32,000 bases of DNA. Source: Candidatus Iainarchaeum sp. (GTDB lineage: Archaea; Iainarchaeota; Iainarchaeia; Iainarchaeales; VGJJ01). The notes beneath the pieces were generated by a model. The model worked only from the letters and a program-made list of their open reading frames with translations. It ran no database searches and had not been told where the DNA came from. Shown here piece by piece: positions 1 through 32,000 of the stretch; positions within the stretch are counted from its first letter, which is position 1, and each line of letters begins with the position of its first letter. The stretch is from the NCBI GenBank assembly GCA_030688545.1, contig JAUYHT010000006.1, positions 330,001 to 362,000 of the forward strand, in the 5' to 3' direction. The position numbers and the translations under genes are program-made.

Positions 1-345
1 TTCAAATGTCAATATGATTTTCGACAGGGTGCTTTCCAGTTGGTTGGCGGTTTGAACTTGTGAGTCCACAGTGCCCCCTTGCTGCCATTGGGTGCGAAGT
101 TGGGTTATCTCCGTCAGCGTTTCCTGCTCGAATCCCGCGACTCCTTTCACGGTGTTCACCAAATTAGGGATAAGGTCCACCCGGCGCTGGTAATCCGCCT
201 GCACATTGGCCCACTCCCCATCGACCGCTAAATCGCGTTGCGTGGCCCCATTGTATATCCCCATGACCCATAGCCCGAGGAAGAGAACCAATACCACGGC
301 AATGCCCACTGGGGCGACCCAATTGGGTAATCCTTTTTCGGCCAT
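1..345 (-). CDS. lemA: LemA family membrane protein, N-terminal 115 aa only. The C-terminus lies beyond the left edge of the window.
   Basis: Hand translation of the minus strand from the ATG at 345 gives MAEKGLPNWVAPVGIAVVLVLFLGLWVMGIYNGATQRDLAVDGEWANVQADYQRRVDLIPNLVNTVKGVAGFEQETL... It has an N-terminal TM helix followed by the RR-DLIPNLV-x-VKG motif typical of LemA. GGAGGG lies 7 nt upstream of the ATG. It is absent from the ORF track because no stop falls inside the window. Confidence 0.85.
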   Translation of the reverse strand, partial: MAEKGLPNWVAPVGIAVVLVLFLGLWVMGIYNGATQRDLAVDGEWANVQADYQRRVDLIPNLVNTVKGVAGFEQETLTEITQLRTQWQQGGTVDSQVQTANQLESTLSKIILTFE

Positions 346-411
346 GCTTTTCCCTCCAGAATGTAATCCTGAAACCCCAATGAGAATAAAAGAGGAAGAG
401 AAAAGGAGATT

Positions 412-442
412 AAAAAAGGAAAAAGGGGGGATAGCCCCCCCC
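412..442 (-). terminator. GC hairpin plus T-tract terminator downstream of the 450..791 gene
   Basis: On the minus strand, G8 / loop CTAT / C6 is followed immediately by TTTTTCCTTTTTT. It starts 8 nt after the stop at 450. Confidence 0.45.
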
Positions 443-449
443 GGTCTAC

Positions 450-791
450 CTAGTGATTGCTGGCCAGGTTCCAGACGGCTTTAATCCCCACGATCACGGC
501 AGCGGGTGCCATGAGGGCGGCGATGTAGGCGAATATGCTTCCCAGCGGGGGTCCCACGATGGGGATCAGGGTCCAATTGACGGCTCCCGCCACCAACAGG
601 GCGATGACCGCTACCAGGAAGGATGTAATCTCTTTATCGCTGATGTTCAGCAGTCCGATGATGGCACCCAAGATCACGAAGATCAATGGTAACCAGTTCG
701 CGGCCTCGCCGAAGCTTTGCCCCAGGATTCCAGCGATGATGGCGAGAACCACCCCGATGATGAATGCCCAGGATCCAATCTTCTGCTCCAT
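450..791 (-). CDS. Small integral membrane protein of unknown function, 113 aa with about 4 hydrophobic helices
   Basis: The ORF is almost wholly hydrophobic (IIGVVLAIIAGILG..., LPLIFVILGAIIGLL, FLVAVIALLVAGAV, IAALMAPAAVIVGI). GAGGAGG lies 10 nt upstream of the ATG. I recognise no family motif. Confidence 0.7.
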   Translation of the reverse strand: MEQKIGSWAFIIGVVLAIIAGILGQSFGEAANWLPLIFVILGAIIGLLNISDKEITSFLVAVIALLVAGAVNWTLIPIVGPPLGSIFAYIAALMAPAAVIVGIKAVWNLASNH

Positions 792-1043
792 TGATGAAAC
801 ACCTCCTCAGTGTTTCCCTGCAGACCATAAGCCCGCGGGGGTTCATCTACTCCACTTCCTGAATTATGTCCTTTTAATAAACATTCTTTTTTGGAGCCGT
901 ATTTGCGGCAAAGAGCGAAAATAAAGCGGGTAATCTGAATTCTTGGAAAAAAGAAAGAGGGAGCACGGTTTCTATTCTAATTGGACTTGGATGTTCGCCA
1001 ATACCTGGCGCAATAATACCCATAACCCTCTCATGGTTGGAGG

Positions 1044-1076
1044 AAAAAAAAATCCTATTATTTTTAAGGAAAAAAA
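1044..1076 (-). terminator. Oligo-T terminator region after rps10
   Basis: A T7 run (plus-strand A7 at 1070..1076) lies 5 nt after the rps10 stop, followed by a T9 run (1044..1052). Oligo-T is the usual archaeal termination signal. Confidence 0.4.
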
Positions 1077-1081
1077 GCCCT

Positions 1082-1393
1082 TTATTTATCGCGCAATTCA
1101 ATCTCGATATGCACGTTTTCGGGGATGTCCACGCGCATGACCCGGCGTAGCGTGCGCTCGTCCGCCTGAATATCGATCAGGCGCTTGTGTACGCGCATCT
1201 GCCATTTCTCGAATGTCTCCGTTCCCCCACCGCATGGGGATTTGCGCGTGGGCAAAATCAATTTTTTGGTGGGCAGGGGCACTAATCCCGAATGCTTGAC
1301 CCCCGTCCGATCCGCGACGTCCAATATCTTCCCTGAAATGTCTTGGAGGGAATCCAGGCTGGGGCTCGTCAATTTGATACGGGCATTCTGCAT
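1082..1393 (-). CDS. rps10: 30S ribosomal protein S10 (uS10)
   Basis: 103 aa. The sequence ARIKLTS...LVPLPTKKL...RKSPCGGGTETFEKWQMRVHKRLIDI is typical of uS10. It lies immediately downstream of EF-1alpha, as in the archaeal str-type cluster. Confidence 0.95.
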   Translation of the reverse strand: MQNARIKLTSPSLDSLQDISGKILDVADRTGVKHSGLVPLPTKKLILPTRKSPCGGGTETFEKWQMRVHKRLIDIQADERTLRRVMRVDIPENVHIEIELRDK

Positions 1394-1412
1394 GAATCAT
1401 CCCTCAAAAAAA

Positions 1413-2681
1413 TCACTCGCGGGGCGTGACTTGCATCACGACCCCGGCGGCGACCGTCGCTCCCATATCCCGCACGGCAAATCTTCCGAGGGAAGGGAAT
1501 TTCTTGAACTCTTCCACGACCAGCGGGCGCTGCGGCACGATTTTCACGATGGCCGCATCCCCGGTCTTGAGGAACTTAGGATTCTCTTCCGCCGCTTGCC
1601 CGGTCTTGGGGTCGATGCGCTTCTGCAATTCCGCGAAGGTACAGGACATTTGGGCCGTGTGCATGTGGAACACGGGGGTGTATCCTTGGGGGATAGCAGT
1701 GGGGTGGTTCAGCACAACAATCTGGGCGATGAACTCCTTCGCAACGGTCGGGGCATTCTGCGGGTGTCCCACGACGTCCCCGCGGTTAATATCCTTCCGT
1801 TCCAGCCCCCGGACATTGAACCCCACATTATCCCCTGGAATGGCTTGCGTGAGTTGTTCGTGATGCGCCTCAAGGGATTTTATTTCCCCTTGGGCCTTGG
1901 AGGGCATGACGATAATTTTGTCCCCCGGCTTGGCGATCCCGGTTTCCACGCGTCCTACTGGCACGGTGCCCACTCCCTTGATGGAGTAGACATCCTGGAT
2001 GGGCAGCCGCAGGGGCTTGTCGGTGGGCAGGGTGGGCGCCGTCAGTTCGTCCAGGCGCTGGAGCAAGGTCTTCCCTTTATACCAGGGCATGTTGGTGCTG
2101 GCCTTGGCGACATTATCCCCGATCCATGCGGAAACGGGAACATAGTCCACTTGTTCGTCCTTGAAGCCCACCATCTTTACGAGCTTATGCATCTCTTCTT
2201 TGCGCTTGTTGAACTCTTCTTCCTTATACCCTATTTCATCCATCTTATTGATGGCAACTGTCAGGGATTTGATTCCCATCACGTTGGCTAAAAACGCGTG
2301 TTCCTTTGTTTGAGGCTGTGGGCCGTCTTTTGCTGACACCACGAGCACGGCGGAGTCCGCCTGGGAGGTGCCGGTGATCATGTTCTTGACGAAGTCCCGG
2401 TGTCCCGGGGCGTCGATGATAGTGAAATCGTGCTTCTGTCCCTTGAACTTCTTGTAGGACAGGTCGATGGTGACCCCGCGCTCCCGCTCTTCCTTGAGGG
2501 AGTCCATCACATAGGCGAAGGCGAATGAGCCTTTTCCCTTGGCTTCGGCTTCTTCCTTGATCTTGCGGTACTCATTCTCTGGGAGGGCGCCCGTGTCGTA
2601 CATGAACCGCCCGACGAGGGTGGATTTACCATGGTCGACGTGACCGATGAAAATCAAGTTGATGTGGGATCTTTCAGCCAT
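1413..2681 (-). CDS. tuf: Translation elongation factor 1-alpha (aEF-1A / EF-Tu family GTPase)
   Basis: G1 motif [18 protein letters not shown], and full-length similarity to aEF-1alpha. The ORF-track start at 2696 is a TTG. The ATG at 2681 (MAERSHINL...) is preceded by GGAGGAG, so I prefer it. Confidence 0.96.
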
Positions 2682-2694
2682 ATTTTTCTCCTCC

Positions 2695-2715
2695 AAACTT
2701 TTTAGGAAAAAGTTT
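2695..2715. repeat. Perfect 9-bp inverted repeat (aaacttttt / aaaaagttt, 3-nt spacer) abutting the tuf Shine-Dalgarno
   Basis: Read directly from 2695..2703 and 2707..2715. On the minus strand the hairpin ends directly at the GGAGGAG that precedes the tuf ATG. Confidence 0.5.
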
Positions 2716-3077
2716 GATCAAAAAACTTCCCCCCCTTCTATGAGAATGAAACTGATGCCCATTCCCATGCCAATGGGGAAAAGCCCGATCGGAACCTTTT
2801 TCCGTGTGTTTTTCCCGCACCAAAGGGATTAGCCACCCTTTCCAGCACGTATAGCCAATTCCCCCTGGCAATCATTTAAATAGGTAATGGCCACGGTGGG
2901 CATCCTGCCATCTCTTAGTGGTTAAAGATCAATGGGGGAAGACCCTCTGCAATCCCTCACGGCACTTTTGTTCCAAGGGAGTGGAAAGTTCCATCGTAGG
3001 TTTTTTCCCATATCAAGATGATTTTATTTCCGCATGGACTTTTCAGGTTTAGACCCTGGTCGAAACGCCACGGCGAG

Positions 3078-3084
3078 AAAAAAA
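3078..3084 (-). terminator. T7 tract downstream of the Cys-rich protein gene
   Basis: The plus-strand A7 is a minus-strand T7, about 59 nt after the stop at 3143. Confidence 0.3.
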
Positions 3085-3142
3085 GTTGCCCGGCCCCCAG
3101 AGTATTTACCATAATTTATTCCACCAATTTTTATTCCACTAA

Positions 3143-4795
3143 TTACCCGTCATTATCATACAATTGGTGATACAACCGATAGAAGTCGCGGGTGGTATTG
3201 GTCATGGAATAGGCGTCCGTTTCGGGGTACAGGTCATCCGGCAAAGGGAAGTAGGATGAGATAGCTATATCATCCGGGTCGCCCCCGGCTGCCTTGAAAT
3301 CAACCAAATCCCGGAGGGTGTTTTCATAGAAGGCTTGGTTGCTCGTATGCCCTCCTTCCGCCGATCCATAATAGATACCGAAGCGTATTCCCTTATCCCG
3401 GAAGTATTCCTGTATCAACACATATTTTCTCCAATCATCCACCCATGGAGGACGATCAAACCGGGTTTCGGACTGGTAGAAATCCAGCTGTTCCCCGTTA
3501 TCTTGGACTACTTGGAGGAAGACATCCAATTGCGCGAGTAAATCCCCTGAGTCCTTCCACGTGGAAGAGGGGTAGGGGCCCACCGAATAATGAGGGGCGG
3601 CAATGGTCAACCCAATTTTGACCCCCGGATACCGCGCGCGCATGGCTTGCATGTATTCCACTGTCTCACTGGAGGCGCGCGTGATATCGAAGCCGCAGGG
3701 ATCCATCACACTGTCGGAGAACGGTCCGTCCATGTCGATGTAGTGGATGATGCCTCCCACCGCGACAAACCGATCCAGTATCCCAATATCAATAGCCGCC
3801 TGTTGGCTACCATCGCAGAGAGGATCTCGTAATCCCCCCACTTCGAAGGCGGCTTCAATCTGGTTGCTGAACAGAACGGGAACAATGATCTCCAGCTCGC
3901 CTTCATTGAGGTTATTGATCTGCCCGATGTAGAATTTGAAGGTGTGGAGGAATCCTTTCACCTCATCCCAACCGGCATCCGCATTGAAAATGAATTTTCC
4001 CAGATCCCGTCGCCCCTCATATAATTTGTTGGGGGCCATCCAGAAGCGTTTGCCATTTTCGGATCCCTTGGAGGAAAACGTTTGACATATCCCGCAATCC
4101 AGGGAGCAGGTATCGCAGGACTCAGTGCCATTGCACACATTGTCCCCGCAGAAAGGATTGGGGGTGCAGGCCTGCTGCGTGCCCGGTTCGTTTTGCGTCG
4201 TACCGCATTCATTCAGATCGGTACAGGACCTGGTTTGCGTGCCATTCGTACAAGGACCCCAATCCGAACAGAACCAATTTTCGATGCAGGCGCATTGGCC
4301 GCAATCCGCAGAGCACGTGGTACACGTTTCAGTAGACTCGCAAACACTATTACCACACACTGGGGCGCAAGTCCCACAATCCTGGGGACACGTAGAACAA
4401 CTCTCGGAATTGGAACAAAAATTGTCCCCACAAACAAAATTAGGAGCACACGTCCCACAATCTTGCGCACAACTCTGGCAAGACTCCCCCGCATCACAGA
4501 TAGTATTACCGCAAATGGGGGTAATGGGAACGCAATCCTGAATGAGAGTGGGCCTGCCCTCAACCGTATTGCAGGCATTACCATCCGTGCACGTGCGAAC
4601 CTGCTTCCCATTTGTACACGCCGACCAGCCCGAGCACACCCATTCAGGGTCACACGAAACAGGAGGACCCGGAGGAGTAATAGGAGGTTCGGGGATAATG
4701 GGCGGCGGCGCAAAGAAAACCACCCCCAAAACAACGGCCATGAGCACCAGCCCACTAATCCCAATGAGAAAAAGGGCCGTGATCTTGCCTTCCAT
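3143..4795 (-). CDS. Secreted or membrane-anchored cysteine-rich repeat protein with a C-terminal domain of unknown function (550 aa)
   Basis: N-terminal hydrophobic helix (ITALFLIGISGLVLMAVVLGVVFF), then a Pro-rich linker, then 36 Cys in about 190 aa arranged in repeated modules. A roughly 310-aa Cys-poor domain follows that I cannot assign. The codon pattern is coherent, and the gene has its own TATA box and T-tract. Confidence 0.85.
   Translation of the reverse strand: MEGKITALFLIGISGLVLMAVVLGVVFFAPPPIIPEPPITPPGPPVSCDPEWVCSGWSACTNGKQVRTCTDGNACNTVEGRPTLIQDCVPITPICGNTICDAGESCQSCAQDCGTCAPNFVCGDNFCSNSESCSTCPQDCGTCAPVCGNSVCESTETCTTCSADCGQCACIENWFCSDWGPCTNGTQTRSCTDLNECGTTQNEPGTQQACTPNPFCGDNVCNGTESCDTCSLDCGICQTFSSKGSENGKRFWMAPNKLYEGRRDLGKFIFNADAGWDEVKGFLHTFKFYIGQINNLNEGELEIIVPVLFSNQIEAAFEVGGLRDPLCDGSQQAAIDIGILDRFVAVGGIIHYIDMDGPFSDSVMDPCGFDITRASSETVEYMQAMRARYPGVKIGLTIAAPHYSVGPYPSSTWKDSGDLLAQLDVFLQVVQDNGEQLDFYQSETRFDRPPWVDDWRKYVLIQEYFRDKGIRFGIYYGSAEGGHTSNQAFYENTLRDLVDFKAAGGDPDDIAISSYFPLPDDLYPETDAYSMTNTTRDFYRLYHQLYDNDG
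4085..4654 (-). repeat. Intragenic protein repeats: four 22-aa six-Cys modules and two roughly 41-aa W-x-C-S-x-W modules
   Basis: There are four copies of C-G-[ND]-x2-C-x5-C-x2-C-x3-C-G-x-C: CGNTICDAGESCQSCAQDCGTC, CGDNFCSNSESCSTCPQDCGTC, CGNSVCESTETCTTCSADCGQC and CGDNVCNGTESCDTCSLDCGIC. Their nt coordinates are 4448..4513, 4367..4432, 4292..4357 and 4085..4150. There are two copies of W-[VF]-C-S-x-W-x2-C-T-N-G-x-Q-x-R-x-C-T-D-x-N-x-C. Confidence 0.85.
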
Positions 4796-4816
4796 TCCCG
4801 GGAAAGGCGAACCCCA

Positions 4817-4824
4817 TTTAAAAA
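4817..4824 (-). promoter_or_regulatory. TATA-like box (minus strand TTTTTAAA) 21 nt upstream of the Cys-rich protein ATG
   Basis: The spacing matches about nine other genes in this window and implies a leaderless or near-leaderless mRNA. Confidence 0.4.
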
Positions 4825-4861
4825 TCCTCTCAATTCTCCTCGGAGGATGACTTTCTTTTTG

Positions 4862-7048
4862 TTATTCGAGGAAGAAATGGAACGCCTTGACTTCGGGGTC
4901 CATTCCCTTGCGCTTGCGCACTTCTTCAACGGTCTTTTTTTGTAACTCCGGGGGCAGAACTTCGTATCCGTGGTATTCGGCCGTCCAGATGACCCTTCCT
5001 TGTGTGGCCCCTCGGATGGCTTGGGAAAATCCGATGAGTTCCTTCACGGGGGCCAATCCCACGATGATGGTCTGATCCCCCTCGTTCTTGATTTCAGTGA
5101 TCTGGCACCGCCGCTGCTGCAGTTCCTTGGACACCGCCCCCATGTAGTCCTCGGGGGTTGTAATGGAGAGCAGTTGTTTGGGTTCCTCCAAGTGGGCTTT
5201 GGCCTGGAGCATACACGCATAAATCGTCCGTGACACCACGGGTATGATTTGGGATGGTCCGCGGTGGATGGCATCCTCATGGAGGGTGGCGTCTTCGAGT
5301 GTAATCTTGATCCCATGGACCTCTTCCTTGGCCAGTGGACCATTTTTCATGGCCTCTTGAAAACCCTGGATGACCAGTTCGCGTATTTCATGGAGGGCCT
5401 GTATTCCTTTCGTCCCATCTACTAAAACGTTGTCGTTCTCCACGGCCCACACCTTTTTTGCTTCGTCATTGGAAAACCCAGCATTGACAAAGGTGTTGAT
5501 CCAATCTTTATCCTTGAGCTTCACTTTCCCTTTGACCTTATGTTCGTTGAAATAGGTCTTCATCTCGTCCGTCAGGGGCTCCACTCGCATGTGTAATTTG
5601 TTATGGCGATTGGGGGATTTCCCTTCCAACTCTTCGGATGCATGGGAGATGGATTCATGATAAACCACGATGGGCGGAGACACCGTGATGGGAATATTGT
5701 GCGTCTTCTCAATCCGGTATTGATTTATTTCCAGGTGCAATTCCCCCATCCCCGATAATAGGTGTTCGCCCGTCTGTTGGTTGATGCTCGCCCGGAGATT
5801 GGGATCTTCCTTCGTGAGCTGGCGGATCGTCTCGATGAGCTTGGGTAAATCTTTCGTCTGCTTGGCTTCGATGGAAACCGTGATGACCGGTTCAACATTC
5901 GTCTTGAAGGATTCGAATTCCTTCATGTCAATCTCAGAAATAGTCTGCCCGGCATAGGCCTCTCGCAGCCCGACAATGGCTCCAATGCTCCCCGCGGGAA
6001 CGCTTTCCACTTCCACGAATTCCGGCCCCATGTACACCCCCACCCGGTTGATGAGGGCTTCCTTCTGTATTCCAATGAGCTTGACGTGAGTCCCTTTTTT
6101 GATGGTGCCTGAATACACCCTTCCCGTGGCGATGTCCCCGGCATGGGGATCTACTGAGACATCGGTGATCATCATGGCGACAATTCCATTAGGGTCGCAT
6201 GTTGACATGCTGGTTCCCACCTCGCTCGCGGGATCCCCGGTCCAGATGACGGGCGTTCGATACTTTTGCGCCTCGATGGGGTTAGGAAGATGCTCCACCA
6301 CCATTTCAAAAATCGTGTCTTCCAAAGGGGATTTGTCCGCGATCTCTTTCTGCTGACCGGCTTTCATCCACTCGTACACTTGCTTGAAATTGATTCCCGT
6401 GCGGGACATGCTCTTCGTGGATACGGCCCAATGATTATAGGCGCTCCCGAAAGCCACACTCCCTTCAGCGGGGTTCACCAGCCATTTCTTCCCTTCCGGA
6501 AGATTTTTCTGGATGAGATTATTCACTTGCGTGATGACGCGGACAAATCGTTTTTGCATCTCCGCCTCGTCGATCTGAAGTTCATTAATGAGCCTATCTA
6601 CTTTGTTGATGAACAGCACCGGCTTCACGTTCTCCCGCAGGGCCTGCCGAATGACTGTTTCCGTTTGGGGCATGACCCCTTCCACCGCATCCACCACCAA
6701 TACCACCCCATCCACCGCGCGCATCGCCCGGATAACCTCTCCACCGAAGTCCACATGGCCCGGGGTATCAATGAGGTTGATGAGATAGGGTTTCCCGTGC
6801 AAATTGGGCACCAGGGAGATGTTGGCCGCGTTAATGGTGATGCCCCGCGCCTGTTCCTGGTCCTCATAGTCCATGAACTGCTGCTTCCCCGCGAGCTCCT
6901 TGTTGATGAGGCCGGCGGCGGCGATGAGGTTATCGCTCATCGTTGTCTTTCCATGATCGATATGAGCCACAATCCCGATGTTCCGCACGTCCGTCTGATG
7001 GTTCATCAGCTTGTTCGCCGTGGCGGCCATCTCTTCTTTTCGACCCAT
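4862..7048 (-). CDS. fusA: Translation elongation factor 2 (aEF-2)
   Basis: 728 aa. Motifs AHIDHGKTT, DTPGHVDF and NKVDR are present, as is the diphthamide-site motif HEDAIHRG. The position downstream of uS7 is canonical. Confidence 0.97.
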   Translation of the reverse strand: MGRKEEMAATANKLMNHQTDVRNIGIVAHIDHGKTTMSDNLIAAAGLINKELAGKQQFMDYEDQEQARGITINAANISLVPNLHGKPYLINLIDTPGHVDFGGEVIRAMRAVDGVVLVVDAVEGVMPQTETVIRQALRENVKPVLFINKVDRLINELQIDEAEMQKRFVRVITQVNNLIQKNLPEGKKWLVNPAEGSVAFGSAYNHWAVSTKSMSRTGINFKQVYEWMKAGQQKEIADKSPLEDTIFEMVVEHLPNPIEAQKYRTPVIWTGDPASEVGTSMSTCDPNGIVAMMITDVSVDPHAGDIATGRVYSGTIKKGTHVKLIGIQKEALINRVGVYMGPEFVEVESVPAGSIGAIVGLREAYAGQTISEIDMKEFESFKTNVEPVITVSIEAKQTKDLPKLIETIRQLTKEDPNLRASINQQTGEHLLSGMGELHLEINQYRIEKTHNIPITVSPPIVVYHESISHASEELEGKSPNRHNKLHMRVEPLTDEMKTYFNEHKVKGKVKLKDKDWINTFVNAGFSNDEAKKVWAVENDNVLVDGTKGIQALHEIRELVIQGFQEAMKNGPLAKEEVHGIKITLEDATLHEDAIHRGPSQIIPVVSRTIYACMLQAKAHLEEPKQLLSITTPEDYMGAVSKELQQRRCQITEIKNEGDQTIIVGLAPVKELIGFSQAIRGATQGRVIWTAEYHGYEVLPPELQKKTVEEVRKRKGMDPEVKAFHFFLE

Positions 7049-7122
7049 TGTTGACTCACTCTCGTAAAAACGCTAAAAGGTAGGAATGTTCCCCCAATCG
7101 CTACCATTTGGCCATATGGAAT

Positions 7123-7132
7123 GTTTTTAAAC
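7123..7132 (-). promoter_or_regulatory. Candidate TATA box (minus strand GTTTAAAAAC) for a separate EF-2 transcript
   Basis: It lies about 75 nt upstream of the EF-2 ATG and downstream of the T6 tract that follows rps7. Confidence 0.25.
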
Positions 7133-7349
7133 GATTGGGCAAATCACGGTAGATCGGTAAACCTGGCTTTGCCTTTGTCGTCGTACAGGCTGTCGATGAT
7201 CTTTCCAAGCATATCCACGAGATTCCCCAAACGGTAGATGCGGGCATTCAATTTCTGGTATTCATATGTACGAGGGGAGTATTCCGCCGCCTGTATTTTG
7301 TGATATGCAAGTTGGACAGATAAAATGAATGACAGGTTGGCCCATCTTC

Positions 7350-7355
7350 AAAAAA
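7350..7355 (-). terminator. T6 tract 12 nt after the rps7 stop
   Basis: The minus strand reads ...TAATCCACCCCAATCTTTTTTGAAG. Confidence 0.3.
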
Positions 7356-7367
7356 GATTGGGGTGGA

Positions 7368-7976
7368 TTAACGCGAGGCGATGGCAATTCGTTCAATCTC
7401 GTTCTTGCGCTTGATGGACATGGCGTTGTTGTCGCCTTTCCCGGCGGCGATGAGTTCTTTTGCCAGGGCTTCCGCGGCGCTCGTATTGTTGTTGAAACTC
7501 CCATAGAATCCCGCGAGGGCCAGATTCTTGATGCTCTCATCCACCCGCTTGAGGGGGGCCACGTCCACGGCTTGCGAATAGGCCACTCCCCCCTTCTTGA
7601 GGCGGGTGATGTCTTCCCGGGGAGCGGAATTCTCGATGGCGCGGACGTATACTTGGATGGGATTTTCATTCGTTTGGGTGTGTACAATGTCGAAGGCGTT
7701 CTGCACGATGCGCATCGCCTGGATCTTCTTCCCACAACTTCCGCGTCCGCGGATGTATTTTCCGCTCAGCTTCCGTTTTCCTTGGCCGGAGCGCATCACC
7801 TTGTTGATCAGCCGTTCGACCACATTGATATTCTCTTTGTCGAAGGCGTGCTTAACCCCTTTTCCAAAAGAATGAGGGATGATCTTGGGTGCCAATCCTA
7901 TTTGCCGCGTCAGCGTGATATCTTCCACTTTTACTTCCGATGGATCCCATTTTCCAAAAATCATGATCTCGCCCAT
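7368..7976 (-). CDS. rps7: 30S ribosomal protein S7 (uS7)
   Basis: 202 aa with the archaeal uS7 pattern (FGKWD...V.V.D..L..YI...P...PHS.GK...; SAPREDITR). A GGTGA SD lies in the 15-nt gap after rps12. Confidence 0.95.
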   Translation of the reverse strand: MGEIMIFGKWDPSEVKVEDITLTRQIGLAPKIIPHSFGKGVKHAFDKENINVVERLINKVMRSGQGKRKLSGKYIRGRGSCGKKIQAMRIVQNAFDIVHTQTNENPIQVYVRAIENSAPREDITRLKKGGVAYSQAVDVAPLKRVDESIKNLALAGFYGSFNNNTSAAEALAKELIAAGKGDNNAMSIKRKNEIERIAIASR

Positions 7977-7991
7977 GCTTTCACCAGTACC

Positions 7992-8420
7992 TTAGCGTTT
8001 GACCTTCTCCTTCTTCCCGGTGCGGAGCATCTCTAAACTTTGCCCATTCACATGCGTTACGCGATATTTTACACCCCATTGAGACCCATACGGTCCACCC
8101 TGACTCCCCCCAATCCCTTCGATAATCACTTCATCATGCTCGTCAACGAATTTGATGGCCCCATCCCTGGGGCAGAAAGCGGTGACCTGTTTTCCATTCT
8201 TGATTAATTGGACGCGTACACATTTGGCAATCCCTGAGTGGGGCTGTTTCTGGGTGACTCCCCGTTTTTCGAGGACGATGGCCTTGGCTTGAGGACTTCC
8301 CTGCAGGGGATCGTATTTTTCCCGTAGTCGGAGGACGGCGCGTTTGTGGTAGGGATCCTTCATCCGCCACTTCTTGCGTTTCTCTTCCAATTGTCGGGCT
8401 GAAAATTCTCCGCGTCCCAT
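7992..8420 (-). CDS. rps12: 30S ribosomal protein S12 (uS12)
   Basis: 142 aa. The sequence [30 protein letters not shown]...[10 protein letters not shown] is typical of archaeal uS12. Confidence 0.95.
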
Positions 8421-8453
8421 TCATTCACCCATACCCTAAATCCCTCGAAAAAG

Positions 8454-8462
8454 TATTATAAA
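8454..8462 (-). promoter_or_regulatory. Candidate TATA box (minus strand TTTATAATA) in the 50-nt eL30-uS12 spacer
   Basis: It lies 33 nt upstream of the rps12 ATG. Confidence 0.3.
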
Positions 8463-8470
8463 GGCCACAA

Positions 8471-8833
8471 TCACGCACCCTTCTTCTTCCGTCCTTTCCG
8501 TTTAGGAGCTATATCCTCGGAGGTCGAGGTATCCGGGATGGTTAAAACATTGGATTTCCCTTCCTCCAGGACGAGAAGAGTCGACACCACAAAAGGTTTG
8601 CCGCACACCGATCCCAATTCCAGGCCATTTCCAAGATAGGCATACGTTGGAATTCCCAATAGGGTGGCGAGGGTCGCTACCCCCTCCTTAGTCACTCCAG
8701 GGGTGTTTTGTGCCATAACCACGAGCTTCCCTTCCCCATGGCGGAGCGCATCCTGCGTCTGCTTCACCCCGAATAACACTTTCCCCGTGTCCACAGCGCG
8801 TCTGATTTCCTTGCTGGCTTCGGCCGCATCCAT
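8471..8833 (-). CDS. rpl30e: 50S ribosomal protein L30e (eL30) with a short Lys/Arg-rich C-terminal tail
   Basis: RRAVDTGKVLFGVKQT...GKLVVMAQNTP...YLGNGLELGSVCGKPF matches the eL30/L7Ae fold family and the expected position after rpoA''. An alternative start is at 8842. AGGAGGG sits too close to that ATG and about 10 nt from the ATG at 8833, so I prefer 8833. Confidence 0.88.
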   Translation of the reverse strand: MDAAEASKEIRRAVDTGKVLFGVKQTQDALRHGEGKLVVMAQNTPGVTKEGVATLATLLGIPTYAYLGNGLELGSVCGKPFVVSTLLVLEEGKSNVLTIPDTSTSEDIAPKRKGRKKKGA

Positions 8834-8975
8834 ACTCCACATCCCTCCTAAGGGTGCTTCTCATGGATAACATTCAATGAGAATGAGCCAATCCTCCATG
8901 AAAAGGCATTTAAATGGTCGGCTTCTTCCCCAGCCCAACTGATAAAAAAAGTAGAAAAGTAAGAAAAACAAGGAA

Positions 8976-8982
8976 TTATATA
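8976..8982 (+). promoter_or_regulatory. TATA box (TTATATA) 22 nt upstream of the antitoxin ATG
   Basis: Same spacing rule as the other leaderless candidates in this window. Confidence 0.4.
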
Positions 8983-9004
8983 CTTATAGCGTAATAATAG
9001 TGGT

Positions 9005-9253
9005 ATGAGTGATGTAGCGATTGTTACCGTTAGTGCCAAAGGACAGATTCAGCTTCCAAAGCGCATGCGGGATAGCTTGAAATTGAGTGAGGGCGCCCGC
9101 TTGTTTATGGAAGAGAAAAATGGGACGATTACCTTGCAAAAAATGGAACATAAGGCCATGGATGCGGATTGGTCAAGTTATCTTCTTTCGCACAAATCCC
9201 TTGCCAAAACATGGGATACCAAAGAAGAGGACGAAGCATGGAAACATTTGTAG
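9005..9253 (+). CDS. AbrB/MazE/SpoVT-family antitoxin (type II TA system)
   Basis: 82 aa. The N-terminal looped-hinge-helix pattern VTVSAKGQIQLPKRMRDSLKLSEGARLFM...GTITLQK is present, with an acidic C-terminal tail (WDTKEEDEAWKHL). It overlaps the toxin gene by 16 nt. Confidence 0.85.
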   Translation: MSDVAIVTVSAKGQIQLPKRMRDSLKLSEGARLFMEEKNGTITLQKMEHKAMDADWSSYLLSHKSLAKTWDTKEEDEAWKHL

Positions 9254-9573
9254 TGGGGGATGTGGTCGTGGTACCCTTCCCTTATAGCAATTTTAAGGAG
9301 TTTAAGCGTCGACCGGCAGTAGTGTTGACTATGCCCATGGGAAAAGATTTTATTCTCTGCCAAATAACTGGCCGGTCACAGCGTGATTCTTTTGTTATTC
9401 CATTGATGGATGAGGATATTGAGGGAGGACAATTGCAATTGGAAAGCTACATTCGCCCAAATAAATTAAGCACGATGGAAGTGGGATTGATCGAATACAA
9501 GATTGGTGCCCTTACTCTCGATAAAAGAAAATCGCTTTTGAAGGTTATTCGCGGATTATTTGAACATAATTAA
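9238..9573 (+). CDS. mazF: PemK/MazF-family toxin (predicted endoribonuclease)
   Basis: 111 aa from the internal ATG (METFVVGDVVVVPFPYSNFKEFKRRPAVVL...CQITG...YIRPNKLSTM), a typical MazF/PemK SH3-like barrel signature. The longer ORF-track start at 9169 would lie deep inside the antitoxin gene. Confidence 0.87.
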   Translation: METFVVGDVVVVPFPYSNFKEFKRRPAVVLTMPMGKDFILCQITGRSQRDSFVIPLMDEDIEGGQLQLESYIRPNKLSTMEVGLIEYKIGALTLDKRKSLLKVIRGLFEHN

Positions 9574-9574
9574 A

Positions 9575-10768
9575 TCACGGGTTCTTCATCACCAAATCGA
9601 CGACGCCCGTGCCCACTTTGATGGGTTGCCCCACGATGATGTTTTCCACAACACCCTGCAAGCGTTCGCGTTCGCCATAGAAGGCGGCGTCCAGGAGGTG
9701 TTTGGCCGTCTCTTCAAATGAGGCGCGGGCGAATGGCGAGCTCTTTTTCCGCGTGATGCCCGTTCGAACAATTCCTCGTATTTCCCCATCGAATGTCATG
9801 GAATCGGCAAGCAGGATGATGTGACGCAGGTCCACGGCGATGCTGTTCTCGCGGAGCACCTTATCGAGTTCATACACGATGGATGCGCGCCCGGCTTCAA
9901 TTCCTAAAACACGCGAAACCTCCTTCACGTCATTAGTAATGGTGCGTGTGCCATCCACTTCCTTCATCTTGAAGATGCTCTTCAGGTTGCTCCCGGAGGT
10001 CTTCACGATGAATTCCCCATTCTCTTCAAACACGATGGCCTTGCGGATGCCCCGAATTCCTTGTAATCGGGTCTGCAATAGCTTCAACAAATTTTTACGG
10101 ATCTTGAGGAGAGACTCTTCTTTGTCCTTCAGTTCCAGTTTGATATTCCCATTGGGCAAGTCAACATGTTTCATCTTAACCTTATCAACAATCATCTTCA
10201 TTAGGTCTTTCTCATCCAACCCCTTGTCCTGGATCTCCGCCCGGTTAGGAGTCACTTCGATGACCCGTTCGGCGTAGCGTTCCTTGAAGATAATGACATC
10301 ATCCATCCGCAAATCCACCAGGGAGGCCGCGAACACGCGGGCTTTTTCTTTGTCGACGCGCAGGGCGGGGTCGCTCAAGTAAATAGTCATCGTAGGATAC
10401 TTGGCCTTCGACCGGGCGTCAACAATCTCCTCCACTCTTTGGATTCCGCTCCCCACCGACACTTCCGCGGCTCCCGCGTAGTGTTTTGTACGCAGGGTCA
10501 ATTGAGTCCCTGGCTCCCCCAAGGATTGCGCGGCGATGATCCCCACCCCTTCTCCGGGTTGGGCTTTGGCATAAATGTACTTCTTCCGGATCTCATGGAG
10601 CAGTTGTTCGAATTGTTCATCCGTGAGATTCAATTCAAGGGAGAGGCGTTGGGCTTCCTCATAGGCTTTCCGGGGCATCCCAAATTGGGCCACGTGATCC
10701 ACAAATTCCACCTGTTCAGCCTGCTGGGTAGCATCCAGATTCAGTGTTTCTTGGGTTTCGTCAGCCAT
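9575..10768 (-). CDS. rpoA2: DNA-directed RNA polymerase subunit A''
   Basis: Homology pattern to the C-terminal third of Rpb1/beta' ([23 protein letters not shown]..., GIRGI..., FEET...L..AA). GGAGGA lies 6 nt upstream of the ATG at 10768. An alternative start at 10795 adds 9 aa. Confidence 0.95.
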
Positions 10769-10798
10769 ACCTTTTCCTCCGCAATCGTCCTTCAAATG

Positions 10799-13408
10799 TC
10801 ATTTCTTCTCCTTCGCCTGCTGCAAACGCGCCCACACCTCATCAATGGTGACAAAGCTCCCGCTGCTCGTCCGACCGGGGAAAATACCATCTTCCCCATA
10901 GCGGAACTGCACAATGTCCTTGCTCGCCGAGCGCACGGTTTCATCGTTGGAGACATGGAGATCTTTCAGGCTGTTGGCGAGCCGTCTATATAAGTAGCCG
11001 GATACCTTCGTCGCCACCCCCGTGTCTATTTCCCCTTGTCGGCCTCCCATGGAGTGCATGAAGTATTCGGTGGGTGACATTCCCAGGACGAAGTTGCTCT
11101 GAACAAACCCTCCCGCGATGGGCCCAATGTCCCCTTTCTTGTTGGTCGTGATCAGTCGCCCCTTGAATCCTTTCTTGGGCCGTCCGGAGCGGATGGATAT
11201 TTGTCCATAGATCCCGGAGGTGTAACCCACATTCAGCAGGCTGCCTCGGGCGCCCGACACGATGATGGGAAAAGAGTCCAGCGTGGGTCGGGTTGTCTCG
11301 AAGAGCTCGTGGAGTTTTCGTTCCGCGATCTTGGATTGCACTTTGGCCCGAATACTAGTGCCCAATCGCACCATGAGCAATTCAAATGAATCTGGTACAG
11401 TTCGTCCGGGAATGGGTTCGAGTGTCCCGTCGAGGAATTTTTGGGTCAGGGCATCCCCTTCAAGGAGTTCTTCCGCGATGGCGTCCTCTCTCGCCTTAGT
11501 AATCATCTCGTTCGCCTCGAATTCAGAAATACCAATGGAAATCCCTTTCATGGTGAGCAATTCGTGCGTGATGCGGGACATCTTGTAATAGTATTGTTCC
11601 AGTACTTCAGGAGGGTAGTTGCGGGCCATATTTTCAATAAGGCGGAGGGTGCCATCCACGATTCCCGAGATAAGTTTTCCATTCTCAATCTTCACCAGGG
11701 CTTCCTCGTACATACGTTCATTCCCCTGGCGCGGGATACCTATCGATTTGAGGTTGCGGGCGACATGGTTGGGGTAGGTGATGCTGAGGTCCTTGGGTAA
11801 GATTTGCGAGAAAATAAGTTTCCCCGAATATTTTTTCCCCCTATCGGGGTCTGGAAGTTGGGTGATGCCCATCTTGTAGAGGTAGTGCATCGCTTCCTCC
11901 CGAGTGAATTCGGTCTGCGACATCGTTAAGATGAACAACCCGGATTGATCGTCTTCCTTTCCGGTGATTTCGGGATGCCCGTGGCGGGGCGATACTATTT
12001 GATCCTGCACATACATGAGTTCCCGGGCTTCCGCCACCCCTTCCTGCGTCTGCGGGACGTGGATGTTCATCTCATCCCCATCGAAGTCGGCGTTATACGG
12101 GTTGCACACGATGGGGTTCATCCGGATGGCCTTGTTGGGCATCACTTTCACTTCATGGGCGAGCATCGAGAGCCGGTGAAGTGAGGGTTGTCGGTTGAAC
12201 AAGACAATATCCCCATCCTGGAGCGTGCGTTCGATCTTGCTCCCCACTTCCATCTCGTCAACGACTTCTTTCTTGTTTAATTCTGAAATCTTTTTCCGGA
12301 GGCCATTGGGTTTAGTCACATAAACGACTTTGTCGGATTTTTTAACGAGCTTCTTCATCTCCTCGATATTCCATTCCGTCACGTATTCTGGGACCGTGAG
12401 GGTGTTGGCAATGGGTTCTGGCACCCCCACCTGGTTGATGGATAAATAGGGGTCGGGGATGATGGTGGATCGCGCCGCGTAATTGACTCGCTTCCCCGTC
12501 AAGTTATATCTGAAGCGCCCTTTCTTCCCCTTGAGGCGCTGCACGAGCGTGCGCAGGCTGCGTCCGGACCGGTGTTTGGCCGGAGGCACGCCCGCGGTGT
12601 CATTGTCAAAGTAGGTAGTCACGTGGTATTGGAGGAGATCCCACAAATCCTCGATGATGAGCTGCGGGGCGCCCGCGTCAATGTTGTCTTTCAGGCGCAG
12701 GTTGATGCGGATGACATCCACCAGTTTGTGGGTTAAATCGTCTTCAGATTTGATCCCGCTCTCCAGGGTGATGGAGGGACGAATGGTAATGGGGGGCACT
12801 TGTAGCGTTGTAAGGATAAACCATTCAGGTCGGATGCGGGTGACGTCATATCCGAACAGCGCCAGATCTTCCTCCGGAACCTTCTCCACCCATTCCCTAA
12901 TCTGGGAGGGGTACAACCTATCCTTCTCGATGTAGTAGTTGGTGGGTTTGTCCAATGTAACCTCGGGCCGCGCCGCATTGCAGTGGGGGCATTTCTTCTT
13001 GGTCTTGGCCTTCTTGACCAGCATCTTCACGGCTTCCTCTTTCCCCACGCGCTCGATGGCCAATTTGTATTCCACTAATGATTCGTCTTTCAAGGTGATG
13101 CGCCCGCATTCTTGACACGTGGCGAGGAGTATTTCCTCTAATTTGTTGGAGAACTTGGGATGGACAACTGGTCGAACCATCTCTAAACTCCCGAAGTGGC
13201 CGGGGCACTGTTTCATCTTTTGTCCGCAGGTCTTGCAGCGCAGGGATGGGTTGATGACCCCCAGATGCGGGTCCATCAGACCCCCTTCCATGGGATAGCC
13301 GTCCTTATCATACGTCTCGGGCGATTTGATCTCGATGGAGGACATCCGTCGTATCTGTTCCGGCGACAATATGCCGAATTCGATGTTGTCGATGCGTTTG
13401 ATGATCAT
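10799..13408 (-). CDS. rpoA1: DNA-directed RNA polymerase subunit A'
   Basis: 869 aa. N-terminal Zn motifs (CKTCGQ...CPGHFG) and the catalytic NADFDGDEMN are present. GGAGG lies upstream of the ATG. Confidence 0.97.
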   Translation of the reverse strand: MIIKRIDNIEFGILSPEQIRRMSSIEIKSPETYDKDGYPMEGGLMDPHLGVINPSLRCKTCGQKMKQCPGHFGSLEMVRPVVHPKFSNKLEEILLATCQECGRITLKDESLVEYKLAIERVGKEEAVKMLVKKAKTKKKCPHCNAARPEVTLDKPTNYYIEKDRLYPSQIREWVEKVPEEDLALFGYDVTRIRPEWFILTTLQVPPITIRPSITLESGIKSEDDLTHKLVDVIRINLRLKDNIDAGAPQLIIEDLWDLLQYHVTTYFDNDTAGVPPAKHRSGRSLRTLVQRLKGKKGRFRYNLTGKRVNYAARSTIIPDPYLSINQVGVPEPIANTLTVPEYVTEWNIEEMKKLVKKSDKVVYVTKPNGLRKKISELNKKEVVDEMEVGSKIERTLQDGDIVLFNRQPSLHRLSMLAHEVKVMPNKAIRMNPIVCNPYNADFDGDEMNIHVPQTQEGVAEARELMYVQDQIVSPRHGHPEITGKEDDQSGLFILTMSQTEFTREEAMHYLYKMGITQLPDPDRGKKYSGKLIFSQILPKDLSITYPNHVARNLKSIGIPRQGNERMYEEALVKIENGKLISGIVDGTLRLIENMARNYPPEVLEQYYYKMSRITHELLTMKGISIGISEFEANEMITKAREDAIAEELLEGDALTQKFLDGTLEPIPGRTVPDSFELLMVRLGTSIRAKVQSKIAERKLHELFETTRPTLDSFPIIVSGARGSLLNVGYTSGIYGQISIRSGRPKKGFKGRLITTNKKGDIGPIAGGFVQSNFVLGMSPTEYFMHSMGGRQGEIDTGVATKVSGYLYRRLANSLKDLHVSNDETVRSASKDIVQFRYGEDGIFPGRTSSGSFVTIDEVWARLQQAKEKK

Positions 13409-13421
13409 GTGTTTCGCCTCC

Positions 13422-15239
13422 TCACGCCCTATCCGTCAGATGCAGTCGGGGATAGATGCCCAACGCCTTCAGTTCGTCCAATAATAGTTTGAAACCATAG
13501 CTCATCTGCACCGGATACACCAGCGTGCTCTCGCACATGGGGCAGAACCTTCGTTTGCGTATCTGGTCGTTCACGGCGATAATCCCACAATTCTGGCAGA
13601 CCAATTCGACGACCTTGTCGGAGTCGTCGATGAATTTTTCCTGAAGCAGCATGGCGGCCCCATGCCCCACGAGGGTTTCGCCTTCCATCTCCCCAAAACG
13701 GAGGCCGCCCTCCTTCTCTTTCCCTTCCGTGGGTTGGCGTGTTAATATCTGCACCGGCCCGCGCGACCGGGCTTGGAGTTTGTGGGCCACCATATGGAAG
13801 AGTCTCCGGTAGGCAATGACGCCCGTGAATATTTCCCCTTCAATCTTTTTTCCGGTGCGGCCGTCGTAGAAGGCTTCCTTCCCGTCCGGACGGAATCCGA
13901 AGCGCTGGAGCACCTGTTTGAGATCGTCCACGCTGTCTTCGCTGAAGGGCGTTCCATCCACCGGAACCCCCGTGAGGGCGGCGGCCTTTCCGGTGAGTGT
14001 CTCGAGCATGTGGCCAATAGTCATTCGTGTGGGAATGGCATGGGGGTTGAGGATCAAATCCGGTTTGATTCCATGTTCAGTGAAGGGCATGTCTTCCTCT
14101 GGGATGATGGCGCCGATGACCCCTTTCTGCCCGTGTTTGGACGCATATTTGTCACCGGGCTCGGGAATCATGGTGGTGCGGACCTTGACTTTTGCCAAGC
14201 GTGCCCCGCTCCCCCCTTCGGTGACGATGACGCGGTCGATCATCCCGGGTTTTCCTTTTCGGGGGAATAAGGAGGCTTCGCGTCTTTTTTCCTGGATGAC
14301 CCCGAAATCGGTGATTTCTTCAAGGAAGCGGGGTGGGGATGTTTTTCCGATGATGACATCCTTGTCGCTGACATAGGTTTCCAATTCCCCCAGTCCATCG
14401 GACCCGAGGCGTTTGTAGAATTCCTCTCCCAGGTGCCCCACCGCATCCTCGGAGGGGATTTCAAATTTGTCTATTTGTCCTCCGGGATAACGGGTTTCTT
14501 CGCTCTCATAGCTGCGGAAATAGGCGGCGCGTCCCAATCCGCGTTCGACAGCGCCCTTGTTCAACACCACCGCATCGAGGAGATTGAATCCCATGTAAGG
14601 CATGATGGCCACCACAAAATTCTGGTTCATGGGCCGGTTGTCCGTGTGCAGATGGTCAATCGTCTTCGTCCGCACGAGCTCGGATTGGGGGTAATAGAGA
14701 AGATACCCCTCCGTGTCGGTGCGCAGGTTATAGTTGATGGACGAGATCCCCAATGCTTGCTTGAACACCTTTGCCCCATGCAATGTCTTTCCCGCGAGGT
14801 TATGCTGGAGGAAAGGAATCATGCTCGAGATGATGGAGAATATCCCCACCGGGTTGATTTCGAGGTGCGTGGTCTGCGGGGAAATATCTTCCTCCCGAAT
14901 GGCCACGAGGGCGTTCTCTTCCTCTTCCGCATCCAGGTATTCGATGTGGCCCTGGTGCACTAAATCGTTCCACGTGAGTTTGCCATCGCGCACGGCCTTG
15001 ACCACTTCAGGAGTGATGCGGGGCTTCCCATTTTCCACTACAACAAGCGGCCTTTGGATGCGCCCCCCATCCGTGTTCACATACAATTCTTTCGTGTCCT
15101 CATGCAGGGCGATGTTCACTTGTGGATCTATTTTTCCCTGGCGTCGTTTGGTAATCAGGTCCTTCGTCAATCTGGCGATGTCCGCATGAAAGCCCACCAG
15201 CTTCCCGTTCACGAATACTTTTCCTTCGAATGCCGCCAT
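13422..15239 (-). CDS. rpoB1: DNA-directed RNA polymerase subunit B' (C-terminal half of a split RpoB)
   Basis: 605 aa. Contains GDKYASKHGQKGV, RFGEMEGETL and a C-terminal Zn ribbon CQNCG...CPMC. Confidence 0.97.
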   Translation of the reverse strand: MAAFEGKVFVNGKLVGFHADIARLTKDLITKRRQGKIDPQVNIALHEDTKELYVNTDGGRIQRPLVVVENGKPRITPEVVKAVRDGKLTWNDLVHQGHIEYLDAEEEENALVAIREEDISPQTTHLEINPVGIFSIISSMIPFLQHNLAGKTLHGAKVFKQALGISSINYNLRTDTEGYLLYYPQSELVRTKTIDHLHTDNRPMNQNFVVAIMPYMGFNLLDAVVLNKGAVERGLGRAAYFRSYESEETRYPGGQIDKFEIPSEDAVGHLGEEFYKRLGSDGLGELETYVSDKDVIIGKTSPPRFLEEITDFGVIQEKRREASLFPRKGKPGMIDRVIVTEGGSGARLAKVKVRTTMIPEPGDKYASKHGQKGVIGAIIPEEDMPFTEHGIKPDLILNPHAIPTRMTIGHMLETLTGKAAALTGVPVDGTPFSEDSVDDLKQVLQRFGFRPDGKEAFYDGRTGKKIEGEIFTGVIAYRRLFHMVAHKLQARSRGPVQILTRQPTEGKEKEGGLRFGEMEGETLVGHGAAMLLQEKFIDDSDKVVELVCQNCGIIAVNDQIRKRRFCPMCESTLVYPVQMSYGFKLLLDELKALGIYPRLHLTDRA

Positions 15240-15251
15240 GTCTTCATCGCC

Positions 15252-16733
15252 TCACTTCAGGTGCACATCCATCTCTTTCAATAGTTTTTCAACCGGATTC
15301 GGGTTCACGTCCATCGTGACCTCGGAGAACAGCCCCATGTTCTTCACCAATCCGCATTGTGGTCCATCCGGGGTTTCAATGCAGCACAACCTTCCCCAGT
15401 GGGTTCCGTGCACGTCTCGTGCCTCGTACAGTTCGCGGTTCTTGTTCAGTGGGGATTTTACTTTGCGGAATTCGGTGAGGGGACCTAAATAGTTCACCCG
15501 ATCCATGAAACGGGATACCCCGGTGCTGCGGCCGATCCAGTTTCCGGTACTCATCCCGAAAAGGATGCGTTCGGTCACCGCTCCGGGACGCACAACGGTG
15601 GAAATGTTGAGTTTCCTCCGCCGGGTTACCGTGCGATCAATCTGGAAGGTGAGGTCCTTGATGAAATATTTGAAGGAGTGCCGGAAGAGATGCTCCATGA
15701 GCTTTCCCGGGAGTTCAAGACGTTTGTTGGCATAATGGTCCTTGTCGTCCATTCCCCTCAATCCATTGGCGCGTTCGATGGCACGGGTGGCCATGGTGGC
15801 AAGGTAGTAGGCTTTGGCCCGGCGATCCTCTTTCTGGTCTCCAATGTGGGGTAGGAGGAAGGCGTCGATCACTTCTTGCGCACGGCGCAGGCGATAATCG
15901 ATAACTTGTCCGGGGGCCACATATTTGCCAATGCGGTCCAGGGCATCCTCTTCGTCCGTGACATCATTGGCCTCAGAGTTGATGAGCACATCATTCCGCA
16001 CTTCAGGGGAATCCGGGAAAGCGTTTTGGATCTCTTGCTCATCTTTCAATCCTAATGCGCGCAGCAATGCGAACAAGCGGAGTTTTCGGGGGGATGCGGG
16101 AAACGTAACGGAGAGCATCCCGTCTTTAGCCCGCGTCACGCGGACGCGTCCCTTGAATGCCCCCTTCGTGGAGATGACCTCCGCATTCGTCTTGTCTCCC
16201 GTGGATTCGGTGGTGAGAATCCTATCGGAGGCCAATACTTCTTGGGCGGTCAGGGCCTTTTCGCTTCCATTAATGACGAAATATCCCCCAAAATCCATGG
16301 GATCTTCCCCCATGTTAATCAGTTCTTCGGCCGTCTTCCCCTGAAGGTGGCACAATTTGGATTTGAGCATGACGGGGAGTTCCCCGATGTAGGTTTTCTT
16401 CACATCCTGCTCCACATCCCGGCGGAGTAGACGCATCGTCAGGAAAAGAGGAGCTGAATACGTCCTATTTCGTATGCGTGCTTCCATGGGATAGAAGTCG
16501 TTGCGCGGGCTCCCATCCGCTTCCACGATGCGGGGTTTGAGCACTTCGATGTCTTCCAATTCGATGCGCACCTCTTCAATCTTGGGGACAATCGTCTTGT
16601 TCTCATGGATGATTTCATTCAGATGCTCATCGATGAACTGATTGAAAGACCTCACATTCGTGTCGGCGAAATTCTTTGATTTAAACCAGGATTGCGTGAG
16701 GACATCGGAAGAGGGGCTTTTAGTCATGCTCAC
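15252..16733 (-). CDS. rpoB2: DNA-directed RNA polymerase subunit B'' (N-terminal half of a split RpoB)
   Basis: 493 aa. Contains FIDEHLNEII, GYFVINGSEK and the C-terminal CGLVKNM pattern. Its start overlaps the rpoH stop (ATGA). Confidence 0.97.
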   Translation of the reverse strand: MSMTKSPSSDVLTQSWFKSKNFADTNVRSFNQFIDEHLNEIIHENKTIVPKIEEVRIELEDIEVLKPRIVEADGSPRNDFYPMEARIRNRTYSAPLFLTMRLLRRDVEQDVKKTYIGELPVMLKSKLCHLQGKTAEELINMGEDPMDFGGYFVINGSEKALTAQEVLASDRILTTESTGDKTNAEVISTKGAFKGRVRVTRAKDGMLSVTFPASPRKLRLFALLRALGLKDEQEIQNAFPDSPEVRNDVLINSEANDVTDEEDALDRIGKYVAPGQVIDYRLRRAQEVIDAFLLPHIGDQKEDRRAKAYYLATMATRAIERANGLRGMDDKDHYANKRLELPGKLMEHLFRHSFKYFIKDLTFQIDRTVTRRRKLNISTVVRPGAVTERILFGMSTGNWIGRSTGVSRFMDRVNYLGPLTEFRKVKSPLNKNRELYEARDVHGTHWGRLCCIETPDGPQCGLVKNMGLFSEVTMDVNPNPVEKLLKEMDVHLK

Positions 16734-16960
16734 ATCACCCGCCGGTAGTAGATGGATTCCCCCGCTACGGGGGAGATGCGGATGATGCGGATGATATCCC
16801 CCACTTTCCCGCCGAGTTCAACAGTGACAGGATCTTCTTGTGAAATTTGGGGGAGTTTGTCCATCTCCAACCCAAATTGGGAGAGCAATGTTTTGGCTTC
16901 CTCGTGGGAAAGCAATTCGTGTTGGGGAACCAAGTGGTGTTCGGATAACGATTTGAGCAT
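16730..16960 (-). CDS. rpoH: DNA-directed RNA polymerase subunit H (Rpb5 C-terminal domain homologue)
   Basis: MLKSLSEHHLVPQHELLSHEEAKTLLSQFGLEMDKLPQISQEDPVTVELGGKVGDIIRIIRISPVAGESIYYRRV is 76 aa, the usual RpoH size. The ORF-track GTG start at 17059 would add 33 non-conserved residues, and I cannot exclude it. Confidence 0.88.
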   Translation of the reverse strand: MLKSLSEHHLVPQHELLSHEEAKTLLSQFGLEMDKLPQISQEDPVTVELGGKVGDIIRIIRISPVAGESIYYRRVM

Positions 16961-17095
16961 GTCGACCCCTTCCTGCGGTTCTCCAGGCAAAGGGACGGGT
17001 AACCCCCGGTTAGGCGAAAAATCGCTCCCTGCAAAAAACATTGCGCCCGACAGAACCACAAACCCTCGCGGTAACCAAGGAATCCGAGATAACGC

Positions 17096-17103
17096 TTATA
17101 AAG
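17096..17103. promoter_or_regulatory. TATA-like element (TTATAAAG) in the divergent rpoH / mscS intergenic region
   Basis: It is near-palindromic and is the candidate promoter for the whole rpoH-rpoB-rpoA operon on the minus strand. It lies 36 nt from GTG 17059. Confidence 0.3.
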
Positions 17104-17152
17104 TTGTAGGCGGGCCCGCATGTTTCCCCTATTCCTGGAAGAAGCGGGTACG

Positions 17153-17159
17153 TTTAAAG
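17153..17159 (+). promoter_or_regulatory. TATA-like box (TTTAAAG) 24 nt upstream of the mscS ATG
   Basis: The spacing fits the leaderless pattern seen elsewhere in this window. Confidence 0.35.
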
Positions 17160-17183
17160 GGGATTTCCTCCCCCCATGGGGGT

Positions 17184-18284
17184 ATGGCATCCGTGTTCCT
17201 CCAGACGATTCTCCAATTGGACACTACTATTTTCGGGAATACGGTGGAGCAGTACCTCCTCTACGCGGGGACGGTAGTCCTCTTTATCCTGGGGGGGAGG
17301 ATCCTCCAGTACATCCTTGACATCTATGGCAAGCGTTTGGCCGCCAAAACCAAATCGGATTGGGATGATATCCTGATTGACGTCATTTCCACCCCCGCCC
17401 GGTTCCTGTTGACCACGGCAGGATTGGTCATCGCAGCCGAATTGTTCCTTACATTTTCCTCTCCTGAGATTGAAGCCTTCTACTACAATGTGGTCGGCCT
17501 TCTATTCCTGGGGGTCATCACCTGGTCGCTCATCAAATTAGTTGACATTTTTGCTGAAAGGGTGCTGATGAAGCTGGCCGCCCAGACCAAATCCAATCTG
17601 GATGACCAACTCGTGCCCCTATTCAAACGGGCCGCCAAATACCTCATTGTGATTCTCGCCCTGCTCCTCGCCATGAGCAACTTTGGTTATGACATCACCG
17701 CCCTCCTCGCGGGATTGGGAATTGGAGGGTTGGCGGTGGCCTTCGCGGCGCAGGAGACCATCAAGGACATCTTCGGGGGCATCGTGATCTTCTCCAACAA
17801 GACATTCCTCGTGGGGGATAGGATTACCGTTGATAATATCACGGGAGTCGTGGAGCAAATCAACATGCGCACCACCCGCCTGCGCAATTGGGAGGGACGA
17901 TTAGTCACTTTCCCCAATTCTAAGATCGCCGCTTCAACCATTGAGAATTGGGCCAAGGCCCAAGCGCGGCGGACATTCATGACCATCCAAGTGACATATG
18001 ATACGCCCTCCAAAAAGCTGGAGAAAGCCAAAGAAATATTGAAGGAGGCCGTTGATTCCACGGAAGGGACGTTGCGCGAGGAAGGAAAGGGCAAAGCATT
18101 AGTCTGGTTCGCCAATTTCAGCGCCCACTCATTGGATATTAATTTCATCTATTGGGTGCAGGACGAGAAACGCCTCCTCGACATCTGGGATGAAGTGAAC
18201 ATGAAGATCAAGAACGGCTTCGAGAAAACCAAGATCGAATTCGCCTATCCCACGCAAACGCTGTTCCTCCAAAAGAATAAATAA
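17184..18284 (+). CDS. mscS: Small-conductance mechanosensitive channel (MscS family)
   Basis: 366 aa from the ATG at 17184. There are several N-terminal TM helices, the pore-helix signature LAGLGIGGLAVAFAAQETIKDIFGG, and a beta-domain (VGDRITVDNITGVVEQINMRTTRLRNWEGRLVTFPNSK). The upstream part of the 510-aa ORF is antisense to rpoH and is rejected. Confidence 0.9.
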   Translation: MASVFLQTILQLDTTIFGNTVEQYLLYAGTVVLFILGGRILQYILDIYGKRLAAKTKSDWDDILIDVISTPARFLLTTAGLVIAAELFLTFSSPEIEAFYYNVVGLLFLGVITWSLIKLVDIFAERVLMKLAAQTKSNLDDQLVPLFKRAAKYLIVILALLLAMSNFGYDITALLAGLGIGGLAVAFAAQETIKDIFGGIVIFSNKTFLVGDRITVDNITGVVEQINMRTTRLRNWEGRLVTFPNSKIAASTIENWAKAQARRTFMTIQVTYDTPSKKLEKAKEILKEAVDSTEGTLREEGKGKALVWFANFSAHSLDINFIYWVQDEKRLLDIWDEVNMKIKNGFEKTKIEFAYPTQTLFLQKNK

Positions 18285-18375
18285 GGCTGGGAATGTGGGT
18301 TGGGATAGCTATGGCAAACAAGGGTAAAATCTGTTCCTGCGTCAATTACGGGAAAAGAAATAAAAGAAATTATAC

Positions 18376-18783
18376 ATGGCAACCACTCTGAAGACAAAAA
18401 CGATGAACAAAGAAAATTGGGCGCGTCGGCAAAAAATAAGAGTGAAATTAATGAATGAATGGATTCGTTCCAAGAAAAAAACCTTTACCGAATTGTTAGA
18501 ACACCATTTTTTGGATCGCCGTTCGGCGGCCGCGAATTACGCATTGCGACGAATGGGCATCTTCGGGGCTAATCGACGCCAAATCATGGGTTGGATTAAA
18601 CAGATGGCCCATGCCACAATCATGATGAATAAGGTCTCCCACAATAGCAGCGAATATAATATATGGAAGGATAATCGCCGCCTGTATGAAAGAAGAATCA
18701 ATGAGTTGTTTGGAAGCGAAAGCGATAATGAAACTTTTAAGGAATATTTCAAATATTTCCTCGAACACACAAATATTAAATGA
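18376..18783 (+). CDS. Hypothetical basic protein (135 aa) in an AT-rich segment
   Basis: It is the only long ORF with a protein-like composition across this segment. I recognise no family motif. An alternative leaderless start at 18403 lies 27 nt after AATTATAC. Confidence 0.5.
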   Translation: MATTLKTKTMNKENWARRQKIRVKLMNEWIRSKKKTFTELLEHHFLDRRSAAANYALRRMGIFGANRRQIMGWIKQMAHATIMMNKVSHNSSEYNIWKDNRRLYERRINELFGSESDNETFKEYFKYFLEHTNIK

Positions 18784-19003
18784 ATCGCTTCTTTTTGGAG
18801 GAACCCCGTTTCGCTTTCCCCCGTTTTCCCTCTCTGGAAATATCTTTTTCCGCGTGCAGCTCTTTCATGGGATTGGCGAATAGCCCATAGAAAATAATGG
18901 CGAGCAAGAGGATGATGCTCGCCCACTCCCTTCCCGTTTCAGTGAAATAAATCACGAGCCCCACCACGGCCACCGCCACCACCGCCCAAAACCATCCACT
19001 CAT
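18776..19003 (-). CDS. Small membrane protein (75 aa) with two TM helices and a Lys/Arg-rich tail
   Basis: Contains WFWAVVAVAVVGLVIYF and IILLLAIIFYGLF, then KRGKAKRGSSKKKRFI. A TATA box lies 23 nt upstream of the ATG. Confidence 0.6.
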   Translation of the reverse strand: MSGWFWAVVAVAVVGLVIYFTETGREWASIILLLAIIFYGLFANPMKELHAEKDISREGKRGKAKRGSSKKKRFI

Positions 19004-19026
19004 TCAATTCTGATGGCGGGGGCCGA

Positions 19027-19035
19027 AAATATAAG
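19027..19035 (-). promoter_or_regulatory. TATA box (minus strand TTATATTTT) 23 nt upstream of the ATG at 19003
   Basis: Read directly. It is part of the divergent promoter region 19004..19132. Confidence 0.4.
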
Positions 19036-19097
19036 GGTGCGGGCCAATGGAAGGGAAGGGCGCAGCAAACAGAAGACGGGGGGTGGACCCCAATCTA

Positions 19098-19104
19098 TTA
19101 TAAA
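19098..19104 (+). promoter_or_regulatory. TATA box (TTATAAA) 28 nt upstream of the GT2 ATG at 19133
   Basis: Read directly. An AGGAG lies between the box and the ATG. Confidence 0.4.
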
Positions 19105-19132
19105 GACCAAACCGTATTTAGGAGCGTTTTCC

Positions 19133-20110
19133 ATGCCCAATACCCACGATATTGCCATTCTTATCCCGGCCCGGAACGAGGCCAGGAACCTCCCCGCCAC
19201 CATCGAAGCGGTGTCCCAGTCCGACCCCGTCAAAGGCTATGGGATGGACATTACTGTCTGCGCCAATGCGTGTACGGATGCCACCCCCAAGGTGTTGGAG
19301 CGCCTGAAAACCCGCCACCAGAATCTGACCACCATCCACGAATGGGTGCCTGGAAAGCCGCACGCGCTGAACGCCCTACTCGCCCACACCGAAGATACCA
19401 AATCCATGGGAAGCGAGGACGTAGTTGTATTCCTGGATGCGGATGCCCAGGTTCAAAAGGAGACCATTTCCCAATTAGCTAATTCCCTCCAACGCAATCG
19501 CCGATTGAAGGGAGTGAGCGCCAATGATATCCCCCAAGCCCCTTTGTCCGAAAGTGTGATGGCCCACCTCCTCTTCGGGATGAGTGAGGTTTCCATTTCT
19601 TCCATCGCCATGCAGGACCGAAAATCATCCTGCACCGCAGTCCGCGCAAGCGCCGTGCGTGGGGTTCGATTTCCAGAGAACATCATTGCAGATGAAGTGT
19701 GGCTGGGCATGTATTTGGGGTTTGATTCCGTGGATACGCACCCTCAAGCCATAGTGAAGGTAAAAGCCCCCGCTCACTTTCTTGAATTCGCCACGCGGCG
19801 CGTGAAACATGTGATGGGATTATATCAGTTGGAGGAACACTTCAGTTCGGAAGAGCTGCGCGCCAACATCCCTCTTGGAATACACGAGCACCTAAAAGCC
19901 TTGGTGATCGAGCCTGAGATCAGGGAGCAGTTCTCCCAATTGGATGCGGTGTATAAGGTAGCGAACATCCTTTCCTTCCCCGTGCATGCCGCCATCAAGA
20001 CAATAGCATGGGTAGGATACCGTATCATGCCCAAGACGCGATCCTCAACACGCACGCTCATGAAGAATGAGGACGTTTCTCCCGCTTCTACCCTTTCCCC
20101 CTCCGCGTGA
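19133..20110 (+). CDS. Family-2 glycosyltransferase, first gene of the lycopene cyclase operon and a candidate carotenoid glycosyltransferase
   Basis: 325 aa from the internal ATG. The GT-A signature IAILIPARNEARNL and the DxD motif VVFLDADA are present. The stop overlaps the next ORF. The substrate is inferred only from context. Confidence 0.82.
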   Translation: MPNTHDIAILIPARNEARNLPATIEAVSQSDPVKGYGMDITVCANACTDATPKVLERLKTRHQNLTTIHEWVPGKPHALNALLAHTEDTKSMGSEDVVVFLDADAQVQKETISQLANSLQRNRRLKGVSANDIPQAPLSESVMAHLLFGMSEVSISSIAMQDRKSSCTAVRASAVRGVRFPENIIADEVWLGMYLGFDSVDTHPQAIVKVKAPAHFLEFATRRVKHVMGLYQLEEHFSSEELRANIPLGIHEHLKALVIEPEIREQFSQLDAVYKVANILSFPVHAAIKTIAWVGYRIMPKTRSSTRTLMKNEDVSPASTLSPSA

Positions 20111-20148
20111 GAGGAAACCCTTTTCTGGTTCGGTCTTGTTTCTTTTCC

Positions 20149-20463
20149 ATGAGCGGGATTCTCTATCTCCTATACCTGGTCCTCGTCCTTGGGGGGACGC
20201 TGGCCATGATTAAGATAATGAGCATTCGTTTCTCCCCCCGGAAAGCGTGGAGTGCCGTGAATGCTATTGGAATAGTGGCGCTTCTCTTTATCGCGTGGGA
20301 TACCCTGGCGGTGGCGCGGGGGCATTGGACATTCGGTCCTGAACACCTCATGGGTCTTTTTATCGGCAACCAGCCCATCGAAGAAATACTATTCTTTTTC
20401 ATCATCCCCTTCTTCGGATTGGGGGTTTGGGAATGGGTAGGTCAAAAGAATGGAGGGGCCTGA
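20149..20463 (+). CDS. crtYc: Lycopene cyclase domain protein (heterodimeric-type subunit, CrtYc-like)
   Basis: About 104 aa with three hydrophobic helices and the PIEEILFF (PxEE) motif characteristic of the lycopene cyclase domain. The ORF-track GTG start at 20107 is possible. Confidence 0.78.
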   Translation: MSGILYLLYLVLVLGGTLAMIKIMSIRFSPRKAWSAVNAIGIVALLFIAWDTLAVARGHWTFGPEHLMGLFIGNQPIEEILFFFIIPFFGLGVWEWVGQKNGGA

Positions 20464-20873
20464 TGGAATACACCATTTGGGTTTCCCTGGCCCTGTTCGG
20501 GGTGTGGATGTTAGACCTGATCCTGGAAACGAAAGTCATTCGACCCACGCGCCGGTTGGTTTTCACCACTGGAATATTCCTCGTATTCCAGCTCGTATTC
20601 GACAACCTGTTTACTTCCCAGGGGATATGGAGGTTTAATCCAAACGCAGTATTGGGAATATACCTTCCCATCATCCCCCTCGAGAACCTCCTGTTCGGCA
20701 CCGCCTTGTTGTGGAGCACTCTTATTTTATACACGCAATTCCAGAAGATGCAATATGACCCGCATCCCCCCAAAGAAGCGCCCGCTACTTTCCCGGATCA
20801 GACGGTCTTCCCATTTCCAAAAAAAAGCATTGTATCGCGAACGACTGAGAACCATTTCCGAGGAAATACTTGA
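20463..20873 (+). CDS. crtYd: Lycopene cyclase domain protein (second subunit, CrtYd-like) with a non-conserved roughly 40-aa tail
   Basis: The start ATG overlaps the crtYc stop (TGATG). Three helices and the PLENLLFG motif are present. The last roughly 40 codons overlap the next ORF out of frame. Confidence 0.78.
   Translation: MEYTIWVSLALFGVWMLDLILETKVIRPTRRLVFTTGIFLVFQLVFDNLFTSQGIWRFNPNAVLGIYLPIIPLENLLFGTALLWSTLILYTQFQKMQYDPHPPKEAPATFPDQTVFPFPKKSIVSRTTENHFRGNT
20724..20731 (+). promoter_or_regulatory. TATA box (ATTTTATA) inside the crtYd 3' end, 23 nt upstream of the ATG at 20755
   Basis: Same box-to-ATG spacing as the other leaderless candidates. Confidence 0.35.
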
Positions 20874-21309
20874 GATAAAAAAGAGATTGAAACACCTGCA
20901 ACAGCAGACCATCCGATCACCCCGGACAGAAATGGATCTATTGGTCAGGTTACGCGATTATCACCAAAAGCTGTTGCACTATCGCTTGCTCCGGAAGGAA
21001 GGGTTAAATGTGGTCGGGCGGGCATTGAATGATCCCATCGCCTTTTTCCGCGTGCAGCGCATGCGCGCCAAACGGATTATCAAGCGTTGGTGGGGAAAAC
21101 GAGTGGTTTCGCTGGAAGAGTACGCCGATGCCCAGCATGAACTCATGGAACTGGAATTCTTGGAACGGATGGAACAGATTGGGGGACATTGGTCGCTCAC
21201 ACGACTCGAGAAAAAGAGGTTATTGGAACTGCAAGGCATAAAGCCGCATTTGGAAAAGGCCATGGCCAAATATCAAAGGAGAAAAGGGGATGAAAACGTT
21301 CATCAATGA
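20755..21309 (+). CDS. Hypothetical highly basic, predicted coiled-coil protein (184 aa)
   Basis: It is the only coherent ORF covering 20874..21302. It has heptad-like, Arg/Lys/Glu/Leu-rich helices (EEILEIKKRLKHLQQQ, HELMELEFLERMEQ). I recognise no family. It overlaps the crtYd tail by 119 nt and the crtI 3' end by 7 nt. Confidence 0.55.
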   Translation: MTRIPPKKRPLLSRIRRSSHFQKKALYRERLRTISEEILEIKKRLKHLQQQTIRSPRTEMDLLVRLRDYHQKLLHYRLLRKEGLNVVGRALNDPIAFFRVQRMRAKRIIKRWWGKRVVSLEEYADAQHELMELEFLERMEQIGGHWSLTRLEKKRLLELQGIKPHLEKAMAKYQRRKGDENVHQ

Positions 21310-22832
21310 CCTTCGGTCTCCTGCAGGAGGCGTTCACACGTGCGGGCCGAAATAAGAACCATGGGCATCCCACTTCCTGGATGGGTGCTGGCGCCCACGA
21401 AATAGAGGTTTTCCACCTCCTCGCTTTTTTGGGAGGGCCGGAAAACACTGCTCTGGAGGAATAGCGGGGCTAATCCGAATGTCGAGCCGAAGTGCATGCC
21501 TCCTAATTTTTCCCAATCATCTGGGGTGAAGATTTCAATCATCTCGATGTTCTTACGGAGGTCCGTCAACCCGCTGGCCTCCAATCTTTCCAGTACGCGC
21601 TGGGTGAAAACCTCTTTCTCGCTTTTCCAATCCACTCCTCCATCTTTTTTGAGATGGGGAACAGGAACCAAGACATTCAGTAAGTGTTTCCCCCGTGGGG
21701 CCGTTTTGGGATGGGTGCGTGTTGGAACATTCACGTAGAAACTGGGTTGGGTGGGCAGGATTTTTTCATCGAAAATCTCCCTGAAATTCATTAGAAAATC
21801 CGGGGAGAAGAACACATTGTGGTGCAGGAGTTGCGGATAATCTTTCTTCACTCCCAGGTGGAGCATGAAGGCCGAACAGCCATAGGTTAGGGAGTCTATC
21901 TTCTTGTCGGGGTAGTAGGTTGTCCGGTTTTCACGGGGAATCAACCGTGCATACGTCGCGGGCAGGTCAAGATTGCTGATGAGGGTATCTGTGGTTATGG
22001 TTTTCCCATTCTTCAATACGATACCTCTGGCCCCCTTCTCTTCTACCATTATTCGTTCCACGGGGCACGAATAGTGGATTACCACCCCCAACTCGCGGGC
22101 CAACGTTTCAATCCCCCTCATGATGGTTGGCATCCCCCCAGACGGGTACCATACTCCCTCCATCATCTCGATGAAAGGAATCATGGAATAGGTTCCCGGG
22201 GTGCGCAAGGGGCTCTCCCCCACGTACATACTTTGAAAAGAGAAGGCTAATCGTATCTTTTCATCCGGAAAAAAACTTCCGGCGTGTTCCCACATGGAGG
22301 TGAATCCATCGGCCCCCAGCATCTTTCCCCATTCTCCCGATAAAACCAATGCTTTCACCGTTGAATGATTTCGGTCGATGAAGGCAGGGTAGATGGTGTC
22401 ATATTTTTGTTGCTCATACGCGAGAAAATCCAATACCCCCTGCCACGACCCGGAGGATACGCGCTCAAACTCTTTTTTGGCATGGGGAAGACGGCTGGAC
22501 ATATCCAAAGATGTTCCATCCCAATAGTGAATCCGGAGATAGGGATGGAGATTTTCAAACTGGAAATAGTTTTCCATGCGTCGCCCGCAGTACGAGAAGA
22601 GTTCCTCGAATTCTCCCGGCATCAGTACAAACGTGGGCCCCCGGTCGATGGTATATCCCTTTTTGGTGAAAGAAGATAGTCTCCCTCCCGGAAATGGATT
22701 TTTCTCGAACACGTGAACGTTTTTACCGCGTGAGGCGAGGCGGCAGGCGAGCGCCAACCCTCCCAACCCCGCCCCGATGATGGCAAATGAAACGTGAGAA
22801 GGAATTATTTTTTTCACGGGGCGCGGGGGCAT
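21303..22832 (-). CDS. crtI: Phytoene desaturase (CrtI family FAD-dependent oxidoreductase)
   Basis: 509 aa. The N-terminal dinucleotide fold FAIIGAGLGGLALACRLASRGKNVHVFEKNPFPGGR and the C-terminal YFVGASTHPGSGMPMV signature are present. It lies directly downstream of crtB. Confidence 0.9.
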   Translation of the reverse strand: MPPRPVKKIIPSHVSFAIIGAGLGGLALACRLASRGKNVHVFEKNPFPGGRLSSFTKKGYTIDRGPTFVLMPGEFEELFSYCGRRMENYFQFENLHPYLRIHYWDGTSLDMSSRLPHAKKEFERVSSGSWQGVLDFLAYEQQKYDTIYPAFIDRNHSTVKALVLSGEWGKMLGADGFTSMWEHAGSFFPDEKIRLAFSFQSMYVGESPLRTPGTYSMIPFIEMMEGVWYPSGGMPTIMRGIETLARELGVVIHYSCPVERIMVEEKGARGIVLKNGKTITTDTLISNLDLPATYARLIPRENRTTYYPDKKIDSLTYGCSAFMLHLGVKKDYPQLLHHNVFFSPDFLMNFREIFDEKILPTQPSFYVNVPTRTHPKTAPRGKHLLNVLVPVPHLKKDGGVDWKSEKEVFTQRVLERLEASGLTDLRKNIEMIEIFTPDDWEKLGGMHFGSTFGLAPLFLQSSVFRPSQKSEEVENLYFVGASTHPGSGMPMVLISARTCERLLQETEGH

Positions 22833-22859
22833 ACGCGATAGGAATGAATTATCCTTCTT

Positions 22860-23720
22860 TTAAGGGTGTCCGGGGAGGATGGTTTTTTGCTCCTGACATA
22901 TTTGGCGCATGCGCGAATCCGACACCCGAACACGGGAGGAAAACACATCGTATCCTCGCTGTTCAATTTCATCCAAAATCCCTTCGTATAGCGCGCCGCA
23001 AAGGAAAGTTCCCATGCGTGCGTGACGAGGAATGGAATACTTGGCCTCGCGCGCGGGCACATAAAATGAGCGGGCCCGGGCCACCTGGAAACGCATGAGT
23101 TCCTGGAATGCTGGAGTGATTTTCCCGGCGGCCAACTCCTCCTCCGTGTATCCGAACGATTTAATATCTTCGTGGGGTAAATACACGCGCCCTATTTCAA
23201 AATCCTCTTGGATGTCCCGGAGGATATTAGTGAGCTGCATCCCAATGCCTAAAGCGACCGCGGCGGACATACTCGCTAGCGGCGCGCCCACCAATCGAGC
23301 CATCATCCGTCCGGGGATGCCTCCCGCGGCGGCGCAATAGTGGTGTAATGATTCAAATGTCGCATAGCGATGACACGTCAAATCCCTCCGCAATCCCTCG
23401 ATGAGGGCGAATCCGTCGGTCTGGGGAATCCAATATTCCCGGCAGGTATTCACGAATGCGGATAGGATGGGGTGAGACGCGGAATTATTTTCCCATCCGT
23501 GGTGCAAATCCTTTTCCCATTCCTGCAATTTATTTTTTTTGCTCGATGGATCCATTTTTCCATCGACAATATCATCGGTGGCCCGGCAGAAAAGGTGTAC
23601 AGCGGTAGCGGCTCGTCGGATGTCTAAAGGGAAACTCTCGGCAGCGATTGCGAAGCTCGATAGGGATTCAGTGAGAGGAACGGATTGGGGGGAAGTAATA
23701 GAATACATCTGCCGCCGCAT
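22860..23720 (-). CDS. crtB: Phytoene synthase (squalene/phytoene synthase family)
   Basis: 286 aa. Two Asp-rich motifs are present (FCRATDDIVDG and NILRDIQEDFEIGRVYLP). Confidence 0.92.
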   Translation of the reverse strand: MRRQMYSITSPQSVPLTESLSSFAIAAESFPLDIRRAATAVHLFCRATDDIVDGKMDPSSKKNKLQEWEKDLHHGWENNSASHPILSAFVNTCREYWIPQTDGFALIEGLRRDLTCHRYATFESLHHYCAAAGGIPGRMMARLVGAPLASMSAAVALGIGMQLTNILRDIQEDFEIGRVYLPHEDIKSFGYTEEELAAGKITPAFQELMRFQVARARSFYVPAREAKYSIPRHARMGTFLCGALYEGILDEIEQRGYDVFSSRVRVSDSRMRQICQEQKTILPGHP

Positions 23721-23742
23721 GGTCAGAAAACAGATTCAACCC

Positions 23743-23748
23743 TTATAA
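23743..23748 (-). promoter_or_regulatory. TATA core within the palindrome CCCTTATAAGGG, 22 nt upstream of the crtB ATG
   Basis: Read directly at 23740..23751. Confidence 0.45.
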
Positions 23749-23819
23749 GGGAATGACGTTATCCCCACTTGAATGAAGGATTATCCAACAAAAAGGTTGG
23801 CGTCTATTCGCATGCGCGC

Positions 23820-24998
23820 TCACCACCCATAATGCGCCGCTCGGGAATATCCGAAGGCGAGGAATGCGTCCACGATCCCTTTTTGGTAGAGGTCGTAGTT
23901 GCGGGTGAGGACGTGATATCCCACTTTGGCTTTGTCCAGGGTGGAGAGGTCTGAGAGCTCAGCGGGCATGAGTCGCCCGATGCGATTCAGTTCGGCGTCA
24001 GTGAAATTGTACAAGGCTTTTTTCCCTTGGATAATTCTATCATAAGAGGGAAATTCTGCTTTCCATTTCTTCTCATAGAGGGATAAACCTGCTTTAGTCA
24101 CATCCCCTTTGGTTAAGGCGTCCTTTGCCACCTCCGCGGCCATCTGACCCGAGACCATTCCCAGTTGGGTGCCTCCTTCGAATAAAGGAGAGGTAAACCC
24201 AGCCGCGTCCCCGATGAGGAGTATCCCATCAGCATACGTGTTCTTCACCGGCCCCGAAGAGGGGATGGGCCCTCCGAATGTCTTGACCTTGGCTTTTCCC
24301 TCCCATCCCATTTCTTTCACGAATTGGTCCAAATAGATTTTGGCCTTGGGAATATCGTGCGTCACCAACCCCACGTTGGCCCGCCCATCGTTCTTGGGGA
24401 TCATCCACAGGTAGCCCTCTGGCGCTAGCCGGGGCCACAAGTAAAAATCCAGGTAGCCTTCCTGGGGGATGTCCAGGAGTTCATACTGGATGCCCGTCGT
24501 CACCCCGAATCGGGGATTGAGTTGGAGCATCCTGTTTCCCACTCCCGCCGCACCTGAACCATCAATGATCATTTTTGACCTGATTTTTCCCTGGGAAGTA
24601 TCCACGTCCCATTCCCCAGTTGTTCGTGTCAATCCCGTCACGCGGGTGGATAACGACAAATGGCTCCCCGCGTCCTGGGCCCGCGCGGCCAACCATTTCT
24701 CGAAGGCCTGTTTCTCGAGCACGTATCCTTTTTCAGTCAATTTGACTTTGTGGGAGTCTGGGAATATCACTTGCACCCCATTCACGGGGAGGGCGATAAC
24801 TTCTTTGGGAAATTTGACCCCGCACCTTATTTCGGTCATCTCGCTCAGACATTCCCCGCAATGCACCGGCTCCCCGATCGCCGCATGCTCTTCCACGAGG
24901 ATGGTTTTCAATCCCCTCCGGGCCGCATGATAGGCAGCATTACCCCCAGCTGGGCCGGCGCCGATGACCAGGACATCGTATACGGATGATGGGTCCAT
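23820..24998 (-). CDS. Geranylgeranyl reductase family flavoprotein
   Basis: 392 aa. Contains YDVLVIGAGPAGGNAAYHAARRGLKTILVEE and a CGE motif (PVHCGECLS), with the overall archaeal GGR layout. The exact substrate (lipid or other prenyl group) cannot be determined. Confidence 0.88.
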   Translation of the reverse strand: MDPSSVYDVLVIGAGPAGGNAAYHAARRGLKTILVEEHAAIGEPVHCGECLSEMTEIRCGVKFPKEVIALPVNGVQVIFPDSHKVKLTEKGYVLEKQAFEKWLAARAQDAGSHLSLSTRVTGLTRTTGEWDVDTSQGKIRSKMIIDGSGAAGVGNRMLQLNPRFGVTTGIQYELLDIPQEGYLDFYLWPRLAPEGYLWMIPKNDGRANVGLVTHDIPKAKIYLDQFVKEMGWEGKAKVKTFGGPIPSSGPVKNTYADGILLIGDAAGFTSPLFEGGTQLGMVSGQMAAEVAKDALTKGDVTKAGLSLYEKKWKAEFPSYDRIIQGKKALYNFTDAELNRIGRLMPAELSDLSTLDKAKVGYHVLTRNYDLYQKGIVDAFLAFGYSRAAHYGW

Positions 24999-25021
24999 GG
25001 AATAGAAAGGAGCGGGAATGA

Positions 25022-25028
25022 TTTAAAA
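25022..25028 (-). promoter_or_regulatory. TATA box (minus strand TTTTAAA) 23 nt upstream of the GGR ATG
   Basis: Read directly. Confidence 0.42.
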
Positions 25029-25092
25029 GCGTGCCAAGTCCCCGATAGGGGGGAACGCTTTTCTTTTCCCATAGGAAGAAGACATTCCTTTT

Positions 25093-25704
25093 TTATCCCT
25101 GGGCAGGTGACCGCATCTCGAACATCCGGGCATTAGCCGCCTTCTCTTCCATGAATCCCCAGTTCAGATTTTTCATGAATATCTCGATGTATTCTTTTCG
25201 GTTGGTCCCATAGTCCAGGAAATAGGCATGCTCGTACACATCCAATATCAGGACCGCGGAACAATCCCAGATACCTCCTTGGTTGTGGGCGTCGCAGATG
25301 TAGTTATGCAGTTTCATGTCCTGCCAATCGAATGCCAGCACCACCCATCCCCGGGCGGCCATCCCCAGGGCTTTGAATTCGGCCTCCCATTTTTCATACG
25401 ACCCAAAATCCTCTTCGATCATTTTCAACAGGTTTCCACTAGGCCTTCCTCCCTTCCCCCCGAGGGCGGCGAAATAGCCTTCGTGTAATCGCACCCCATT
25501 GACGGCGAATCCTTCTTCTATCTTGACGGCGCGCAATTGGGAATAGGTCTGGTTGGCCTTGGTGAGATCAACCGTTTTGAGGGCCTCCCTCAACTCATCC
25601 GTCTTCTTCACATAGCCCACATATAGTACGTCGTGGTGTTCCGAGATCTGCTTCTCGGTGAGCCCCTGCAAGCTCTTGTAAGTCAATGGTTTGGGTTCAG
25701 TCAT
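25093..25704 (-). CDS. sod: Fe/Mn-family superoxide dismutase
   Basis: 203 aa. The N-terminal EHHDVLYVGYV and the C-terminal DVYEHAYFLDY (D-x-W/Y-E-H-A-Y motif) supply the metal ligands. GGGAGGA lies 11 nt upstream of the ATG. Confidence 0.92.
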   Translation of the reverse strand: MTEPKPLTYKSLQGLTEKQISEHHDVLYVGYVKKTDELREALKTVDLTKANQTYSQLRAVKIEEGFAVNGVRLHEGYFAALGGKGGRPSGNLLKMIEEDFGSYEKWEAEFKALGMAARGWVVLAFDWQDMKLHNYICDAHNQGGIWDCSAVLILDVYEHAYFLDYGTNRKEYIEIFMKNLNWGFMEEKAANARMFEMRSPAQG

Positions 25705-25750
25705 GATAGCATCATCCTCCCGATTCTGTTACCTATACGCCATTACTACT

Positions 25751-25757
25751 AAAAAAA
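25751..25757 (-). terminator. T7 tract about 66 nt after the methyltransferase stop
   Basis: The minus strand reads GGAGCCCTTTTTTTAG. Confidence 0.3.
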
Positions 25758-25822
25758 GGGCTCCTTTGTCATTAATTATTTTTCGTCCGGGTAGTAGTCC
25801 TCATTTTAATTTCGAATGGTTA

Positions 25823-26464
25823 TCAGGGGCGATGAAGCACGATCGCATACCCGCGCGCTATTTCCTGGAGCACCCCACTCTTTGGGATGAATTCTCCTAG
25901 AATAGGGTCCACGAGGGCAAAAGTCTCACCCCATTTGGTGCGGGGAGCACTCGCTTCCAGGAAGGCCTCATCAGTGGGGGTCATTTCCCCTTCCAATTGG
26001 TCTGAATTGGCCTCGATGACCCGCAGGCGCACCCACAAGTAAGCTTTTCCCCCTTTTCCTAATGCGCGGGCGATGCGGGGAAGAAGGGAGGGAAGGTTCC
26101 CCATCTCATGAAGGGCGCGGAAGCTCAGGATGAGGTCACATTCCAGGGGCAATGGGAGTTCGTGCACGTCTCCCTGTAGAAATTCGTCCGGCGGGTAAAA
26201 GGGGGGCAGGAGGTCTACCCCCATCGTGTGGACGCGGTCCCCGAAATGGGTTTTGAGCTCGTGCAGCACCTGCGCGTTCCCACACCCGATGTCGAGCAAG
26301 CGTATTCTTTTTTTTTCTTTCAATAAATCCTGGATGATTTGAATGAGAGTTTTGGATTCTCCCATGTTTCGGAGGAAGGTGTCATAGAGCGAGAGCGTGT
26401 TGTCCCGCACAATCACGTCCTGCTCATACAATGCCAGGTATTTGGTGGCCTGGGGGGTGGGCAT
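25823..26464 (-). CDS. Class I SAM-dependent methyltransferase
   Basis: 213 aa. Motif I is LLDIGCGNAQVL, and downstream acidic and loop motifs (GVDL, LILSFRALHE) are present. The ATG lies 2 nt after the stop of the upstream DUF2203 gene. The substrate is unknown. Confidence 0.85.
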   Translation of the reverse strand: MPTPQATKYLALYEQDVIVRDNTLSLYDTFLRNMGESKTLIQIIQDLLKEKKRIRLLDIGCGNAQVLHELKTHFGDRVHTMGVDLLPPFYPPDEFLQGDVHELPLPLECDLILSFRALHEMGNLPSLLPRIARALGKGGKAYLWVRLRVIEANSDQLEGEMTPTDEAFLEASAPRTKWGETFALVDPILGEFIPKSGVLQEIARGYAIVLHRP

Positions 26465-26466
26465 AA

Positions 26467-26895
26467 CTATAACAGCGCGCGCTGCTCGTCCGCGAGCCTT
26501 TCCTTGAGCAGGGCGATGGGTTGTCTCCCATTGAACCCAGAGTCTTCATCGTGGAAATAGAGCACTTCGGATTCGTCGTATTGCCAGCAGAGCAATAGGT
26601 CCTTTCCCCCCATTTTGGTGTAGAAATCAACCAGCCCTTGAGAGACGTCCTTCACATAGCAACCCATCCGTGTGAGGGTTTCGAGTTCGGCAAAATATTT
26701 GAATGACAATTCATGATAACGCTTGTTGATGTTGATGGCCAGTATTTGGGCCTTCAGATCAGGGGAGTACGCGTGCACTTTAACCCCCGTGAGGGCGAGG
26801 AGCTCGTCATGAATAGTCATGAGTTTCTCCATGTGGCGTTTCACTTTGGGAAGGATGCGTTCGACTTCCTCAACGGTGAAATAATAACGGGACAT
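26467..26895 (-). CDS. DUF2203-like protein
   Basis: 142 aa from the ATG at 26895 (the track start at 26901 is a TTG). The N-terminus MSRYYFTVEEVERILPKV and LLLCWQYDESEVLYFHDEDSGFNGRQPI resemble DUF2203 as I recall it. Confidence 0.7.
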   Translation of the reverse strand: MSRYYFTVEEVERILPKVKRHMEKLMTIHDELLALTGVKVHAYSPDLKAQILAININKRYHELSFKYFAELETLTRMGCYVKDVSQGLVDFYTKMGGKDLLLCWQYDESEVLYFHDEDSGFNGRQPIALLKERLADEQRALL

Positions 26896-26917
26896 GAACA
26901 AGTAGCGAAGCCACCGT

Positions 26918-26924
26918 TTTTATA
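26918..26924 (-). promoter_or_regulatory. TATA box (minus strand TATAAAA) 22 nt upstream of the DUF2203 ATG
   Basis: Read directly. Confidence 0.42.
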
Positions 26925-27097
26925 GATTCTCTATTAAGGCTTCCCTCGGCGCGCGGGCGGCCATCTGTTTATTATAAAAGAAACGGTCCCCCGCCAATTC
27001 GATGTCGATGCGTCTTGCAATGAGTTTATCCCGGTGGAAGTTTATCGGGATGCCATCCATTTCGTAAAAAGGCTAGTTATTGCAGCAAGAAACCATC

Positions 27098-27994
27098 TCA
27101 TCCCTGCTTTTCATTCGGAATGGTGTCCATAAACCATTTAATCTTCTGCCCCGGGTGTAGGGTGCGCGGGCACTCATCGGCCTTTTCCAACGAGTAGGGC
27201 ACCGGCAGGTGTTTTTTGATGATGGCCACGCGCGTGGCATCCCCATCCCGCGCATCCACGGCATACTGATGCGCCTTGACGAATGCGGCCGGACTCAAAC
27301 CCCCTGTTTTCCAAACTTCGGCGGAGGCGTGGCATATCCCGCATAGGGTACATTGATGGGCGTCCCCCAATTGTCTTATTTCATCTGGAGACATTCTGTA
27401 GCGGCGAATATCCATTTGTTTTCGAGGGACGAGGTGGGAATTTACTTGAGTTAGTTGGTGGAAGAACTCTTTCTCGTCGCACACTAAATCCTTGATTACC
27501 CTCTCCGGGGTCAGGGGGTCGATGCGGATGCTCCCGTTTTGATCGATATGATCCCCTACTTTGATGACGCATCCTAAGACGGGGCGGCCATTCACTCGCA
27601 TCCCGCAGGAACCACAACTGGCGTGTCCACAGTTTGAGCGAAAGGTCAAACTTCCATCCTGGGTGTGTTTGAGTCGCAGAAGGAGTTCCGCGACACTCTC
27701 CCCCTCTTTTGGGGAGATGGCATACTCATGCGTGCGGGGACCGAAATCCATGTGAGGATTATATCGGCTGACCCGCACGAACCAGGTGGAAGGGAATACG
27801 TGTTTGGGGATTCTTTTTGGGGGAGATCGATTGGTTTTCCGGGGGTTAATTAGAGGTTTCCTTTTTTTCAATGGGATATTTTTTTTCTTTTGAATATATT
27901 TTTTCTGTTTTCGAGGGAAAATAGTTTTCCTCGGAGAGGGTTTGCCTTTTGGAATAAGCGTTGATTTCCGTTTCTTTGTTTTAAGTCGGGCCAT
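27098..27994 (-). CDS. Succinate dehydrogenase / fumarate reductase Fe-S subunit-like protein with a polybasic N-terminal extension and no [3Fe-4S] ligands
   Basis: The [2Fe-2S] motif C-x4-C-x2-C-x11-C (CGHASCGSCGMRVNGRPVLGC) and CTLCGIC...ECP are present. The ATG at 27994 lies 1 nt after the flavoprotein stop. The track start at 28021 overlaps the upstream gene by 26 nt. Confidence 0.85.
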   Translation of the reverse strand: MARLKTKKRKSTLIPKGKPSPRKTIFPRKQKKYIQKKKNIPLKKRKPLINPRKTNRSPPKRIPKHVFPSTWFVRVSRYNPHMDFGPRTHEYAISPKEGESVAELLLRLKHTQDGSLTFRSNCGHASCGSCGMRVNGRPVLGCVIKVGDHIDQNGSIRIDPLTPERVIKDLVCDEKEFFHQLTQVNSHLVPRKQMDIRRYRMSPDEIRQLGDAHQCTLCGICHASAEVWKTGGLSPAAFVKAHQYAVDARDGDATRVAIIKKHLPVPYSLEKADECPRTLHPGQKIKWFMDTIPNEKQG

Positions 27995-27995
27995 A

Positions 27996-29735
27996 TTAGT
28001 AATGCCTTCCTTCCGGCGCATAGCCTTTGATCACCACGCTCTTATAGGTTAGCGCCACGCCCTTCCCTTTTTTGGTCGCGAGGGTGTGTTTCAACCATTT
28101 GGCATTGTCCCTCCGGGGATAATCGATACGAGTATGCGTGCCTCGGCTCTCGGTGCGGGCGAGGGCGCTGGCCAATATGGCTTCGGAGATGGAAACCAAA
28201 TGATGAGTCTCGAGAGCCGCGAGGAGATCGGTGTTGTACACAGGGGATTTGTCGTCCACGTGTAATTGTTCAATCTGCGTGCGAATCTTCTCCCAGCCCC
28301 GCATCCCCCGGGAGAGAGACGCGTTACTCCGGTAGATCCCGCAGGTTTGGGTCATTAATTGGGACAATTTTTCCTGAACGTCATAGGATTTGAATCCATG
28401 GGACGTGGTCAAAAACCGGTTAATCCTTTCCCGCGCGCGTTCCAGGTGGATGGAATCATGGGGCTTGAGTGAAGATTTGCGGGTGCGCACCTGGTGACTC
28501 ATTCGCAAACCTGCGATGCGGCCGAATACCAGGCTTTCCAGCACCGTGTTTCCTCCCAATCCATTGGCCCCATGCACGCCCGCGCAGGCCGTTTCCCCGG
28601 CCGCATACAGATGGGGGAGAATTGTGTTACGGGCATCCGTCACGACGCGGGTTTGCAGGTCGATGGGAATACCCCCCATAGTGAGGTGCGCCGCGGGGGA
28701 AACGGGAATATGTTCTTGCGTGCCATCGATATTCAAATGGGTTTTGACCATGTGGATGGTTTCAGGAAGATGCGCTGAAATGGCTTTTTCTCCCATTGGC
28801 CGTGCGTCCAATAATACATGATCATTTTGGGGACCCACTCCCCTTTTGCTCATTATTTCCTTGGCAATCGCCCGGGCGATAATATCCCGGGGCGCCCGTT
28901 CCAGGGCAGTGGGGGCATACCGCTTCATGAAGCGTTCGCCTTTCGCATTGAGCAGGTGCGCCCCTTCTCCGCAGGCCGCCTCCGGGATAACATATCCTTT
29001 TCCATGCATCCCGGTGGGGTGGAATTGGACAAACTCCATGTCTTCCAATGGCAATCCCGCGTTGAAGGCCAATGCGAGCCCATCCCCTGTGCTGGCATTC
29101 GTATTTGTGGTGGGAGAAAAAATCCTTCCCGATCCTCCGGTGGCCAGCATCACCGCGCGGGCATGGGCCTCGATGAGTTTCCCTTTTTGAATGTCCAGGA
29201 GAATGGCTCCTTGGCAACCATTTTCTTCTACAACCAAACCCACACAAAAATAATCCGTGTACATCGTAGGATGGGTCTTCATGAGTTGATCATGCAAGAG
29301 GTGCAGGAGCAGGTGCCCCGTGCGATCCTCCGCGTAATGAGTGCGAGGTTTTTGATGCCCCCCAAGGACGCGTCGGGCCATCTCTCCTTTTTGGGTGCGT
29401 GAAAACGCGAGCCCCCAAGAAGATTCCAGTTCCTTCACTCGGGCGGGGGCCTCTTGGCACATTATTTCGATGGCGTCCTGGTCCCCGAGAAAATCGCCCC
29501 CATAAACGGTGTCATTGAAATGCTTTTTCCAATCATCCTGTGGCCCCATCGCCGCATTGATACCATCACTTGCGTCCGCTACATGAGCGCGCACCGGGTG
29601 GACCTTGGAAACGATTCCCACGTCCATGTTCTGCTGGCGTGCCTCGATCGCCGCCCGTTGTCCGGCGATCCCTGCGCCAATGATGAGGATGTCGTGGGAG
29701 ATGGAGGGCATATCCTCCCGACTAAAACAGCCCAT
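27996..29735 (-). CDS. SdhA/FrdA-family flavoprotein (succinate dehydrogenase / fumarate reductase flavoprotein-like, atypical active site)
   Basis: 579 aa. Contains ILIIGAGIAGQRAA, RAH (covalent-FAD His position), AEDRTGH, DMEFVQFHPTG, APRDIIARAI, AHLTMGGI and ESRGTHTRIDYPRRDNAKWLKHTL. Deviations from consensus are described in the findings. An alternative start is at 29711. Confidence 0.9.
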   Translation of the reverse strand: MGCFSREDMPSISHDILIIGAGIAGQRAAIEARQQNMDVGIVSKVHPVRAHVADASDGINAAMGPQDDWKKHFNDTVYGGDFLGDQDAIEIMCQEAPARVKELESSWGLAFSRTQKGEMARRVLGGHQKPRTHYAEDRTGHLLLHLLHDQLMKTHPTMYTDYFCVGLVVEENGCQGAILLDIQKGKLIEAHARAVMLATGGSGRIFSPTTNTNASTGDGLALAFNAGLPLEDMEFVQFHPTGMHGKGYVIPEAACGEGAHLLNAKGERFMKRYAPTALERAPRDIIARAIAKEIMSKRGVGPQNDHVLLDARPMGEKAISAHLPETIHMVKTHLNIDGTQEHIPVSPAAHLTMGGIPIDLQTRVVTDARNTILPHLYAAGETACAGVHGANGLGGNTVLESLVFGRIAGLRMSHQVRTRKSSLKPHDSIHLERARERINRFLTTSHGFKSYDVQEKLSQLMTQTCGIYRSNASLSRGMRGWEKIRTQIEQLHVDDKSPVYNTDLLAALETHHLVSISEAILASALARTESRGTHTRIDYPRRDNAKWLKHTLATKKGKGVALTYKSVVIKGYAPEGRHY

Positions 29736-30887
29736 TTAAGGCTGTTGGGAAACCATTTCCTGATACATGCGGAGCCATTCCCTGGCGATGGCCTCCTGGC
29801 TGTAGCGCTTCACCCATTTTTTGGCGTTAGTAACCAGTTTTTTCCGCAGGGGGGGATGTTCCATTATTTTTACCACTTTCTCCGCGGCATCCCGAGCATC
29901 CCCATTGGCAAACAATAGTCCCCGCTCGTTTTTCCCCAGAGCCACAGGGATAGCCCGCATGGCGCATCCCACGATGGGAAGGCCGGCGGCCATTGCTTCA
30001 AGAATGTACAATCCTTGCGTCTCCATGGGGGAGGGGGCGAGGAGGACATGATTTCGCTTCACCGCGGTCGCCAATGCTTTCCCGGATTTTGGTCCAATGA
30101 AATGCACATGTTTCCCTAATCCCAAGTCGAATGCTTTCCGTTTCAGGGATGTCTCGGCCGGTCCAGCCCCAATGAGATTCAGAATAAAAGCGGGATCTTT
30201 TTCGCGCAATAGTTTAAGCACCTCGATGGCCACATCGATTCGCTTTTCAAATGAAATTCTTCCGAAATAAACCAGGTTTTTAGTCTTCTTGGGAGGGGTG
30301 GCTTTAGTCGAGGCGAATAGATGGTAATCGATGCCATTGCTGAGCACCCGCACCTTTGAAAACCCATGGAAAATCAATTCATCCGCCAACACCTGAGTGG
30401 GGGTTGAAATGAGATCGCACCGGCCATAGAAGCGCTGGGTGTAAGTCCAAGTGAGTTGCTTCATGATGGGATTATCCTTGAGGAGGGGGAGGGGCACGTA
30501 TTCCAGGAACTCAGATACGAGGGTGTGAAATGTCCCGATGACGGGAATCTTGTTTCGTTGGGCGAGTTTGATCCCCTGATCGGCCACAAAAAAAGGGGTG
30601 TGGATGTGCACTATTTCCGGATTAAAATCTTTGAATTTTTTTTCGGCCTCGTGGGAAAAAGAATAAGCGATGAGGTAATCTGGATAGGTGGGCAATGGTC
30701 GCGCGGGCAACCAAACCACTTCCACGTGTTTAATGGATGGAAATGTTTTCACCTCACCCGCCGGCTTGGGAGCATAGATGAGGAAAGAATGCCCCTGCCG
30801 TGAGAGGACACGGACCATGTTGAGGATGCTCGTGGTGACCCCATTGATTTGGGGCCAGAAGGAGTCGGTGAATATGGCGATGCGCAT
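29736..30887 (-). CDS. Family-4 (GT-B fold) glycosyltransferase
   Basis: MRIAIFTDSFWPQINGVTTS is a typical GT4 N-terminus, and the E-x7-E motif (ETQGLYILE) is present. The track start at 30920 is a GTG that adds 11 aa. The stop abuts the flavoprotein ATG (TAAATG). Confidence 0.88.
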   Translation of the reverse strand: MRIAIFTDSFWPQINGVTTSILNMVRVLSRQGHSFLIYAPKPAGEVKTFPSIKHVEVVWLPARPLPTYPDYLIAYSFSHEAEKKFKDFNPEIVHIHTPFFVADQGIKLAQRNKIPVIGTFHTLVSEFLEYVPLPLLKDNPIMKQLTWTYTQRFYGRCDLISTPTQVLADELIFHGFSKVRVLSNGIDYHLFASTKATPPKKTKNLVYFGRISFEKRIDVAIEVLKLLREKDPAFILNLIGAGPAETSLKRKAFDLGLGKHVHFIGPKSGKALATAVKRNHVLLAPSPMETQGLYILEAMAAGLPIVGCAMRAIPVALGKNERGLLFANGDARDAAEKVVKIMEHPPLRKKLVTNAKKWVKRYSQEAIAREWLRMYQEMVSQQP

Positions 30888-30995
30888 GAGTTGCCTCGTT
30901 GAAAATACTTGTCGATTCACCCAAACCTTCCATTAATTTTATGTGATTGAATGGATATCTACCTCGATTAGGAGTTTATATGACCATAATGTTAG

Positions 30996-31721
30996 TCAAT
31001 CCCGCACGTCCTCGTATTTCTGCGAGGCTCTTCCGGTGAGGTGGTACCGCACCCCATTGAAGAGGTGGAATCCAACGTAGCGCAGGTATCCCCATTTCTT
31101 CACGCGTCGGGCCGAGACGAAATGGTGGAGAAATTGGTCATAGTGCAGATCCCCGTGGTGTCGGGCGCGCTTACCCAGATCCAGGTCCTCGCACGTGATG
31201 TAGGCGGTGTTGAATCCCCCGATTTTCTCGAATACTTCCCGGCGGATGGCGATGTTGCTTCCGATGGGGTTGTGCATGCGCAGGAAGCTCATGACCCGCA
31301 GGAATTTGGGCATGAAGAAAGTGGAGAGGAATTGTTCCTGTTTGGACACATCGGAATAAAACACGGGGCCGTAGATCATGGAGACGGATGGATTTTTTTG
31401 GAATGTCTCACATATCTTCCTGGCCCAATCCCTCGGGGCGCGCGAATCCGCATCGGTGAAAGCGATGATGTTCCCTTCCGCCACCCCCGCGCCGGCCTGG
31501 CGCTCATATGCGATGCTGCGATTTTTTTCCACGACCACCTTGTCCGCCAGAGGACGTGCCAATGCTACTGTTTTATCCTCGGAATTCCCGTCCGCCACGA
31601 TAATTTCATAATTCCCTTGGAAATCCTGGTCGCGCAGGGAATTAAGACAAGTCGCGATGTTCTTCTCCTCATTGAGAGTGCATACGACGATGGAAAGGGC
31701 AATGGGTTGAGGAGCAACCAT
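30996..31721 (-). CDS. Family-2 glycosyltransferase
   Basis: 241 aa. Contains LSIVVCTLNEEKNI, IIVADGNSEDKT and the DxD motif FTDADS. Confidence 0.88.
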   Translation of the reverse strand: MVAPQPIALSIVVCTLNEEKNIATCLNSLRDQDFQGNYEIIVADGNSEDKTVALARPLADKVVVEKNRSIAYERQAGAGVAEGNIIAFTDADSRAPRDWARKICETFQKNPSVSMIYGPVFYSDVSKQEQFLSTFFMPKFLRVMSFLRMHNPIGSNIAIRREVFEKIGGFNTAYITCEDLDLGKRARHHGDLHYDQFLHHFVSARRVKKWGYLRYVGFHLFNGVRYHLTGRASQKYEDVRD

Positions 31722-31744
31722 ACCTATTGGAAGAGAGCGTGGAA

Positions 31745-31752
31745 ATATTAAA
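31745..31752 (-). promoter_or_regulatory. TATA box (minus strand TTTAATAT) 23 nt upstream of the GT2 ATG at 31721
   Basis: Read directly. Confidence 0.4.
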
Positions 31753-31852
31753 GTGATAGTGAGGGATCAGAAATTGGGCAAACCCAACCTCCTAATCCAT
31801 CCTTTCGACTCCAAGACAGGTTGAACAGATGAGTTGAAAATTTCAGTGGCCA

Positions 31853-31999
31853 CTAGGCGAATAGCAGTTTGAGGTAGAATCCGGGCGAGATGAAGTTTTT
31901 CCGTGCTTCCTCGTTCACGAGCATGCCCGAGATGGTGTCGCGGATCTCTTTGCTCTTGGCGGCCTTCCCTATGACCAGGTTGAGCAGCCATTGGTGGCG
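31853..31999 (-). CDS. 3' end of a CDS whose start lies beyond the right edge (last 48 codons plus stop); function unknown
   Basis: Hand translation gives ...RHQWLLNLVIGKAAKSKEIRDTISGMLVNEEARKNFISPGFYLKLLFA*. This is far more protein-like than the Arg/His-rich 74-aa track ORF in the other frame. The tail vaguely resembles FAD-oxidoreductase / GGR-family C-termini, but I cannot support that. Confidence 0.45.
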   Translation of the reverse strand, partial: RHQWLLNLVIGKAAKSKEIRDTISGMLVNEEARKNFISPGFYLKLLFA

Positions 32000-32000
32000 G

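Follow-up and report, generated by a model that had tools for sequence, protein, structure and literature searches.

On the reverse strand of the window, by which we mean the whole 32,000-nucleotide stretch of Candidatus Iainarchaeum DNA that was analysed, an sdhA-like flavoprotein gene (27996..29735; 579 aa) is directly followed by an sdhB-like gene (27098..27994; 298 aa). The product of the latter scores 140.5 bits against TIGR00384 (dhsB; cut-off 88), contains a Pfam Fer2_3 match (1.3e-25), that is, the N-terminal plant-ferredoxin-like domain, and is matched by the solved SdhB chains in the PDB with E of about 1e-25; the equivalog-level models all score it under their own cut-offs. As judged from these matches, the ORF is a homologue of SdhB/FrdB. 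The two genes are tightly packed: the sdhB ATG at 27994 lies, as the preliminary description of this DNA had it, 1 nt past the upstream stop, which the ORF list shows to be the TAA of the sdhA-like ORF, ending at 27996. A further in-frame ATG at 28021, overlapping sdhA by 26 nt, would yield a protein of 307 aa, and one GenBank record (MDP2666801.1) has this version, starting at 28021. On the other side of sdhB, a spacer of 196 nt (26902..27097) leads to a gene for a DUF2203 protein on the same strand (26467..26901, reverse; PF09969, 2.6e-27). Across the whole window, there are no tRNAs and no Rfam matches at gathering thresholds, and a known RNA element in the A-rich 5'-terminal region of sdhB was rejected on the latter ground.

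The ligands of the iron-sulfur clusters can be assigned by aligning the protein with solved SdhB/FrdB structures and 170 homologues. The [2Fe-2S] motif, C122-x4-C127-x2-C130-x11-C142 (27569..27631, reverse strand), is intact, its four cysteines occupying invariant columns that read CCCC in all members of the clade described below. In motif I, CTLCGICHASAE (residues 215-226; 27317..27352, reverse strand), the three [4Fe-4S] cysteines C215, C218 and C221 are kept, while alignment to the PDB chains places Ala225 at the position of the [3Fe-4S] cysteine and Glu at that of the Pro; the clade-wide pattern is CxxCxxC-N/D-A-x-x-x. In motif II, VPYSLEKADECP (residues 265-276; 27167..27202, reverse strand; clade consensus HYSLEKANxCP), both [3Fe-4S] cysteines are gone and only the [4Fe-4S] ligand Cys275-Pro276 is left. 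The earlier reading of all three motifs thus stands, and so does its count of 3+1 cysteines, sufficient for one [4Fe-4S] cluster, with none of the three [3Fe-4S] ligands. The residues found instead at the third-cluster positions are Ala225, Pro266 and those of the Ala272 region (clade consensus A / H / A), and C215, C218, C221 and C275-P276 are invariant throughout the clade. A search for alternative cysteines that could serve a third cluster found none available; of the nine cysteines of the core, eight are already assigned. The residues of the quinone site near the [3Fe-4S] position are, according to the alignment, also absent from the window SdhB. An AF2 model built from a 21-sequence alignment gave a poor C-terminal domain, with a mean pLDDT of 66.6. 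Because about 20 orthologues share the same loss of ligands, the disappearance of the [3Fe-4S] cluster is, on comparative grounds, ancestral to the clade.

This clade is small. Twenty close SdhB orthologues were found among 5.8 billion clustered proteins; a profile search of 1.84 billion representatives returned two above 370 bits, with the next at 234, and a scan of JGI metagenomes yielded one more clade member and no others. The source names of the orthologues are Ca. Diapherotrites or Iainarchaeum. As far as these searches reach, an SdhB combining the missing cluster with the polybasic extension considered below is confined to one narrow clade within the Iainarchaeota (Diapherotrites, DPANN); we found no description of the SdhB of this clade in the literature. 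The gene order GT2-GT4-sdhA-sdhB-[fumC]-DUF2203-MTase-SOD-carotenoid genes is kept in the clade, every one of the 15 loci that reach past sdhB/fumC having DUF2203 beside sdhAB or close to it; a literature search for a function of DUF2203 found none. The place of the spacer is held in 11 relatives by the gene for a class-II fumarase (fumC). The twelfth relative with fumC is the outgroup locus L172, where sdhB is followed by a malic enzyme gene and then by fumC, with DUF2203 on the opposite strand. A fumC remnant in the window spacer (26902-27097) was rejected, since tblastn with six FumC proteins, at E up to 50, gave only noise; the 46-aa ORF called there by NCBI has no Pfam match. In a tree of control genes, the fumC-less L004 is sister to L005, which has fumC, and therefore fumC has been lost more than once. 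Neither the window nor any of 16 related distinct loci has an anchor gene (SdhC/D or CCG-domain SdhE/F) adjacent to the pair, and the sdhAB neighbourhood contains no conserved ferredoxin or other electron carrier. A cupredoxin or a Rieske ferredoxin as the conserved electron partner was rejected, as these lie near sdhAB only in L172; at the corresponding site of L005 and L170 there are ORFs of 196-198 aa with no Pfam match.

The partner flavoprotein has changed at its catalytic site. Compared with the E. coli enzyme, the window SdhA has substitutions at three of the eight catalytic positions, with P251 standing for T254, C255 for R258 and G392 for R399; the roles lost are those of the active-site-loop Thr, a proton-relay Arg and a substrate-carboxylate Arg. 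H51 (the FAD-linking His45), H239, R283 and H350 are retained, as is the FAD-binding GxGxxG motif, and the TIGR01812 score is 638.8 bits versus 753-760 for intact orthologues. At all 12 loci with fumC, by comparison, H45, H242, S254, E255, R258, R286, H354 and R399 are present without exception. The three complete fumC-less loci have three (window), two (L003) and five (L004) catalytic replacements, which differ among the lineages; in L003 and L004, even the FAD-linking His is lost. The loss of SdhA catalytic residues, as mapped from these alignments, tracks the absence of fumC (12 intact proteins with it, three with two to five replacements without it). The sdhA of L003 is, in addition, split by a frameshift, and therefore outright pseudogenisation does occur in the clade. 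Since L001 has the same sdhAB sequence as the window, the three substitutions in the window SdhA possibly rest on one population. The covalent-FAD His, kept in the window and in the intact orthologues, fits either direction, the oxidation of succinate or the reduction of fumarate.

Erosion extends over both subunits. When invariant sites are defined as those unchanged among the orthologues from fumC-containing loci, 79 of 324 such sites (24%) are changed in the window SdhA and 19 of 91 (21%) in the window SdhB, as compared to 6% or less in the fumC-containing orthologues themselves (leave-one-out values) and 5-9% in five control genes neighbouring in the window; the relative-rate evidence consists of these counts and simple distances. 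Still, no stop or frameshift that would mark a pseudogene interrupts either frame in the window (579 + 298 codons), and the frames of L004 (572 + 268 codons) are intact as well. In a neutral simulation run to 0.10-0.20 excess amino-acid divergence, no more than 3% of the runs remained stop-free, a value that applies per sdhA gene and with indels not yet counted. All eight cysteine ligands are present in the SdhB of each of the four fumC-less lineages (window, L003, L004 and L013), so that 32 of 32 survive in the four eroded proteins, versus an expected loss of about 15-21% (roughly p = 0.003, as calculated from the above rates of change).

The [2Fe-2S] domain is preceded by a polybasic, apparently disordered extension (residues 1-72; 27779..27994, reverse strand), for which a recount gives the same composition as before, 19 Lys, 8 Arg, 11 Pro and neither Asp nor Glu; in the AF2 model it has no secondary structure and a pLDDT of 45-55. 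In 20,000 mononucleotide shuffles, 19 or more lysines, and likewise 27 or more Lys plus Arg, occurred with P < 5e-5, whereas the lack of acidic residues had P = 0.027 and that of stops P = 0.02, the latter in line with the previous remark that the frame is open where stops would be expected by chance. At all 10 orthologous loci that were examined, the frame stays open upstream of the SdhB domain and has an ATG situated at the sdhA stop or shortly ahead of it, and a search for the same extension in orthologues found a K/R-rich, acid-poor one of 25-72 aa on 18 of 20. Because the orthologues of a narrow syntenic clade have it too, the extension, as the preliminary description supposed, is on comparative evidence almost certainly translated.

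It could nevertheless be imagined that the extension is without a function, being either the by-product of an A-rich spacer that is kept open by coupling between sdhA termination and sdhB initiation, or an artefact, if the GTG of FVRV is the true start codon. The sdhB start codon indeed adjoins or overlaps the sdhA stop at every locus, the extensions are conserved in composition and not in sequence, with lengths from 25 to 72 aa, the sdhB-fumC junction is likewise A-rich, giving basic termini on both proteins, and one orthologue (P0010; 236 aa) has been called without an extension. However, lysine is about threefold in excess of what the nucleotide composition would give, Asp and Glu are missing in the coding frame only, and stops are present in the other frames. 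The GTG, when checked as a start, turned out not to be conserved: several orthologues have Ile at its position, and no Shine-Dalgarno-like motif precedes it, whereas GGAAGG / GAGG precedes the ATG at 27994, and the counterpart ATG in five of nine other loci, by about 10-12 nt; in the remaining four, the sdhB start is the overlapping upstream ATG. We therefore consider a functionless extension unlikely.

Most orthologues also have a basic C-terminal tail, which has been lost from the window SdhB. The tails noted earlier on eL30 and on a 75-aa protein, and likened to that of SdhB, are real, but few other proteins share the feature: among 187 ORFs of the window and 13 related loci taken together, basic tails were otherwise seen only on a DsbA-like protein, on one unassigned ORF and, in weak form, on FumC. 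Basic tails as a genome-wide habit were rejected, since in the window and related loci the majority of enzymes are without them. Polybasic N-terminal extensions occur, however, on SdhBs with full sets of cysteines (L173; Woesearchaeota). No account of polybasic tails in DPANN was found in the literature.

Taken together, these data would be explained best, and we think reasonably well, by a clade-specific, anchorless, two-cluster flavoenzyme of the SdhAB type, of which the window pair is an eroded, dicarboxylate-inactive, but still produced descendant. As reconstructed from extant loci, the ancestral gene order is sdhA-sdhB-fumC, with a complete SdhA catalytic site (sdhA-sdhB-malic enzyme-fumC being the order in a more distant relative), and the ancestral SdhB is one in which the [3Fe-4S] cluster was already gone and a disordered Lys/Arg-rich N-terminal tail, usually with a C-terminal one, was present. 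The ancestor may be envisaged as a cytoplasmic, quinone-independent fumarate reductase that ended a malate-to-fumarate-to-succinate branch. Electrons from a soluble donor of low potential, for instance ferredoxin, would then enter at the [4Fe-4S] cluster, which is now the outermost one, a proposal made because the [4Fe-4S] cluster of complex II has an established redox potential of about -260 to -320 mV. The polybasic tails could provide non-specific electrostatic docking to an acidic partner or an anionic surface. In the lineage of the window, fumC has been deleted, three catalytic residues of SdhA are lost and both subunits are eroded. The window pair has therefore probably given up the interconversion of succinate and fumarate and is probably an eroding or repurposed remnant rather than a working succinate dehydrogenase; since both ORFs are intact and the eight cluster cysteines are retained, the most likely state is that of an FAD/Fe-S protein that is still being produced, with selection on it residual or altered, and not that of a dead pseudogene.

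This scenario has to be weighed against simpler ones. Under plain decay, sdhA and sdhB would have become useless after the loss of fumC and would be pseudogenes in the making, with a tail of no present role. The lineage-specific, non-convergent losses of catalytic residues in three fumC-less lineages, the 4- to 10-fold excess of invariant-site changes in both subunits, the frameshift in L003 and the missing C-terminal tail of the window SdhB all point this way; nonetheless, the intact frames of the window and L004, with a simulated probability of 0.03 or less of lacking stops, together with the full retention of cysteine ligands, make unconstrained decay doubtful, if possible. The same intact frames and ligands, kept despite fast evolution, and the survival of GxGxxG and the His45 equivalent in the window SdhA could signify neofunctionalisation, that is, an FAD/Fe-S pair with another substrate and a remodelled active-site loop, or a redox relay or sensor. 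The SdhA superfamily is known to have spread to other substrates, for example in L-aspartate oxidase and in enoate reductases, that for urocanate among them. Yet different residues have changed in each fumC-less lineage with no convergence, unlike what a common new substrate would produce, L003 and L004 are without even the FAD-linking His, and no new conserved neighbour gene appears at the fumC-less loci, so that a new function of this kind seems rather unlikely.

The reading initially proposed, in which a working Sdh/Frd uses its polybasic extension in place of SdhC/D as a tether to an anionic membrane or nucleic acid, agrees with the lack of anchor genes at the window and the 16 other loci, with the missing quinone-proximal cluster and quinone-site residues, and with the acid-free tails of conserved composition. 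Against it, the window SdhA is devoid of the equivalents of T254, R258 and R399 and fumC is gone; because of these losses, there is possibly no succinate/fumarate activity left to tether. Furthermore, polybasic tails are found on full-Cys SdhBs, including one (L173) encoded beside an SdhE-type subunit with a CCG domain and a membrane protein resembling DoxX, so that the tail is not specifically a substitute for an anchor. Membrane attachment would also offer no obvious electron outlet once the quinone-proximal cluster is absent, and in known structures the N-terminus of SdhB lies in the [2Fe-2S] domain beside SdhA, not facing the membrane. Hence, tethering in place of an anchor appears improbable. 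A bolder conjecture, to which we assign little probability, would make the clade an uncharacterised class of quinone-independent two-cluster SdhABs whose conserved disordered tails recruit an acidic electron carrier or keep the enzyme on an anionic surface, the scaffold having been repurposed for a non-dicarboxylate redox role after fumarase loss; if true, this would be a natural case of a complex II head-piece outliving its own catalytic site.

With the eroded two-cluster enzyme as the preferred reading, several implications follow. Loss of the membrane anchor can accompany that of the [3Fe-4S] cluster, and it seems to have done so on more than one occasion (in Iainarchaeota, in Syntrophobacter-type bacteria and in others). 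Scoring the presence of sdhAB as complex II or a TCA cycle in DPANN would be wrong for the Iainarchaeota clade, and doubly so for genomes like that of the window, where catalytic residues of SdhA are gone; inspection of eight SdhA residues and three SdhB cysteines would be a cheap rule for annotation. The close tie between fumC loss and the erosion of SdhA/SdhB amounts to a clean natural experiment on the co-dependence of pathway genes, and the conserved polybasic tails, shared with other DPANN SdhBs, bear on the disordered regions of proteins in very small cells.

As compared to canonical SdhB/FrdB proteins (E. coli 1NEK_B and 1KF6_B; mitochondrial SDHB), the window protein belongs to the same two-domain family, has its [2Fe-2S] and [4Fe-4S] ligands at the canonical positions and is encoded directly after an SdhA/FrdA-type flavoprotein. 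It differs in being devoid of the three [3Fe-4S] ligands and the quinone-site residues, in having no anchor gene nearby, in its 72-aa polybasic extension, and in the partner SdhA, which is without three catalytic residues. Non-classical archaeal systems, namely the type E SQR (Sulfolobus SdhABEF) and Methanothermobacter TfrAB, are likewise archaeal, non-classical relatives of complex II; they do without transmembrane SdhC/D, for which no gene adjoins sdhAB in the window either, and have an electron exit other than the classical [3Fe-4S]-to-quinone step. In those systems, however, a second [4Fe-4S] cluster replaces the [3Fe-4S] one and CCG-domain subunits or domains are present, whereas in the window SdhB the third cluster is absent altogether. 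The 298-aa protein contains no CCG domain (no PF02754 match; NF004898 at 81.9 bits versus a cut-off of 385), and its identification as the TfrB of thiol:fumarate reductase was rejected, the C-terminal CCG (HdrD-like) domains being missing. Other SdhBs of the DPANN type (the P0057 cluster from Ca. Woesearchaeota; P0036 in L173) share the Lys/Arg-rich, acid-poor extension before the [2Fe-2S] domain, here of 37-70 aa, but, unlike the window protein, possess full sets of third-cluster cysteines; the L173 gene, which adjoins sucCD, is flanked by genes for a protein with a CCG domain and for a membrane protein of the DoxX-like kind.

Similar in cluster content is SdhAB-1 of Syntrophobacter fumaroxidans (Sfum_0172-0174), whose sdhAB gene cluster is likewise without an anchor gene and which has an SdhB without [3Fe-4S] ligands (A0LEM3, P0097 cluster; CILCGVCEADSE ... 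ELPDKCP). It was termed "not a conventional Sdh or Frd" in the genome paper (PMC3570798) and was undetected in proteomes (PMC5947623); we found no biochemistry of an SdhB lacking the [3Fe-4S] cluster in the literature. Unlike the window pair, it is bacterial, its SdhB has 220 aa and no polybasic extension, and its SdhA is reported to have kept the catalytic residues. A neighbour-joining tree of full-length sequences groups the SdhBs without this cluster together, but a single ancient family of such proteins was rejected, as the grouping vanishes without the degenerate C-terminal region. With only the N-terminal domain and the linker in the tree, the archaeal clade joined the bacterial proteins in 0 of 50 bootstraps, and because of this result, obtained once the C-terminal motif region is excluded, the cluster losses in Iainarchaeota and in Syntrophobacter-type bacteria look convergent.

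The SdhB-like ORF (27098..27994, minus strand, 298 aa) lies directly downstream of an sdhA-like ORF (27996..29735, minus strand, 579 aa), and a single nucleotide separates the TAA stop of sdhA from the sdhB ATG, as the preliminary description had it. A second in-frame ATG at 28021, which overlaps sdhA by 26 nt and would add MRRKEGITN, is the start used in one GenBank record (MDP2666801.1, 307 aa). The SdhB product scores 140.5 bits with the SdhB/FrdB subfamily model TIGR00384 (cut-off, 88 bits), no equivalog-level NCBIfam model reaches its cut-off, Pfam recognizes only the N-terminal Fer2_3 domain (1.3e-25), and the closest solved structures are complex II SdhB chains (E ~1e-25). The window SdhA is above the cut-off of TIGR01812 (sdhA/frdA; 638.8 bits vs 567.3). 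The [2Fe-2S] motif of SdhB is indeed intact (C122-x4-C127-x2-C130-x11-C142), and the first and second ferredoxin-like motifs read CTLCGICHASAE and VPYSLEKADECP, respectively. Alignment with solved SdhBs and 170 homologues bears out the earlier claim of missing ligands: C215, C218, C221 and C275 of the [4Fe-4S] cluster are all present, and all three [3Fe-4S] positions are occupied by residues other than Cys. Other Cys residues could not supply a third cluster, since the SdhB core holds just one Cys beyond the eight assigned ligands.

Among 5.8 billion clustered proteins, 20 close relatives were found (44-60% identity), all of which keep the eight [2Fe-2S]/[4Fe-4S] Cys and have lost all three [3Fe-4S] Cys (consensus CxLCGxCNAxxx ... 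HYSLEKANxCP). When 1.84 billion representatives were searched with a profile, two matches exceeded 370 bits and the next sequence reached 234 bits (P0023, from another Diapherotrites archaeon, its SdhB also lacking these Cys), which shows that the family is narrow; source names and genome titles place it in Ca. Diapherotrites/Iainarchaeum.

The composition reported for the N-terminal extension was reproduced for residues 1-72 (19 Lys, 8 Arg, 11 Pro, no Asp or Glu). In 20,000 shuffles of its nucleotides, at least 19 Lys, or at least 27 Lys plus Arg, each had a probability below 5e-5, the lack of acidic residues 0.027 and the lack of stops 0.02; stops or acidic residues occur in each of the remaining five frames. 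An AlphaFold2 model, mediocre overall (mean pLDDT 66.6), gives residues 1-70 a pLDDT of 45-55 and no secondary structure. Orthologues with such an extension do exist: 18 of the 20 close relatives carry 25-72 K/R-rich, acid-poor residues, conserved in composition and not alignable in sequence, and most have a basic C-terminal tail that is absent from the window SdhB. The frame 5' of the SdhB domain is open in all ten loci examined. In some, the ATG comes 1 nt after the end of sdhA, with a GAGG/GGAAGG motif in front of it; in the rest it overlaps sdhA and is placed 26 nt upstream. In L002, L003, L010 and L012 the overlapping ATG is the sole one placed to start the extension, and L002 has an additional internal ATG immediately before the SdhB domain. 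Because of these open frames and ATG placements, and because the GTG of FVRV, the alternative start, is not conserved (Ile in several orthologues), the extension is very probably translated, as originally proposed. Both the cluster loss and the extension are traits of the clade and not peculiarities of the window gene.

The order GT2-GT4-sdhA-sdhB-(fumC)-DUF2203-methyltransferase-Fe/Mn SOD-geranylgeranyl reductase-phytoene synthase-phytoene desaturase is common to 16 distinct loci, in none of which does an SdhC/D or CCG-type gene adjoin sdhAB. In 12 loci, sdhB is followed by a gene for class-II fumarase, which mostly overlaps the sdhB stop, and a more distant Diapherotrites locus (L172, 8001-13398) has the order sdhA-sdhB-malic enzyme-fumC, its SdhB also lacking the [3Fe-4S] Cys. 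This fumC position, together with the malic enzyme, points to an ancestral role in a short pyruvate/malate-fumarate-succinate branch. Nearby in L172 are genes for two possible electron partners, a cupredoxin anchored in the membrane and a Rieske ferredoxin of 100 aa, neither of which is conserved in the main clade. The gene fumC is missing from L003, L004, the fragment L013 and the window, to which L001 is identical. Where relatives hold the 1.5-kb fumC, the window has a 196-nt spacer (26902-27097) with no detectable fumC remnant and a 46-aa NCBI-called ORF (~26920-27060) without a Pfam match. Since five neighbouring control genes give a tree in which L004 is sister to the fumC-containing L005 and the window and L003 lie elsewhere, fumC was lost at least twice, and probably three times. 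The DUF2203 gene (26467-26901, minus strand; 142-144 aa across related loci) is near sdhAB in 15 of the 15 loci that extend past sdhB/fumC, on the opposite strand in L172; a single unrelated paper was found to mention the domain. Beyond it, Fe/Mn superoxide dismutase (25093-25704) adjoins a carotenoid/isoprenoid block of geranylgeranyl reductase (23820-24998), phytoene synthase (22860-23720) and phytoene desaturase (21303-22832), all on the minus strand (21303-25704 in total), with lycopene-cyclase halves farther on in L001; block and dismutase, in a DPANN genome, suggest an oxic, light-exposed lifestyle.

A new finding is that the window gene belongs to what, by its substitutions, is an eroded sdhAB pair. 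When the catalytic positions of E. coli SdhA were mapped onto all loci, H45, H242, S254, E255, R258, R286, H354 and R399 were present in all 12 fumC-containing loci. The window SdhA carries T254P, R258C and R399G (its P251, C255 and G392), as well as Q50S/G51D near the flavin (S56/D57); L004 carries H45P, T254G, R258L, R286H and H354Q, and L003 carries H45P and R286F, so that the replacements are not the same across these lineages. The L003 sdhA (6315-8026; Ca. Iainarchaeum MAG) is frameshifted into two overlapping ORFs of 126 and 473 aa, which reflects true pseudogenisation or else a fault in the assembly. At sites invariant among fumC-containing orthologues (leave-one-out for these orthologues themselves), the window has changed 79/324 positions in SdhA (24%; L004, 23%; fumC-containing loci, 4% or less) and 19/91 in SdhB (21%; L004, 21%; fumC-containing loci, 6% or less), and the five control genes 5-9% (L004, 0-6%). 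Intact orthologues score 753-760 bits with TIGR01812 vs 639-650 bits for the eroded ones.

Such erosion could be plain decay, a live rival, but the reading frames of both genes remain unbroken in the window as well as in L004. In a neutral simulation that ignored indels, an sdhA-sized ORF stayed stop-free in only ~3% of runs at 0.10-0.15 excess amino-acid divergence, and in none at 0.20. Furthermore, all four fumC-less SdhBs retain the eight cluster Cys, which at the observed erosion rates has a probability of ~0.003 (by arithmetic from the invariant-site rates). We therefore favour a pair that is probably still produced and continues to bind FAD and Fe-S clusters, without succinate/fumarate chemistry and under residual or altered selection; genuine neofunctionalisation is likewise a live alternative.

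As for the clade enzyme in general, we infer that it cannot be a quinone oxidoreductase, because it lacks the [3Fe-4S] cluster as well as the quinone-site residues next to it. In those complex II enzymes that have been characterised, the potential of the [4Fe-4S] cluster is very low. In the clade SdhB this cluster would be outermost, so that a low-potential soluble donor feeding electrons in for fumarate reduction appears more plausible than succinate oxidation; no conserved electron-carrier gene was found near sdhAB in the loci compared. A possible role of the polybasic tails is to draw in an acidic carrier, or to pull the enzyme towards an anionic surface, by non-specific electrostatics. The earlier suggestion that the extension tethers the complex in place of SdhC/D is unsupported and somewhat weakened, since polybasic N-extensions also occur on SdhBs with full Cys sets: P0057 (a Ca. 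Woesearchaeota cluster), P0125 and P0036. The last, with an extension of 70 aa, is encoded in an unrelated archaeal-type locus (L173, 4847-9015) that also holds sucCD; genes for a DoxX-like membrane protein and SdhA lie on one side of it, and one for a CCG-domain protein on the other. The similar tails noted earlier on eL30 (8471-8842, minus strand; C-terminal PKRKGRKKKGA) and a 75-aa single-pass membrane protein (18776-19003, minus strand; C-terminal KRGKAKRGSSKKKRFI) are present, and most other window proteins have none; elsewhere in clade neighbourhoods, tails occur on a DsbA-like protein, one unassigned 194-aa ORF in L005 and, weakly, FumC, with most enzymes lacking them. Hence, the tail looks like a lineage-level habit on selected proteins and not a specific anchor substitute. 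The DsbA-family protein lies 5' of the syntenic block in three relatives (L002, 28-693; L005, 170-961; L007, 271-1035) and has 12-14 K/R in its last 25 residues.

Literature searches found no description of the Iainarchaeota SdhB clade, its tails or the biochemistry of any SdhB lacking the [3Fe-4S] Cys. The S. fumaroxidans genome paper describes an anchorless sdhAB-1 cluster whose cluster motifs are reduced, and terms it unconventional (PMC3570798); proteomics did not detect it (PMC5947623). In our alignment this SdhB (cluster P0097) lacks the three [3Fe-4S] Cys, like the archaeal clade, and joins that clade in the tree solely with the degenerate C-terminal region included; given this dependence, the two losses of the [3Fe-4S] cluster appear to be convergent.

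What the first reader, a model, noticed from the sequence alone, without database searches (positions are those of the whole stretch)
27996..29735. SdhA/FrdA-like flavoprotein is canonical almost everywhere but lacks three near-invariant dicarboxylate-site residues
**Canonical motifs retained.**
- Rossmann GxGxAG
- the His at the covalent-FAD position (VRAH)
- AEDRTGH
- FHPTG
- the RD arginine (APRDIIARAI)
- HxxMGG
- the ESRG..H.R.D.P.RD..W.KHTL C-terminus

**Substitutions.** As I recall the family consensus, three positions conserved across SdhA, FrdA, soluble flavocytochrome fumarate reductases and NadB are changed.
- The hinge/relay segment (V/I)-T-E-(G/A)-x-R-G-E-G reads VIPEAACGEGA here. 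The Thr becomes Pro251 (nt 28983..28985) and the Arg becomes Cys255 (nt 28971..28973).
- The substrate carboxylate-binding Arg of H-G-A-N-R-L-G reads HGANGLGGN here, so the Arg becomes Gly392 (nt 28560..28562).

**Inference.** Losing the carboxylate-clamping Arg and a proton-relay Arg while everything else is kept argues against ordinary succinate/fumarate or aspartate chemistry. It suggests an altered substrate or a non-catalytic role.
Basis: partly seen in the sequence, partly recalled or inferred. Interest (0 to 1): 0.7.

Follow-up and report, generated by a model that had tools for sequence, protein, structure and literature searches.

The report
Eroded succinate dehydrogenase flavoprotein, DPANN archaeon
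This succinate-dehydrogenase/fumarate-reductase flavoprotein gene, from a small DPANN archaeon, has real mutations that destroy its substrate-binding site in a genome region that has also lost the neighbouring fumarate-lyase gene, so it is most likely an evolutionary relic or a re-used protein shell rather than a new enzyme class.

Summary

- **The gene.** ORF 27996..29735 (-) is an SdhA/FrdA flavoprotein of a Candidatus Diapherotrites archaeon.
- **The substitutions.** Ungapped alignments place Pro251, Cys255 and Gly392 on E. coli SdhA T254, R258 and R399. In 117 related SdhAs these columns are 100% Ser/Thr, Arg and Arg.
- **More than three changes.** The protein departs from consensus at 17 of 131 ultra-conserved columns, against a median of 0 and a maximum of 7 in the others. 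Its branch is about twice as long as those of its orthologues.
- **A singleton, not a clade.** About 20 Diapherotrites orthologues (50-60% identity, same synteny) are canonical.
- **Link to a lost gene.** All 8 canonical loci inspected carry an aspartase/fumarase-family lyase gene directly after sdhB. That gene is missing here. It is also missing in the only other eroded orthologue (P0018), which lost different catalytic residues independently.
- **Still under some selection.** The ORF has no stops or indels. sdhB keeps all its retained Fe-S ligands. Substitutions still avoid conserved columns.
- **Best reading.** Fumarate/succinate chemistry was lost under relaxed, but not absent, selection after the fumarate pathway was lost.
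- **Side finding.** The whole clade's SdhB lacks the [3Fe-4S] ligands and carries a Lys/Arg-rich N-terminal tail.

Moderate interest.

The parts
27996..29735 (-). sdhA/frdA-like flavoprotein gene. The ORF is 579 aa; the probable real start is the ATG at 29711 (571 aa).
   Evidence: AF2 model: pLDDT 88.8. Foldseek TM 0.94-0.96 to complex II flavoproteins.
28983..28985 (-). Pro251 codon (CCG), at the position of SdhA T254 / FrdA T244, the transition-state Thr/Ser.
   Evidence: The column is Ser 89 / Thr 28 in 117 SdhAs.
28971..28973 (-). Cys255 codon (TGC), at the position of SdhA R258, the Arg of the TE(G/A)xRGEG loop.
   Evidence: The column is Arg 117/117.
28560..28562 (-). Gly392 codon (GGA), at the position of SdhA R399 / FrdA R390, the carboxylate-binding Arg of HGANRLG.
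   Evidence: The column is Arg 117/117. Role of the residue from PMC5773532.
29565..29567 (-). Asp57 codon (GAT), replacing the invariant Gly of the AQGG loop next to the flavin.
   Evidence: The column is Gly 117/117.
29583..29585 (-). His51 codon (CAT), the retained histidine at the covalent-FAD position.
27098..27994 (-). sdhB-like iron-sulfur subunit gene (298 aa). Its start is coupled to the sdhA stop (TAATATG).
   Evidence: Fer2_3 E 1.4e-25; TIGR00384 140 bits, above the cut-off of 88. Start.
27797..27994 (-). Lys/Arg/Pro-rich, acid-free N-terminal tail of SdhB: 66 aa with 27 K+R and 0 D/E.
   Evidence: Shorter tails of the same kind occur in all Diapherotrites SdhBs and are absent in outgroups.
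27569..27631 (-). SdhB [2Fe-2S] motif Cx4Cx2Cx11C, intact.
27320..27352 (-). SdhB motif II, CTLCGICHASA. The three [4Fe-4S] Cys are kept. The fourth Cys, a [3Fe-4S] ligand, is Ala.
27167..27181 (-). Remnant of SdhB motif III (ADECP). Only the last Cys-Pro, the fourth [4Fe-4S] ligand, is kept. The two [3Fe-4S] Cys are absent.
26902..27097 (.). 196-nt spacer between sdhB and the DUF2203 gene. In 8 of 8 canonical relatives a ~490-aa aspartase/fumarase-family lyase gene sits here. No remnant of it is detectable.
26467..26901 (-). DUF2203 gene, a conserved neighbour of the sdhAB(-lyase) cluster in every locus examined.

Best explanation
**What it is.** This is the orthologue of a Diapherotrites-specific SdhAB enzyme that appears to have no membrane anchor. 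In relatives the enzyme is encoded as sdhA-sdhB-lyase and most probably interconverts fumarate and succinate.

**What happened (inferred).**
- In this genome the fumarate-forming lyase gene has been deleted from the cluster.
- Selection on the dicarboxylate site of SdhA then relaxed.
- The side chains that clamp and activate fumarate/succinate were lost. These are T/S254 to Pro, R399 to Gly, the loop Arg258 to Cys, and the flavin-loop Gly to Asp. Conserved positions all over the protein were also substituted at an elevated rate.
- The protein can therefore no longer bind or turn over fumarate or succinate. Without R399 it probably does not attach FAD covalently either, although the His is still there.

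**Current state.** It is not a free-running pseudogene. The reading frame, the FAD-binding fold, translational coupling to sdhB and every Fe-S ligand that the clade's SdhB retains ([2Fe-2S] and [4Fe-4S]) are kept. It is either a relic held by weak residual selection, or a flavin/Fe-S shell kept for a secondary role.

**Shown:** the substitutions, their register, their uniqueness, the rate acceleration, the absence of the lyase at this locus, and the parallel case.

**Inferred:** loss of activity, the order of events, and residual selection.
For: 1. **Register and invariance** of the lost residues. Their roles come from PMC5773532.

2. **Gene-wide erosion.**
- 17 of 131 ultra-conserved columns are changed, against a median of 0 and a maximum of 7 in the others.
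- Identity to 99 non-clade SdhAs is 45%, against 50-53% for all 18 canonical clade members.
- Root-to-tip distance is 0.555, against 0.25-0.32.
- TIGR01812 scores 639 bits, against 723-760.
- SdhA identity window-L004 is 60%, against 70% for L003-L004, although the flanking genes are equally or less diverged.

3. **Synteny and the lyase.**
- The order GGR-GT2-GT4-sdhA-sdhB-[lyase]-DUF2203-methyltransferase-SOD-GGR is conserved.
- The lyase is present in 8 of 8 loci with canonical SdhA: L003, L004, L005, L006, L086, L087, L088 and L090.
- It is absent in both loci with eroded SdhA, the window and L002/P0018.
- Matching contig lengths suggest 8 more canonical cases.

4. **Independent parallel case.** P0018 lost H45, T254, R258, R286 and H354, a different set. 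Its flanking genes are 82-89% identical to canonical L004 while its SdhA is only 66% identical.

5. **No convergence.** The two eroded proteins share 4 deviant columns; about 3 are expected by chance.

6. **Residual selection.**
- A neutral simulation gives P(no stop codon) of about 0.02 at 13% amino-acid drift.
- The query has no indel relative to the clade.
- Excess substitution rises from 0.13 at columns at least 97% conserved to 0.40 at the least conserved columns.
- SdhB keeps all its retained Cys ligands and is not accelerated: 57% identity to L004, against 51.5% for L003-L004.
- For the parallel case, sdhA omega is 0.18 against 0.03-0.08 for its neighbours.

7. **Fold.** It is predicted as intact as in canonical P0002.
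Against: - There is no biochemical or expression data.
- Only 32 kb of this genome was seen, plus about 8 kb more in L089. The lyase, or a second canonical sdhA, could lie elsewhere. No lyase of this clade was found on the genome's known contigs, but the protein search lists only the best 120 hits.
- This is a single lineage with no close relative, so dS is saturated and omega on its own branch cannot be measured.
- The lyase itself cannot be assigned to aspartase or fumarase.
- An intact, coupled sdhAB with an unaccelerated SdhB fits a real new function as well as it fits a relic.
- The 8 canonical loci are phylogenetically related. The association therefore rests on two independent co-losses, not on 10 independent observations.
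Confidence: 0.6

Rival explanations
1. **Neofunctionalisation.** The flavoprotein has acquired a new substrate that is not a dicarboxylate. The P/C/G changes, together with Asp57, His375, Arg121 and Lys297, are adaptive remodelling of the pocket. The retained FAD and the two Fe-S clusters still carry electrons.
For: - The ORF is intact with no indels, and its survival is improbable under neutrality.
- SdhB is unaccelerated and all its retained ligands are kept.
- Translational coupling and a ribosome-binding site are kept.
- The net pocket charge shifts by about -3 (two Arg lost, one Asp gained). This would suit a neutral or cationic ligand (inference).
Against: - The substitutions are not confined to the pocket. 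The excess is present in every conservation tier.
- The parallel lineage P0018 shows no convergence and destroyed other residues, including the flavinylation His and the proton-donor Arg.
- No clade conserves the new residues.
- From my own knowledge, the FAD_binding_2 enoate reductases with other substrates that I am aware of (urocanate, for example) still use the Arg equivalent to R399.
Confidence: 0.15
2. **Pseudogene in waiting.** The gene is already fully neutral and simply has not yet been hit by a stop codon or frameshift.
For: - The lyase partner is lost.
- The fraction of ultra-conserved columns changed (13%) is about equal to the overall excess divergence.
- There is an ascertainment bias: only intact ORFs are noticed, and only intact ORFs enter protein databases.
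Against: - P(no stop codon) is about 0.02 for the query and 0.003-0.006 for P0018 under substitution-only neutrality, and lower still once indels are included.
- There are no indels.
- Excess substitution is three times lower at conserved columns than at variable columns.
- Omega is 0.18, well below 1, for the parallel case.
- SdhB is unaccelerated.
Confidence: 0.12
3. **Still active.** The protein is still a working, if weaker, fumarate reductase or succinate dehydrogenase. Other residues or water compensate for the missing Arg and Thr.
For: - H242, E255, R286 (the proton donor) and H354 equivalents are retained.
- The fold and the SdhB partner are retained.
Against: - R399 and the Ser/Thr are invariant in 117 of 117 relatives.
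- FrdA R390 binds the substrate carboxylate, and its mutation abolishes flavinylation. T244 stabilises the transition state (PMC5773532).
- An Asp is added at the invariant flavin-loop Gly.
- The gene that supplies or uses fumarate is gone from the cluster.
Confidence: 0.1
4. **Artefact.** The three codons are sequencing, assembly or binning errors in a metagenome-assembled genome.
For: - Each change is reachable by a single nucleotide substitution.
- The three assemblies may derive from the same reads.
Against: - The DNA is identical in three assemblies, including an independent Logan assembly.
- The anomaly is not three codons but 17 or more conserved columns plus a gene-wide rate increase.
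- The missing lyase is a structural difference shared by all three assemblies.
Confidence: 0.02

Closest known systems
SdhA/FrdA flavoprotein subunit of complex II (E. coli SdhA 1NEK, FrdA 1KF6; TIGR01812)
   Same: - Same two-domain architecture, and a fold with TM 0.93-0.96.
- 38% sequence identity in the structural alignment to E. coli SdhA (1nek_A).
- Rossmann motif and the His at the covalent-FAD position.
- Equivalents of H242, E255, R286 and H354.
- An adjacent SdhB gene.

   Different: - It lacks T254, R258 and R399 and the flavin-loop Gly51.
- Its partner SdhB has no [3Fe-4S] ligands.
- No SdhC/D gene is nearby.
Canonical Diapherotrites SdhAB-lyase cluster (e.g. Ca. Iainarchaeum CP064981.1, locus L003; L004; L090)
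   Same: - It is the orthologue by synteny, at 50-61% identity.
- It has the same SdhB type: a basic N-terminal tail, [2Fe-2S] and [4Fe-4S] ligands only.
- It has the same DUF2203, methyltransferase and SOD neighbours.

   Different: - The relatives keep every catalytic residue and keep the aspartase/fumarase-family lyase gene after sdhB.
- The window has lost both.

P0018 / locus L002 (Logan SRR22387960), the other eroded orthologue
   Same: - Same synteny without the lyase.
- Same acceleration: 45% identity to outgroups and 23 of 131 ultra-conserved columns changed.
- It also lost the Ser/Thr and the loop Arg.

   Different: - It is an independent event. Its genome is a close relative of canonical L004 (flanking genes 82-89% identical).
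- It keeps R399 but lost H45, R286 and H354.
- Its SdhB is also accelerated, which is not the case in the window.

Soluble SdhA homologues (Shewanella flavocytochrome c3 fumarate reductase, yeast Osm1, L-aspartate oxidase NadB, methanogen TfrA)
   Same: They have a membrane-independent FAD_binding_2 catalytic domain. Weak to moderate sequence matches are seen.
   Different: - From my own knowledge, not tested here, those enzymes keep the two Arg and two His of the dicarboxylate site.
- The NadB and TfrA equivalog cut-offs are not reached: 359 against 453 bits, and 443 against 718 bits.
- None of them pairs with a two-cluster SdhB that carries a basic tail.

Membership tests
SdhA/FrdA flavoprotein subfamily (Pfam PF00890+PF02910; TIGR01812) | FAD_binding_2 domain followed by the Succ_DH_flav_C domain | tested here: met
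   E 1e-94 and E 1.5e-36, both full length.
SdhA/FrdA flavoprotein subfamily (Pfam PF00890+PF02910; TIGR01812) | Score above the curated TIGR01812 cut-off | tested here: met
   638.8 bits against a cut-off of 567.3. This is 85-120 bits below canonical orthologues, which score 723-760.
SdhA/FrdA flavoprotein subfamily (Pfam PF00890+PF02910; TIGR01812) | Histidine for the 8-alpha-N3-histidyl FAD link | tested here: met
   H51 aligns with SdhA H45. Whether flavinylation actually occurs cannot be tested here.
SdhA/FrdA flavoprotein subfamily (Pfam PF00890+PF02910; TIGR01812) | Complete dicarboxylate site (SdhA H242, T254, R286, H354, R399; FrdA H232, T244, R287, H355, R390) | tested here: not met
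   T254 is Pro and R399 is Gly. In addition R258 is Cys and G51 is Asp. Residue roles come from PMC5773532.
SdhA/FrdA flavoprotein subfamily (Pfam PF00890+PF02910; TIGR01812) | Complex II flavoprotein fold | tested here: met
   AF2 pLDDT 88.8 and pTM 0.91. Foldseek TM 0.94-0.96 to 6myr_A, 2h89_A and 1nek_A. The prediction is driven by the alignment, so this is weak evidence.
SdhA equivalog models (TIGR01816 sdhA_forward; NF004613) | Score above the equivalog cut-off | tested here: not met
   575.9 against 727.35 bits, and 589 against 824 bits. Canonical clade members also fail (668-700 and 693-703 bits), so this is a clade property.
Membrane-bound complex II (SQR/QFR) | SdhB with [2Fe-2S], [4Fe-4S] and [3Fe-4S] ligands | tested here: not met
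   The three [3Fe-4S] Cys are absent in the window and in all Diapherotrites SdhBs examined (13 further loci: L001-L006, L086-L088 aligned here, plus L089-L091 by gene call). They are present in outgroups.
Membrane-bound complex II (SQR/QFR) | Membrane anchor genes (SdhC/D, or an SdhE-type CCG subunit) with the operon | tested here: not met
   No such domain was found among the ORFs scanned in the window or among the called genes of any related locus listed with Pfam hits. Presence elsewhere in the genome cannot be tested here.
L-aspartate oxidase (NadB) | Score above the TIGR00551 cut-off; stand-alone flavoprotein | tested here: not met
   358.8 against 452.75 bits. The gene is coupled to an sdhB gene.
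Thiol:fumarate reductase TfrA | Score above the NF004900 cut-off; a TfrB partner with CCG domains | tested here: not met
   443.2 against 718 bits. The partner matches TfrB at only 81.8 against 385 bits.

The most novel reading that the evidence does not exclude
Diapherotrites archaea carry an undescribed, anchor-less SdhAB. It has only [2Fe-2S] and [4Fe-4S] clusters, a polybasic tail on SdhB, and is genetically coupled to an aspartase/fumarase-like lyase and DUF2203. In the window lineage, and independently in P0018, this flavin/Fe-S module has been kept after fumarate chemistry was abandoned because it has been co-opted. The new role would be a redox or structural function that does not involve dicarboxylates.
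Probability: 0.2. Interest if true: 0.6.

Novelty: new variant of a known kind. Interest (0 to 1): 0.4.

Why it matters
**Annotation.** Automated pipelines call this protein 'FAD-binding protein / succinate dehydrogenase'. A metabolic reconstruction of this DPANN genome would therefore wrongly credit it with fumarate/succinate conversion.

**Evolution.** The pair of independent cases gives a clean natural experiment on how an enzyme erodes in a streamlined genome. In both cases the lyase is gone and the SdhA site is eroded, yet the frame is kept. The erosion is scattered across the whole gene and hits different catalytic residues in each lineage, while the fold and the Fe-S partner persist.

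**The clade-wide variant.** All Diapherotrites SdhBs examined lack the [3Fe-4S] ligands and carry a polybasic tail. No paper describing this was found. It raises the question of which redox partner serves an anchor-less complex II in DPANN archaea.

Tried and rejected
- **Genome-collection scan with the query.** The patterns hit generic SdhAs. Only one Diapherotrites locus (L006) was useful, and the source genome itself was not returned.
- **dN/dS on the window branch.** dS is saturated or undefined against every relative. Only the L002-L004 pair gave usable values.
- **Search for lyase remnants.** tblastn with three lyases and a malic enzyme against the window, L001 and L002 gave only chance hits. 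The 46-aa ORF in the spacer is unrelated.
- **Test for a relocated lyase in this genome.** The candidate lyase clusters P0129 and P0141 belong to other assemblies. Absence is not proven.
- **NJ tree.** It pairs the query with P0018. I rejected this as long-branch attraction. Their raw identity (55%) is lower than either one's identity to canonical sequences, and the flanking genes place L002 next to L004.
- **Convergence test.** The two eroded proteins share 4 columns against about 3 expected, which is no signal.
- **AF2 model with a canonical control.** The two models have nearly identical confidence. The only differences are dips at blocks 381-390 and 411-420. This does not discriminate, and no coordinates are returned, so no pocket geometry or docking was possible.
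- **Assigning the neighbour as FumC or AspA.** The result is ambiguous.
- **Literature searches for Diapherotrites SdhAB or a [3Fe-4S]-less SdhB.** Nothing relevant was found.
- **DUF2203 against the PDB.** No relative was found.
Full report
**1. What is at the coordinates**

The ORF 27996..29735 (-) encodes 579 aa.
- It has a full-length FAD_binding_2 domain (E 1e-94) followed by Succ_DH_flav_C (E 1.5e-36).
- It passes the NCBIfam subfamily model TIGR01812, 'succinate dehydrogenase or fumarate reductase, flavoprotein subunit', with 638.8 bits against a cut-off of 567.3.
- The likely start is Met9. An ATG at 29711 is preceded by GGAGG, and public annotations give 571 aa.

The next gene, 27098..27994 (-), starts at the sdhA stop (TAATATG) and is an SdhB-type iron-sulfur protein.

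The rest of the window carries split archaeal RNA polymerase subunits, EF-2 and EF-1alpha. The identical protein is deposited as 'Candidatus Diapherotrites archaeon'. The organism is therefore a DPANN archaeon.

**2.

HMMER alignments to E. coli SdhA (1nek_A) and M. smegmatis Sdh2 (6lum_A) run without gaps through both motifs. They give these equivalences:

| Query residue | E. coli SdhA | State |
|---|---|---|
| P251 | T254 | lost |
| C255 | R258 | lost |
| G392 | R399 | lost |
| H51 | H45 | retained |
| H239 | H242 | retained |
| E252 | E255 | retained |
| R283 | R286 | retained |
| H350 | H354 | retained |

- The codons are CCG, TGC and GGA at exactly the stated positions.
- In a MAFFT alignment with 117 other SdhAs, column 251 is Ser 89 / Thr 28, column 255 is Arg 117/117 and column 392 is Arg 117/117.
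- In E. coli FrdA the equivalent residues H232, H355, R390, T244 and R287 are the five side chains that hold fumarate. T244 stabilises the transition state. Mutation of R390 eliminates covalent flavinylation (PMC5773532).

So two of the five substrate ligands are gone. The retained His51 may well not be flavinylated (inference).

**3. The damage is wider than three residues**

- Of 131 columns at least 97% conserved in the 117 other sequences, the query deviates at 17: G57D, Q121R, F124L, C133H, E161D, L249V, R255C, G297K, H313P, L314M, Y351L, G375H, S386G, R392G, S397T, L398V and D544N. The Ser/Thr251-to-Pro change comes on top of these. The other sequences have a median of 0 and a maximum of 7.
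- From memory, not tested here, G51, F119 and L252 of E. coli SdhA also line the dicarboxylate pocket. That would put about 5 of the 18 changes in the first shell.
- The query is 45% identical to 99 non-clade SdhAs, whereas all 18 canonical members of its own clade are 50-53% identical.
- Its TIGR01812 score is 85-120 bits lower than theirs.
- Its root-to-tip distance in an NJ tree is 0.555, against 0.25-0.32.

**4. It is a singleton, not a clade feature**

A search of 5.8 billion proteins found the identical protein and then a jump to about 20 Diapherotrites sequences at 50-60% identity.
- All but one of them read RSHS...AAAGG, VSEASRGEG, LASRD, HYSMGG and HGANRLGGN, which is fully canonical.
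- The identical DNA (14,005 nt, 0 mismatches) is present in two other assemblies: GCA_034375545.1, and a Logan assembly of SRR13727534. Two NCBI protein accessions exist.
- Together with the gene-wide pattern, this makes an assembly error very unlikely.

**5. Context gives the explanation**

The gene order helicase-GGR-GT2-GT4-sdhA-sdhB-X-DUF2203-methyltransferase-SOD-GGR-(PSY-CrtI) is conserved across the clade.
- In all 8 loci with canonical SdhA that I inspected, X is a ~490-aa Lyase_1/FumaraseC_C protein. These loci are L003, L004, L005, L006, L086, L087, L088 and L090.
- NCBIfam cannot decide between aspartase and class II fumarase for X. NF008909 scores 470-553 bits against a cut-off of 510. 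The aspA and fumC equivalog models each score about 390-440 bits, far below their cut-offs. Either reaction has fumarate as substrate or product.
- In the window X is missing. A 196-nt spacer remains with no detectable remnant.

The only other clade member with a damaged SdhA, P0018 (locus L002), also lacks X.
- P0018 lost a different set of residues: H45 to Pro, Ser/Thr to Gly, R258 to Leu, R286 to His and H354 to Gln. R399 is kept.
- Its flanking genes are 82-89% identical to those of canonical L004, while its SdhA is 66% and its SdhB 58% identical.
- The window is equidistant from L002 and L004 in every flanking gene. The two erosions are therefore independent.
- The NJ pairing of the two long branches is contradicted by their raw identity of 55% and is best read as long-branch attraction.
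- The deviant columns of the two proteins overlap no more than chance predicts (4 against about 3). There is no sign of convergence on a new active site.

**6. Relic or repurposed?**

Several observations argue against a gene that is already fully neutral.
- The frame is intact and has no indel relative to the clade.
- I simulated substitution without selection from canonical sdhA DNA until 13% of residues had changed, which matches the fraction of ultra-conserved columns changed in the query. Only about 2% of runs stayed free of stop codons. For P0018's 17.6% the figure is 0.3-0.6%. Indels were ignored.
- The excess substitution in the query rises from 0.13 at the most conserved columns to 0.40 at the least conserved. 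The old constraint profile is therefore still felt.
- The window's SdhB keeps all four [2Fe-2S] Cys and the four [4Fe-4S] Cys. It is not accelerated: 57% identity to L004, against 51.5% for L003-L004. It deviates at 8 of 53 clade-invariant columns, mostly conservatively, against 0-6 for in-group controls.
- For the L002-L004 pair, where dS is still measurable (about 1.5), sdhA omega is 0.18 against 0.03-0.08 for the neighbours. That indicates relaxed selection, not absent selection.
- For the window itself dS is saturated.
- AF2 predicts the fold as confidently as for canonical P0002 (pLDDT 88.8 against 89.5). The model superposes on complex II flavoproteins at TM 0.94-0.96. This is alignment-driven and does not discriminate.

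My best reading is loss of fumarate/succinate chemistry under relaxed selection after the fumarate pathway was abandoned, with the sdhAB pair still weakly maintained. A genuinely new function of the flavin/Fe-S shell cannot be excluded (about 15-20%).

**7. Comparison with known systems**

By fold, domain architecture and profile score the protein is a member of the SdhA/FrdA subfamily. It fails the defining complete dicarboxylate site.

The enzyme type of the whole clade also differs from textbook complex II.
- Every Diapherotrites SdhB examined lacks precisely the three [3Fe-4S] cysteines. Motif II reads CxxCxxCxxx followed by a non-Cys residue (Ala, Thr, His or Asn), and only the last Cys-Pro of motif III is kept.
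- Outgroup SdhBs from Chloroflexota, Thermoplasmata, Bathyarchaeota and Woesearchaeota keep these cysteines.
- Every Diapherotrites SdhB also has a 20-66-aa Lys/Arg-rich N-terminal tail with almost no acidic residues. The window's tail is 66 aa with 27 K+R.
- No anchor subunit gene is seen at any locus.
- I found no paper describing this.

**8. Verdict**

- The finding is a lineage-specific eroded variant of a known enzyme. Its evolutionary context is informative, and the clade-level SdhB peculiarity is mildly novel.
- Interest 0.4.

Noticed in passing
window 27098-27994 (-); also L002-L006, L086-L088, L090: All Diapherotrites SdhB proteins lack the three [3Fe-4S] cysteine ligands but keep the [2Fe-2S] and [4Fe-4S] ligands. 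Outgroup SdhBs keep all of them. No SdhC/D-like gene is adjacent. This implies an anchor-less, two-cluster SdhAB type.
   Followed up: partly
window 27797-27994 (-): SdhB carries a 66-aa N-terminal tail with 27 Lys/Arg, 11 Pro in the first 72 residues, and no acidic residue. Shorter tails of the same kind (20-65 aa) occur in every clade member and in no outgroup. Their function is unknown.
   Followed up: partly
L003 13071-14537, L004 12512-13990, L005 13837-15228, L086 8543-10018: The lyase that follows sdhB in relatives sits between aspartase and class II fumarase by NCBIfam. NCBI names it aspartate ammonia-lyase. Its SS-loop reads GSSIMPGKVNPSI(L/V/P)EA. In L005 a malic enzyme gene lies between sdhB and the lyase.
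   Followed up: partly
window 26467-26901 (-): A DUF2203 gene is a conserved neighbour of the sdhAB(-lyase) cluster in every locus examined. It has no relative in the PDB by sequence.
   Followed up: partly
L002 10001-11719 (protein P0018): This is a second, independently eroded SdhA orthologue. The covalent-FAD His is Pro, the proton-donor Arg is His and H354 is Gln, yet the 572-aa ORF is intact. Its SdhB is also fast-evolving.
   Followed up: yes
window 20149-23720 and 25093-25704: The same conserved neighbourhood of this DPANN genome holds a carotenoid gene set (phytoene synthase, a CrtI-type desaturase, two lycopene-cyclase-domain ORFs) and an Fe/Mn superoxide dismutase.
   Followed up: no
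window 3143-4795 (-): A 550-aa ORF between the EF-1alpha and EF-2 genes has no Pfam match.
   Followed up: no
protein P0035 (one search hit, 44% identity, other lineage): Another SdhA-like protein has Gln at the covalent-FAD His and 7 deviations at ultra-conserved columns. It is the largest outlier after the two Diapherotrites cases.
   Followed up: no
L089 12135-12638: The Logan gene call for sdhB is truncated to 167 aa although the DNA is identical to the window. This is a gene-calling difference caused by the unusual basic tail, not a sequence difference.
   Followed up: yes
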